From: a virus
Taxonomy: Duplodnaviria > Caudoviricetes
IMG/VR virus record: IMGVR_UViG_3300027863_000007
Location: 1 to 43,060 of that record
Strand: one strand, 5' to 3'
Length of the DNA: 43,060 bases
Part shown: positions 1-43,060 of the stretch, piece by piece
Numbering within the stretch: the stretch's first letter is position 1
How the letters are laid out: each line of letters opens with the position of its first letter
Notes under the pieces: generated by a model
Database searches by the model: none
What the model was told of the DNA's origin: nothing
Seen by the model: only the letters and a program-made list of their open reading frames with translations
Translations under genes and position numbers: made by a program

Positions 1-51
1 CGGCGGCCGCCAGGCCGGGCTCTAGGGTGGCCCGCAGGCTGGCCCCCAAAC
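1..51 (+). repeat. Terminal direct repeat, left copy (assembly circularisation overlap)
   Basis: cggcggccgcc...gcccccaaac at 1-51 is identical to 43010-43060. Confidence 0.95.
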
Positions 52-478
52 TGTCCGTCAGGCTGCCCCGCAGGCTAGCCGCCACGGCGGCCGCCAGGCT
101 GGTCTCTAGGGTGGCCCATAGGCCAGCCCCCAGGGTGGTCCCCAGGCTGTGCCATAGGCTGTCCGTCAGGCTGGCCCCCAGGGCGGCCCCCAGGCTGTCC
201 GCCAGGGCGGCCCCCAGGTTGTTCCCCAGAGTGTCCCCCACGTCATCTCCCAGGCTGCCCTGGAGGGCCGCGATCAGGAGCGACGCCGTGAGCGGGCTCG
301 CGACCCACACGACGGGCACCGGGTCCCGGCCCAGGCGGCGGTAGACCGCCGCCAAGGCGGCCTCCGCGCGGGGCCGGTCGGCCGGGGCGGTGGCGAGGCC
401 GGCCGCGAGATACCGCTGGTGATACGCCTGCAGCTGCGCTTGTTCGGTTGCCGTCAGCGGCGCCGTCCGCCGCGCCAT
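1..478 (-). CDS. DUF6745-like protein, N-terminal part (continues across the join to 42246; about 413 aa in total)
   Basis: ATG at 478 overlaps the upstream stop (TGATG); reads MARRTAPLT...TAPADRPRAEAALAAVYRRLG...VVWVASP, then SLxx repeats; in frame with 42246-43058 once the 51-nt overlap is removed. Confidence 0.8.
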   Translation of the reverse strand, partial: MARRTAPLTATEQAQLQAYHQRYLAAGLATAPADRPRAEAALAAVYRRLGRDPVPVVWVASPLTASLLIAALQGSLGDDVGDTLGNNLGAALADSLGAALGASLTDSLWHSLGTTLGAGLWATLETSLAAAVAASLRGSLTDSLGASLRATLEPGLAAA

Positions 479-777
479 CAGTCGATCACCCGCCGCGCCG
501 CCTGCTCGTACGGGTCGTACTCACGCTGGTACGTTACCCAGTACAGCCCCGCCGGGAGCGGGATGACCCCATGCTCTTCGTGCGTAATCGCGGTCGCGGT
601 CGTGGCCCGGATATACACCGTGCCGTCGGGGCCCTCATAGAGCAGATCATCATCCAGCAGCGCGTGGGAATGGCCGGTGGCTTCCCCCCACGCCACCACC
701 CGGCCGGCCTTCGGGGTCAGGGTCGCCGGTTCCTCGGTCCCCCGCTCGATCAGGACATCCCCGTGTCGGTACTGCAT
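478..777 (-). CDS. Small His-rich protein typically paired with DUF6745 genes (99 aa)
   Basis: RBS plus ATG at 777; motifs YRHGDV, GEATGHSH, HEEH, LPxGxY, QREY. Confidence 0.8.
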   Translation of the reverse strand: MQYRHGDVLIERGTEEPATLTPKAGRVVAWGEATGHSHALLDDDLLYEGPDGTVYIRATTATAITHEEHGVIPLPAGLYWVTYQREYDPYEQAARRVID

Positions 778-781
778 GTCG

Positions 782-1258
782 TCACTCCCTCTCTTGTTGG
801 TCCAACCACGCCTCCAGCATCGGGCTCGCATCCTCGTCGAGCCACGCTTCCAGCTCCTGCTGGAACGCCACGAGGCGGGCGCCGTCGAAGGCGCCACTGT
901 ACAAAGCGTCGGTGATCAGGCCCGTCGCCGTGGCCTCCCGCTCCCGCAGGCGACGGACTTCACCCAGGAGCGCGTCGCGCTCGCGCAGGACCGCCTCCAC
1001 CCCGTCGTTGTCGTAATGCCGCGCGCAGGGCCCCCCGCAGATGCAGCGGCGCAGGCGACTCTCCAAAAAGCTAACTTGGTTCATCCCGGTCCCCTCCCTG
1101 CGCTCCACCAGGCGGCGGCTGACCCACACGCCCCACGGGTGGACCGGCAGCCCCACCGCCTGCGCCACCTGCACTTCCAGCCGCGCGCCCCGCGACGCCG
1201 TCCAGCCGTCCCGGAGCGCCACGCCATCGCACGTCCGCCGCGCCCGATCCCGCCTCAT
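782..1258 (-). CDS. Hypothetical protein (alternative internal start at 1084)
   Basis: ATGA coupling and GGAGG at 1258; high GC3; second RBS plus ATG at 1084 in frame; CxCxxxC and coiled coil. Confidence 0.6.
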   Translation of the reverse strand: MRRDRARRTCDGVALRDGWTASRGARLEVQVAQAVGLPVHPWGVWVSRRLVERREGTGMNQVSFLESRLRRCICGGPCARHYDNDGVEAVLRERDALLGEVRRLREREATATGLITDALYSGAFDGARLVAFQQELEAWLDEDASPMLEAWLDQQERE

Positions 1259-1563
1259 CGTCCGCCTCCCTCCGCCCGCGCCACGCGGCGGGCCCACGCG
1301 CGGGCGGGCCAGCAGCTCACGATCACCCAGCCGCGCGGCGTTTGGCGTGTCACGAACACCAGCCCGCCCGCCTGAAACCCGAGCCACCGCCGATAGGCGC
1401 CCATCGGCACCGCCGCCGCGAACGCCCGATCCGGGTCCGCATAGCCGCTCCGCCGCGCCCCATCGCGGGTGCGCCACCGCGCCCGCGCGTGCGCCGACCA
1501 CGCGACGCGCCACGGCGCCCACGCCACCGGGCGCCGGCGCTCCGCCGTGGCCCACCGCCCCAC
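1255..1563 (-). CDS. Hypothetical protein, possible RelE/DUF4258-like (BECR) fold
   Basis: SAHARARWRTR near the N-terminus and LVFV...WVIVSCWP at the C-terminus; coupled in operon. Confidence 0.5.
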   Translation of the reverse strand: MGRWATAERRRPVAWAPWRVAWSAHARARWRTRDGARRSGYADPDRAFAAAVPMGAYRRWLGFQAGGLVFVTRQTPRGWVIVSCWPARAWARRVARAEGGGR

Positions 1564-1566
1564 GCC

Positions 1567-2250
1567 TCACGCCTCCCGCCGGGGCGGCGCGAGGGCCCGC
1601 GCGGCCCCGCCGTCGGGACGGTCGGCGGCCCCGCCGCGCCCCGGCACCTCGGCCGCCCGCCGCATCGCCTCCAGCAGGGCGCCGAGCAGCAGCGGGTCCG
1701 CAGGCCCCCCGGCGGCCTCGGCGGGGTCCCCCGGCCGGGCCGGCGCGCGGCCCGCGAGGGCGCCATCCTGCAACGCCGGCGGCAGCCCCGCCGCCCGCGC
1801 CGCCCGCGCGCGGGCGACCTCGTACAGGCGGCCAAACTGGCCGCGCAGCACGTCCGCGTCCCCGGCGCACAACGCCTCCCAGCCGATGGCCCGCACCACG
1901 GCCTGCACCGGCGGCGGCAGGCTCGCCACGGCCTCGCGGGGGGCCATGTAGCCCCAGCGGGCCACGGCCCGCCGCACCAGGCCCCAGGCTTCGTCGCCGG
2001 CCGGGATCGGCGGGTGCGTGAGGCGCGCCGCCGCCTGCCGAATGGCGCCGGGCGTCGGCCACCAGGAGCCCTCCTGGGCCGCCAGGACCGCGCGGACCGC
2101 GTGCTGCACGACCGGGTACGGCAGATCCCCCAGCAGGTCGGTCCACGCGGCGACCACCCGCGACAGTTGCGGCTCGTCGGGGAGGCGCAGGCTCGGCAGC
2201 ACGGTCACGCAATAGGCCAGCACTTTGCGCGTCTCAGCCGGGGTCATCAC
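1567..2250 (-). CDS. Replicative helicase loader/inhibitor, G39P-like
   Basis: MTxxE...W.DLLGDLPY..V..AV...WPTPGAIR...DEAWG.V..AV.RWGY pattern; directly follows the initiator. Confidence 0.8.
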   Translation of the reverse strand: MMTPAETRKVLAYCVTVLPSLRLPDEPQLSRVVAAWTDLLGDLPYPVVQHAVRAVLAAQEGSWWPTPGAIRQAAARLTHPPIPAGDEAWGLVRRAVARWGYMAPREAVASLPPPVQAVVRAIGWEALCAGDADVLRGQFGRLYEVARARAARAAGLPPALQDGALAGRAPARPGDPAEAAGGPADPLLLGALLEAMRRAAEVPGRGGAADRPDGGAARALAPPRREA

Positions 2251-3322
2251 GCCCCCCCTCCTGGCGGGTCAGCCCCGCCAACAACGCGTCCACCGCCGCC
2301 GCGCCCGACAGCTCGCCGGGGGGCCGGCCGCGCGGCGGCGCATGCGCCCGCAAGCGCCATTGCGACCACGCGCGGTCCCACAGCGCGACCTCGGGGTAGC
2401 GCGTGGCCCACCAGGGATCCTCGTGGAGCCAGGCCCACCACGCTCGCAGATCCGTCAGCGTCGCGCCGGCCTGCACCCAGCGGCGCACATAGCCGCCGGC
2501 GCGCAGGTGCCAGTCCCGCGGGGGCGCGACCCCCTCCGCGGCCACGGCGACCCGCCATTCGCCGACCAGGCGCCGCAAGTCCGGCGGCAACCGGGGCACC
2601 CGCACGCCGGCCCGAGCACGGCGGGGCACGGGCTCCGCGCGGTCAGCAACCGTTGCCGCCGCCAGCGGCATGGGTCCGTCCCCGCCCGCGGCGCGGGGGG
2701 GACCAGGAGGCGTAGCCTCCTGAGGGGGGTCTCCCGATCGGGCTGGTGTCTGCTGGTCGGTGTCTGGTGCCTGCTGATCGGTGACTGGTGACTGGTGACT
2801 AGTAGCCGGTTCGTGGTCTAAACGTCGCGCGTTCGTCACACCGTCGTGCGTGTGCCGTACCGCCTTCGTCGGACGGTCGTCCAACGGTCGTCGTACGTTC
2901 GTCGCACGAACGTTGGGTTCCTCGTCGGGCGCGGCGGCGACGGCCGTCCCGGTGGGCGGTGTCTCCCGCAGCCGGGGCGCCCGGGCCCGCCGGCTCTGTT
3001 GCGCCGCCAGCGAGCGCTCCCGCGCCTTGTGCCACTCTTGCCGCAGGCGCGGGGAGACGATGCGGCCGTGTTCGACGTGCAGGACCGCATACGGGCCCTC
3101 GATGAGGTCGGCGCGGAGGGCCTGCCACTCGGCGAGGGGCAGGCCCAACGCCCGCGCCAAGCCCCGGTCATCGTCGAGGAGGCCGAACTGGGTCTCGGTC
3201 GCTTCCCGCCACATCAGGCAGAGGAGTTCGATGTGCGCGCCTTTGGCGGCCACGGACTGATAGCGATTGTTCGCATCATCGAGCCAATCGCCCGGATAAA
3301 AGTCAAAGTGGGGATACCGCAC
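2234..3322 (-). CDS. Replication initiator, DUF1376/YdaU-like
   Basis: N-terminus PHFDFYPGDWL...KGAHIELLCLMW; central iteron region; upstream of G39P-like gene. Confidence 0.8.
   Translation of the reverse strand: MRYPHFDFYPGDWLDDANNRYQSVAAKGAHIELLCLMWREATETQFGLLDDDRGLARALGLPLAEWQALRADLIEGPYAVLHVEHGRIVSPRLRQEWHKARERSLAAQQSRRARAPRLRETPPTGTAVAAAPDEEPNVRATNVRRPLDDRPTKAVRHTHDGVTNARRLDHEPATSHQSPVTDQQAPDTDQQTPARSGDPPQEATPPGPPRAAGGDGPMPLAAATVADRAEPVPRRARAGVRVPRLPPDLRRLVGEWRVAVAAEGVAPPRDWHLRAGGYVRRWVQAGATLTDLRAWWAWLHEDPWWATRYPEVALWDRAWSQWRLRAHAPPRGRPPGELSGAAAVDALLAGLTRQEGGRDDPG
2780..2905. repeat. Putative replication origin: 11-bp phased iterons plus GGTGACT x3
   Basis: TCGT cores at 2811, 2833, 2844, 2866, 2877, 2888, 2899 (all multiples of 11 apart); GGTGACT x3 at 2780-2800; inside the initiator gene. 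Confidence 0.65.
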
Positions 3323-3355
3323 GCCCCGTGCCCCCTTGCCCTCTTGTCAACAACC

Positions 3356-3410
3356 GGTCCCCAGTCCCCGTCCCCCTGGGGACCCTGGCGGGCCCGTGGG
3401 TCCGCCCGCC
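3356..3410 (-). terminator. Two GC-rich hairpins at the 3' end of the pentamer array (terminator or processing signal)
   Basis: GGTCCCCAG (3356-3364) pairs with CTGGGGACC (3376-3384); GGCGGGC/GCCCGCC at 3387-3410; only a weak U-tract follows. Confidence 0.4.
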
Positions 3411-3429
3411 GCTCCCCCTGCCGCCCCGT

Positions 3430-3944
3430 GGGCGACGCCAGCACGTCCCAGCGCGCTCCAATGCCATCGCCGTGGCGGGGCCTTGCTATCCCGTCGCCCT
3501 GCCTCGCTCCACATCGCCGTCACAGTGCCTCGCCACCCAAGGCCTTCCCTGCCCAACGCGGTGCCGCTGCACGGCTGCCCAACGCGGTGCCGCTGCACGG
3601 CTTCGCCACCGCTGTCCGATTCGGTCCCGTTGCCAGGCAACGCGTTGCCAATACTCAGCTAGGCCGTCGCCTCCCAGGCCGACGCCATTCCCCGTCAGCA
3701 CGATGCCACCACTCCCCAAGGCTTCGCCCTCGCTCTCCCTTGCCATGGCATATCCCTGCCGGCACCCCCCGGCCTCAGCGATCCCGATGCCACCCCCGGC
3801 GCACCCCTGCCGTCGCGATGCCCACGCCAGCCCGTCCCGCACCCTGGCATGCCTCAGCCGCCGCCACCCGTCGCTAGCCTCCGCGTGGGCGTGCCGGCCC
3901 CCACCCACCCCGACCGGTCGCCCGGCCCCGGCACCCCAATGCCT
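3430..3944 (-). ncRNA. Putative non-coding pentamer-periodic array (candidate guide RNA of the Cas7-like protein)
   Basis: Minus strand parses as NG(S)NN pentamers in blocks opened by GGC(A/G), often spaced 5n+1 nt apart; no ORF with normal codon bias. Confidence 0.65.
3549..3600. repeat. Exact 26-bp tandem duplication inside the array
   Basis: ctgcccaacgcggtgccgctgcacgg x2, equal to one 5x5+1 block. Confidence 0.95.
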
Positions 3945-3954
3945 CCGGACATCC

Positions 3955-4728
3955 TTACGAGCTGTCGGGTAGGCGGTTTTTGCGGGCGGGATCCAGCCCG
4001 AAGCGGTCGACGGCCGCGTTGTACGCTCGGGCCGCCGCGAGGGCCGTGTCAAACAAGCCCAGTTCGACTTGGCGCCCGTGGACGTAAATGGCGGCCCGCC
4101 AGCGGCGGATGGCGGCTCGCCAATACACGCCGCGCCAGCCGCTCTGCGACCGCGGGGCGCCAATGGGCGGGCGGCGGAGGCGCACGGCCGCCACCTGATC
4201 CGGCGTCCACCGATCCTCGGGAAAGTTGAGCGCGGCATAGGCGCCCCGCGCCGCGACCGCCGCGGTGTCGTAGGCATGTGCCGCGTCCTCCGCGGTGCGG
4301 AAGCGACCCAGGAACCGTGGGTGATCCTCGCGTATCCGGGCCCCGTAACAGCGATACTGTGGGCTGTACGACACGCCCTTGTACGGCACTTGGCCCCGGC
4401 GGCGCCGCTGGTTCCACTGATTCTCGCGCACCGTCACCACGCGGAGGTTGGCCCGGCGGTTGTCCAACGGGTTGCCGTTGATGTGGTCGACCTGCAACCC
4501 CGGTGGGGCATCAAGAAGCCACCGGTGGAGGTACATGCGGTGCGTACGTTGGCCCCGCCGATACCCCCTAACGTAATGCACGTCCGCTACCCGGTGCCGG
4601 TGGCAGAACCAGTGGTATGCCTCCCAATCCGGTGGGAGTGGTCCGTCGACCCACGCCACATGCCCGTCCGGTAGGGGAATGGTGACGACCCCCGGTGGGG
4701 GCGTCGGAGCCATCGTGATCGCGATCAT
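3955..4728 (-). CDS. HNH endonuclease with two AP2 domains (257 aa)
   Basis: LHRWLL...VDHINGNPLDNRRANLR...N; AP2 motifs YKGVS...LGRF.TAEDAA.AYD and WRGVYW...LGLFDT..AAARAYN; ATGA-coupled to the upstream gene. Confidence 0.92.
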   Translation of the reverse strand: MIAITMAPTPPPGVVTIPLPDGHVAWVDGPLPPDWEAYHWFCHRHRVADVHYVRGYRRGQRTHRMYLHRWLLDAPPGLQVDHINGNPLDNRRANLRVVTVRENQWNQRRRRGQVPYKGVSYSPQYRCYGARIREDHPRFLGRFRTAEDAAHAYDTAAVAARGAYAALNFPEDRWTPDQVAAVRLRRPPIGAPRSQSGWRGVYWRAAIRRWRAAIYVHGRQVELGLFDTALAAARAYNAAVDRFGLDPARKNRLPDSS

Positions 4729-5450
4729 GCTTCCGGCTCCCATGCCACGACCCGATAGGTTCCAAAGCCAGCGGAACGCCATTGAGCGAGCCCACGCACC
4801 TGGCCGAGATCCAACAACTCCCGGATCAGATCCAGCGTCACGTCCGCTTTCACCCCCTGATCCAACACGCGGACGCGGAAGCGCAGATGGGTCCCCGCCG
4901 GCACGACGTCGCTCGTCGCGAGCGCGATCCGCGGGCCGCGGGCCGTCTCGGCCCGGAGCGGCCGCGTCAGTTCGCCGACAATCGGCTGGTCGAGCGGGAT
5001 TTGCCGGGGCTCCACATACACATAGCGGTTGATCTTCTCGCGCAGGTTTTTCACCGCCACGGCGCCCTTGGCGATGTTGCCCAGTTCCTTGAGGTGCCCG
5101 AGAATTTGGTAATTCCAGAGGAGCGGGCGGCCCTGGTCGTCGACGAAGAAGGTCGTTTTCGGCAGCCGCTCCCGGTCGGGCGCGGCCTCGTCGGGCGCGG
5201 CCTCGTCAGCCGCCGCCGCCGCCTGCCGATCTGCCCGGGCCCGCGCCTTGGCGGCGGGCAGATCGGTATAGGTCGGGTGGACCCGCGGGCCGCCGGTCGG
5301 GTGTCGGGCCGCTTCCTCGGCGGCCACATCCGGCCCGGGGGCCCGCGGGCGAATCCACGTGTCCCAGGTGCTATAATCGGCGGGCGTCGTCCCCAGGGCC
5401 GGCTCGGTGAGCTCGAGCGTGACCCAGGCTGACTGAAATCGCAACGGCAT
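4725..5450 (-). CDS. Stand-alone Cas7/RAMP-superfamily-like protein (241 aa)
   Basis: AAGGAGG plus ATG 5450; first strand VTLELTEPALG; G.PLLWNYQILGHLKE (equivalent to P.IPGSSLKG.LR); VPAGT.LRF; C-terminal G-rich loop GLAQWRSAGFGTY. Confidence 0.75.
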   Translation of the reverse strand: MPLRFQSAWVTLELTEPALGTTPADYSTWDTWIRPRAPGPDVAAEEAARHPTGGPRVHPTYTDLPAAKARARADRQAAAAADEAAPDEAAPDRERLPKTTFFVDDQGRPLLWNYQILGHLKELGNIAKGAVAVKNLREKINRYVYVEPRQIPLDQPIVGELTRPLRAETARGPRIALATSDVVPAGTHLRFRVRVLDQGVKADVTLDLIRELLDLGQVRGLAQWRSAGFGTYRVVAWEPEA

Positions 5451-5612
5451 CCCTCTGCCCTCCTTAGTGGGCTTGCACGACGCGGGGCCACGGATCCCCG
5501 TGGCCCTCGTGGCCACAGACGACACACCGCCACCGGTCCCCCGGCCGCCACACGACGAGCGGATGATCACACGGCGCCGGGATCGCTGGCGGCCGGGGCC
5601 CGCGCCGGCGGC

Positions 5613-5819
5613 TCATGGGGGCGCCGCCCCCTCGCTGCGCACGCGCGCGCGGCAGACGCGCTCCCAGGCGACGGCGGCCTGCACGCGCCAGATCGCCGCC
5701 TCCACCTCATCGGGGGCCACGGCTTCGGCCCACCACGCTTCCGCCGCTTCGCGGGCGGCTTGCGCGCGCTTCAGCGCGGCCCGCCAGTCGGGGGGCACCA
5801 CGATCCGTTGCGCCCTCAT
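5613..5819 (-). CDS. YaaL/DUF2508-like small helical protein
   Basis: ATGA coupling; A..WW..AVAPDEVEAAIWRVQAA pattern. Confidence 0.55.
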   Translation of the reverse strand: MRAQRIVVPPDWRAALKRAQAAREAAEAWWAEAVAPDEVEAAIWRVQAAVAWERVCRARVRSEGAAPP

Positions 5820-6181
5820 CGGGGCACCGCCGGTCCCAGCCACGCGGCCAAAATGTAGGCACACAGGAGCGCGAACAGCAGCCAGACCCCGTAGACGCAG
5901 ACGACCTGGGCCAGAGCCAGCGGATGGGTCAGATGATGCCAGATCGAGCCGGGGCGCACGCGCCGGCCCCGGCGCCAGCGCTGGATGCGGGCGCGCAGGC
6001 TCTCATGGCCCCGCCGCCACCCGACACTGTAGCCGGCGTGGGCGGCCACGGTCCCCCGGCGGGGCGGGTCGACGCGGTCGCGCGCGCCGTCCCGCCGGCC
6101 CCGCCGGTACCAGTAGCGCCAGTCGTCGGGGGGCGTCCGGCGCCCGCGGGCGGCGGCGGCCGCGTCATCAATGTGATCCAT
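5816..6181 (-). CDS. Hypothetical membrane protein
   Basis: GGAGGAGG RBS; Arg-rich N-terminus; C-terminal hydrophobic helix. Confidence 0.65.
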   Translation of the reverse strand: MDHIDDAAAAARGRRTPPDDWRYWYRRGRRDGARDRVDPPRRGTVAAHAGYSVGWRRGHESLRARIQRWRRGRRVRPGSIWHHLTHPLALAQVVCVYGVWLLFALLCAYILAAWLGPAVPR

Positions 6182-6201
6182 GGATCAGGGCCTCCTCCAC
6201 G

Positions 6202-6570
6202 TCAGTCCAATGACTCATGGGCGTCTCCCCCGAGCACCCGGCGGACCTGGGCCACGACCTGGCGCCGGCTGTCCTCGTCCACGCCCGCCGCTGAGAGACC
6301 CGACTCCAACATGCGCTGGAGCAACGCGGCCTCATCCTTCACCGCGGTGTCGCTGTCGGCCACGGCGAGGGCCCGGAGGGCCGCGAGGGCCAGAAGCCCC
6401 ACGGATCCAGCGGGTCCGGCCAGCCACGCCCCCAGCGCCGGCAGATCCGGCGGCGGATCCAACAGGTCGACGGGCGGCCGGAACTCGGCGTCCCCGAACG
6501 CCACGGCCACCACGGAGCAGGCTTGGCGCCACAACAGCGCCCACGCCGCATCGGTCAGCGGCTCACGCAT
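6202..6570 (-). CDS. Hypothetical protein
   Basis: AAGGAGG RBS; normal codon bias; in operon. Confidence 0.6.
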   Translation of the reverse strand: MREPLTDAAWALLWRQACSVVAVAFGDAEFRPPVDLLDPPPDLPALGAWLAGPAGSVGLLALAALRALAVADSDTAVKDEAALLQRMLESGLSAAGVDEDSRRQVVAQVRRVLGGDAHESLD

Positions 6571-6689
6571 CACACAGCCTCCTTCCTCGCCATGCGGCCC
6601 GCCAATCGGGCCGCGACCCACAGGCCCTCACTCCACCCCCGGATCGAGCCGGGCCGCGCGCGCCCGCGGCCCCGCCCGCGCCGGCTCAT
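6570..6689 (-). CDS. Very small basic hypothetical protein (39 aa)
   Basis: ATGA-coupled to recT; stop overlaps the next start. Confidence 0.35.
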   Translation of the reverse strand: MSRRGRGRGRARPGSIRGWSEGLWVAARLAGRMARKEAV

Positions 6690-7786
6690 CCCTCCGCCTC
6701 CTGCGCGGTCGTGGTCAACCCCGTCAGCCGCTGGTGGAGCGTGCGCCGCTCGGCGGGGCTCCACTCCACCGGCGGTCGGCCCCCGACCACGCCGCGGATG
6801 ATCTCGCGGAGCGCGTCGTCCGGGACGCCCGCCGCCCGCGCCGCTTTGCCCGCGGCTTGCACGGCCGCGACGGACGGCACCGCGTCCGCCGCCGGGGCTT
6901 CCGGCGGCGGGGCCGGGGTCTCCGGGGCACCCGAGGGGGCTTCCGGCGCGTCAACCGGGGGCGGAGGTGCGTCAGTCGGTGCGGGCGCGGCCTCCGCCGG
7001 CGGTGCCGCGGTCTCCGGCGCGCTCAAAACGGCCCACGCCTGCAGGACCTCGCGGTCGGCCTCGGCCCCGAACTCCGCGCTATCCGCGACCGCGACGCCC
7101 CACGCCGCGTCGGGCGTGAGGCGCCACCGCTTGGCGTGATGCCGCACCACCGTCTTGAGCGCCATCTCGATGGTGTCGGTCACCCACGGGCCGACATCCT
7201 TCGCGCGGCTCCGGGCCCGGATGCGCTCGACGTCGGCCCACGGGAGGACATCGAAATCCGTGGTCCCATCAGCCAGAACGGCGACCGAATACACCAGCAG
7301 AGGATGGTCGGTGCGCGACGCCGTGTAATCTGGTTCATGCTCCAACACGGGCTGGGTCCCGCGGAGAATGCGGTACCGGTCCCCCGGCCACACGGCGTCG
7401 GCCCACGCCCGGACGAGGTAGCCGCTTCGCCGGCCGAGTTCCCAGAGGCCGCGGTAGCCGATGATGGGTTGGGCTTCGAGGTGTCCCCGCTTGCTGTTCA
7501 TGTAGGGCACGAAATACAAATACCCCTCGGGGCCGGGCAAGAGGCCGGTCCGCGCCGCAAACTCGACGCACGCGAGGAGGCTGTCGGGCGTACACGCCGC
7601 CAGTTGGGGCGTCGTGCGCAGAGACCACAGCGCAACCGCAATCAGCCGGTCGGCATCCAAGACGCGGCCCGCAAGCCGTTGGAGCAACGGCCGCTGGTCC
7701 TGGAGGATGGTCACCAGATCCTTGCCGCCGGTCGGCGGGGCCTGCGTACGGGCTCGCACGACCGCCGCGGCATCACCCTTCGGCAT
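6686..7786 (-). CDS. recT: RecT-family single-strand annealing recombinase
   Basis: P.LAACTPDS......AA.TGL.P...YFVPY...IGYRGL.EL.RRSG...PW......MALKTV; follows the YqaJ gene. Confidence 0.92.
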   Translation of the reverse strand: MPKGDAAAVVRARTQAPPTGGKDLVTILQDQRPLLQRLAGRVLDADRLIAVALWSLRTTPQLAACTPDSLLACVEFAARTGLLPGPEGYLYFVPYMNSKRGHLEAQPIIGYRGLWELGRRSGYLVRAWADAVWPGDRYRILRGTQPVLEHEPDYTASRTDHPLLVYSVAVLADGTTDFDVLPWADVERIRARSRAKDVGPWVTDTIEMALKTVVRHHAKRWRLTPDAAWGVAVADSAEFGAEADREVLQAWAVLSAPETAAPPAEAAPAPTDAPPPPVDAPEAPSGAPETPAPPPEAPAADAVPSVAAVQAAGKAARAAGVPDDALREIIRGVVGGRPPVEWSPAERRTLHQRLTGLTTTAQEAEG

Positions 7787-8777
7787 CCTGCTCACTCCCT
7801 TCGATCTGCTGGTCCGCGACGAGCCGCATGCCGGGCCCGGCGTCCCAGCGCCGGGCCAGGACCTGCCGGCTGTACTGCGCGGCCAGGGCCGGATGGTCCG
7901 CCGCCAGCCGCGCGGTGTCCCACGTGGTCCGCTCATAGGGGACCCACCGCACCGCGGGCCGCCCGTCGAGCAAACCGACCGCCGCGCGGCCGACCGCGGC
8001 CTTCATCCGGTTGTCGATGAGGTCCAGGGCCGTGTCGGCCGCGGCCCGCGCGGCGACGAGTCGCGCCCGTTCGCGGAGCCAGTCCCACGCTGCCGGCGGC
8101 AGGATGAGCGCGGGCCCGTCATGCGGCCCGGCCCCCAGCGCCGCCGTGGTCGCTGGGTGATCGTCGACCGGTGGCGGCACGCGCCCCTCCACGTGGGTGG
8201 TCCACCACGTCTCCTCGCGCTCGATGAGATCCGTGAGGTCGCCGGGCGCCGGCGCGACCACCCACCAGCGCGGCACCTCGCCCCACACCGCGACGGCTAC
8301 CACCGCCGCCGGGGCGCCCGTGACCGCGCACTGGTGCCAGACTTGCGCCAGGACGTGCGGCGGCGGGCCGTCGCGCCAGGCGGCGGCCTGCGTCGCGCTG
8401 GTAGTCTTGATTTCGAGCGGCACGCGGCCATATTCCGGATGGACGATCCACCGGTCGAGATCCGCGAGCAGCAGGGGATGGGGCCGGGACTGGAGCACGG
8501 CCCCCGCTTGTTGCACGGGCCAGGCCGTCGCCTCGCGGATCCACTCCGCGACCACGCCCTCGAGCCGCCGGCCCCAGGCTTGGTGGGGCGTGTCCTCGCG
8601 CGGCACCAACTGGCCGATTTTATCGAGCCAGAGGCTATACGGGGAGCTGAAGGGGCTGAGCCCGAGCAGGACCGGAGCGTCGGACGAACCGAGCCCGTTC
8701 CGCCGGAGCAGGAGCCATGCCTCGCGGCTCAGCCGCATGCGCCACGCCCGGACGCGATAAGGGCGCGGGGCGCTCAT
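7773..8777 (-). CDS. YqaJ-like viral recombinase exonuclease
   Basis: WL..RR.GLGSSD...LGLSPF.SPY.LW.DK...G..LE...LADLD...LEIKT...Q; start at 8777 is coupled to a short leader ORF (8816 also possible). Confidence 0.92.
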   Translation of the reverse strand: MSAPRPYRVRAWRMRLSREAWLLLRRNGLGSSDAPVLLGLSPFSSPYSLWLDKIGQLVPREDTPHQAWGRRLEGVVAEWIREATAWPVQQAGAVLQSRPHPLLLADLDRWIVHPEYGRVPLEIKTTSATQAAAWRDGPPPHVLAQVWHQCAVTGAPAAVVAVAVWGEVPRWWVVAPAPGDLTDLIEREETWWTTHVEGRVPPPVDDHPATTAALGAGPHDGPALILPPAAWDWLRERARLVAARAAADTALDLIDNRMKAAVGRAAVGLLDGRPAVRWVPYERTTWDTARLAADHPALAAQYSRQVLARRWDAGPGMRLVADQQIEGSEQDAEG

Positions 8778-8885
8778 AATGCGCCCCCCGGCCCGCAGAG
8801 ACTCATCATCGGACACTCCTTTCCGGCCGGCCGCCGCCGTGGTACACTGACGGCATCCGGACCACTAGACCTGGGCCGGCTCTTG

Positions 8886-9134
8886 TTATGTCGCCGCGTG
8901 CCGGCACTCGCCCGGGACATGCCAGGACCCAAATTGGTGGTCCCGGCTATAGCGCACGGACGTGCGCCACTCATAAAGCGCCCCGCCGTCGTTGTGCCCG
9001 TCCCGGAACACCACCAGGTTGACGGCGCCATCGTGCCAATCCCGCACCACCAGCGCCGGTCGGCACTGGCCGTGGACCTCTTCCGGGCCGTCGGGCAAGA
9101 CGTAATGCACCAGTTCTGCTCCGACCGTTTCCAT
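8886..9134 (-). CDS. Small phage protein, paralogue B
   Basis: VHYVLPDGPE.VHG.CRPA.V...VNLVVF...TSV...GSWH; GGAGGTG RBS. Confidence 0.8.
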   Translation of the reverse strand: METVGAELVHYVLPDGPEEVHGQCRPALVVRDWHDGAVNLVVFRDGHNDGGALYEWRTSVRYSRDHQFGSWHVPGECRHAAT

Positions 9135-9136
9135 GC

Positions 9137-9183
9137 GTGTCACCTCCCCTCAAAGGGCACGACCCGCCGACGGATCTCGGCGG
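9137..9183. repeat. 47-bp direct repeat, copy 1
   Basis: Identical to 9477-9523; carries the xis 3' end and an RBS. Confidence 0.95.
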
Positions 9184-9214
9184 CCAGCCGGCACGTACCA
9201 CGGGGCCGGCTCTC

Positions 9215-9475
9215 TTATGCCTCGGCGTGCGGGTGTGCGCATTCCTCCAGGCGATGCCACGTACCAAATGCATGGCGCGGGCTGTATTCGGCCCCTGGAA
9301 TCCACTCCATGAAGGGCTGGTCCGCCCCATCCATGGGGCCGTTGCGCCAAATCACCAGCGTGACGTACTCGGCGTGCGCTAGCGGATTGATGACGATGGC
9401 GGGCCGACAGCGCCCATGCACGTGCTCGGGCCCGTCGGGCAGCACATAATGCACCACTGTGCCGATGGGTACCAT
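9215..9475 (-). CDS. Small phage protein, paralogue A
   Basis: VHYVLPDGPE.VHG.CRPA.V...GTWH; GGAGGTG RBS. Confidence 0.8.
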   Translation of the reverse strand: MVPIGTVVHYVLPDGPEHVHGRCRPAIVINPLAHAEYVTLVIWRNGPMDGADQPFMEWIPGAEYSPRHAFGTWHRLEECAHPHAEA

Positions 9476-9476
9476 G

Positions 9477-9523
9477 GTGTCACCTCCCCTCAAAGGGCAC
9501 GACCCGCCGACGGATCTCGGCGG
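9477..9523. repeat. 47-bp direct repeat, copy 2
   Basis: Identical to 9137-9183 (340-bp period). Confidence 0.95.
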
Positions 9524-9725
9524 GCAGCCCGTCGCGGCCCGCCTGCGCGTCGAGCCATTGCCGCAGCCGCCAGGCCGGAATCCGGTAGCACCGCGCGTTC
9601 AGCCGCACGACCGGAAAATCCGGGCGCTGGCACAGGGCGTACACCGTCCGCACGGAACATCCCAACAGGTGGCCCGCCTGTGCGGGCGTCAAGATAGCGG
9701 TGTCAGGCCAACGGTCAGTCCGCAT
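9480..9725 (-). CDS. xis: Excisionase / HTH_17 DNA-binding protein
   Basis: LTPAQAGHLLGCSVRTVYAL...FPVVRL...YRIP...LRQWL. Confidence 0.85.
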   Translation of the reverse strand: MRTDRWPDTAILTPAQAGHLLGCSVRTVYALCQRPDFPVVRLNARCYRIPAWRLRQWLDAQAGRDGLPAEIRRRVVPFEGR

Positions 9726-9969
9726 TGGATGCCTCCGTCCGTTGCGGCAGGTAGCCCCACTGCCGTCGGGGGATGCCGTAGGCTCGGAGCAACTGGTGCA
9801 CCCGCCCCCGGCTGAGTCCGAGTGCTGTGGCGGTCTGCCGAATCGTCAGGCCCCGAATCACGTACAGCTCCGTGAGAATCCCGGCAATCGGCCGCCCCCA
9901 CTGTTGTTCCACGTCGACCACCCGGCGTGCCGGTCGGCGGCGCTGCGTGCCCATGCGCTGCGTGCCCAT
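9715..9969 (-). CDS. Cro-like HTH regulator (84 aa)
   Basis: AAGGAGG plus ATG 9969; LY..RGLTIRQTATALGLSRGRVHQLL; divergent from the repressor. Confidence 0.75.
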   Translation of the reverse strand: MGTQRMGTQRRRPARRVVDVEQQWGRPIAGILTELYVIRGLTIRQTATALGLSRGRVHQLLRAYGIPRRQWGYLPQRTEASNAD

Positions 9970-10114
9970 ACGACCCTCCTTCGTGCATCCGATCATCCAG
10001 GGTGGCATCTGTAGGATTCCATAGCGGATGGACGGAGTCAATGGGGTTTGCGGTTGTACGGACAGATAAATTCGTGGTATATAGTGGACTATGTCCATGT
10101 TAGGAGGTGACGGC
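9970..10114. promoter_or_regulatory. Lysis/lysogeny switch region with divergent promoters and operator
   Basis: AT-richer gap between divergent HTH genes; extended -10-like TGGTATAT near 10075; inverted repeat TGGAC-tat-GTCCA at 10085-10097. Confidence 0.6.
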
Positions 10115-10669
10115 ATGCCACGGGTGATGGGGCGCCCGTTGCCCGCCATTGGGCAGCGCATCCGCGCTTGGCGCGCGCACCGCGGCTTCACGCAACAGCA
10201 ATTGGCCAATGCCCTGGGGGTGAGTGAAAGCTACATTCAGCACGTTGAGCAGGGCCACCGGAGCCTCCGCGTGGACAAACTGCTAGACTTGGCTGAGGCC
10301 CTTCGGGTCTCGGCAACCCAGCTGCTGGAACACGATCCCGACACGGCCGATGGCGACGCTTCCGACGATCCCCAGGAGCGCGAGACACCCCAAACGCTTC
10401 TGGACGAGCTGCATGTGTCGTCGCATGGGGCGGGCTACGAGCTGGCAGTCGCGCTGGCACGCTACATGGCCGCGCGCGAAGCCACGGAACAGGAACGCAT
10501 TCGCCAGGAGCAGGAGACAGCCCGGGAGCGGATCCGCTATGTGGAAGCACGACGGGCCGATGCCGAATATCTGGCCCAAGCAAACATCAGTTGGGCCATG
10601 GGGCGGGATCCGAAGAAGCTCCCACACCGGACGGGCCACGGGGACGCCGGCGTGGCCGCGCCCGTTTAG
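10115..10669 (+). CDS. CI-like XRE-family repressor
   Basis: AGGAGGTG plus ATG 10115; IGQRIRAWR..RGFTQQQLA.ALGVS.SYI..VE.G; no S24 peptidase domain seen. Confidence 0.88.
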   Translation: MPRVMGRPLPAIGQRIRAWRAHRGFTQQQLANALGVSESYIQHVEQGHRSLRVDKLLDLAEALRVSATQLLEHDPDTADGDASDDPQERETPQTLLDELHVSSHGAGYELAVALARYMAAREATEQERIRQEQETARERIRYVEARRADAEYLAQANISWAMGRDPKKLPHRTGHGDAGVAAPV

Positions 10670-10700
10670 GCATCCGGCGTCACCCCCTCGGATCGTCCGT

Positions 10701-10916
10701 GTGGAGGCGTGGGTCATCTCGGCGCCCCATCAGGAACCGGGGGCCATCATCCGGACGGCAGACGGATGGCAATTGCATTATCACCATCATGTATATCCCT
10801 GTCGCCCGGCGACGCGCCACGCTGACCCGCCTGGTGCGTGGGTCACGCCCGATGGACGGGTCTGGCGTCCGCTCCATGGGGCCACCGTGTCCGAGGGCAC
10901 GGAGATTAATGATTGA
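10701..10916 (+). CDS. Possible small hypothetical protein
   Basis: Fills the gap after the repressor; start uncertain, no clear RBS. Confidence 0.3.
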   Translation: MEAWVISAPHQEPGAIIRTADGWQLHYHHHVYPCRPATRHADPPGAWVTPDGRVWRPLHGATVSEGTEIND

Positions 10917-10938
10917 CGACCGAAGGAGGTATCGTGCG

Positions 10939-11787
10939 ATGATCATCCGACAGACTTTCTGGAGCCTGGCCGGGGCGCTGGCCGGAGGTTTGCTCGCGGC
11001 GGCGCCCGCATCGGCCCAAGGGGGCTTCGCGTGGCAGCCGACCGGGATCTACGGCACCGTGACCCAGGATCCCATGACCCGCAGTGGCAGCATCACGGTC
11101 ACGACCAGCCAGGGCACGGTCCTGTGCCCGGTGTGGAGCGTGACGAACGAGACGACCGGAGTCACCGAGCCGGCGAGTTTTTGGGCCATGCCGGCCGCAG
11201 TGGCCGCGCTCCTCAGCCGCCCGCTGACCGTGCCGGGGCTGACCGCCGCCCAAGCCCGGGCGGTCGGCTTCTACTGGATCCCCGGTGTGGGCTTTGTGAT
11301 GGGCGCCCGCGGCGATGTGGTCGTCAACGCGCTGGCGGCCGCGGACGGCAGCGGGCACGCGTGGCTCGTGGCCCGGTCGGCGTTCAAGACCGGTGCGGAG
11401 CCCACGTGGCTGTTCGTCTGGCACGACAGCGCCGGGGCGCCTGCCATCCTGCAGAACATCGTGCAATGGGTGCCCCCCGAGCGGGCGGCGGCCATCCAGG
11501 CCGCCCAGGCCCTGAATGCCCCGCTGTTCCCCCCACTGCCCATGCGGTACCCCGTCGTGTTGACGGTGCCCCCGAACACGACCCTAGGCACGTTGCACTA
11601 CACCGTGGCCGCGCATGTGTGGGCCGACGGCTACCTGAGTTGGGCGCTGCCCACCGCCACGGCTAGCGGATACTTCATCGGCGTGTTCTGGCGCGGCGGA
11701 GGGCCCGTGGGCCAAGCCTTGAGTCGCTGGTTCAGCCCGGCGGGGCGGGGCGACACCTGGGTCTTGACGGGCCCGCCTGCCCCGTAA
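10939..11787 (+). CDS. Secreted protein in the lysogeny cassette (282 aa)
   Basis: AAGGAGG RBS; signal peptide MIIRQTFWSLAGALAGGLLAAAPASA. Confidence 0.75.
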   Translation: MIIRQTFWSLAGALAGGLLAAAPASAQGGFAWQPTGIYGTVTQDPMTRSGSITVTTSQGTVLCPVWSVTNETTGVTEPASFWAMPAAVAALLSRPLTVPGLTAAQARAVGFYWIPGVGFVMGARGDVVVNALAAADGSGHAWLVARSAFKTGAEPTWLFVWHDSAGAPAILQNIVQWVPPERAAAIQAAQALNAPLFPPLPMRYPVVLTVPPNTTLGTLHYTVAAHVWADGYLSWALPTATASGYFIGVFWRGGGPVGQALSRWFSPAGRGDTWVLTGPPAP

Positions 11788-11802
11788 GCGCCGGCACCCA
11801 CG

Positions 11803-12078
11803 ATGAACGACACGGGCAGTGCGTGGCCGGGAGACCGATGGCCTTGGTATGAAGCGTACGTCGCCGCCCTAGCGGCGCTGCGTGGGTATACGCCGCGCTT
11901 GACCCCGCCTCATGACTGGGGGGCCGATATCCTGTTGTATCGGGGGCCCCAAGCGGCCCGGCCGGTATGGGCGATTCAGTGTAAGGCGTACCAGGATTCC
12001 GTGGGCGTACGGGTCTATGCGCGGACGCTGTGGCACCGGCAATCCCAAGGCATCGGCTCCTCGTGTTCGATGCCGTGA
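11803..12078 (+). pseudogene. Truncated Mrr-like (Mrr_cat) restriction endonuclease
   Basis: YE.YVA.L....GY...LTP..DWGADIL...AIQCKAY..SVG, then the similarity stops; C-terminal part absent. Confidence 0.6.
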
Positions 12079-12185
12079 CCGGAAACCGACTGCCGTTCGA
12101 TCGCCCAGAACAATTGGCGGACATCGAATGTCCCGAGGGTCCTGGCATTTTGCAGGGACTCAAGGCCGGTGGCAAGGAGGACGAG

Positions 12186-13337
12186 ATGTACATCCGGGGG
12201 AAAGGCCGCGGCAAGTGGCAGTGTATCTGGGAAGCGCGGGACCCGGCCACCGGCCGGCGGCGGCGCGTGACGGAAGTGGTATACGGCACCAAAAAAGACG
12301 CCGAGGCGCGATGGGTCACGCGCCAGGCCGAGTTGACGGCGGAGGCGGCGCGGCCGCAACCCGCGCATCCCCGCGATTGGACGGTGGGTGACCTCCTGGA
12401 CCACTGGCTGGCGGTCGTGTTGCCCACCGAAGGCCGGGCCCTGTCCACCCTCATCACTTATCGCACCTTGGTCGCACACCACATCCGCCCGACGCTGGGC
12501 CCCATGCGCCTGACCGCGCTCCACCCCACCCACCTTCAGCAAGCCGAAGCCACGTGGTTGGCCAACGGGCGCGCGGACGGCGGCCCGCTCAGTCCGAGTA
12601 CGGTCCGTCAATGCCACGCCATCCTGCGGCGGGCGCTCCAGGCGGCCGTCGATTGGGACCTCCTGCCGACAAATCCCGCCTCCCAGGTGCGCCAACCACG
12701 CGGGGAGGCCATCGAGATGCGCGTCTGGACGCCCGCCGAGATCGCGGCCTTTTGGCGCGTGGCGCAGGCCCACCGGTATGGACCCCTGTTTCGGCTGGTG
12801 TTGGCCACTGGGCTCCGGCAAGGGGAGGCGCTCGGCCTCCGGTGGGCGGACATCGACTGGGCCGCAGGCACACTCCACATCACCCAGCAACTGCTCCGGG
12901 CCCGCCGCGGCGCGCCGCCCCAGTTGGGCCCGCCCAAGACCGCGCGGGGGCGGCGGACCGTCGCCATCGGCCCGGACCTCATCGCCCTGTTGCAACGCGT
13001 GCGCACGGCCCAAAAAGCGGACCGGCTGGCGTGCGGTCCCGCGTACCAGGACCATGGCCTGGTCTTTCAGACGCCGCTCGGGACGCCGCTTCACCACCGG
13101 AATGTTGACCGGCTCCTCGCCCAGCTCATCCGCCGCGCGGGCGTGCCCCCGATCCGCTTTCACGATCTTCGGCACACCCATGCCGCGCTCCTCATCGCGG
13201 ATGGCTGGGACCCGCGCCTTATCGCCGACCGGCTGGGTCACGCTCAAATCGCGTTCACCCTCCAGGTGTACGGGCATCTCTTCCCGGGCCGCCAGCAGGA
13301 GGCGGCCACCCGCCTGGACCGCCTCTTTCGCGAGTAG
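12186..13337 (+). CDS. int: Tyrosine integrase (383 aa)
   Basis: AAGGAGG plus ATG 12186; N-terminal arm-binding domain; TGLRQGE, PKT, FHDLRH, RLGH and VY catalytic motifs. Confidence 0.96.
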   Translation: MYIRGKGRGKWQCIWEARDPATGRRRRVTEVVYGTKKDAEARWVTRQAELTAEAARPQPAHPRDWTVGDLLDHWLAVVLPTEGRALSTLITYRTLVAHHIRPTLGPMRLTALHPTHLQQAEATWLANGRADGGPLSPSTVRQCHAILRRALQAAVDWDLLPTNPASQVRQPRGEAIEMRVWTPAEIAAFWRVAQAHRYGPLFRLVLATGLRQGEALGLRWADIDWAAGTLHITQQLLRARRGAPPQLGPPKTARGRRTVAIGPDLIALLQRVRTAQKADRLACGPAYQDHGLVFQTPLGTPLHHRNVDRLLAQLIRRAGVPPIRFHDLRHTHAALLIADGWDPRLIADRLGHAQIAFTLQVYGHLFPGRQQEAATRLDRLFRE

Positions 13338-13397
13338 CCGTCACACGGGCGCACGCCGGGCGCACGCCGCCCCTCACGCGGTCGCGCCGTCGCACAC

Positions 13398-13426
13398 AAA
13401 AAGCCCCGCAAATCCTTGCGGGGCTT
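13398..13426 (-). terminator. Intrinsic terminator (possibly bidirectional)
   Basis: AAGCCCCGCAA-atcc-TTGCGGGGCTT with a U-run on the minus strand. Confidence 0.85.
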
Positions 13427-13436
13427 CAAATTTTGA

Positions 13437-13481
13437 TGGTGGGCGCGCATGGGATCGAACCATGGACCTCTTGAATGTGAA
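13437..13481 (-). other. attP core: 3' half of tRNA-Val(CAC)
   Basis: TTCACAT loop, TCAAG, T-arm CATGG-TTCGATC-CCATG, acceptor strand plus ACCA; 5' half missing. Confidence 0.88.
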
Positions 13482-13626
13482 TTGGCGGCGGGTGTGCAGC
13501 CGTGTGTGCGATGGTCCCGCACCCCGCATGGTTGTGCGGATCGTGCTGTCGGTTGTACGTCCCGATAGCGGGGTTTTCTGCAGGGTGCGTGCAAGTTGGG
13601 CGCACGGCGGGCGCACGCGGGCACAT

Positions 13627-13700
13627 TGGGTGGGGAGGAAGGATTCGAACCTTCGATCCGGGATTCAAAGTCCCGCGCCTTACCGCTTGGCTACTCCCCA
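13627..13700 (-). tRNA. tRNA-Gln(TTG)
   Basis: TGGGGAG/CTCCCCA acceptor, CGGGA-CTTTGAA-TCCCG anticodon arm, GTTCGAATC, encoded CCA. Confidence 0.92.
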
Positions 13701-13716
13701 GTCGCGTAGAGAACGA

Positions 13717-13794
13717 TGGTGGGCCCGGTCGGAGTCGAACCGACACTGCGCCGGGTTTAAGCCGGCCCCCTCTGCCGGATTGGGGTACGGGCCC
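13717..13794 (-). tRNA. tRNA-Leu(TAA), short variable loop
   Basis: GGGCCCG/CGGGCCC acceptor, GCCGG-CTTAAAC-CCGGC, GTTCGACTC, ACCA. Confidence 0.9.
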
Positions 13795-13795
13795 G

Positions 13796-13873
13796 TGGTC
13801 GGCCTGGCGGGAGTCGAACCCGCACGGACGGGGTTCTGAACCCTGCGCCTTTGCCAGATTGGGCGACAGGCCG
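13796..13873 (-). tRNA. tRNA-Leu(CAG), short variable loop
   Basis: CGGCCTG/CAGGCCG acceptor, CAGGG-TTCAGAA-CCCCG (one mismatch), GTTCGACTC, ACCA. Confidence 0.8.
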
Positions 13874-13914
13874 CTGCACCGTTCACAGTCATTTTACTAT
13901 AAATGGCGGATCGG

Positions 13915-14349
13915 CTACCCGGGGTTCAGTTGGCCCCAACCCGGTCCCTCGCCCCAGCCGTGGCTGCCGATGTAGAAGAGATTGTCCATTCGCATCGGGG
14001 GCATTTCATCAGTGGTATCGGGGTTATAGATAACCTCACGGGAGAGACGACGGGGGATATTGCCTAATCTCAGCCATTCCATGGCAATCATGCGTTTGCG
14101 TACCAGAAGCGGGAGGGTCGCATCGTGAAATTGCCAGTACCACAAAGCCCGGGTGTCCTCCCAAATGTAAACCTCAGTGGTGCCGCGCAGGTCCGCCCAG
14201 AATGTGACATGGTGATAGTGACAGCGTAGTAAATTCGGTTTCGATCGGGTCTCCTGATATCCGTGATCCGTTAAACGAGCAGCGATAAGGCACATCCGTT
14301 GAAACACACGCGGGTAGATCGTATTCCCAAATTTATCGATGGGTTCCAT
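13915..14349 (-). CDS. Hypothetical protein, lower GC (144 aa)
   Basis: AAGGAG plus ATG 14349; overlaps the end of the upstream gene; contains TTA codons. Confidence 0.7.
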   Translation of the reverse strand: MEPIDKFGNTIYPRVFQRMCLIAARLTDHGYQETRSKPNLLRCHYHHVTFWADLRGTTEVYIWEDTRALWYWQFHDATLPLLVRKRMIAMEWLRLGNIPRRLSREVIYNPDTTDEMPPMRMDNLFYIGSHGWGEGPGWGQLNPG

Positions 14350-15142
14350 CAACAGCTCCTTTCGAATGGCCAGTACAGAATACCGCACGGCTTCCGCGAA
14401 ATTCGATAAAATGCGGGCAAATACAACACCCATCAATAATATTCACCGGGGCTGTGGGGTTCAATGGACACTGGACGGTATTCCACGGGGCTGACGACAC
14501 ACGGTGGATTCTCCCCCATTGTGCGATGTGTTTGCAGCGATCGCACCGTATGGGACGAAAATGATCCTGAGTCATGGGCCACGCCTCATCCTCACGGATG
14601 TCGTGTGCGAGACATTCGGCCCATGGGATCCCGGCTAAGGCCTGCGCTTTTTCACGATCGACTCGATGGGTGACCAGGATTTCAATCACTGCCAGTAATC
14701 CTCCGTTCCGATCCAGCAGGGCCACGTCCGCCCGATGTCCACTCGGGAGTTGGTATTCCGTAGTAGCATCCGCGACATGTGACGGCATCGGTTGAACCAG
14801 TGGGGTATTACAGGACTGACAATGGCGGATGAACGCAATGGTCCGCCGAGACCGGATGAGGGAAACCACCCGGTGTTTGGCGCGCCAATGTTCTGGGGTT
14901 TCGTTCAGGAAGTCGCAGCGGACGGGTGGCCGCACATGATAGAGATGCGGCCGTACATGGGATCCCGCTCGTAAAAATACATCGCCCTTACAGTCGGGGC
15001 ACGTATATCGCGTATGTTTGCTGGCGTTATTCGGCCCCACCTGTTGCCCATTAGGGAGTAATGCGAAAGGAACACGAAGATCCTCATCGACGGATAGGAA
15101 TCCCGGGGCGTTCCCCCGAATCATCGGTGGTTCCTTGGTCAT
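14333..15142 (-). CDS. CoiA-like Zn-finger / PD-(D/E)xK nuclease
   Basis: YTCPDC...LRAG....PHLYH...C...ETPEH..AK; E......RADV......IEI.VTH; extra CxxC pairs; ATGA-coupled to the recombinase. Confidence 0.8.
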   Translation of the reverse strand: MTKEPPMIRGNAPGFLSVDEDLRVPFALLPNGQQVGPNNASKHTRYTCPDCKGDVFLRAGSHVRPHLYHVRPPVRCDFLNETPEHWRAKHRVVSLIRSRRTIAFIRHCQSCNTPLVQPMPSHVADATTEYQLPSGHRADVALLDRNGGLLAVIEILVTHRVDREKAQALAGIPWAECLAHDIREDEAWPMTQDHFRPIRCDRCKHIAQWGRIHRVSSAPWNTVQCPLNPTAPVNIIDGCCICPHFIEFRGSRAVFCTGHSKGAVDGTHR

Positions 15143-16056
15143 GGAGTCTGGGCGCTCCCGATGGCCCCCAGGTCCGGCAGGTAGTCCTCCACCCGCACCG
15201 GCTGCATCAGGTGCACATACCGCGCCGTCGTGGCAATATCGGCGTGCCCCAACAGATCCTGGATGGCCCGCATGGGCATGCCGTGCGCCGCCAGGGCGGA
15301 GGCGAAGGAGTGCCGAAGCCAGTGGGGGCTCACGGGCTTGCCGAGGCCCGCGCGGGCGGCCCACTGGGCCACCAGCCACCGCACGCCCCGCGGCGAGAGG
15401 CCCAGGATCGGGGCCTCCGGACTGGCGGGCCGCGGCAACGCCCGCAGCGCCGCGATCCACGCCGGGTGCATCCACACGTAGCGGGTTTTGCCCCCTTTGC
15501 CGTACACGGTGGCGCGCCACTGCTGGCCCACGCGGTGCAAATCCCGCCACCGCAGCGCGCAGGCTTCCGCCACGCGGAGGCCACCATAATAGAGGGTCGC
15601 CAGCACGGCCCGATTGGCCGCGCCGGGCCCAGGGCCCTCTGCGGCCGCCTGCCACAGGCGCCGCACCTCGGCTTCGGTCAACATCCGCTCGGCCGTCTGC
15701 ACGCGGGCCCGCCGGGGGCGGATGGCGCGCCAGGGATTCTGGCGGGCGACGCCGGCGGCGATAAGCGCGTCCCACGCCCCGCGGCACGCGGCCAGGGTGA
15801 GATTGGCGGTGTTGGCCGTGCCGCGCTCGCCGATGAGGGCCGCATAAATCGCCCGCGCCGCCGTGGCCTCGATGGCCTCGGGCCAGGCATAGCCGAGGCG
15901 CACCGCCATCCTCGAGGCCCGCCGCAGGGCATCACGATACGCGCGCCGGGTCGCCGGCGCCGCGCTCCGGGCCGCGAGCCATTCGTGCCAGATGCGCTCC
16001 AGCGCGGCCACGGCCCGATCCGCGTCCGGTTCCTGATGCACCAACATGTCGGCCAT
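15139..16056 (-). CDS. Second tyrosine recombinase, XerC/D-like
   Basis: SAM-like N-domain; GLRVAE, GKGGKTR, SPHWLRHSFA, LLGHADIATTARY. Confidence 0.93.
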   Translation of the reverse strand: MADMLVHQEPDADRAVAALERIWHEWLAARSAAPATRRAYRDALRRASRMAVRLGYAWPEAIEATAARAIYAALIGERGTANTANLTLAACRGAWDALIAAGVARQNPWRAIRPRRARVQTAERMLTEAEVRRLWQAAAEGPGPGAANRAVLATLYYGGLRVAEACALRWRDLHRVGQQWRATVYGKGGKTRYVWMHPAWIAALRALPRPASPEAPILGLSPRGVRWLVAQWAARAGLGKPVSPHWLRHSFASALAAHGMPMRAIQDLLGHADIATTARYVHLMQPVRVEDYLPDLGAIGSAQTP

Positions 16057-16251
16057 CCGGCATCACCCCGTGCGTGTTTTGTGCGCGCGCGCGTGGGCGG
16101 GCCGGCGCGCGCGGATATATAGAGGATAGCATACTGCCGCTAACGCGTCTTTTCGGCAGCAGCCCGCCGCCCACGCCGTCGCCGGCGCCGGGCGTTGATC
16201 GAGAAAAACGAAAAAATTTTGCGTTCGTCCGGGTTTCGCCTGCACCGCCAC

Positions 16252-16291
16252 TTGACACGTTGTCTAGACAGTATACACTGGAGATAGACAG
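16252..16291 (+). promoter_or_regulatory. Sigma70/SigA-type promoter with palindromic operator
   Basis: TTGACA 16252-16257, TACACT 16274-16279 (16-nt spacer); perfect palindrome TGTCTAGACA 16261-16270; TAGACAG repeated at 16285. Confidence 0.8.
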
Positions 16292-16309
16292 CGAGAGGAG
16301 ATGACCCGC

Positions 16310-16672
16310 ATGACCGACGAGCAGATCAAGCGCCTCCTGGCCCTGGGCAACGACTGGCAGGTCCCGAACCGACACCGCATCTATTTCGACGATCTGTCGG
16401 CGCTGCTCGGCTTGCGGACCTGGCACTACAACACCGGCAACATCCGCTACGCCGAATATCGCGGCGAGACCGTCAGCAACAGCGAGGCGCGGCGCCTCAT
16501 CGACCGGCTGGAGGACGCGACACTGTGGTACGACTACGCCACCGACCATTTCCACGGGCGCGGGCTGACGCAGGAGGAGTTCACGGAGATGGCGGCCCTC
16601 CTCCGCCGCGTGGCGGCGGGGGACCCGGGCGTAGACGTCGAGGCGCTCAGGAGGGCCCACGTCAATGCGTAG
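16310..16672 (+). CDS. Hypothetical early protein
   Basis: GAGGAG RBS; W....HRIYF...YNTGNI..A...GE.VSNS.A...WYD pattern. Confidence 0.8.
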   Translation: MTDEQIKRLLALGNDWQVPNRHRIYFDDLSALLGLRTWHYNTGNIRYAEYRGETVSNSEARRLIDRLEDATLWYDYATDHFHGRGLTQEEFTEMAALLRRVAAGDPGVDVEALRRAHVNA

Positions 16673-17147
16673 AATCGCGCTGACCGACCCCACGACGGGA
16701 GCCCCGACCGCCACCTGGTTTGACGCGGACCGCGCGACCGTGTACGAGGAGTCCACCCACTGGGACGGGTCGAACGACATCTCCGATGCCACCGGCAGTC
16801 AGTGGGATCACGAAGAGCTCTTCCAGACCGCGACCGGGCGCTGGGTCCTCCATACCTGGAGCCAATGGCAGGGGCGGCCGGAGACATACACCGAGATCCC
16901 CGCCGCCGAGGCGACGGACTGGCTCCTGGCGAATGGCCATGACGACGCGGTGCCGCCGGAGGAGGTCGCCGGGCGCGAATTGGGCGCCGGGGTCACCCCC
17001 CAGCGCACCATCCGCATCGCGGACGATCTCTGGCAAGCCGCGCAGGAGCGGGCCCGCCGCGAGGGCACCGACGCGAGCGGCCTGATTCGGGGCCTGCTCA
17101 CCGCCTACATCACCAACCAGAACACAGGGAGGGATTCCGATGACTAA
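16665..17147 (+). CDS. Acidic Trp-rich domain fused to a C-terminal ribbon-helix-helix
   Basis: TPQRTIRIADDLWQAAQERARREGTDASGLIRGLL is an RHH signature. Confidence 0.8.
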   Translation: MRRIALTDPTTGAPTATWFDADRATVYEESTHWDGSNDISDATGSQWDHEELFQTATGRWVLHTWSQWQGRPETYTEIPAAEATDWLLANGHDDAVPPEEVAGRELGAGVTPQRTIRIADDLWQAAQERARREGTDASGLIRGLLTAYITNQNTGRDSDD

Positions 17148-17754
17148 TGACGTGACGCGGTGCCGCTTGCGCGCCCTGCGCCCCCGCGGGACGCGGATCA
17201 CAACCGCCACCGCGTGGCCGTTCGAGTCCGCGCTGACGGCGGACGCGCTGCATCGTGCCATCCATGAGACCCTGCTGACCATGACGCCGCCCGCCAGGTA
17301 CCGCCGGCGGTTGCCCGGCTACAACGAGGAGCAGTGGGTCCGGTTGCCCCTCGCGGTGGAGGTGCAGGATTCGGACGGCACGTGGATCCGCATTGGGACC
17401 ATCCCAACCGTGCGCTGGCCGGTCGGCTACCCGGCCCCGCAAAGCCCCGGCCGGAGGCGGGTAAGGCAGTGGCTGACGGCCCTGGATTATCAAGGGGAGG
17501 CATCAACCATGATTCCATGGCAATCCCTGGTGCTTTGGTCCCAGCCGACCGGGTTGTCAGACGTCGAGTATCGCGACGGCGCTGAGGCGATTCCGCAGCT
17601 GCGGCAGTTTCGGCAGACAGGGGAAATCTACGATTGGTTCTTCCGCCGGCTGGATCTCCCGCATGAGGATCCCAAGGACCCGTCGACGTGGGGCCCCTTG
17701 AGCCCCGAGAGCGTGGATTGGACCGGCTTTCCGCCCGAGACGCCGCCAGCCTAG
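17140..17754 (+). CDS. Hypothetical protein
   Basis: GGAGG RBS; overlaps the previous gene. Confidence 0.65.
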   Translation: MTNDVTRCRLRALRPRGTRITTATAWPFESALTADALHRAIHETLLTMTPPARYRRRLPGYNEEQWVRLPLAVEVQDSDGTWIRIGTIPTVRWPVGYPAPQSPGRRRVRQWLTALDYQGEASTMIPWQSLVLWSQPTGLSDVEYRDGAEAIPQLRQFRQTGEIYDWFFRRLDLPHEDPKDPSTWGPLSPESVDWTGFPPETPPA

Positions 17755-17951
17755 CCCGTAGACAACGACGAGGACGGGACGCGGCGGCCTATTCCGCCGC
17801 CGCTTCCCCGCCAGGATGAGGCGCTCCGGCCATAGACGAGGAGGAGAGGGACGAATGACGCACACATCGCGGTACACGTGGGGGGGCGTGGGCATGCCGA
17901 TGCGTCGGCCCGGTGACCACGTGGCGTTGTGCCGCGACGAGGAGGTGCCGG

Positions 17952-18545
17952 ATGGATATCCGCGTGCCTGACCCCGCGGCCCTGGAGGAGGCCGGCTTCG
18001 CCCCCGCCGCGATCGCGCGGCTCCGCGCGGCGTGGGCCGGGACGCCCGCCGCCCCCGCGGCGCCGGATCCGGCCGGGGCCGGGACGCCCGACGCCCCCGC
18101 GGCGCCGGATCCGGCCGGGGCCGGGACGCCCGACGCCCCCGCGGCGCCGGATCCGGCCGGGGCCGAGCGGCCGGCGGCCATGGCGCCGCCCCCGCCACCC
18201 CCGCGGGCGCATCACGGGGGCGCCAGCCGGGCGGCCCGACTGGGGGATCGCCTCATGGCCTGGGGCGCTCAGCACCGCCGGCCGCTGGTGCGGGTCCTGG
18301 TGGCCGCCGGGTGTCTCATGGCCGCCTGGCAGGGCTGGCGGCGCTATCGGTTGCTGGTCGTCTGCGGCGGCCTGTGGCTGGCCCAAGCGGTCGGCTGGCT
18401 CATGCCGCCGTTCGGCACCGCGGCGCTCGTGGTGGTGGGCGCGTGGCTCGCGTGGCGGTGGCGCGCCGGCCTCGTGCGGTGGGGGCTCGTGGCCCTCGCC
18501 ATCGGCGTCGCCGCGGTCATCGTGCGCGTCGTCAGCGGGTCCTAG
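17952..18545 (+). CDS. Membrane protein with Pro/Ala repeat linker
   Basis: GAGGAGGTG plus ATG 17952; about four hydrophobic segments in the C-terminal half. Confidence 0.75.
   Translation: MDIRVPDPAALEEAGFAPAAIARLRAAWAGTPAAPAAPDPAGAGTPDAPAAPDPAGAGTPDAPAAPDPAGAERPAAMAPPPPPPRAHHGGASRAARLGDRLMAWGAQHRRPLVRVLVAAGCLMAAWQGWRRYRLLVVCGGLWLAQAVGWLMPPFGTAALVVVGAWLAWRWRAGLVRWGLVALAIGVAAVIVRVVSGS
18034..18164. repeat. 42-bp tandem repeat x3 (AGTPDAPAAPDPAG)
   Basis: Copies start at 18034, 18076 and 18118. Confidence 0.95.
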
Positions 18546-18627
18546 GCGTCCAGACATCTCACCGCCCCCGGGCAGTCCGGGGGCGGTGAGGCCCTGGTGG
18601 TGTCGGGCGGCGCCGCGCCGTGACGCG

Positions 18628-19026
18628 CTATTGGCCCGCATTGGGGGCGCCGGGGTCCGGCCCGGGGCCGTCGGTCGGCGGCGGCGGCGTGAACGGCCCC
18701 ACGGGGACCGCGGGGCCGACCGCTGCGCTCGTAAGGTGTTGCGCCATGTCCGCGATCGCGTCGATGGTCGACGCTTGGCTGCCCGCCAGGCCCAGCGACC
18801 CGGCCGCCCGGGCGTGCCCGTGCTGCGCAATGCCGCTGCCGAGCATGAAGGCCACCAGCGCGCCCACCCACAGCTGAATCGCCGTGGCGCTGATATGCAC
18901 GCCGGCGAACTGGTAAATGAGAATGCCCAGGAGCGCCGCGATCGCCGCCTGAAACTGGCGGTCGCGGAGCGTCCGAATGAGGTCCTGATGCCATTGCACG
19001 GCCTGTTGCAGCTGGGGTGATGTCAT
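18628..19026 (-). CDS. Holin-like two-TM protein
   Basis: RQFQAAIAALLGILIYQFAG...LWVGALVAFMLGSGIA; last gene of the late operon. Confidence 0.6.
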   Translation of the reverse strand: MTSPQLQQAVQWHQDLIRTLRDRQFQAAIAALLGILIYQFAGVHISATAIQLWVGALVAFMLGSGIAQHGHARAAGSLGLAGSQASTIDAIADMAQHLTSAAVGPAVPVGPFTPPPPTDGPGPDPGAPNAGQ

Positions 19027-19271
19027 GTCATCGCTCCTCCCGCCGGGGTCGCCCGCGGCCAGGCCACGCGGCCCTGCTGCCGCAGGGCCCGCGTCGCCGC
19101 CCACGCCACCCGGGGCGCCAGCGCTTGCGCCTGCCCGACGAGGTCGGGGTCCCCGGTCGTCACATACGCGGCCTGCAGCTCGCACAAGTGGGGGTGCTCC
19201 GCCCCCCCGAGGCGGCACATCTCGGTCAAGATGGCCACGCAGGGGGGGCAGAGCGGCGGCCGGTCCGCCAT
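19023..19271 (-). CDS. Small Cys-rich protein
   Basis: CPPC...C...HxxC; coupled on both sides. Confidence 0.65.
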   Translation of the reverse strand: MADRPPLCPPCVAILTEMCRLGGAEHPHLCELQAAYVTTGDPDLVGQAQALAPRVAWAATRALRQQGRVAWPRATPAGGAMT

Positions 19272-19538
19272 TTACGAGTTGAAAGCGTTGGCAAAGTCGG
19301 CCGCCCACTTGCCTTCTTTGCCGTTCACGCCCGCCTGGAACGCCTGGGCCCCGGCGGCCTGCACGCCCTGGGCAAACCGGGCCCCCGGGCCGTTTTGGCA
19401 GTTCCCGGTGGGGATCCCGAGCTTGGCGAGGCCCGCGCAGTACGCGGTCGATCCCGCCGCCGTGGTGTTCTGATACCACTTCTGGGCCTTCCCCTGGGTG
19501 TTCCGGTTCCACTTTTCGGCAGCCTGTTGCAGCGTCAC
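19272..19538 (-). CDS. Small basic helical protein, candidate nucleocapsid/DNA-condensing protein (88 aa)
   Basis: Very strong RBS AAAGGAGGAG plus GTG; three KW motifs (AEKW, AQKW, EGKW). Confidence 0.55.
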   Translation of the reverse strand: MTLQQAAEKWNRNTQGKAQKWYQNTTAAGSTAYCAGLAKLGIPTGNCQNGPGARFAQGVQAAGAQAFQAGVNGKEGKWAADFANAFNS

Positions 19539-19601
19539 GTGGACTCCTCCTTTCTGTGCACAGAGGGGGATGCCCCTCTTAGCGCGGAGCATACGGCGGG
19601 G

Positions 19602-19982
19602 CTACGGCGAAGAATTGAGCGACGTCGCGCCGGTGGTCAGGCCCAACAACGCGAGCGTCTGCTCGGCCGCCTGCGCGGCGGCCGGCCCCTGCCCCACGAC
19701 CGCACACCCGCCCTCGGGCAGGCACAGGGTCACGGTGCCGTCGGCGGCCATGCCCAGATGGGCCACGGGCCGGCCGGTGGGCGCCGTGACGGGAAACGCG
19801 ATCCCGTCCGTCGGGGGCGCCCCCCCGCCGAGCCGTTCCTGCACCCGCTCCTGCCAGCCGAGGCCCGTCCGGGTCACGCACGCCTGTTCCGCGGGCGTCA
19901 AGGCGGGCAGCGGCACGGCCTGGCGGTCGGGGGCGAGGCAGAAGGCCCGCCCGAAATCTTCCCCCGCTGGACTCAGTTCCAT
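19602..19982 (-). CDS. Hypothetical protein
   Basis: RBS; in operon; normal codon bias. Confidence 0.65.
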   Translation of the reverse strand: MELSPAGEDFGRAFCLAPDRQAVPLPALTPAEQACVTRTGLGWQERVQERLGGGAPPTDGIAFPVTAPTGRPVAHLGMAADGTVTLCLPEGGCAVVGQGPAAAQAAEQTLALLGLTTGATSLNSSP

Positions 19983-19983
19983 C

Positions 19984-21657
19984 TCAGGTCCCTCCTTCCG
20001 ACCCCGGCGGGCAGGTCGGCGTCGCGTAGTCCCGCGGCACGCCCTGGATGGCGTCCGCGATCCACTGACTCACCCACCGGAGCCGGGTCACCTCCGCCGG
20101 CGACTGCGTCGCCTCCAGCAGGGGCCAATCCACCTGCCGCGTGCCGGGCGGCACCTCCGTGCCGTCGAACAGCTCCACGGGAAGTCCCGCCTGGTCCAGG
20201 GCGATCACGCTGGCCGCCTCGGCGAACTGCTCCTCCGGCCGTTCCGCGTAGGGGCGGCGCGCGTCGTAGGCGTGGCAGGCCGGCGCGTCGGCCAGGGCGT
20301 GCGCCGCCTCGTGGGCCAGCACCTGCACGGCATACGCGTCCTTGGCCAGCGCGGCCGGGCTCAGGATAATGGCCTGCTGCTCGGGCAGGTACGCGCCCTC
20401 CAGCACCCCCTCCGCCGTGGTCGGCGTCGTCCGGATGCGAATCCGCACGCCGCGGTCATGGAGGGCCGTCGCCAACTGATCGAAGGCCCGGGCGGTGTCG
20501 GTCGGCACGGTCGTGGCCCCCACCGTGAGCACCGTGGGGGGCGCGTACCACCAGGGCGGGGGCGTCACCGTGTGATGGCCCTGCTCGGTCCAGGGGGTCG
20601 CCGTGATGTGCGCGGCCACGCCGGGCCCGCCCGCCCGGGCGAGGTCGTCCCGCACAAAGGCGTCGCGGAGCTGCTGCGCCTGGGCGGCAAGGCCCGCGAG
20701 GCCCGCCGGGTCGTGCACGGTGGCCACCTGCGCCCGGAGGGCCGCGACCTGGGGGGCGTACCGTTCCAGGAGGGCCTTGTCCGGGGCGGGGGAGCGCGCA
20801 ATCCGCTCGGGCGTCCAGTCATACGCCTCGATCATGGCCAGCTCTTCGGCGGCCGTCTGCAGCGCCGCCTGGGCATCGGGATCGGCCCACCCCTGGGCCT
20901 GCGCCGCGGCGGCCGCCCGGGCCAGCGTGCCCGCCACCGCGCCCAGATGGGCCCGCCCGCAGGGCAAGCAGCCGGTGTCCACCGCCAGGTCGGGCGCGTA
21001 GGCGCTCGGGGCGCTGGGCGCGTCCACCGGCCGGGGCAGGGCCGCGCCGGCGAAGCCGGCCACCGGGGCGGCCGCCTGGGTCACCCGGAGGGCGGTGGCC
21101 GCCGTGCCCAGGGCCGCCGCGGCCTCCGTGAGGCTCTCCACGGTCGGCGGCCCGCCGTCGGGGCCATTGTGCACGGCTTGCCGCGCCCGCCGGAGCGTGG
21201 GCAACACCTGCTGTTCCAGCACGGCCCGTTGGGCGGCCGGGAGGGTGGTCAGCACCTCCGGGCGAAGGTCCAGCCGCTCGACCGTGTCCACCACCTCCTG
21301 CACATGTGCGAGCCGGCGCACCACCTCGGGGTGGGTCACGCCATCCTCGCGCGCAAACCGGAGGCTCTCTTTCAGGTCCCCGCTCATGACCGTGATCGCC
21401 TCCAGCACGGTCGGCACCGCCGCCGGCGGCGCGGCCAACGGCGAGGCGGCGCGGCCGCTGCCGCCGCCGGCCAAGGCCGCGGCCAGGCGCTCGGTCGCGC
21501 GAATCTGGGCCTCGGCTTGGGCCTGCGCGCGGTCCGTTGCACTCGGCCCGCCGGCCACCGATCGCCACAGCACGGCCATGAGCTGCTGCACCTGCGGGTC
21601 CGTCCAGTCAATGCGGGCCACCACCCGCGCCACGCTCTGCATCCAGCCGGTCAACAT
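19984..21657 (-). CDS. Virion-module protein with duplicated helical domain and C-terminal zincin (HExxH) metallopeptidase
   Basis: GGAGGTG plus ATG 21657; GAY...IIL...VLAHEAAHAL...EEQFAE. Confidence 0.75.
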   Translation of the reverse strand: MLTGWMQSVARVVARIDWTDPQVQQLMAVLWRSVAGGPSATDRAQAQAEAQIRATERLAAALAGGGSGRAASPLAAPPAAVPTVLEAITVMSGDLKESLRFAREDGVTHPEVVRRLAHVQEVVDTVERLDLRPEVLTTLPAAQRAVLEQQVLPTLRRARQAVHNGPDGGPPTVESLTEAAAALGTAATALRVTQAAAPVAGFAGAALPRPVDAPSAPSAYAPDLAVDTGCLPCGRAHLGAVAGTLARAAAAAQAQGWADPDAQAALQTAAEELAMIEAYDWTPERIARSPAPDKALLERYAPQVAALRAQVATVHDPAGLAGLAAQAQQLRDAFVRDDLARAGGPGVAAHITATPWTEQGHHTVTPPPWWYAPPTVLTVGATTVPTDTARAFDQLATALHDRGVRIRIRTTPTTAEGVLEGAYLPEQQAIILSPAALAKDAYAVQVLAHEAAHALADAPACHAYDARRPYAERPEEQFAEAASVIALDQAGLPVELFDGTEVPPGTRQVDWPLLEATQSPAEVTRLRWVSQWIADAIQGVPRDYATPTCPPGSEGGT

Positions 21658-21661
21658 GGGA

Positions 21662-22126
21662 TCACCTCCGCCGCAGAAGGGCCAGGGCCCAGGGAATGCC
21701 GATGACCACGCCCACAAACGTCAACGGGACCGCCGCGCTGGCCCATGGGGACGGGCCGGGCTGGCCGAGCCGGCCGGCGAGGCAGTGCGGCTTGGTGCCC
21801 CAGGTGCGGATCTCGGCCGCCGCGGCCAGGAACGCCGGCACCGACCCGGTGCGGAGGGCGGCCACCAGCCCGGGATAGAAGCCGTTCTGCAACGTCGCCA
21901 CCGTCGCCGCGATCCCGGCCGCCTCCGTCGGGTAGGCCTGCACGCCGACCCCGTTGACCGGCACGCTGCCCGGGGCGCCCAACGTCGTCGCTAGCGGGTT
22001 GTGCCAGGTCGGCGGGGTATTCTCGCACGCCTGCCACGCGAGCAGGATCCGCACGCTCGCGGCGGACGGGTGCGGCACGCCGAGCCCGCGCAGAATGGCC
22101 AGGGCCCGGGTCGTGGCGAGATCCAT
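21662..22126 (-). CDS. Membrane-anchored lysozyme-like muralytic enzyme
   Basis: AW..CE....NPLATT......N.VGVQ.Y.....G..AT..TL.NG.Y pattern; C-terminal TM plus RRR. Confidence 0.6.
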   Translation of the reverse strand: MDLATTRALAILRGLGVPHPSAASVRILLAWQACENTPPTWHNPLATTLGAPGSVPVNGVGVQAYPTEAAGIAATVATLQNGFYPGLVAALRTGSVPAFLAAAAEIRTWGTKPHCLAGRLGQPGPSPWASAAVPLTFVGVVIGIPWALALLRRR

Positions 22127-22147
22127 GCCGCCACCCCCTTGACCGGG

Positions 22148-22369
22148 TTACCGCCGCACCAGCGCGACCCCGGCCGCCGCAGCCAGGCCGAGCAGCACGG
22201 CGGTGCCGAGGGCCGCCCACCCGGCCGGGATCCCGACCGCCGTCACGGTCACCGGCCCCACCGGGGTCGGGACCCGCCCCTGCACGGCCGCGCCCAGGGG
22301 CACCCAGGAGCGCCCGGCTCCCGGTCGGCGATGGGGTCAGCCGCAGGGACGCGGCAGGTTCGGTGGCAT
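22148..22369 (-). CDS. Small membrane protein with in-frame TGA at codon 11 (recoded or pseudogene)
   Basis: AGGAGG plus TAATG coupling; MPPNLPRPCG*PHRRPG...WAALGTAVLLGLAAAAGVALVRR. Confidence 0.55.
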
Positions 22370-23172
22370 TAGCGTGTCCCTCCTGTGCCGCTGCGGCCGC
22401 TACTCCCGCTGCGGCCGCTGCTCCCGCTGCGGCCGCTGCTCCCACTGCGGCCGCTGCTCCCGCTGAGGCCCCAGACAAGGAGACCCGCGGCGAGCCCGGC
22501 CACGCCCAGTTCCACCACGGTGGGGGTGGTGTGGAGCGCGGTCGCCGCCTCCTGCACCAGGTGGCGCACCTCGCCGCCGAGGCCGCCGGCGCCACTCGGG
22601 GCCGTCACCGTCACCACGAGCGTGCGCGTGGCCACGCGGCCCCGGTCATCCCGCACCGCCACCGTCACGGTGTACGTGCCGGCCTGGGTCGGCACGCCGC
22701 GCAGGCCGCCCGTGGGGGTGACCACGACGCCCGGCGGCAGGGTGCCGCGGGCGAGGAACCAGGTGTACGGCGGCGTGCCGCCCTGGGCGGCCAGCCGGCC
22801 CCCAAACGTCTGCCCCACGATGGCCTCCGGCAAGATGGCCGGCCCGACCACGCGCAGGGGGGCGGCCGGCGGCGGGGTGGCCCGGGCGGCCGCCAAGGTG
22901 CCCAGCAGGCACCACGTCGCCGGGCCCACGATCCCGTTCGGCACGATGGGCCCCCGCGGCGTCACCGATCCCGCGTACTGCGTCTGCAGCGCCCGGACCG
23001 CCGCCTGCGTCACGGGCCCGTAATGCCCGTTGTGGCCGACCGGATGCCCCAACGCGGCGAGCCAATTTTGCAGGGTGAACACCGGCCCGCCCGCGGCAAA
23101 GGGGGCACGCGCCCGAGGCTCCAGGGTCTCGGACGGAATGGTCGGGCACCGCGTCAGGTGCAGCACCGGCAT
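22369..23172 (-). CDS. Peptidoglycan-binding domain, Ig-like (He_PIG-type) domain and TM protein
   Basis: LQ.WL..LG....G.YGP.T.AAVRALQ...GIVGP.TW; LP.A.VG......A.GG.PPYTW....LP.G...G.P; C-terminal TM. Confidence 0.8.
   Translation of the reverse strand: MPVLHLTRCPTIPSETLEPRARAPFAAGGPVFTLQNWLAALGHPVGHNGHYGPVTQAAVRALQTQYAGSVTPRGPIVPNGIVGPATWCLLGTLAAARATPPPAAPLRVVGPAILPEAIVGQTFGGRLAAQGGTPPYTWFLARGTLPPGVVVTPTGGLRGVPTQAGTYTVTVAVRDDRGRVATRTLVVTVTAPSGAGGLGGEVRHLVQEAATALHTTPTVVELGVAGLAAGLLVWGLSGSSGRSGSSGRSGSSGRSGSSGRSGTGGTR
22389..22465. repeat. 18-bp tandem repeat x4 encoding (SSGRSG)n tail
   Basis: cgctgcggccgctgctcc units. Confidence 0.9.
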
Positions 23173-23190
23173 GGCGATCCCTCCTCCCGC

Positions 23191-24396
23191 CTATTTTCCA
23201 CTCAGCAACACCAGCGCGGTCACGCCGCCGCCGACCAGCACCAGCTCCGCCTCCGCCTGCGTCAGGTTGAGATGGGTCATCAGCCACTGCACCAGGCCGG
23301 GCGCGGCGGGGTGGCTCGCGGGCTGGTGATGGGCGTGGCCGCGCCCGCCCGATGAGCCCTGTCCCCCCCGGGGGGTGCTGCACAGCAGCGCCCAGAGGCC
23401 GGGACCGATGTCGCCGCTCACGGTGATGGCCGGCTGATGGCCGACGCGCTGCCCCACATGCGCCTGCTGGAGGGCCCGCACGGCCGCCTCCGTGAGGGGG
23501 CCAAAGATGCCGTCCACCGCCAGCGATGCCCCCCACGCATTCAGCCGTTGTTGGGCCAACGCGACCCACGGGCCGGTATCGCCTACCTGCAGGCTGGGCT
23601 TCACCGCGGCCGCGCAACTCGGCGTGCTCGGCGTCCCCGCCTGCAGCAGCGCCGCGCTGGGGATGGTGGCCCCAATCGTACCGGCGATGAATTGCGCATA
23701 GGGCACAATGCCAATCGTCGGCTGCGCCTCGAAATACCAGCCGGGCCCGACCCGCACGGCAAAGGCGCTATACACCGACACGCCATGCGGCCCCAATCCG
23801 GATCCGACCGGGGTGCCCGGCATCGCCCGAAAGACGGCCGTATTGCGCTGCAGCAGGGTGGGAAATCCAAACGCATAGGGATACCCGTTGCCCTGTGCCT
23901 CGCCGCCCCAGGTCCAGTCGCACAGGGCGAAGGCATACGGGTCATAGCCGTTGAACAGGCCCCCGATACTGTTCATGCATGCGGTCAGGGTGGCCTCGCC
24001 TTCATGATCCGCCGCGCTCGTGGCGGGAATGGCCCGGGTGAGCCCCGCCGCGGCCACAAAGGCGCCAAATCCCGCGTCACGGGGGTTCGTGCCCGCCCCG
24101 ATCCCCAAAAACCCGCTGACGTTCCCGTAGCTGCCGAAGGGCCAGTTGCCGTAATCGACCCAGTGGTGGCCCCGGCGCAGCCTTGCCACGACGCTCTGGG
24201 GAGTCAACGCATATCCCGACTGCACCCCCGTGAAGCCGGTGGCGATATTCACGTTCACGCGTTGGTAGCGTGCACTCACGGCCTGGCCGAGCAGGTGGGC
24301 GAGCCGGACGGTGTTCCCGGACGGGGCCGCCCGGTAGTTCGGGCCGGATCCCAGCAGGACGCCGTAGCCCGGCGTCCGGACATCTACCCGTGGCAT
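23191..24396 (-). CDS. Protein with peptidoglycan-binding domain and C-terminal TM
   Basis: LQVGDTGPWV..AQQRLN......VDGIFGPLTEAAVRALQ...GDIGPGLW. Confidence 0.82.
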   Translation of the reverse strand: MPRVDVRTPGYGVLLGSGPNYRAAPSGNTVRLAHLLGQAVSARYQRVNVNIATGFTGVQSGYALTPQSVVARLRRGHHWVDYGNWPFGSYGNVSGFLGIGAGTNPRDAGFGAFVAAAGLTRAIPATSAADHEGEATLTACMNSIGGLFNGYDPYAFALCDWTWGGEAQGNGYPYAFGFPTLLQRNTAVFRAMPGTPVGSGLGPHGVSVYSAFAVRVGPGWYFEAQPTIGIVPYAQFIAGTIGATIPSAALLQAGTPSTPSCAAAVKPSLQVGDTGPWVALAQQRLNAWGASLAVDGIFGPLTEAAVRALQQAHVGQRVGHQPAITVSGDIGPGLWALLCSTPRGGQGSSGGRGHAHHQPASHPAAPGLVQWLMTHLNLTQAEAELVLVGGGVTALVLLSGK

Positions 24397-24411
24397 GCCA
24401 CCGTCACCTCC

Positions 24412-24690
24412 CTAGCGTCGCACCAACAGCACGACCCCGGCGTCGAACAACAACGTCACGATCAAGATGAGGGTGTGCGTCCAATTCCAGCGGTTCCGCA
24501 CCGCCTGGCGCGCCGCCTCCTCCTGCTGTTGTTCCAACCGGGTGAGGCGGTCGCCATACGTCGCGATGGGCGCGACCTGGCCCCGGAGGTCCCCCACCGC
24601 GAGCTTCAGCCAGGCCAGCGCCTCGAGCACCTGGCCCCGGAACTCCGCGTCACTCGCCCGCGAGGGCGTGTCCCGGTCCGCCATGCTCAC
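24412..24690 (-). CDS. Coiled-coil plus C-terminal TM protein (XhlA-like)
   Basis: DRLTRLEQQQE...W..TLILIVTLLF. Confidence 0.65.
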   Translation of the reverse strand: MSMADRDTPSRASDAEFRGQVLEALAWLKLAVGDLRGQVAPIATYGDRLTRLEQQQEEAARQAVRNRWNWTHTLILIVTLLFDAGVVLLVRR

Positions 24691-24697
24691 GCCCCCC

Positions 24698-25219
24698 CTA
24701 CGCCACCGCGCGGATCAGCACCGTCGTCGCGCCGGTGTCGGCGACCACCGATGCCGTGCCGCCCGTGACGGCTTGGACGGCCAGATAGTAGTAGTACGTC
24801 GTCCCCGCCGTGAGGCCCGTGTCCAGATAGTCGCCCCCCGCGCCCTGGCTTTGGTTGGCCGCCGTCGAGAGCAAGGGGCCGGAGGTCCAGACGGCGACGT
24901 CGCCCGCCGCCGGCGCGCTCCCGGCGGCCGGGATGCCGGCGGTGGACCGGTACAGCGTCAGTTGCCCGCCGTCGCCCGCCGTGTTGTTGGCCACCACCGC
25001 ATGGACGATCCACCCCAAGACGCTGCCCGGGCTGGCCAAACTGGCGCCGAAGCCCGTGCTGACGGCGGTCGTGCTGGTCGTGGTATACGTCGTGCCCAAC
25101 GCGGCGGCGGCGTGGGGGGTCGTCACCGCGCCCGCCACCGTCAGGGCGGCCTCCGCCGTGATCGGGCCCGCGGCCGTCACCGCCCCGGTGCTGATCGGGC
25201 CCACCACGTACGTGCTCAT
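24698..25219 (-). CDS. Beta-rich structural protein with FN3-like C-terminus
   Basis: ATGA coupling; LYRS...YLDTGLTAGTTYYYYL. Confidence 0.7.
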   Translation of the reverse strand: MSTYVVGPISTGAVTAAGPITAEAALTVAGAVTTPHAAAALGTTYTTTSTTAVSTGFGASLASPGSVLGWIVHAVVANNTAGDGGQLTLYRSTAGIPAAGSAPAAGDVAVWTSGPLLSTAANQSQGAGGDYLDTGLTAGTTYYYYLAVQAVTGGTASVVADTGATTVLIRAVA

Positions 25220-25590
25220 GTCAGCTCGCCTCCCAGGACGGTGACCGTCACGCGGGCCACGTTGGCCGTGCCCGCGGTGGCGGTCACGGTAATCAGGCTC
25301 CCGGCCGCCGCGAGGAGCGGCACCGGCAGGCCCTGGGTGTTCCCCGTCAGCGTGGCGTTGTTGAGGACCGCATAGCTGTCGGCCCCGGTGTCGGGGTCGG
25401 TCCAGGCCACCGTCACCGTGAGCGTCGTCGGCTGGCCGCTCGGCACGCTCACGTAGACCGTCACCAGCGCCGCCAGGTTCCGCCCGCCGACGGGCACGGC
25501 CGCGACCGGCGTGGCCGCCGTCGTGGTCAGCAGATAGCGGGTCGCCCCGCCCCACACGTACGCGGGCACCGGGACAATGCTCTGCGCCAC
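25216..25590 (-). CDS. Small beta-rich structural protein (penton/spike candidate)
   Basis: Thr/Val-rich alternating strands; follows the capsid candidates. Confidence 0.65.
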   Translation of the reverse strand: MAQSIVPVPAYVWGGATRYLLTTTAATPVAAVPVGGRNLAALVTVYVSVPSGQPTTLTVTVAWTDPDTGADSYAVLNNATLTGNTQGLPVPLLAAAGSLITVTATAGTANVARVTVTVLGGELT

Positions 25591-25591
25591 G

Positions 25592-26635
25592 TCACATCAC
25601 CCCCGCTTGGGCTTTGGCGACGAACAGGCCCGCATTCTGGGTTGCCTGGGCCAAGGCCGCCGGGGCGGGGGCCTGCCCTTGGGCTTGCGCCTGCTCGGTC
25701 ACCAGGCTCTGGTAGAGCGCCGCGAGGCCCGCGCTGTCGACCAGGCCCAGCCGGACCCGGAGCAGGTTCGACAGCGTGAGGCGCCACGCCTCGATGCGGA
25801 TGGGCACCGGCCCCGGCGGCGGGCTCTGCACCGTCACCACCACCTGCACCTGCTGGAGCGTCGGCAAAAAGCAGGTGATGGGGGCCGTCGTCACGCTCGG
25901 GTCGAACTGCCAGAAGCCGCTGGTGGTCTCCCAGTTCACCGTGACCAACGGCTGGTAGTCCGGATCGATGGGCACGTGAATGGCCCGCAAAATGTACAGG
26001 GCGTTGGTGGGCACGGTGAGCGTCGGCAGCACCGCCGTCAGGCTGTTGGCCGTGAACGTCACCGGCGGCCCGTCGTACACCAGCGGCGTCGCGTACTGCC
26101 GGTTCAGGTACGTCCGTTCGATCATCGTGCTGAGCGGAATCGGGTACGTCCCGTTTTGCGCCACCGCCGCCGTATCGAGGCCCAGGGCCCGGGCCGCGGC
26201 CTCGTCGGTGGGCGTCAGGGGGTAGCCCAGCAAAACCTTATAGGTGACGGGCAAGCGGAAGACGGTCACGTCGGCCAGCACCGGGCTGGGCACGCTGGTG
26301 GCCGTGTTCGGGTTCCGCGCGGTCAGGCTGAGGCTCTGCACCGCGGGCGCGTCGACCGTCACCGGCGCAAACCCGGGCGGATGCCCAATCGTATACAGGT
26401 CGTGGGTGGACCGATCCGCCTGGACCGTGAGGATCAGGTTCGGGTCCCGGGCCGTGCGCACCGTATTGAGCAGCACCAGCATGTCCGGACTCGGGTTCGG
26501 GTTCCAGTTGGCGATCGGGCCGAGAACCGCCGCCTGCGTGCCGGGCGCGAGCGCGACCGTCGCCGTAAACGGCAGCCGCGCATACCAGTACGGCTTTACG
26601 GCCGCAATCATGGGCGGGGTGAGGGTGGTCGCCAC
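25592..26635 (-). CDS. Capsid protein candidate 2 (347 aa, internal duplication)
   Basis: Beta-rich; two similar halves; RBS AGGTAGGTG. Confidence 0.55.
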   Translation of the reverse strand: MATTLTPPMIAAVKPYWYARLPFTATVALAPGTQAAVLGPIANWNPNPSPDMLVLLNTVRTARDPNLILTVQADRSTHDLYTIGHPPGFAPVTVDAPAVQSLSLTARNPNTATSVPSPVLADVTVFRLPVTYKVLLGYPLTPTDEAAARALGLDTAAVAQNGTYPIPLSTMIERTYLNRQYATPLVYDGPPVTFTANSLTAVLPTLTVPTNALYILRAIHVPIDPDYQPLVTVNWETTSGFWQFDPSVTTAPITCFLPTLQQVQVVVTVQSPPPGPVPIRIEAWRLTLSNLLRVRLGLVDSAGLAALYQSLVTEQAQAQGQAPAPAALAQATQNAGLFVAKAQAGVM

Positions 26636-26669
26636 GGGTTACACCTACCTTTCGGCGACGCATGGACCG

Positions 26670-26969
26670 TTAGGACACCCGGGGAAGCTGCCCGCGCCCG
26701 ACGCCGGTCACGGCCAGCGTGCCGTACGTCGTGTCGAGGGTCGTGCCGGCGCCAAACGTCAGGGTCGTGGGGCCGCTCAACTGCACCTGGTCCGCCGCCG
26801 TGGGGGCGGCCGTGACAATGGTGCAGGTCACGGGCGGCACGGCACTGCTGTCGGGATAGTTGCCGGTGTTCAGCAGCTCCACGTCCGTCAGCAGGTCGAA
26901 CGCCACCGGCAGGGTGACGGTCTCGCCGCTGACGTTGGCCGCGGTGAGTTGGACGAGGAGATGGGCCAT
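26670..26969 (-). CDS. Small beta-rich structural protein
   Basis: Lies between the two capsid candidates; Thr/Val-rich. Confidence 0.7.
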   Translation of the reverse strand: MAHLLVQLTAANVSGETVTLPVAFDLLTDVELLNTGNYPDSSAVPPVTCTIVTAAPTAADQVQLSGPTTLTFGAGTTLDTTYGTLAVTGVGRGQLPRVS

Positions 26970-26970
26970 G

Positions 26971-28203
26971 TTAGCTCACCCCTTCCAGCAGCACGCCCTG
27001 TTCCTGCCAGACGATGGCCTGGGCCGGGACGGCGGTGCCATTGTCGGCGATGAAGGGGGCCGCGATGTTCTTGTAGAACAGCAGTTCCTGGCCGTCCGGG
27101 TGCGGAATGGGCCGGTACAGGCCCGAAAAGCCCGTGCCCGTGCCATTGTCGCCCAAATACGGGCCGGTGTCGCCGACGAAGTAGTTGTTGACGGCGTCCG
27201 TCACCTCGAGGCCGGCGAAACTGCCGTTCACGTTCTCCGGGATTTCGGTGCCGTCCACGATCCAGCCGATCCGGGCGATGTTGCTGGGCCGGCTGACCGT
27301 CGTCACCCCAAAGTGCCGGATGAGGGCGGCGGCCCCGCTGGCCGGCCCATTGAGCCCCAGGTCCTGGTACGGCGTCAACACGTGCCCACTCGCGCCGTAC
27401 GTGGTCGAGTCATTGGACAGGACGTACCGATTGTTGGGTGTGGTGGCCGCCGCGTTGATCGCGTAGTGCACGTAGGGCGACACCTTGAGCGCCTGCTGGT
27501 TCACGCCCCCTGGCATCTGTTGCCAGGTCTTGAACGTGAGGGCGCTGGCGTCGAGGCCGTACGTGGTCACCAGCGGGGGCTGCCCCAGCACGTCGCGCAC
27601 CTCGGTCTGGTGGTGGATGCTGGTCTGCCAGCCGGGGGCCAGGTAGGCCAGATCCTGCGTGGTGTAGAGATACCCCTTCAGGATGATCCGCAGGCCGTAC
27701 CCGCTGGCCGCCGTCCACGCCTGTTGGCTCTGAATGGTCAGGGCCACGAATTGCGTGAACTTGATCGTGGTGTTCTTGGTCGGCATCGAGGACACGGTGG
27801 TGCCGCCGAGGCCCTTGAGGGCCAACTGCCAGAACGGCACCCCGAGCAGGTGGGCGAGGTGCGAGCCGCCATAGGTGCGGCTGTGCAGCGGCCACCCCAG
27901 CACGATGGCGTCGGCCGCGACATCAATCAGGTGCTGGTACTGTTGCCCGTCGACGACGGGCCAGACATCAATCCCGTAGTACGCGGGCGATCCGCTACTG
28001 GGGATGGGGGAGATGATCTCGATGGAGTCGATCTCGCCGACCAACTGGCCCGCGATGTTCGAACTCGTCGGGACCACCGGGTTGGGCGTGCGATAGCTGA
28101 CCCCGCCGGCGCTCATCGTCGCGTCGAGGACGAGCTGTTGCCCGGCGGTCATGCTGTTGATCGTCACGTCGTAAATCACGCGGTGCATCTTGAAGCTATC
28201 CAC
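26971..28203 (-). CDS. Major capsid protein candidate (410 aa, possible double jelly-roll)
   Basis: AAGGAGG RBS; strongly biased codons; beta-rich; half-repeat WPVVDGQQY vs GWIVDGTEI; preceded by small TM genes. Confidence 0.6.
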   Translation of the reverse strand: MDSFKMHRVIYDVTINSMTAGQQLVLDATMSAGGVSYRTPNPVVPTSSNIAGQLVGEIDSIEIISPIPSSGSPAYYGIDVWPVVDGQQYQHLIDVAADAIVLGWPLHSRTYGGSHLAHLLGVPFWQLALKGLGGTTVSSMPTKNTTIKFTQFVALTIQSQQAWTAASGYGLRIILKGYLYTTQDLAYLAPGWQTSIHHQTEVRDVLGQPPLVTTYGLDASALTFKTWQQMPGGVNQQALKVSPYVHYAINAAATTPNNRYVLSNDSTTYGASGHVLTPYQDLGLNGPASGAAALIRHFGVTTVSRPSNIARIGWIVDGTEIPENVNGSFAGLEVTDAVNNYFVGDTGPYLGDNGTGTGFSGLYRPIPHPDGQELLFYKNIAAPFIADNGTAVPAQAIVWQEQGVLLEGVS

Positions 28204-28267
28204 GGGTCACTGCCTCCTTTCCGCCGCAGCCTGGAGGCGGCGCTCCGATCCCGCTCGGCGGGGATCT

Positions 28268-28693
28268 CTAGTACCCCGCGAGGGCCACATCCCCGACGGC
28301 CGACATGGACGCGGCCGGAATCGGGGTCGTCAGCGGCGCGCTGGTGGCGCTGGCCGCCGCGGGGGTCGCGGTCGGGGCCGCCGGCGCCACGGGGGTGCCG
28401 ACGACGGCCGTGTCGAACGGATTGAGGGCACTCAGGGCGAAGCGGGCCCGCGCCAGCCGCGAGAAGAGGCCGTACATGGCCCCGTCGGCGGCCGCGTTCA
28501 GCGCCTGGCCGGCCGGGGTGCCGTCGTGGAGCACGTCGAAGAGGTCGGCCGCGATCACGGCCCAATCCACCAGATCGGCGTTGCCAAATTGCGGCACCAG
28601 TTGGGCGAGCGCGTGATCCGCGGTGGCGTCCAGGCCTGCCACGGCCACGGCGCCGACCGCCCGCACCAGAATGTCATCAGGGGTCCAGTGCAT
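28268..28693 (-). CDS. Small hydrophobic protein with Ala/Pro/Thr tail
   Basis: GGAGGTG plus ATG 28693. Confidence 0.7.
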   Translation of the reverse strand: MHWTPDDILVRAVGAVAVAGLDATADHALAQLVPQFGNADLVDWAVIAADLFDVLHDGTPAGQALNAAADGAMYGLFSRLARARFALSALNPFDTAVVGTPVAPAAPTATPAAASATSAPLTTPIPAASMSAVGDVALAGY

Positions 28694-28768
28694 GCGTGTC
28701 ACCTCCGCAACAGAGAAGGATCCGAGGGGCATGGTGCCGGACGGCGGCGGCAAGCAAATGGCGGCCGC

Positions 28769-29005
28769 CTAGTGGGTGACAATCCACACCAGCCCCCCCG
28801 CCCACGTGCCGTCGGCAAATTCGTTGAGCAACCCCGCTTCCTTCGTGAGCACCGAGAACAGCCCGCCGAGGGCCGTGCCCACGATGGCGTCCTGCATCGC
28901 CCGGGCCTTCCCGGCCTGGGCGGCCACCTGGTCGTAGTACACGACCGTGGCCACCGCGCCGAGGCCGGTCGCGGTCAGTTCCCGCCAGTTCGCCTTGATC
29001 GCCAT
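28769..29005 (-). CDS. Small membrane protein (78 aa)
   Basis: AAGGAGG RBS; hydrophobic Gly-rich helices. Confidence 0.75.
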   Translation of the reverse strand: MAIKANWRELTATGLGAVATVVYYDQVAAQAGKARAMQDAIVGTALGGLFSVLTKEAGLLNEFADGTWAGGLVWIVTH

Positions 29006-29011
29006 GCTGGT

Positions 29012-29599
29012 CTATTCGCCTCCTTCAGCCGGCGGGCGATGGCGCCGGAGCACCACCACCAGCGGCACGCCGAGGATCAGGCCGACCGCGAGCGCCCCCA
29101 CGCCGACCCCGCTCCCCCCCCCGCCAGCGGTCCCCCAGAGCCACCGGATGAGGTAGCTGGCGACGAACGCCGCGCCGACCGCCAGGCCGACCGCCACGGC
29201 CACCGTGTCGGGCACCCCGAGGGCGCTGGCGGCGAGCCCCGCCGTCACGCCCGCGAGGGCGGCCACGATGCCGTCGAGGAACGCGGAGGCGCCGCGCCAG
29301 CGCACCTGCACGGTGCGGGTGCGGGCGTCATAGGTGGCCGGCAGCCGGGCGCCGGGCCAGAGCGGCATCCGGTGGCCGCCGCTGACGAGGCGCCCCGCCT
29401 GCCACGCCGCGTTGACCGCGGCGGCGGCAATCTGCCCGGTGTGCAGCGGGCCGACGACCGGGAGCGTGACGACCTGCCAGACGCTGACGAACGCGAAGCG
29501 CGTGCCGGGGGGCGCCGCCGCCTCCTGCCGGGTCAGGCGCTGGACCGTCGCCGGCTGGAGCAGCGTGCGGCCCGTGCCCGTCGCCAGGGGGTGCAGCAT
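29012..29599 (-). CDS. Membrane protein (2-3 C-terminal TM)
   Basis: AGGAG RBS; hydrophobic C-terminal half. Confidence 0.75.
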   Translation of the reverse strand: MLHPLATGTGRTLLQPATVQRLTRQEAAAPPGTRFAFVSVWQVVTLPVVGPLHTGQIAAAAVNAAWQAGRLVSGGHRMPLWPGARLPATYDARTRTVQVRWRGASAFLDGIVAALAGVTAGLAASALGVPDTVAVAVGLAVGAAFVASYLIRWLWGTAGGGGSGVGVGALAVGLILGVPLVVVLRRHRPPAEGGE

Positions 29600-29659
29600 G
29601 GGGGCCCCGCCTCCTGGGGACGAGGGTACCGGCGGGCGGCGGCAAGAAAAGGCGGGGGG

Positions 29660-32635
29660 CTAGTCGCCGAACCAGACCCAACTGGGCGCGGCGGAATAGG
29701 TCAAGGTGACGGTGTCGCCCGGCCCCAGCAGGAGGAGCCCGCTGGTCAGGCCCGTGGCCGTCCCGTTGACGGCGAGCGCGGTCACCGTGCCGCCGGTGAT
29801 ATAGACGCGGCAGGCATACGGAAACGGGTTGGCCAAGGCGGTGCCACTGGCGGGCATCGTGGGGGCCGTCAGGAGGCCGACGGGGTTGACGCCGGGGTTG
29901 TGGCGGACCACACTGGTTGAGCCGGTCGCCAACTGGATAGCGCCGGAGGTGTTACCGGCGAACGTGTTGCCCTCGTAGACGTTCGCCGTGGCCGTGCCGG
30001 TCTCCTGAATCCCCCATCCATTGTTGGACAGCAGTTGGTTGTCATGCACGCGGGAATCCGTCACGCTCTCCAGCAGGATGCCGTCGCCGCTGGCCGCCGC
30101 CACCACGTTGCCGCCGACATCGAGTTGACTCCCGACGAGGATCATCGCCTGATACGGCGTCGCCTGGATGTGGTTGCCGCGAATGGAGCCCCGCGCGCAG
30201 GCCACGCTGGACGTGTTGCCCAGGCTGATGCCGTTGTTGCCGACCGTCTTCGTCACATTAATGAGGTTGGCGCTGGGGATCTGGCTCGGGTCCCACGTGC
30301 TGACATACTGCACAATGACGGACTGTCCAATGCTGTACGTGGTGCTGCCCTGCGTTTGCGGCCAGTCCACCTCGTAGTCGTTCAGGTCATTCCAGACCAC
30401 GTTGCCGATGGCCGCGCCCGGCGACCCGCCGTTGTCCTCGTAGACGAACACCGCGCCGATGCCTTCGGGCCGCGTGGACAGCACCACCCCCACCATGGCC
30501 ACGCTGGCGTTCCCGCCGCCCCAGGCCATGCCGTTCGACGCCGCTTGGACGGTCAGCGTCTCCTGGTAGGTGAGGGTCAGGGCGGTGCTCACCGTGTTGC
30601 CCGCCAGGTCGAAGCCGACCGTCGAGCCGAGCGAGATCGCAGTGTTGTGATTCTGCTGGAAGCGGCAGCCCCGGACGATCAGATTCTGGCTGAAGGCGCT
30701 TCCGCCCGCATAGTTGGTGACCCCCGCCTGGAGATTCCGCCGGAACGTGCAGCCGTCGACGGTCCAGTCCAGTTGCTGGTCGTCCACGCCGTTCGAGCCA
30801 TTGTGCGCGACGGTGCATCCGACCAACGACACGCCGGTGACGGTGGGCGACGACGCCACGCCTTCGGCGGCGTTGCCGAAAATCAGCGTGCCCTCCAGCG
30901 TCAGGCCGTCCATGTAGCCCAAGCCGACGCCCTCCGTACCCTTGCCGGTGCGACCCAGGACGCCGCCCACATACGCATTATCATGGCTGCGAAGGTGCGA
31001 GTACGGGCCGATGCCGACGTGGAGCGCCCAACTGTTGTTATGGAGTCCGATGCAGTTGACCCAACGATTGCCGCGTCCGCCCTCGACGGCGAAGGCGTGG
31101 CCCTCGCTGTTCGGCGCGTTGAAGAAGTAGGTGTTGTACAGCGAATGCACGTTCACCGCCGTACAGAAATCCGACTGCGTGAACGACACCCCGGCCCACC
31201 CACCGTCGGTAACGTAACAATCGGAGAGACGGACATCGGTTGCGTTCCACACGCTGATGCCCTGGTCGCCGCTGTTGGTCACGGTGCAGGATTCAATCAG
31301 GCACGCCGCCGCTGTCTCCGTGCTGGCACTGCCGCCGAGCTTCAGGGCCGACATCCAGGTGTGCTGCCCGTGCACGTGCCGATAGGTGACGCCGGTCGCC
31401 GGCGAGGAGGCGGAGGTGCCGCGCGCCACCAGCCCATTGGTGTCGTCCTCATCGTCGCCCGCCTTGAGCATCACGGTATTGATGCGGTTGCCGTCGATCA
31501 CCAGATTCTCCACCGTCACATCGGTAGGGTCGGTGAGCAGCAACACGTTCGCGCCGAGTCCGGGGATGAGTTTCAGAATCGATGTCCACTCGTTGCCGCC
31601 CGCAATCGTCACGCCAGCCAGATTGGCCGCGCTCAGCCCCTGCACGTAGCAGGTCGTGTCGGCCTCTTGCATAAGCTGCGTGACGCCGCTCGTCGGAGAG
31701 GCCAGGGCGCCCAGGGCGGTCGTCCACGGCGCCGTGTCATCGTGGCCCAGCACCGTCCCGCTGAGGGAGGCTTGTGGCGGGTCCTGCAGCGTCACGGTCG
31801 TGTCGGTGACCGCCACGATGGTGGTCAGCAGGGTTTGTCCCAGGGGGCTCGTCGGGGGGCTCGCCGGATACTGATCCGAGGGGGCATAGCCGAGGCTGTT
31901 GCCCGCCAGGCCCTGCCCGAAGTCCACCAGAAAGTCATTGTAGGTCACGCCGAGGAAGTTGGTGGCCCCGGACGGATCTTGGACCCAGAATGCGTAGGAC
32001 GCGGCATTGGCGACAGGCGTCCAGCTTACTTTGTGCCAAAACCGCCAATACAGCGTGCTGTACCCCGTCGTGGTGCTGACGGCGGCCGCCGCCGTGATCC
32101 CGCCCGTATCGTCGCAGGTGGCCACATAGTACGTGTACGCGGCGTCCGCGCTCGGCGCGGTCGCCGAACCGTTGGTCTGCAGGCTGATCGCGAGCCCCGT
32201 CGGAGCGCTGAGGCTCGGCGCCGCGCCGCCATGAATGAGCCAGACCGCCTGCCCAACCGTGAAGTCGTGGCCCGCGCCGACCGTGATCGTGGCGATGCCG
32301 GCCGTGGTGTCCACCGTGTACGTCCTGGCCGAGCCGGAGGCGCCGAAATCGCGTTGGAGGTAGAGGACCGTTGGCGTCGCCGTCGCCCACGGGACCGGCG
32401 CCGCCGTCCCGACCTGGTAGAACGCGCCCGTCGCGTCCAGCCGGACCGTGCCCGGCACCACGGGGGCGCTGTCCAGCCGGTACGTGCCCGGCGGCACCAC
32501 CAAGGTCCCGCCCAACGCCGTGACCTGCGCAATCGCCGCCGTGATCGCCACCGTGTCGTCGTGCACCCCGTCGCCCACCGCGCCGTAGTGGCGCACGTTA
32601 ATCGGCGTGCTGATGATGGCCGGCGTCAGCCCCAT
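29660..32635 (-). CDS. Beta-helix spike / receptor-binding protein 2 (pectate-lyase-3-like, 991 aa)
   Basis: NVRHYGAVGDGVHDDT; right-handed beta-helix repeats (IDGN, xxNxxxGI). Confidence 0.88.
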   Translation of the reverse strand: MGLTPAIISTPINVRHYGAVGDGVHDDTVAITAAIAQVTALGGTLVVPPGTYRLDSAPVVPGTVRLDATGAFYQVGTAAPVPWATATPTVLYLQRDFGASGSARTYTVDTTAGIATITVGAGHDFTVGQAVWLIHGGAAPSLSAPTGLAISLQTNGSATAPSADAAYTYYVATCDDTGGITAAAAVSTTTGYSTLYWRFWHKVSWTPVANAASYAFWVQDPSGATNFLGVTYNDFLVDFGQGLAGNSLGYAPSDQYPASPPTSPLGQTLLTTIVAVTDTTVTLQDPPQASLSGTVLGHDDTAPWTTALGALASPTSGVTQLMQEADTTCYVQGLSAANLAGVTIAGGNEWTSILKLIPGLGANVLLLTDPTDVTVENLVIDGNRINTVMLKAGDDEDDTNGLVARGTSASSPATGVTYRHVHGQHTWMSALKLGGSASTETAAACLIESCTVTNSGDQGISVWNATDVRLSDCYVTDGGWAGVSFTQSDFCTAVNVHSLYNTYFFNAPNSEGHAFAVEGGRGNRWVNCIGLHNNSWALHVGIGPYSHLRSHDNAYVGGVLGRTGKGTEGVGLGYMDGLTLEGTLIFGNAAEGVASSPTVTGVSLVGCTVAHNGSNGVDDQQLDWTVDGCTFRRNLQAGVTNYAGGSAFSQNLIVRGCRFQQNHNTAISLGSTVGFDLAGNTVSTALTLTYQETLTVQAASNGMAWGGGNASVAMVGVVLSTRPEGIGAVFVYEDNGGSPGAAIGNVVWNDLNDYEVDWPQTQGSTTYSIGQSVIVQYVSTWDPSQIPSANLINVTKTVGNNGISLGNTSSVACARGSIRGNHIQATPYQAMILVGSQLDVGGNVVAAASGDGILLESVTDSRVHDNQLLSNNGWGIQETGTATANVYEGNTFAGNTSGAIQLATGSTSVVRHNPGVNPVGLLTAPTMPASGTALANPFPYACRVYITGGTVTALAVNGTATGLTSGLLLLGPGDTVTLTYSAAPSWVWFGD

Positions 32636-32728
32636 GTGATCGGCACCTCCCTTGGCCTCTCCCGCGCGTTAGCCCGCCCGCACGACACCGGCGGCCCCGG
32701 GCGTCTCACACCCTGGGGGCCGCATCGG

Positions 32729-34249
32729 TCATTCCCCCATGACCGTGGCGGTCGCCAGGGTCGCCGCGCTGGCCGTGAAACTGTAATACCACCCGGCAGG
32801 CACCCGGATCTCGACCAGATCGGGCGCGGCGCTGGAGGTCGTGCCGGGGATCTGCTTGGTGAAAATCGTGGGCGGCGTGCTGGCGGGGCCGAGCGCCACC
32901 GCCACCGTGCCCGCCGTGCCGCTGGCGGTGGCGTAGGCGGGCTGGTAGATGGTGTAATCCACAAACGCCGTATTCTGGTAGACCGTGCCCGAGACGAACG
33001 GGGAAGCCGGAGGCGTGATCGGTCCGACCGGATTGAAGCCGAGATTGTTGGCCGCCTTCTGCGCGCCGGAGACCGACTGACTGACAATGGCGGTGCCGCT
33101 GACACTATGCACATCGCAAGCATCGACGAACCAGTAATCAATATCGGGGCCGATGTTGATCGCGTGGAGAGCGCTACTACCAGTCGCGACGGCGTGCATC
33201 GTGTGACTGATGAGGACCTGATTCGTTCCCCCTGCCAACGTGATATCACTATAGGTGGCGGAGGCGCTGATGCCGGAGTTACAGATGGTCGAGCCCTCAA
33301 TCGTGAGCACTATGTCGTAAGGGGTCGTGGCAGTGGCGACATAGATGCCATCCTCTTGCGCGTACTGGAAGTTGCAGTTGAGAATCCGGAGATTCTGGGC
33401 ACCAGCCGGCCCGACATAGACATGATGTTGGCCGCCATCGCTCCAGCAGGTGTCGAGGTCGATCATGGTTCCGGCGGCGAGATAGAATGGGATGCCGGCA
33501 ACGGGGATGCCGTCGGCGCTAAATTTCCGCACCCAGATGTTGGCCGGGGCGGTGCCGTTTTGGGTGTTGAGGACCGCGACCGAGTAAAAGGCCCCAATGG
33601 CCACGCATTGGTCCAAGGTGACGCTCCCGGAGCCGGTGTCAATGGCAAAGGCGGCCAAGGCCGTATTGTCGGATTGGGGACCCACGAAGCATCGGACGCA
33701 CTTGCCGCCACCCGGCGCTTGAATCCAGTAAAAGCCATAGGGTCCTACCACGGAGGGGGCCCAAATATCCTCGCAATAGGTCGCGGCCACTGCGCCACCC
33801 TCGAAGCGGATCGCTTCATAGGCGTTGGCAATCCACAGGCGCCGGAACAGGTTCAGCCCGGAGTACGTGTGGATGGCGGCCCCTGCCGTGGGCGTGCCCG
33901 TGTACGCAATGGTCAGGTTTTCGACGCGGCACTGACCCGCCGCCACACTGTTCAGCGTACCGATAACAATCGCGTCAAAACTGCCATCCGGGAGCAATTG
34001 GGTCCCATGACCCCCCGCGTTATCCACCCCGGCGCCGACCAGCGAGATGCTATCCGTGGTGAGGGTCAAGGGGGCCGACGTGCGGTAGCCGCCAGGCGGC
34101 AGGTACACCACACCCCCCAGCCCCGCCGACGCGGCGTTGATTGCGGCCTGAATCGCCACCGTGTCGTCGTGCACCCCGTCGCCGACGGCCCCGAACGCGT
34201 GCACGTTGACCGGGGTGGTCGGCGTCGCGGGGACGTAGGTCGCCATCAC
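32729..34249 (-). CDS. Beta-helix spike / receptor-binding protein 1 (506 aa)
   Basis: NVHAFGAVGDGVHDDTVAIQAAI...GGVVYLPPG.Y. Confidence 0.88.
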   Translation of the reverse strand: MMATYVPATPTTPVNVHAFGAVGDGVHDDTVAIQAAINAASAGLGGVVYLPPGGYRTSAPLTLTTDSISLVGAGVDNAGGHGTQLLPDGSFDAIVIGTLNSVAAGQCRVENLTIAYTGTPTAGAAIHTYSGLNLFRRLWIANAYEAIRFEGGAVAATYCEDIWAPSVVGPYGFYWIQAPGGGKCVRCFVGPQSDNTALAAFAIDTGSGSVTLDQCVAIGAFYSVAVLNTQNGTAPANIWVRKFSADGIPVAGIPFYLAAGTMIDLDTCWSDGGQHHVYVGPAGAQNLRILNCNFQYAQEDGIYVATATTPYDIVLTIEGSTICNSGISASATYSDITLAGGTNQVLISHTMHAVATGSSALHAINIGPDIDYWFVDACDVHSVSGTAIVSQSVSGAQKAANNLGFNPVGPITPPASPFVSGTVYQNTAFVDYTIYQPAYATASGTAGTVAVALGPASTPPTIFTKQIPGTTSSAAPDLVEIRVPAGWYYSFTASAATLATATVMGE

Positions 34250-34263
34250 GCCATCCTCCTCCG

Positions 34264-35070
34264 TTATGCTGTGGCGGTTTGGACCAACAGGCCGGTCCCC
34301 GCCGGTTGCGCCGTCCCGACCGTGAGCGTATAGGTGGCGCCCGCGGCCACGGCCACCGTCACGGGGGTCCAGACGCTGGCCGCCACGCTGTTGCCGTTAT
34401 TGAGCGTGGCGGTGACGCCGGTCCCGCTGGCCGGGGTCACCGTCAGGGCGAGCGGGCTCGCCGTCGCCAGCGCGACGAGGATGCGGGCCGTGCCCGCGGC
34501 CGGGGCGGTCCACGTGGCGAGGGCCCCCCCCGCGCTGATCGCGCCCAGGGTCGTCGGCCCCGCCACCGTCGTAATCTGCGGGGTCACCAGCCATGGCGCC
34601 GGCCCGGGCAGCCCCTGAATCACGTATCCCGACCATTGCGGCGGTGCCAAAATGGTCCGGGGCTCGTACGTCATCAGCAGGTAGTCCCACAGGGCGGGCT
34701 CTTGGCTCGCGAGGTTGATCTGGTCGCCCGTGGAGACCGGCACCCCGAGGGCCGCCACGCTGCCGACGATGAGCGGCAGGTCGTTGTTCAGGGCCCCGAA
34801 GCTGGCCCCGCCGTTCCAGGTCCAGAGCAGGGGGAACCCGAGCGGCCCCGTGCCGCCCGGGGCGCCCGTGATGATGACCCGCCCGGGTCCCGGGATGAGG
34901 AACGGCTGACTCAGGAGCCCGCCGTCCGCCGCCGTCGGGATCTGGATCGGCGTGGTGCTGTGAAAGACCTGAATGATGGGGCTGCCGGTGTTCGGCCCGG
35001 TGGCGGGATTGCCGCCGATGACCGGGCTCAGGACCGGGACGCCCTCCGGCGGGGCGTAACGCACACTCAT
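34264..35070 (-). CDS. Beta-rich structural protein (vertex/spike adaptor candidate)
   Basis: AGGAGG RBS; two similar segments GALNNDLPL / ATLNNGNSV; precedes the spikes. Confidence 0.7.
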   Translation of the reverse strand: MSVRYAPPEGVPVLSPVIGGNPATGPNTGSPIIQVFHSTTPIQIPTAADGGLLSQPFLIPGPGRVIITGAPGGTGPLGFPLLWTWNGGASFGALNNDLPLIVGSVAALGVPVSTGDQINLASQEPALWDYLLMTYEPRTILAPPQWSGYVIQGLPGPAPWLVTPQITTVAGPTTLGAISAGGALATWTAPAAGTARILVALATASPLALTVTPASGTGVTATLNNGNSVAASVWTPVTVAVAAGATYTLTVGTAQPAGTGLLVQTATA

Positions 35071-35098
35071 CAGCCGTGCCCTCCTGTCGCCGAGAGCT

Positions 35099-35971
35099 TC
35101 AGACTAAGCGGGGCGCCCGGGCGCGCGGCCGCAGAATCGCCGCCGCGCGGGCCCGGGCCGCCGCCGCGGCCTGCGCCCGCGCCGCCGCCGCCTGGCGCCG
35201 CGCCTGGAGCGCGGCCTGTTCCTGCAGGTACGCCGCCGCCCCCGTCGTCGGCCGCGGGTAGGGCCGCACGACCACGGGGCGCGCGCCGCCGATCCCGCCG
35301 ACAATCGGCCGTTGGACGATCACCGCCGGCGTACCCGCCGGCGGGGGAACGAGACTGGAGACGAGGTGCCCCTGGGCGTTGCGGTAGATCAAATAGCTCG
35401 GCGCCGTGGCGATGGGCGTCGTCCCGGGCGCCGCCGCGAACAGGGGCTGACTGCCCGGCGGACCCTGGTAGGTGGGGCCACTGACCGTCAGCCCGCCTTG
35501 GGAAAAGGTATAGGTCGGGCTCGACGCCGGGGGCGGCGGGGGCGGGCTCCCCCCGCCGCTCCCGCCGCTCGTCCCGCCGCTGGTGGGGGAGCTGCTGGTG
35601 GTGGTGGTCGTCGTGCCCGTCACGGTCGGCCCGGCCTGGGTGACGACCGACTGCCCGCCGTAGCCGATGTAGAGGCACGTCCAGCCGTAGCCCTGGATGT
35701 ACTGCGGGACATACCCCGGGGCGCACGCCGGCGGATTGCTCGGGTTGCTCCCCAAGGACGATTGACTGCCCGCCGTGGGCGTGCCGCCGCTTTCCAACGC
35801 CAGCAGGGCCGCGCTCGTCCCGCCGCTCGGCGTCCCGCCCGCCGGGGGGGCGCACCCGGGCGGGGGCGGCAACTGGACCACGTTGCTGAGAAAGCCCTTG
35901 CACCCGTTCGCGTACCAGAACCCGCCCGCCGCCGCCGCGAGGCCCGCCAGGATCCACCCCGGCTTCGTCAT
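35099..35971 (-). CDS. N-terminally anchored Pro/Gly/Thr-rich protein with basic C-terminus
   Basis: GGAGGAGG RBS; MTKPGWILAGLAAAAGGFWY. Confidence 0.75.
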   Translation of the reverse strand: MTKPGWILAGLAAAAGGFWYANGCKGFLSNVVQLPPPPGCAPPAGGTPSGGTSAALLALESGGTPTAGSQSSLGSNPSNPPACAPGYVPQYIQGYGWTCLYIGYGGQSVVTQAGPTVTGTTTTTTSSSPTSGGTSGGSGGGSPPPPPPASSPTYTFSQGGLTVSGPTYQGPPGSQPLFAAAPGTTPIATAPSYLIYRNAQGHLVSSLVPPPAGTPAVIVQRPIVGGIGGARPVVVRPYPRPTTGAAAYLQEQAALQARRQAAAARAQAAAAARARAAAILRPRARAPRLV

Positions 35972-35972
35972 G

Positions 35973-36326
35973 TCAGGCGCCTCCTCCGCAGATGGCCGTC
36001 TGGATCCGCTCCATCTCCCGCCGGAACCAGGCGTCGTTGCAGAGGAGGATAGCCCCATGCTCCGGCAAGGAATCGGCGATGGCGTCCAGGAGGGCCGTCC
36101 AGGTGCCCGCCGTGGCCGCCCGGGCGGCCGCCACCGCGCCCGGCCCCAGCAAGACCGGCAACAGCGTCCGGGCTACCGCCGGGCCGCCGGGCACTTGCCG
36201 TCCGAGCAGGGCGACCATGTCCGCGTCGGCGTCCGCCCAGGCCGCGAGGGTCGCCGGGGGCACCGTGCGGAGCCACTGGATGAGCGCGGCGGCAAACGGC
36301 GGCGCCGGCCACGGGCGCGCCGCCAT
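35973..36326 (-). CDS. Hypothetical protein
   Basis: Tightly packed in operon; normal codon bias. Confidence 0.65.
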   Translation of the reverse strand: MAARPWPAPPFAAALIQWLRTVPPATLAAWADADADMVALLGRQVPGGPAVARTLLPVLLGPGAVAAARAATAGTWTALLDAIADSLPEHGAILLCNDAWFRREMERIQTAICGGGA

Positions 36327-36329
36327 CGC

Positions 36330-37406
36330 CTAGCTGCCCTGCCCCGCGGCCGGGGGCGTGAGCGTCAACAGCGTGCCGCAGTCGGGATTCGGGCACCGGT
36401 AGGCGGTGCGGCCCGTCGTCGCCGCGAACCGCTCCTGGCACTGCGGGCACACGATGAGCTGCGTCTGCCGCCGGGGGCGGTCCGGGGCGTCCGCCGGCGG
36501 CGCGGCCGCCGCGTCCGCCGACGGCCCCCCCCCCGGCCGCAGGAGCCCTTGGGCCGCCTGCTGGCCGGCGTCCTCCCCGGCGAACCGGGACAGCATCGCG
36601 GCCCCCAGCACGCCGGCCACCGGGCCGAGCGCCTTCGCCCGTTCGGTCGCCGCCTCCTCTTTCTTCAGGCTCACATCCTTCTCCGCCGCGACCCGGCCCA
36701 GGTCGGCTTGATACTGGAGCCAATGGCCGAACATGGTCGGGTCGCGGAGCCACGGCGGCACCGCGCCCTGCGCGTCGTGGATCAGCCCCGCCTCCTTGAG
36801 CGCCTTCAGGGTCTCGGTGGTCGTCTCCACGGGCGACCGGGGCGGGCTCGTCATCATTTGGACGGCCGTCTTGGCCAGAAAGTCCTTGACATCGTCGTCC
36901 GGGGGTTTCCGGGCGTCCTTGAGTAGTTCGACCAGCACCTGCGTCTGCTGGGCCATGAACTGGCCGAGGCCGAGCATGTCCTGCCGTTCCTCGACGCGCC
37001 GGTCGGTCCGCAGCTTCCAGACCTCCTCCCGCAGGTCCCGGAGCGCGTCCTCCACCTCCTGCCGGCGCCGCCGCTCCGCTTCCGCCTCCTCCCGCAGCAT
37101 CTTCTCGCGCTCGGTCGGCGTGCCCACCAGGCTCGTGCCGATGCTCACGATCTTCTCGATGGAATCCACGGCCGGCTTGGCCGGGGGATCCTCCTCCCCG
37201 GCCTGGGTGAGCCCGGCCAGGAGTTGCCGCAGCGCGGCCGCGTCCGTCACCCGCTGCACGCCGTCCCGGACGGTCGCGAGGGTCGCCCGGAGGTCATACG
37301 TGCTGCCGGGGTCGCCGCCCCGCCGCGCAAAGAGCGCGTCCGCCAGGGCCACCCGCGGGGTCGTCGGCGCCACGGGAGCCGGGGTGGGCGGTGTCGTGTC
37401 CGTCAT
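36330..37406 (-). CDS. Coiled-coil protein with C-terminal zinc ribbon
   Basis: EREKMLREEAEAERRRRQEVE coiled coil; CPQC...CPNPDCG. Confidence 0.8.
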   Translation of the reverse strand: MTDTTPPTPAPVAPTTPRVALADALFARRGGDPGSTYDLRATLATVRDGVQRVTDAAALRQLLAGLTQAGEEDPPAKPAVDSIEKIVSIGTSLVGTPTEREKMLREEAEAERRRRQEVEDALRDLREEVWKLRTDRRVEERQDMLGLGQFMAQQTQVLVELLKDARKPPDDDVKDFLAKTAVQMMTSPPRSPVETTTETLKALKEAGLIHDAQGAVPPWLRDPTMFGHWLQYQADLGRVAAEKDVSLKKEEAATERAKALGPVAGVLGAAMLSRFAGEDAGQQAAQGLLRPGGGPSADAAAAPPADAPDRPRRQTQLIVCPQCQERFAATTGRTAYRCPNPDCGTLLTLTPPAAGQGS

Positions 37407-37407
37407 G

Positions 37408-38223
37408 TTAGATCGCCTCCAACTGGGTGATCCGGTCCGCCGCCGCCTGGGCCAGGAGCGCGAGGTTCAGGTCCGCCGGCGTGAAGCGGTCGGGCCAGGT
37501 CTGCGTGAGCTGATCGAGCAGCACCACGACGGCGTCCTCGAGGAAGCGGCCGAGCGCTTGGGCGTACCCGGCCTCGGTGGCGAGGAGCGCCGGGGGCAGC
37601 AGCTCCGGGAGCCGCCGGGACACCAGGTGAAAGGCCACGGTGACGAGGTCCGAGATGTCCACGTCCTGGGCCAGCACCCGCAGTTTGCGGCCGGGCAGGC
37701 CCCCGCCGGCACTGCCGCCCCCCCGGCCGGTCTTGCCGCCCCGCCCGCCGCCTTTGGCGGGCGCCGCCCCGGGGGGGCCCGGCGCGCCGTCCGGCGCCGC
37801 GGGGACCGGGGGATCCACCCGGCCCGGCTCGCCGTCCGCCGCGCGGCCAAGGCCGAAAAACCGGTCGTATTGGCTGGATGAGAACGGCACCACCAGTTCG
37901 CCGGTGGCGCGGTCATACAGCCCCCGGATGGTGTGCTTGCCGTCAGCGCGTTTCTGCTTCCCGTCCTTGTAGGCGTGATGCAGGGCGCGGCCGAACTCGC
38001 CTTTGGTGCGGCCGTAAATCCCCGTGGTCCAGCCGCAGGTCTCGCAGACCCACTGATAGGGCGGGTCGGGGGATTCGGCGGGCGCCACCCCCGGCGCCGC
38101 CCCCGGCGCCGCCGCGCCGCCGGCGGGATCGCCGGGATCCGCGAACGCGTCGGGGTCCCAGGGCCACGCCGCGTCGGCGTCTGCGGGATCCGGGGGATCA
38201 GGAGGCACGGGACGACGCGGCAT
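37408..38223 (-). CDS. Protein with CxxC/His zinc-finger-like motif
   Basis: AGGAGG plus ATG 38223; WVCETCGW...HH. Confidence 0.7.
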   Translation of the reverse strand: MPRRPVPPDPPDPADADAAWPWDPDAFADPGDPAGGAAAPGAAPGVAPAESPDPPYQWVCETCGWTTGIYGRTKGEFGRALHHAYKDGKQKRADGKHTIRGLYDRATGELVVPFSSSQYDRFFGLGRAADGEPGRVDPPVPAAPDGAPGPPGAAPAKGGGRGGKTGRGGGSAGGGLPGRKLRVLAQDVDISDLVTVAFHLVSRRLPELLPPALLATEAGYAQALGRFLEDAVVVLLDQLTQTWPDRFTPADLNLALLAQAAADRITQLEAI

Positions 38224-38311
38224 CGGGCATCCCTCCTGCACAGGCTGTGCGCAGGATACGCCCCCGCCGCGGCAACCAAATGCCCCCCGCCCAGGGGACG
38301 GGGGGCGGCGG

Positions 38312-39412
38312 TTACAAGCTCGTGGGCGCGGGGGGCGGGGGCCCCGTCGGGGCCCCGCCGGGCGCCGTCGGATCCTCGGGGGGCCCCGAGTCCGGAGCGG
38401 TCGGCCACAGTTGGTCCCCCCACCCCGACGGCGGGGCGGCGGCCGCGGACCCGGGCGCCGGCCCGGGGTCCTCGGGCCCCGCGGCGGCCCCGGCCGCGGG
38501 GGGGTCCGGCAGCGTCCACTGATACGGCGGGACCGTGCCGAGCCGGACCGCGCGCCCGCTCTCCAGGAGGCGGCGGAGCGCGTCGCGCACCGTCCGCCGG
38601 GGCAGGCCCGTCCGCCGGGTCAGGGTGTTCGCCGGCACCGGCAGGGCGTGCTGGCGGCCGAGGTCTTCCAGGGCGTGGAGGACCCGGGTCGCCGACGGCG
38701 GCGCGGCCGACGGCGCGCCAGGCCCGCCGGGCGCGGCCGGCTGCGCGGCGGGCTCCTCCGCCTGCAGCACCCGCTCGATGAGCGCGAGCTTCGCGAGGCG
38801 TTGTTCGATCGTGGGCCACGCCGCAGCCTGCTGGAGCACCGGCGTCAGGGCCTGGCGGAGGTCGGCCAAGCTGGCCGCCACGCCCGCGGTGTACTCCTGG
38901 TGCAAGCGTTGGAGGCGGTCGAGGGCGGCGACCGCCGGGGGCGGTAACTGACTCATGGGCATTCCTCCCACCAACCGGCGTGCATCGGGGACGCACGCCG
39001 CGCATAGGGCGTGCAACTGGGTCTGGAACCAGCCGGTCTGCCCGCCGCCATGCCACCGCCAGTGGCGTTGCGGCGCCACCGTGGGGACCCCGTCCTGGAC
39101 CGTCACGACGAACGTGCCGGTCCCGGTGCGCCGCAGGCGGTGGACGAGCGCCTGTTCGTCCTGGGACAGGCTGCCGAGATCGGGCGGGTCGGTCAGGGCG
39201 CCGGCGACATCGGCGGCCAACCGGGGGTGATCGGGCCGCAAGGCGAGCGCGAGGGCCGCGAGGGTCGCGCGGGGCGCCTCCCAGCGCCACAGCCCGTCGC
39301 GAATGGCGCCCTGCCAGGCGGGGTGCGCCGCTGCCCACCCCGTCAGGATCCGCAGTTCCGGATACGTGAGCGGGACCCCGAGAATCGGGCCCGCGGTGGA
39401 CCGTGTGTCCAT
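38312..39412 (-). CDS. Regulator-like protein: DUF2292-like segment plus coiled coil and winged HTH (internal start at 38956)
   Basis: GGAGG plus ATG at both 39412 and 38956; LSQDEQALVHRLR...VTVQDGVP; TLTRRTGLPRRTVRDALRRLLESG. Confidence 0.65.
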   Translation of the reverse strand: MDTRSTAGPILGVPLTYPELRILTGWAAAHPAWQGAIRDGLWRWEAPRATLAALALALRPDHPRLAADVAGALTDPPDLGSLSQDEQALVHRLRRTGTGTFVVTVQDGVPTVAPQRHWRWHGGGQTGWFQTQLHALCAACVPDARRLVGGMPMSQLPPPAVAALDRLQRLHQEYTAGVAASLADLRQALTPVLQQAAAWPTIEQRLAKLALIERVLQAEEPAAQPAAPGGPGAPSAAPPSATRVLHALEDLGRQHALPVPANTLTRRTGLPRRTVRDALRRLLESGRAVRLGTVPPYQWTLPDPPAAGAAAGPEDPGPAPGSAAAAPPSGWGDQLWPTAPDSGPPEDPTAPGGAPTGPPPPAPTSL

Positions 39413-39541
39413 GCGTGCCTCCGGGTCAGCTAGCTGTAGCATGCGCGGGCCGGGCGCCGCCTGTCCAGCGACCGCCAGCGGGCCAGCCCCCACCGCCACC
39501 AGGCGGGCCCGCGGACGCCCCGGCCCAGCCAGGCCCGGCCC

Positions 39542-40246
39542 TCACGCCAGGCCTTCCACGGCCCGCTGGAACGCCTGGAGCCCCGCCACGAGCTGCGCCC
39601 GCGTCACGACGCCCGGGCCCGGGGCCGCGGGCGGCGCCTGCGGCGCCAGGACCGGGACCGGCCGCCGCACCACGGACAGGTCCCCCGTGGCGCCGGCCAG
39701 GTCCTGGTTCCAGGCGGTCTGCGCCCAACTCAGGAACGGCACCGGGGCCGCGGGGCTCCCGCGCCACCACAGGCAGATCCCGGTCGCATGCGGGGCCAGC
39801 GTGCCGGCGCTGACGCCCGCGGGCAGCGGGAGGCCGAGATACCCCCCCGGCAGATAGCCCGCCGCCGCCACCAGGTCCGCCCAGGCCCCCATCCACGCCG
39901 CGACCGCCGCCGGGGCGGCCGTCGCCGGCCAATCCTCCACGTCCAGCCACAGCACCGCCCCCGACGGGTACTGGGCCGCCTGGGCCGCCGCGACGGCTTG
40001 CCGGGCCCGGGCTTGGGCTTCGGGGGCCCCCCCGGCCCACGCGGCCGGCCAGTACCCCTGGAACAGCGCGACCGCCAGCCCCGCTTGCCGGGCGGCGGTC
40101 ACGTCGGGCGCCACCGGCCCGGTCGCCACATCCAGGACGATGCCCGCGTGTCCGGCCTGCCGCACCGCCGTGTACCAACTAGGCGACGCGCCGAGGCGCC
40201 GGGTGTCCACCCAGGACTGCCCCGGCACCGCCCACGTGAGGTCCAT
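39542..40246 (-). CDS. Endolysin candidate, GH25-like/DUF1906 glycoside hydrolase
   Basis: VD...AGL.V..F...A...A.A...PSGAVLWLDVE...W...V.AAGY.PG.Y...W.Q. Confidence 0.75.
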   Translation of the reverse strand: MDLTWAVPGQSWVDTRRLGASPSWYTAVRQAGHAGIVLDVATGPVAPDVTAARQAGLAVALFQGYWPAAWAGGAPEAQARARQAVAAAQAAQYPSGAVLWLDVEDWPATAAPAAVAAWMGAWADLVAAAGYLPGGYLGLPLPAGVSAGTLAPHATGICLWWRGSPAAPVPFLSWAQTAWNQDLAGATGDLSVVRRPVPVLAPQAPPAAPGPGVVTRAQLVAGLQAFQRAVEGLA

Positions 40247-40376
40247 GGCCTCCCTCCTCTCGTCCTGCCCCTAGTGTAGGCCCCCGGCGGCGGCGGCGCG
40301 GGCGGCACACCCCGCCCCCGCCGGCGCACGCCGCCGCGAGGTCCCACATCCATGGCGCCCCCGCGCGGGCCTGGCC

Positions 40377-41276
40377 CTACGCCCCCGCCGGCGGCAGCAC
40401 CGTCAAGGTCGCCGCCGCCGGGTCCAGCAGCAACCGCAGCTTGTTGTCAATCCACCACCGGAGGCCGAAGAGATTCGTGCTGAACGTGGGGTCCACGACG
40501 CACGCCACGCCCGACCACGCATGCCCGTTGAGCGCGAGGTCCACGGTGCTGTGGTACGCCTGCACGCTGCCGCCGACCCCGCTCAGGTCCACGGTGCCGA
40601 GGTTGGGCAACTGCAGGGCGCTCGCCATCTCCTGCGTGAGGAGCAGTTCAAACGCGCCGGTGTCGAGCACGAACGGCACCGGCACGGTGCCGCCCGGGCC
40701 CGTGCAACGGGCCTCGAACAGGAAGGCGTCGTTCACGATTTGGCCCGTGATGACCGCCAACGGCGTGCCGCGCGCCGGCGGGTCGCCGGCGGAGGGGCTG
40801 CCCGACCCCGACGGGGGCGGCGTCCCGCCGGAGGCCGGCGGCGTCCCGCCCCCACTCTCCTGCACGGTCCACGTCACCGTGGCATCCGCATGGTGCAGGC
40901 CATCCGGCGCCCGCCACGTCGCATGAATGCGCAGGGTCATTGGCACCGCGGGCGGCGCCACCGTCCAGGTTTCGCTGCCCGTCGCCAGGTTCATCACCCA
41001 CGTCTCCGTGCCGGCCGTTCCGGCAATGCCGGGGCCGGACAGGGTCACCTCGCACGTCGTGTTCGGCACCGGGGTCGTGCCCCGGAGCGTGCTTATGGTA
41101 TAGCGGGCCGCGTAGGGGCTCGTGTCGCTCGTGCCGGCCGGCACGGCAATGGTGCTGGCCGCGACCGTCAGCCGCAGTTGGTACGCACTGGACGTCGTGC
41201 AGCCCACCAAATACCGCGTGCCTTCGAGAATCCCCTGGTCGTCCAGGGTGGTCGGAATCGTCAACAGCCGTTCCAT
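40377..41276 (-). CDS. Ig-like domain plus retropepsin-like aspartic protease
   Basis: FVLDTGA catalytic motif, GVGG flap, NLFG; Pro/Gly/Ser linker. Confidence 0.82.
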   Translation of the reverse strand: MERLLTIPTTLDDQGILEGTRYLVGCTTSSAYQLRLTVAASTIAVPAGTSDTSPYAARYTISTLRGTTPVPNTTCEVTLSGPGIAGTAGTETWVMNLATGSETWTVAPPAVPMTLRIHATWRAPDGLHHADATVTWTVQESGGGTPPASGGTPPPSGSGSPSAGDPPARGTPLAVITGQIVNDAFLFEARCTGPGGTVPVPFVLDTGAFELLLTQEMASALQLPNLGTVDLSGVGGSVQAYHSTVDLALNGHAWSGVACVVDPTFSTNLFGLRWWIDNKLRLLLDPAAATLTVLPPAGA

Positions 41277-41432
41277 CGGGCGTCCTCCTCTGCTCCCCGC
41301 GTGGCGGGGTCTCTCGGCCGCATGCTCCGCCTCAGGCGGGGCCGGCGGCGGCGGCCCGTCGTGCCGTCCGGTCCCATCGGGGATCCACTGAGGCGTTCCC
41401 GGATCCACTGGCTCCAGGCGGTCCACCGCCGG

Positions 41433-41876
41433 TCACCGTCCGGTGCCATCCCGGTGCCCCTCTCCCGCGCGGGCCTCGATCACCACTTCGGTCCACGGCG
41501 GCCGCGCCGGCGGGCCCGCCTCCACCCCCAGCGCGATGTGCCGGAAGCTGTCATCGACCAAGACGCCGGCCCGCACGAACTGGTCGAGGAACAGCTTCCC
41601 GGCCGCCGTGTAGTTGTCGGGGTCGCGGCGGCGGCGGTCTGGGAAATGGTACCGGATCCGGACGACCGCCGGATCGAACACCGCCCCGTCCCACGCGCCC
41701 GTCGTCCGGGCCTCGTGGATCGCCGCCCAGGCGATCTGCTCCCACCGCCGCTTCCAGCTCGCGGCTTGGCGCCACCCGGCCGGGCCCACCCGCATGAGGC
41801 GGTTCTGCCCGGGCGGGATGCCCGGCAGGCGGAACACGGCGACGCGGGCCACTGGGCGTCGCCCGAGGCTAGCCAT
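41433..41876 (-). CDS. rusA: RusA-like Holliday junction resolvase
   Basis: PP.QN...RRRDPDNY...K..LD....G.LVDDS. Confidence 0.85.
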   Translation of the reverse strand: MASLGRRPVARVAVFRLPGIPPGQNRLMRVGPAGWRQAASWKRRWEQIAWAAIHEARTTGAWDGAVFDPAVVRIRYHFPDRRRRDPDNYTAAGKLFLDQFVRAGVLVDDSFRHIALGVEAGPPARPPWTEVVIEARAGEGHRDGTGR

Positions 41877-41970
41877 CCCGGTCCTCCGCCGGCACCACGA
41901 CCCAGCGCCGTGGGCGGCGCGGCCGCACCCGCCCTCCACACATCGCGCACACGGATCGTCCCTCCTCCCG

Positions 41971-42249
41971 CTAGTCGTCCGGAGGCAGCGCCCCGGCCGC
42001 GTCCCCCGCGACCGGCTCGCCGCGCAACGCCGCCGTGGCCAGATACCACGCCGCGCTGGCCTGGATGGCCGGCTCGTGGCCATCGTCCGTCGCCTCGGCA
42101 ATCAGGCTCAGAAACGCCTCGAGCCGCTCGTTGTCCGCCAACAGGGCCGTGACGGCGCGGCAGGCGTCACACTGGCTCAGGTGGGTCGCCTCATCGGCCC
42201 AGCGCGGGATCAGCCGGGCGCGCAGCGCCGCCCGCGCCGCCGCCGTCAT
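41971..42249 (-). CDS. Hypothetical protein (92 aa)
   Basis: ATGA coupling; HLSQCDAC motif. Confidence 0.6.
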   Translation of the reverse strand: MTAAARAALRARLIPRWADEATHLSQCDACRAVTALLADNERLEAFLSLIAEATDDGHEPAIQASAAWYLATAALRGEPVAGDAAGALPPDD

Positions 42250-43060
42250 TGCTCCACCGCCGGCGCGTAGGTGTCGCCCGCGCGCCCAAACGTCCACGCT
42301 ACCGCCTCCCGCGCCGTCCGCACCGTGGGCGGGACGCACAGGTGGTACACGCGGCCGGTCGAGGGGCAGGTCACGCGGACAAACTGCAGATGGTCGCGCG
42401 CGACCGCGTCCGGCTCCCGCGTGCGGAGGAGGGTATAGGTCTGGCCGCCCCAACGGGCCTCGTGGACCGGCACCAGATCCAGCAATGCCGCGAAGCGGTC
42501 GTGCCCCAGCCGCTCCATCAGGGCCCGGCGCACCTCCGCGTTCGGCTCGGCCAGCAGGTCCGCGCGGGTGATCTGGCTCGGGGTTTCGATGAGCGCCGCC
42601 GGCACGCGCACCCCGTGCCACGCATACAGCGTCCAGCCGTCGCGCCAGCGGACGGCCGGCCCATCGGTCGCGTGGAGGCGATAGGTGCCCGGCCGCGCGG
42701 GGTGTTCCTCCATCTGAATCACCGCCGGCCGGTCGCACGCGATCACCAGCCCCTCGCGCGGGTACCACCAGCTGCAGGCGTGGCCGATCTCCTCCAGCAG
42801 ATCCAGCCCCGCCTGTGCCTCCGCCGCATAGCGGACGCCGAGCACCTCCTGCGCGTAGCGGTAATACGCGATCCAGTACAGATCCATCTGGCCCCACCAC
42901 CGGGTGTAGGCCGGCGGGACGGCGGCGCGGCCGTCCGTCGCCGGCAGCGAGCGGCCCTCTCGGCTGGCCCCCAAACTGTCCGTCAGGCTGCCCCGCAGGC
43001 TAGCCGCCACGGCGGCCGCCAGGCCGGGCTCTAGGGTGGCCCGCAGGCTGGCCCCCAAAC
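42246..43060 (-). CDS. DUF6745-like protein, C-terminal part
   Basis: WWYP......C.RP......LH..DGPAV.W.DGW.LYAWHGV.VP...E.NAEVRR...ER.G...V.CPSTGR.Y.L.VPP....A.EAVAWTFG. Confidence 0.85.
   Translation of the reverse strand, partial: LGASLRATLEPGLAAAVAASLRGSLTDSLGASREGRSLPATDGRAAVPPAYTRWWGQMDLYWIAYYRYAQEVLGVRYAAEAQAGLDLLEEIGHACSWWYPREGLVIACDRPAVIQMEEHPARPGTYRLHATDGPAVRWRDGWTLYAWHGVRVPAALIETPSQITRADLLAEPNAEVRRALMERLGHDRFAALLDLVPVHEARWGGQTYTLLRTREPDAVARDHLQFVRVTCPSTGRVYHLCVPPTVRTAREAVAWTFGRAGDTYAPAVEQ
43010..43060 (+). repeat. Terminal direct repeat, right copy
   Basis: Identical to 1-51. Confidence 0.95.

Follow-up and report, generated by a model that had tools for sequence, protein, structure and literature searches.

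What is the G-rich, periodic tract in the early region of a phage genome, where the minus strand reads as runs of five-base units? An original prediction, made from the letters alone, took it for an array of guide units. The window, by which we mean the whole 43,060-nt virus record analyzed, contains an integrase, an att-like tRNA half, RecT/YqaJ, lysis, and tail genes, and its source is a temperate phage. Early-region genes on the minus strand occur in the order YqaJ, RecT, small open reading frames (ORFs), the gene for the RAMP protein P0001, an HNH-AP2 gene, the array, a DUF1376 replication gene, and a G39P-like loader. As we discuss below, the tract is probably a guide-RNA array of VIPR, a CRISPR-related DNA silencer published in 2026 and comprising seven types (10.64898/2026.04.26.720920), in which a protein that polymerizes once per five bases would use gapped pairing with DNA to silence competing mobile elements.

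Features of the array locus, with positions in the window
Feature	Position	Strand	Remarks
Vipr-like RAMP protein P0001, 241 aa	4725..5450	-	Cas7/Csm3/Cmr fold; G-loop GLAQWRSAGFG
HNH_3 + AP2 endonuclease	3955..4728	-	start overlaps the stop of the RAMP gene
Conserved leader, ~46 nt	3891..3936	-	predicted closing stem; near-invariant in 5/5 aligned close relatives
Pentamer array	3436..3890	-	N-G-S-N-N units; extra G gives a GG doublet at junctions
Exact 26-nt tandem duplication (one 5n+1 block length)	3549..3600	-	3549-3574 = 3575-3600; single copy in related contig
Two predicted GC-rich hairpins after the array	3355..3411	-	window z-score 0.13

The pentamer grammar of the tract is real. Between 3859 and 3436 on the minus strand, a periodic G occupied position 2, and hence every fifth base, in all 58 internal units, and position 3 was G or C in 48 of these units. 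At each junction, a second G directly after the in-phase G set a new phase, which created a GG doublet every 2-5 units. Parsed by these doublets, the array contained 22 GG-type blocks from 3859 downward, most with 2-5 units each and with no tails between them; 3890-3860 forms the first array block, whose parse is less certain. The proposed block length of 5n+1 held for 20 of the 21 blocks between 3859 and 3440, the sole exception being a 25-nt block (3785-3761) that is one base short within a G run, and the absent base is present in a related contig. Spacings that had seemed to misfit come from GGC sequences inside blocks. The proposed GGC(A/G) opener was too narrow, as GG starts 21 of 22 blocks and GGC starts 17 but GGC(A/G) only 14, and junctions have a loose GCAA-N-GGCA flavor. 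Plus-strand YGCC anchors at 3683, 3704, 3725, 3741, 3757, and 3788 (spaced 21, 21, 16, 16, and 31) and at 3531, 3562, 3588, and 3604 (spaced 31, 26, and 16) are present as described in the original prediction, as is the tandem duplication of one 26-nt block.

These block counts derive from a model that imposes the grammar, and three analyses independent of that block model support it. First, in comparison with 1000 dinucleotide shuffles, the autocorrelation of G and of G(G/C) peaked at lags 5, 6, 10, 11, 16, 21, 26, 31/32, and 37, with z values of 4.3-6.3 for G(G/C) at lags 5, 6, 10, 11, 16, 21, 26, 31, and 37. The period-5 signal, for which this check had been proposed, was therefore significant; it remained after one copy of the 26-nt duplication was removed and corresponded to a quasi-period of ~5.3, which, as claimed, is not a multiple of 3. 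Second, the 5n+1 grammar scored 64.6 bits on 3436-3859 and a strict period of 5 scored 2.5 bits, with a mean of -39.9 and a maximum of -15.9 for the grammar score of 300 shuffles. Third, a free-emission model offered G spacings of 5, 6, and 4 learned these at 76, 24, and 1% from 8 close arrays and at 80, 19, and 1% from 49 family arrays (every second one). This model placed G at the fifth base of the 6-spacing in 97% (8 arrays) and 92% (49 arrays) of cases, and the shift is therefore +1 via a GG doublet. Two further stretches of the window, 18044-18201 and 18569-18699, also fire the array model, and the former is a tandem repeat of 39 nt that lies in a plus-strand ORF and encodes a Pro/Ala-rich sequence.

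The array does not extend to 3944, as had been supposed, because 3891-3936 is a conserved leader. Useful covariation was absent from the leader, and its closing stem is a computational prediction. The two hairpins that follow the array are likely to be the 3' end of the transcript, and arrays of relatives also end in a long hairpin, with a sequence different from that in the window. Searches revealed no Rfam match in 3250-4100 and no sigma-70 promoter or U-tailed terminator in 3200-5800.

The P0001 gene lies 780 bases upstream of the array, with the HNH-AP2 gene between them. P0001 is a stand-alone RAMP-fold protein with a G-loop and a thumb. Its AlphaFold model (mean pLDDT 74.5) matched Cmr/Csm3/Cas7 chains with a best Foldseek E value of 2e-6 and aligned in VIA-align with a Z score of 12.4 (rmsd 3.6 over 159 residues). 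P0001 matched neither a Pfam nor a PHROG family, had a marginal PADLOC match to Cas6 (E 0.01), and, at E 0.001 or better, falls into a family of 2039 protein clusters. When a profile of 176 family proteins was compared with 109 ORFs from the initial 50 kb of phage SUSP1, the top match (E 7e-5) was SUSP1 Vipr, an ORF that we recognized because it agreed with 9 of the 10 residue numbers given in the structure paper, and this best match in the 50-kb stretch supports the probable assignment of the locus to VIPR. The match falls on the G-loop, where residues aligned with Asp177, Trp178, and Arg179 of SUSP1 are Gln (171/176), Trp or Phe (176/176), and Arg (175/176) in the family, and thus Asp-Trp-Arg of SUSP1 is Gln-Trp-Arg in P0001. 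His17 of SUSP1 has no aligned residue in the family, Arg138 aligns with Asp or Glu, an hhalign comparison with SUSP1 Vipr was weak (probability 19.7, 32 columns), and a tblastn search of annotated phages with P0001 failed to reach SUSP1. Asp177 contacts the first G of the GGY repeat, according to the SUSP1 structure paper. Our array no longer fixes this base: the first G of GGY is present in 18 of 58 internal units and a pyrimidine occupies position 3 in 37 of 58. Replacement of Asp177 by Gln, with the Trp and Arg of the G-loop kept, may fit the loss of that G, given an overall link to SUSP1 that is weak.

The HNH-AP2 gene is likely to be a mobile, homing-type insert rather than a core part of the system because its occurrence is sporadic: across 111 loci, L029 was the only other distinct locus with this gene, which otherwise recurred in a duplicate of the window. 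No conserved partner (vap) gene was evident, and neither a repeat-spacer array nor cas genes were seen among the genes scanned. Beside the phage integrase gene (12030-13337), 13436-13480 is a 45-nt 3' half of tRNA-Val(CAC) with 100% identity to the tRNA-Val gene in G140 and G158, two of 45 genomes from the order of G001, a metagenome-assembled genome whose locus L108 is titled Sulfobacillus sp. This tRNA half is likely to be attP and suggests a host from that order. At 13627-13873, beside the att-like site, the phage has three tRNA genes (Gln-TTG, Leu-TAA, and Leu-CAG). A scan of 35 long ORFs in 14000-43060, many of them shadow frames, gave matches only to endolysin, tail, and RusA families, and PHROGs recognized no terminase, portal, or capsid gene in this region at E 1e-4.

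Is the array tied to the RAMP gene or to its surroundings? Among 109 family loci that carry P0001 relatives, a set that includes duplicates and the window itself (L028), 100 had an array of at least 100 nt on the strand of the gene; the array model has false positives, as it also fired on the reverse strand at 16 of the 109 loci, and several of the nine loci with no array are short or end at the gene. In a host-order control of 1.05 Mb around integrases and terminases, the sole long array, seen in two overlapping fetches of one locus, adjoins a RAMP homologue, and two array matches of ~110 nt were also obtained. The array accompanies the RAMP gene, upstream or downstream, regardless of neighbors, and the leader and array directly follow this gene in L001, L031, L032, and L033. 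Some family members carry far longer arrays, including L021:4287-5907, where 1.6 kb and 313 units lie upstream of the RAMP gene, and L215:1978-3201 (G174:C133), which has a 1.2-kb array with 53 junctions and was found by a DNA search after protein-profile genome searches had missed it. A first metagenome scan with the single P0001 protein found nothing.

Arrays of close relatives differ in length and sequence. In the compared part of the array of a related contig from an independent run, 22 substitutions were listed, which spared all 67 periodic G sites and hit the second G of a doublet once. This contig lacks one copy of the 26-nt duplication and carries 146 nt in place of 40 nt of the window array. 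Because 26-nt and 1-nt indels between the window array and its relative break the reading frame but keep the Gs, the tract is non-coding. With an adjacent RAMP gene and a family-wide grammar as additional evidence, the predicted guide-array character of the tract is well supported; a block or run of blocks is a putative functional guide, for which no target was found. Replacements in related contigs at window positions 3697-3738 and 3707-3889 (40 to 146, 168 to 215, and 181 to 350 nt) indicate that several array versions exist, and two of these come from the run that may have yielded the window.

There is some support for blocks as the units of array change, which had been predicted as block-wise growth. 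Loss of exactly one 26-nt block in the relative agrees with this idea, and breakpoints between related arrays fell at block edges in 17/39 and 18/39 cases versus ~19% expected, a test with some circularity, since extension ends at places where junction status differs. The window and its relatives carry one 4-unit block in several different surroundings. In a gut-type clade (L059, L066, L071-L078), two arrays lie ~4 kb apart, blocks reach 10-11 units, and variants show clear block sharing.

How does this locus compare with known VIPR systems, to which the original prediction made no link? The VIPR discovery paper describes alternative NNNGG, YNNNG, and NNNNG repeats as well as staggered arrays, for which the legend to fig. 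S18 gives "1 nt overlapping positions" and for which its text lists no experimental test (10.64898/2026.04.26.720920). Our tract is most likely an array of this published NNNNG staggered kind and not of the canonical GGY/NN kind, and the locus is most likely an additional example of an already published type of system. It shares with NNNNG and staggered VIPR loci a lone phage RAMP gene, a flanking pentamer array, one fixed G, and back-to-back units whose register shifts by 1 nt, with no CRISPR array seen. Blocks here have 2-5 units (family mode 5) and shift by +1 through a GG doublet, with G in both registers, and the wording of the legend may denote this layout or a -1 shift; in the literature text, figures and data files aside, we found no description of 5n+1 blocks this short.

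Broad features of VIPR, namely a stand-alone RAMP fold, a minimal phage locus, and pentamer repeats beside the gene, are all present. P0001 and its array resemble type II VIPR of SUSP1 and P. fulva in the RAMP fold, the Trp-Arg motif of the G-loop, and the five-base period. However, type II VIPR of SUSP1 has GGY/NN units, whereas only one G is fixed here (10.64898/2026.04.26.720920, 10.64898/2026.04.26.720927, 10.64898/2026.10.15.759431). SUSP1 guides have 9-16 in-phase repeats, each guide with its own invariant structured 3' tail, and the system carries vap1; by contrast, blocks at our locus are tail-less, each array has a single leader and a single terminal hairpin region, and we saw no conserved vap gene. 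Non-canonical VIPR pentamer clusters likewise place a Vipr-like fold next to 5-nt arrays whose cores differ from GGY, but are modeled as strict 5-nt runs with a fixed trinucleotide, and register shifts do not appear in the part of that description we consulted (10.64898/2026.10.21.760802). Finally, the fold is that of Cas7/Csm3/Cmr backbones of class 1 CRISPR systems, but the period is 5 rather than a 6-nt step.

By analogy with SUSP1, P0001 would coat the array RNA with one subunit per five bases, and SUSP1 structures suggest that each subunit may hold one S-N-N-N-G unit by its G. In the published VIPR code, variable dinucleotides spell the DNA target with a 1-nt skip. On this model, the two bases after S would pair with double-stranded DNA, every third target base would be skipped, and pairing would repress genes of rival elements. 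At the junction, the extra G would close one subunit register and open another. An early-operon transcript comprising the leader, array, and terminal hairpin could then give back-to-back short guides of about one helical turn that share one G and are either cut apart or act in runs. A junction with a shared G fits the fig. S18 legend on staggered arrays. Moreover, the solved DNA-bound VIPR filament has ~25 nt of RNA and five subunits per turn, near the 26 nt of the commonest block, and the reported match of SUSP1 vrRNA4 on its satellite has a six-unit, 18-bp footprint (10.64898/2026.10.15.759431). Short guides are therefore conceivable.

The observations behind the VIPR reading are the grammar, the fold, the family-wide linkage of gene and array, the fixed Gs with free positions elsewhere, and block-wise change. 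Against it, blocks of 2-5 units would contain 4-10 read bases under the published code, compared with 9-16 repeats in canonical guides. Blocks of 2-4 units carry little information, and we therefore keep in play a tentative alternative, rather unlikely on balance, in which the system is of VIPR type but has another read-out: blocks would be one-turn modules of a longer guide hinged at the extra G, and/or pairing would involve three bases of each unit (positions 4, 5, and the next 1). Single blocks do look too short for specificity. Block length is also peaked rather than geometric, with 4-6 units in 607 of 938 blocks from 72 de-replicated arrays (drawn from 111 arrays of at least 150 nt) and a family-wide mode of 5 units or 26 nt, near the filament turn; the close clade peaks at 4. 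Position 1 of the unit is the most variable (1.98 bits), but it is not more substituted than positions 4 and 5. Dinucleotide coupling between unit positions did not reveal a guide code. Against this alternative, coupling of position 1 with the next position 4 was weak (chi2 21 on 9 df). Three-base and junction-variant rules gave no excess of target matches either, and reuse of one 4-unit block in different contexts fits independent blocks.

Target searches bear on this question and on whether the array has targets at all. The gapped search of variable positions called for by the original prediction, run against the window, related loci, host-order DNA, and a viral collection, found no target above chance. 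Decoded arrays gave no target in the window plus 10 close loci under 19 rules, where piles of perfect scores were self-matches only, and all arrays gave none in all masked loci under 12 rules or, with one shuffle each, under 9 rules. An apparent excess for the 1-skip rule in masked loci was rejected as one array matching one tandem repeat. Eight close arrays gave no target in 2.3 Mb (both strands) of host-order integrase and terminase regions under 10 rules with 3 shuffles each, with small excesses at low scores only, and for the conserved codon positions of 252 ORF families, five-unit matches stayed below those of shuffles. Five exact-seed scans of the viral collection, three with gut-type-clade seeds and one each with seeds of L001-type arrays and of the window, gave 11, 3, 81, 17, and 72 matches, none of which extends into flanking units. 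These searches were small or dependent on exact seeds and do not refute targeting.

The same results could suggest that the array RNA binds the RAMP protein with no specific targets, as a scaffold, decoy, or sponge (against host Cas7 or a rival Vipr, for example), while its variable bases drift. Varying columns are nearly equal in frequency at unit positions 1, 3, 4, and 5 (9.2, 7.5, 7.9, and 8.0%), and thus the two presumed reading positions are not singled out. We consider this explanation improbable, however, as long, diverse arrays with block turnover are kept across the large P0001 family, real targets are probably absent from the DNA searched, and published VIPR types have targets (10.64898/2026.04.26.720920). 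A coding tract or a replication-origin iteron region, as might be imagined from one plus-strand frame that is stop-free across 3400-3960 and from the position just upstream of the DUF1376 replication gene, is already contradicted by the ~5.3 period, the indels, the variation in length and sequence among close relatives, and an array that follows the RAMP gene on either side whatever the neighbors.

A VIPR array thus remains our preferred reading, and this compact locus lends itself to testing how staggered arrays are processed and read, as well as how VIPR systems acquire their guides. Single-block differences among close relatives and a block length near the filament turn lead to predictions for small-RNA ends and for binding selection, and the gut-type clade is a good set for working out the guide code. 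More speculatively, and we think it doubtful, this large clade may write its guides in one-helical-turn modules of ~5 units plus one G, with the G as a hinge or processing mark and, as a single scaffold base is fixed, with three bases read per unit or reading across modules. If so, its guide code would differ from the published NN/1-skip rule, and modules swapped by recombination would be a visible route of guide acquisition without Cas1.
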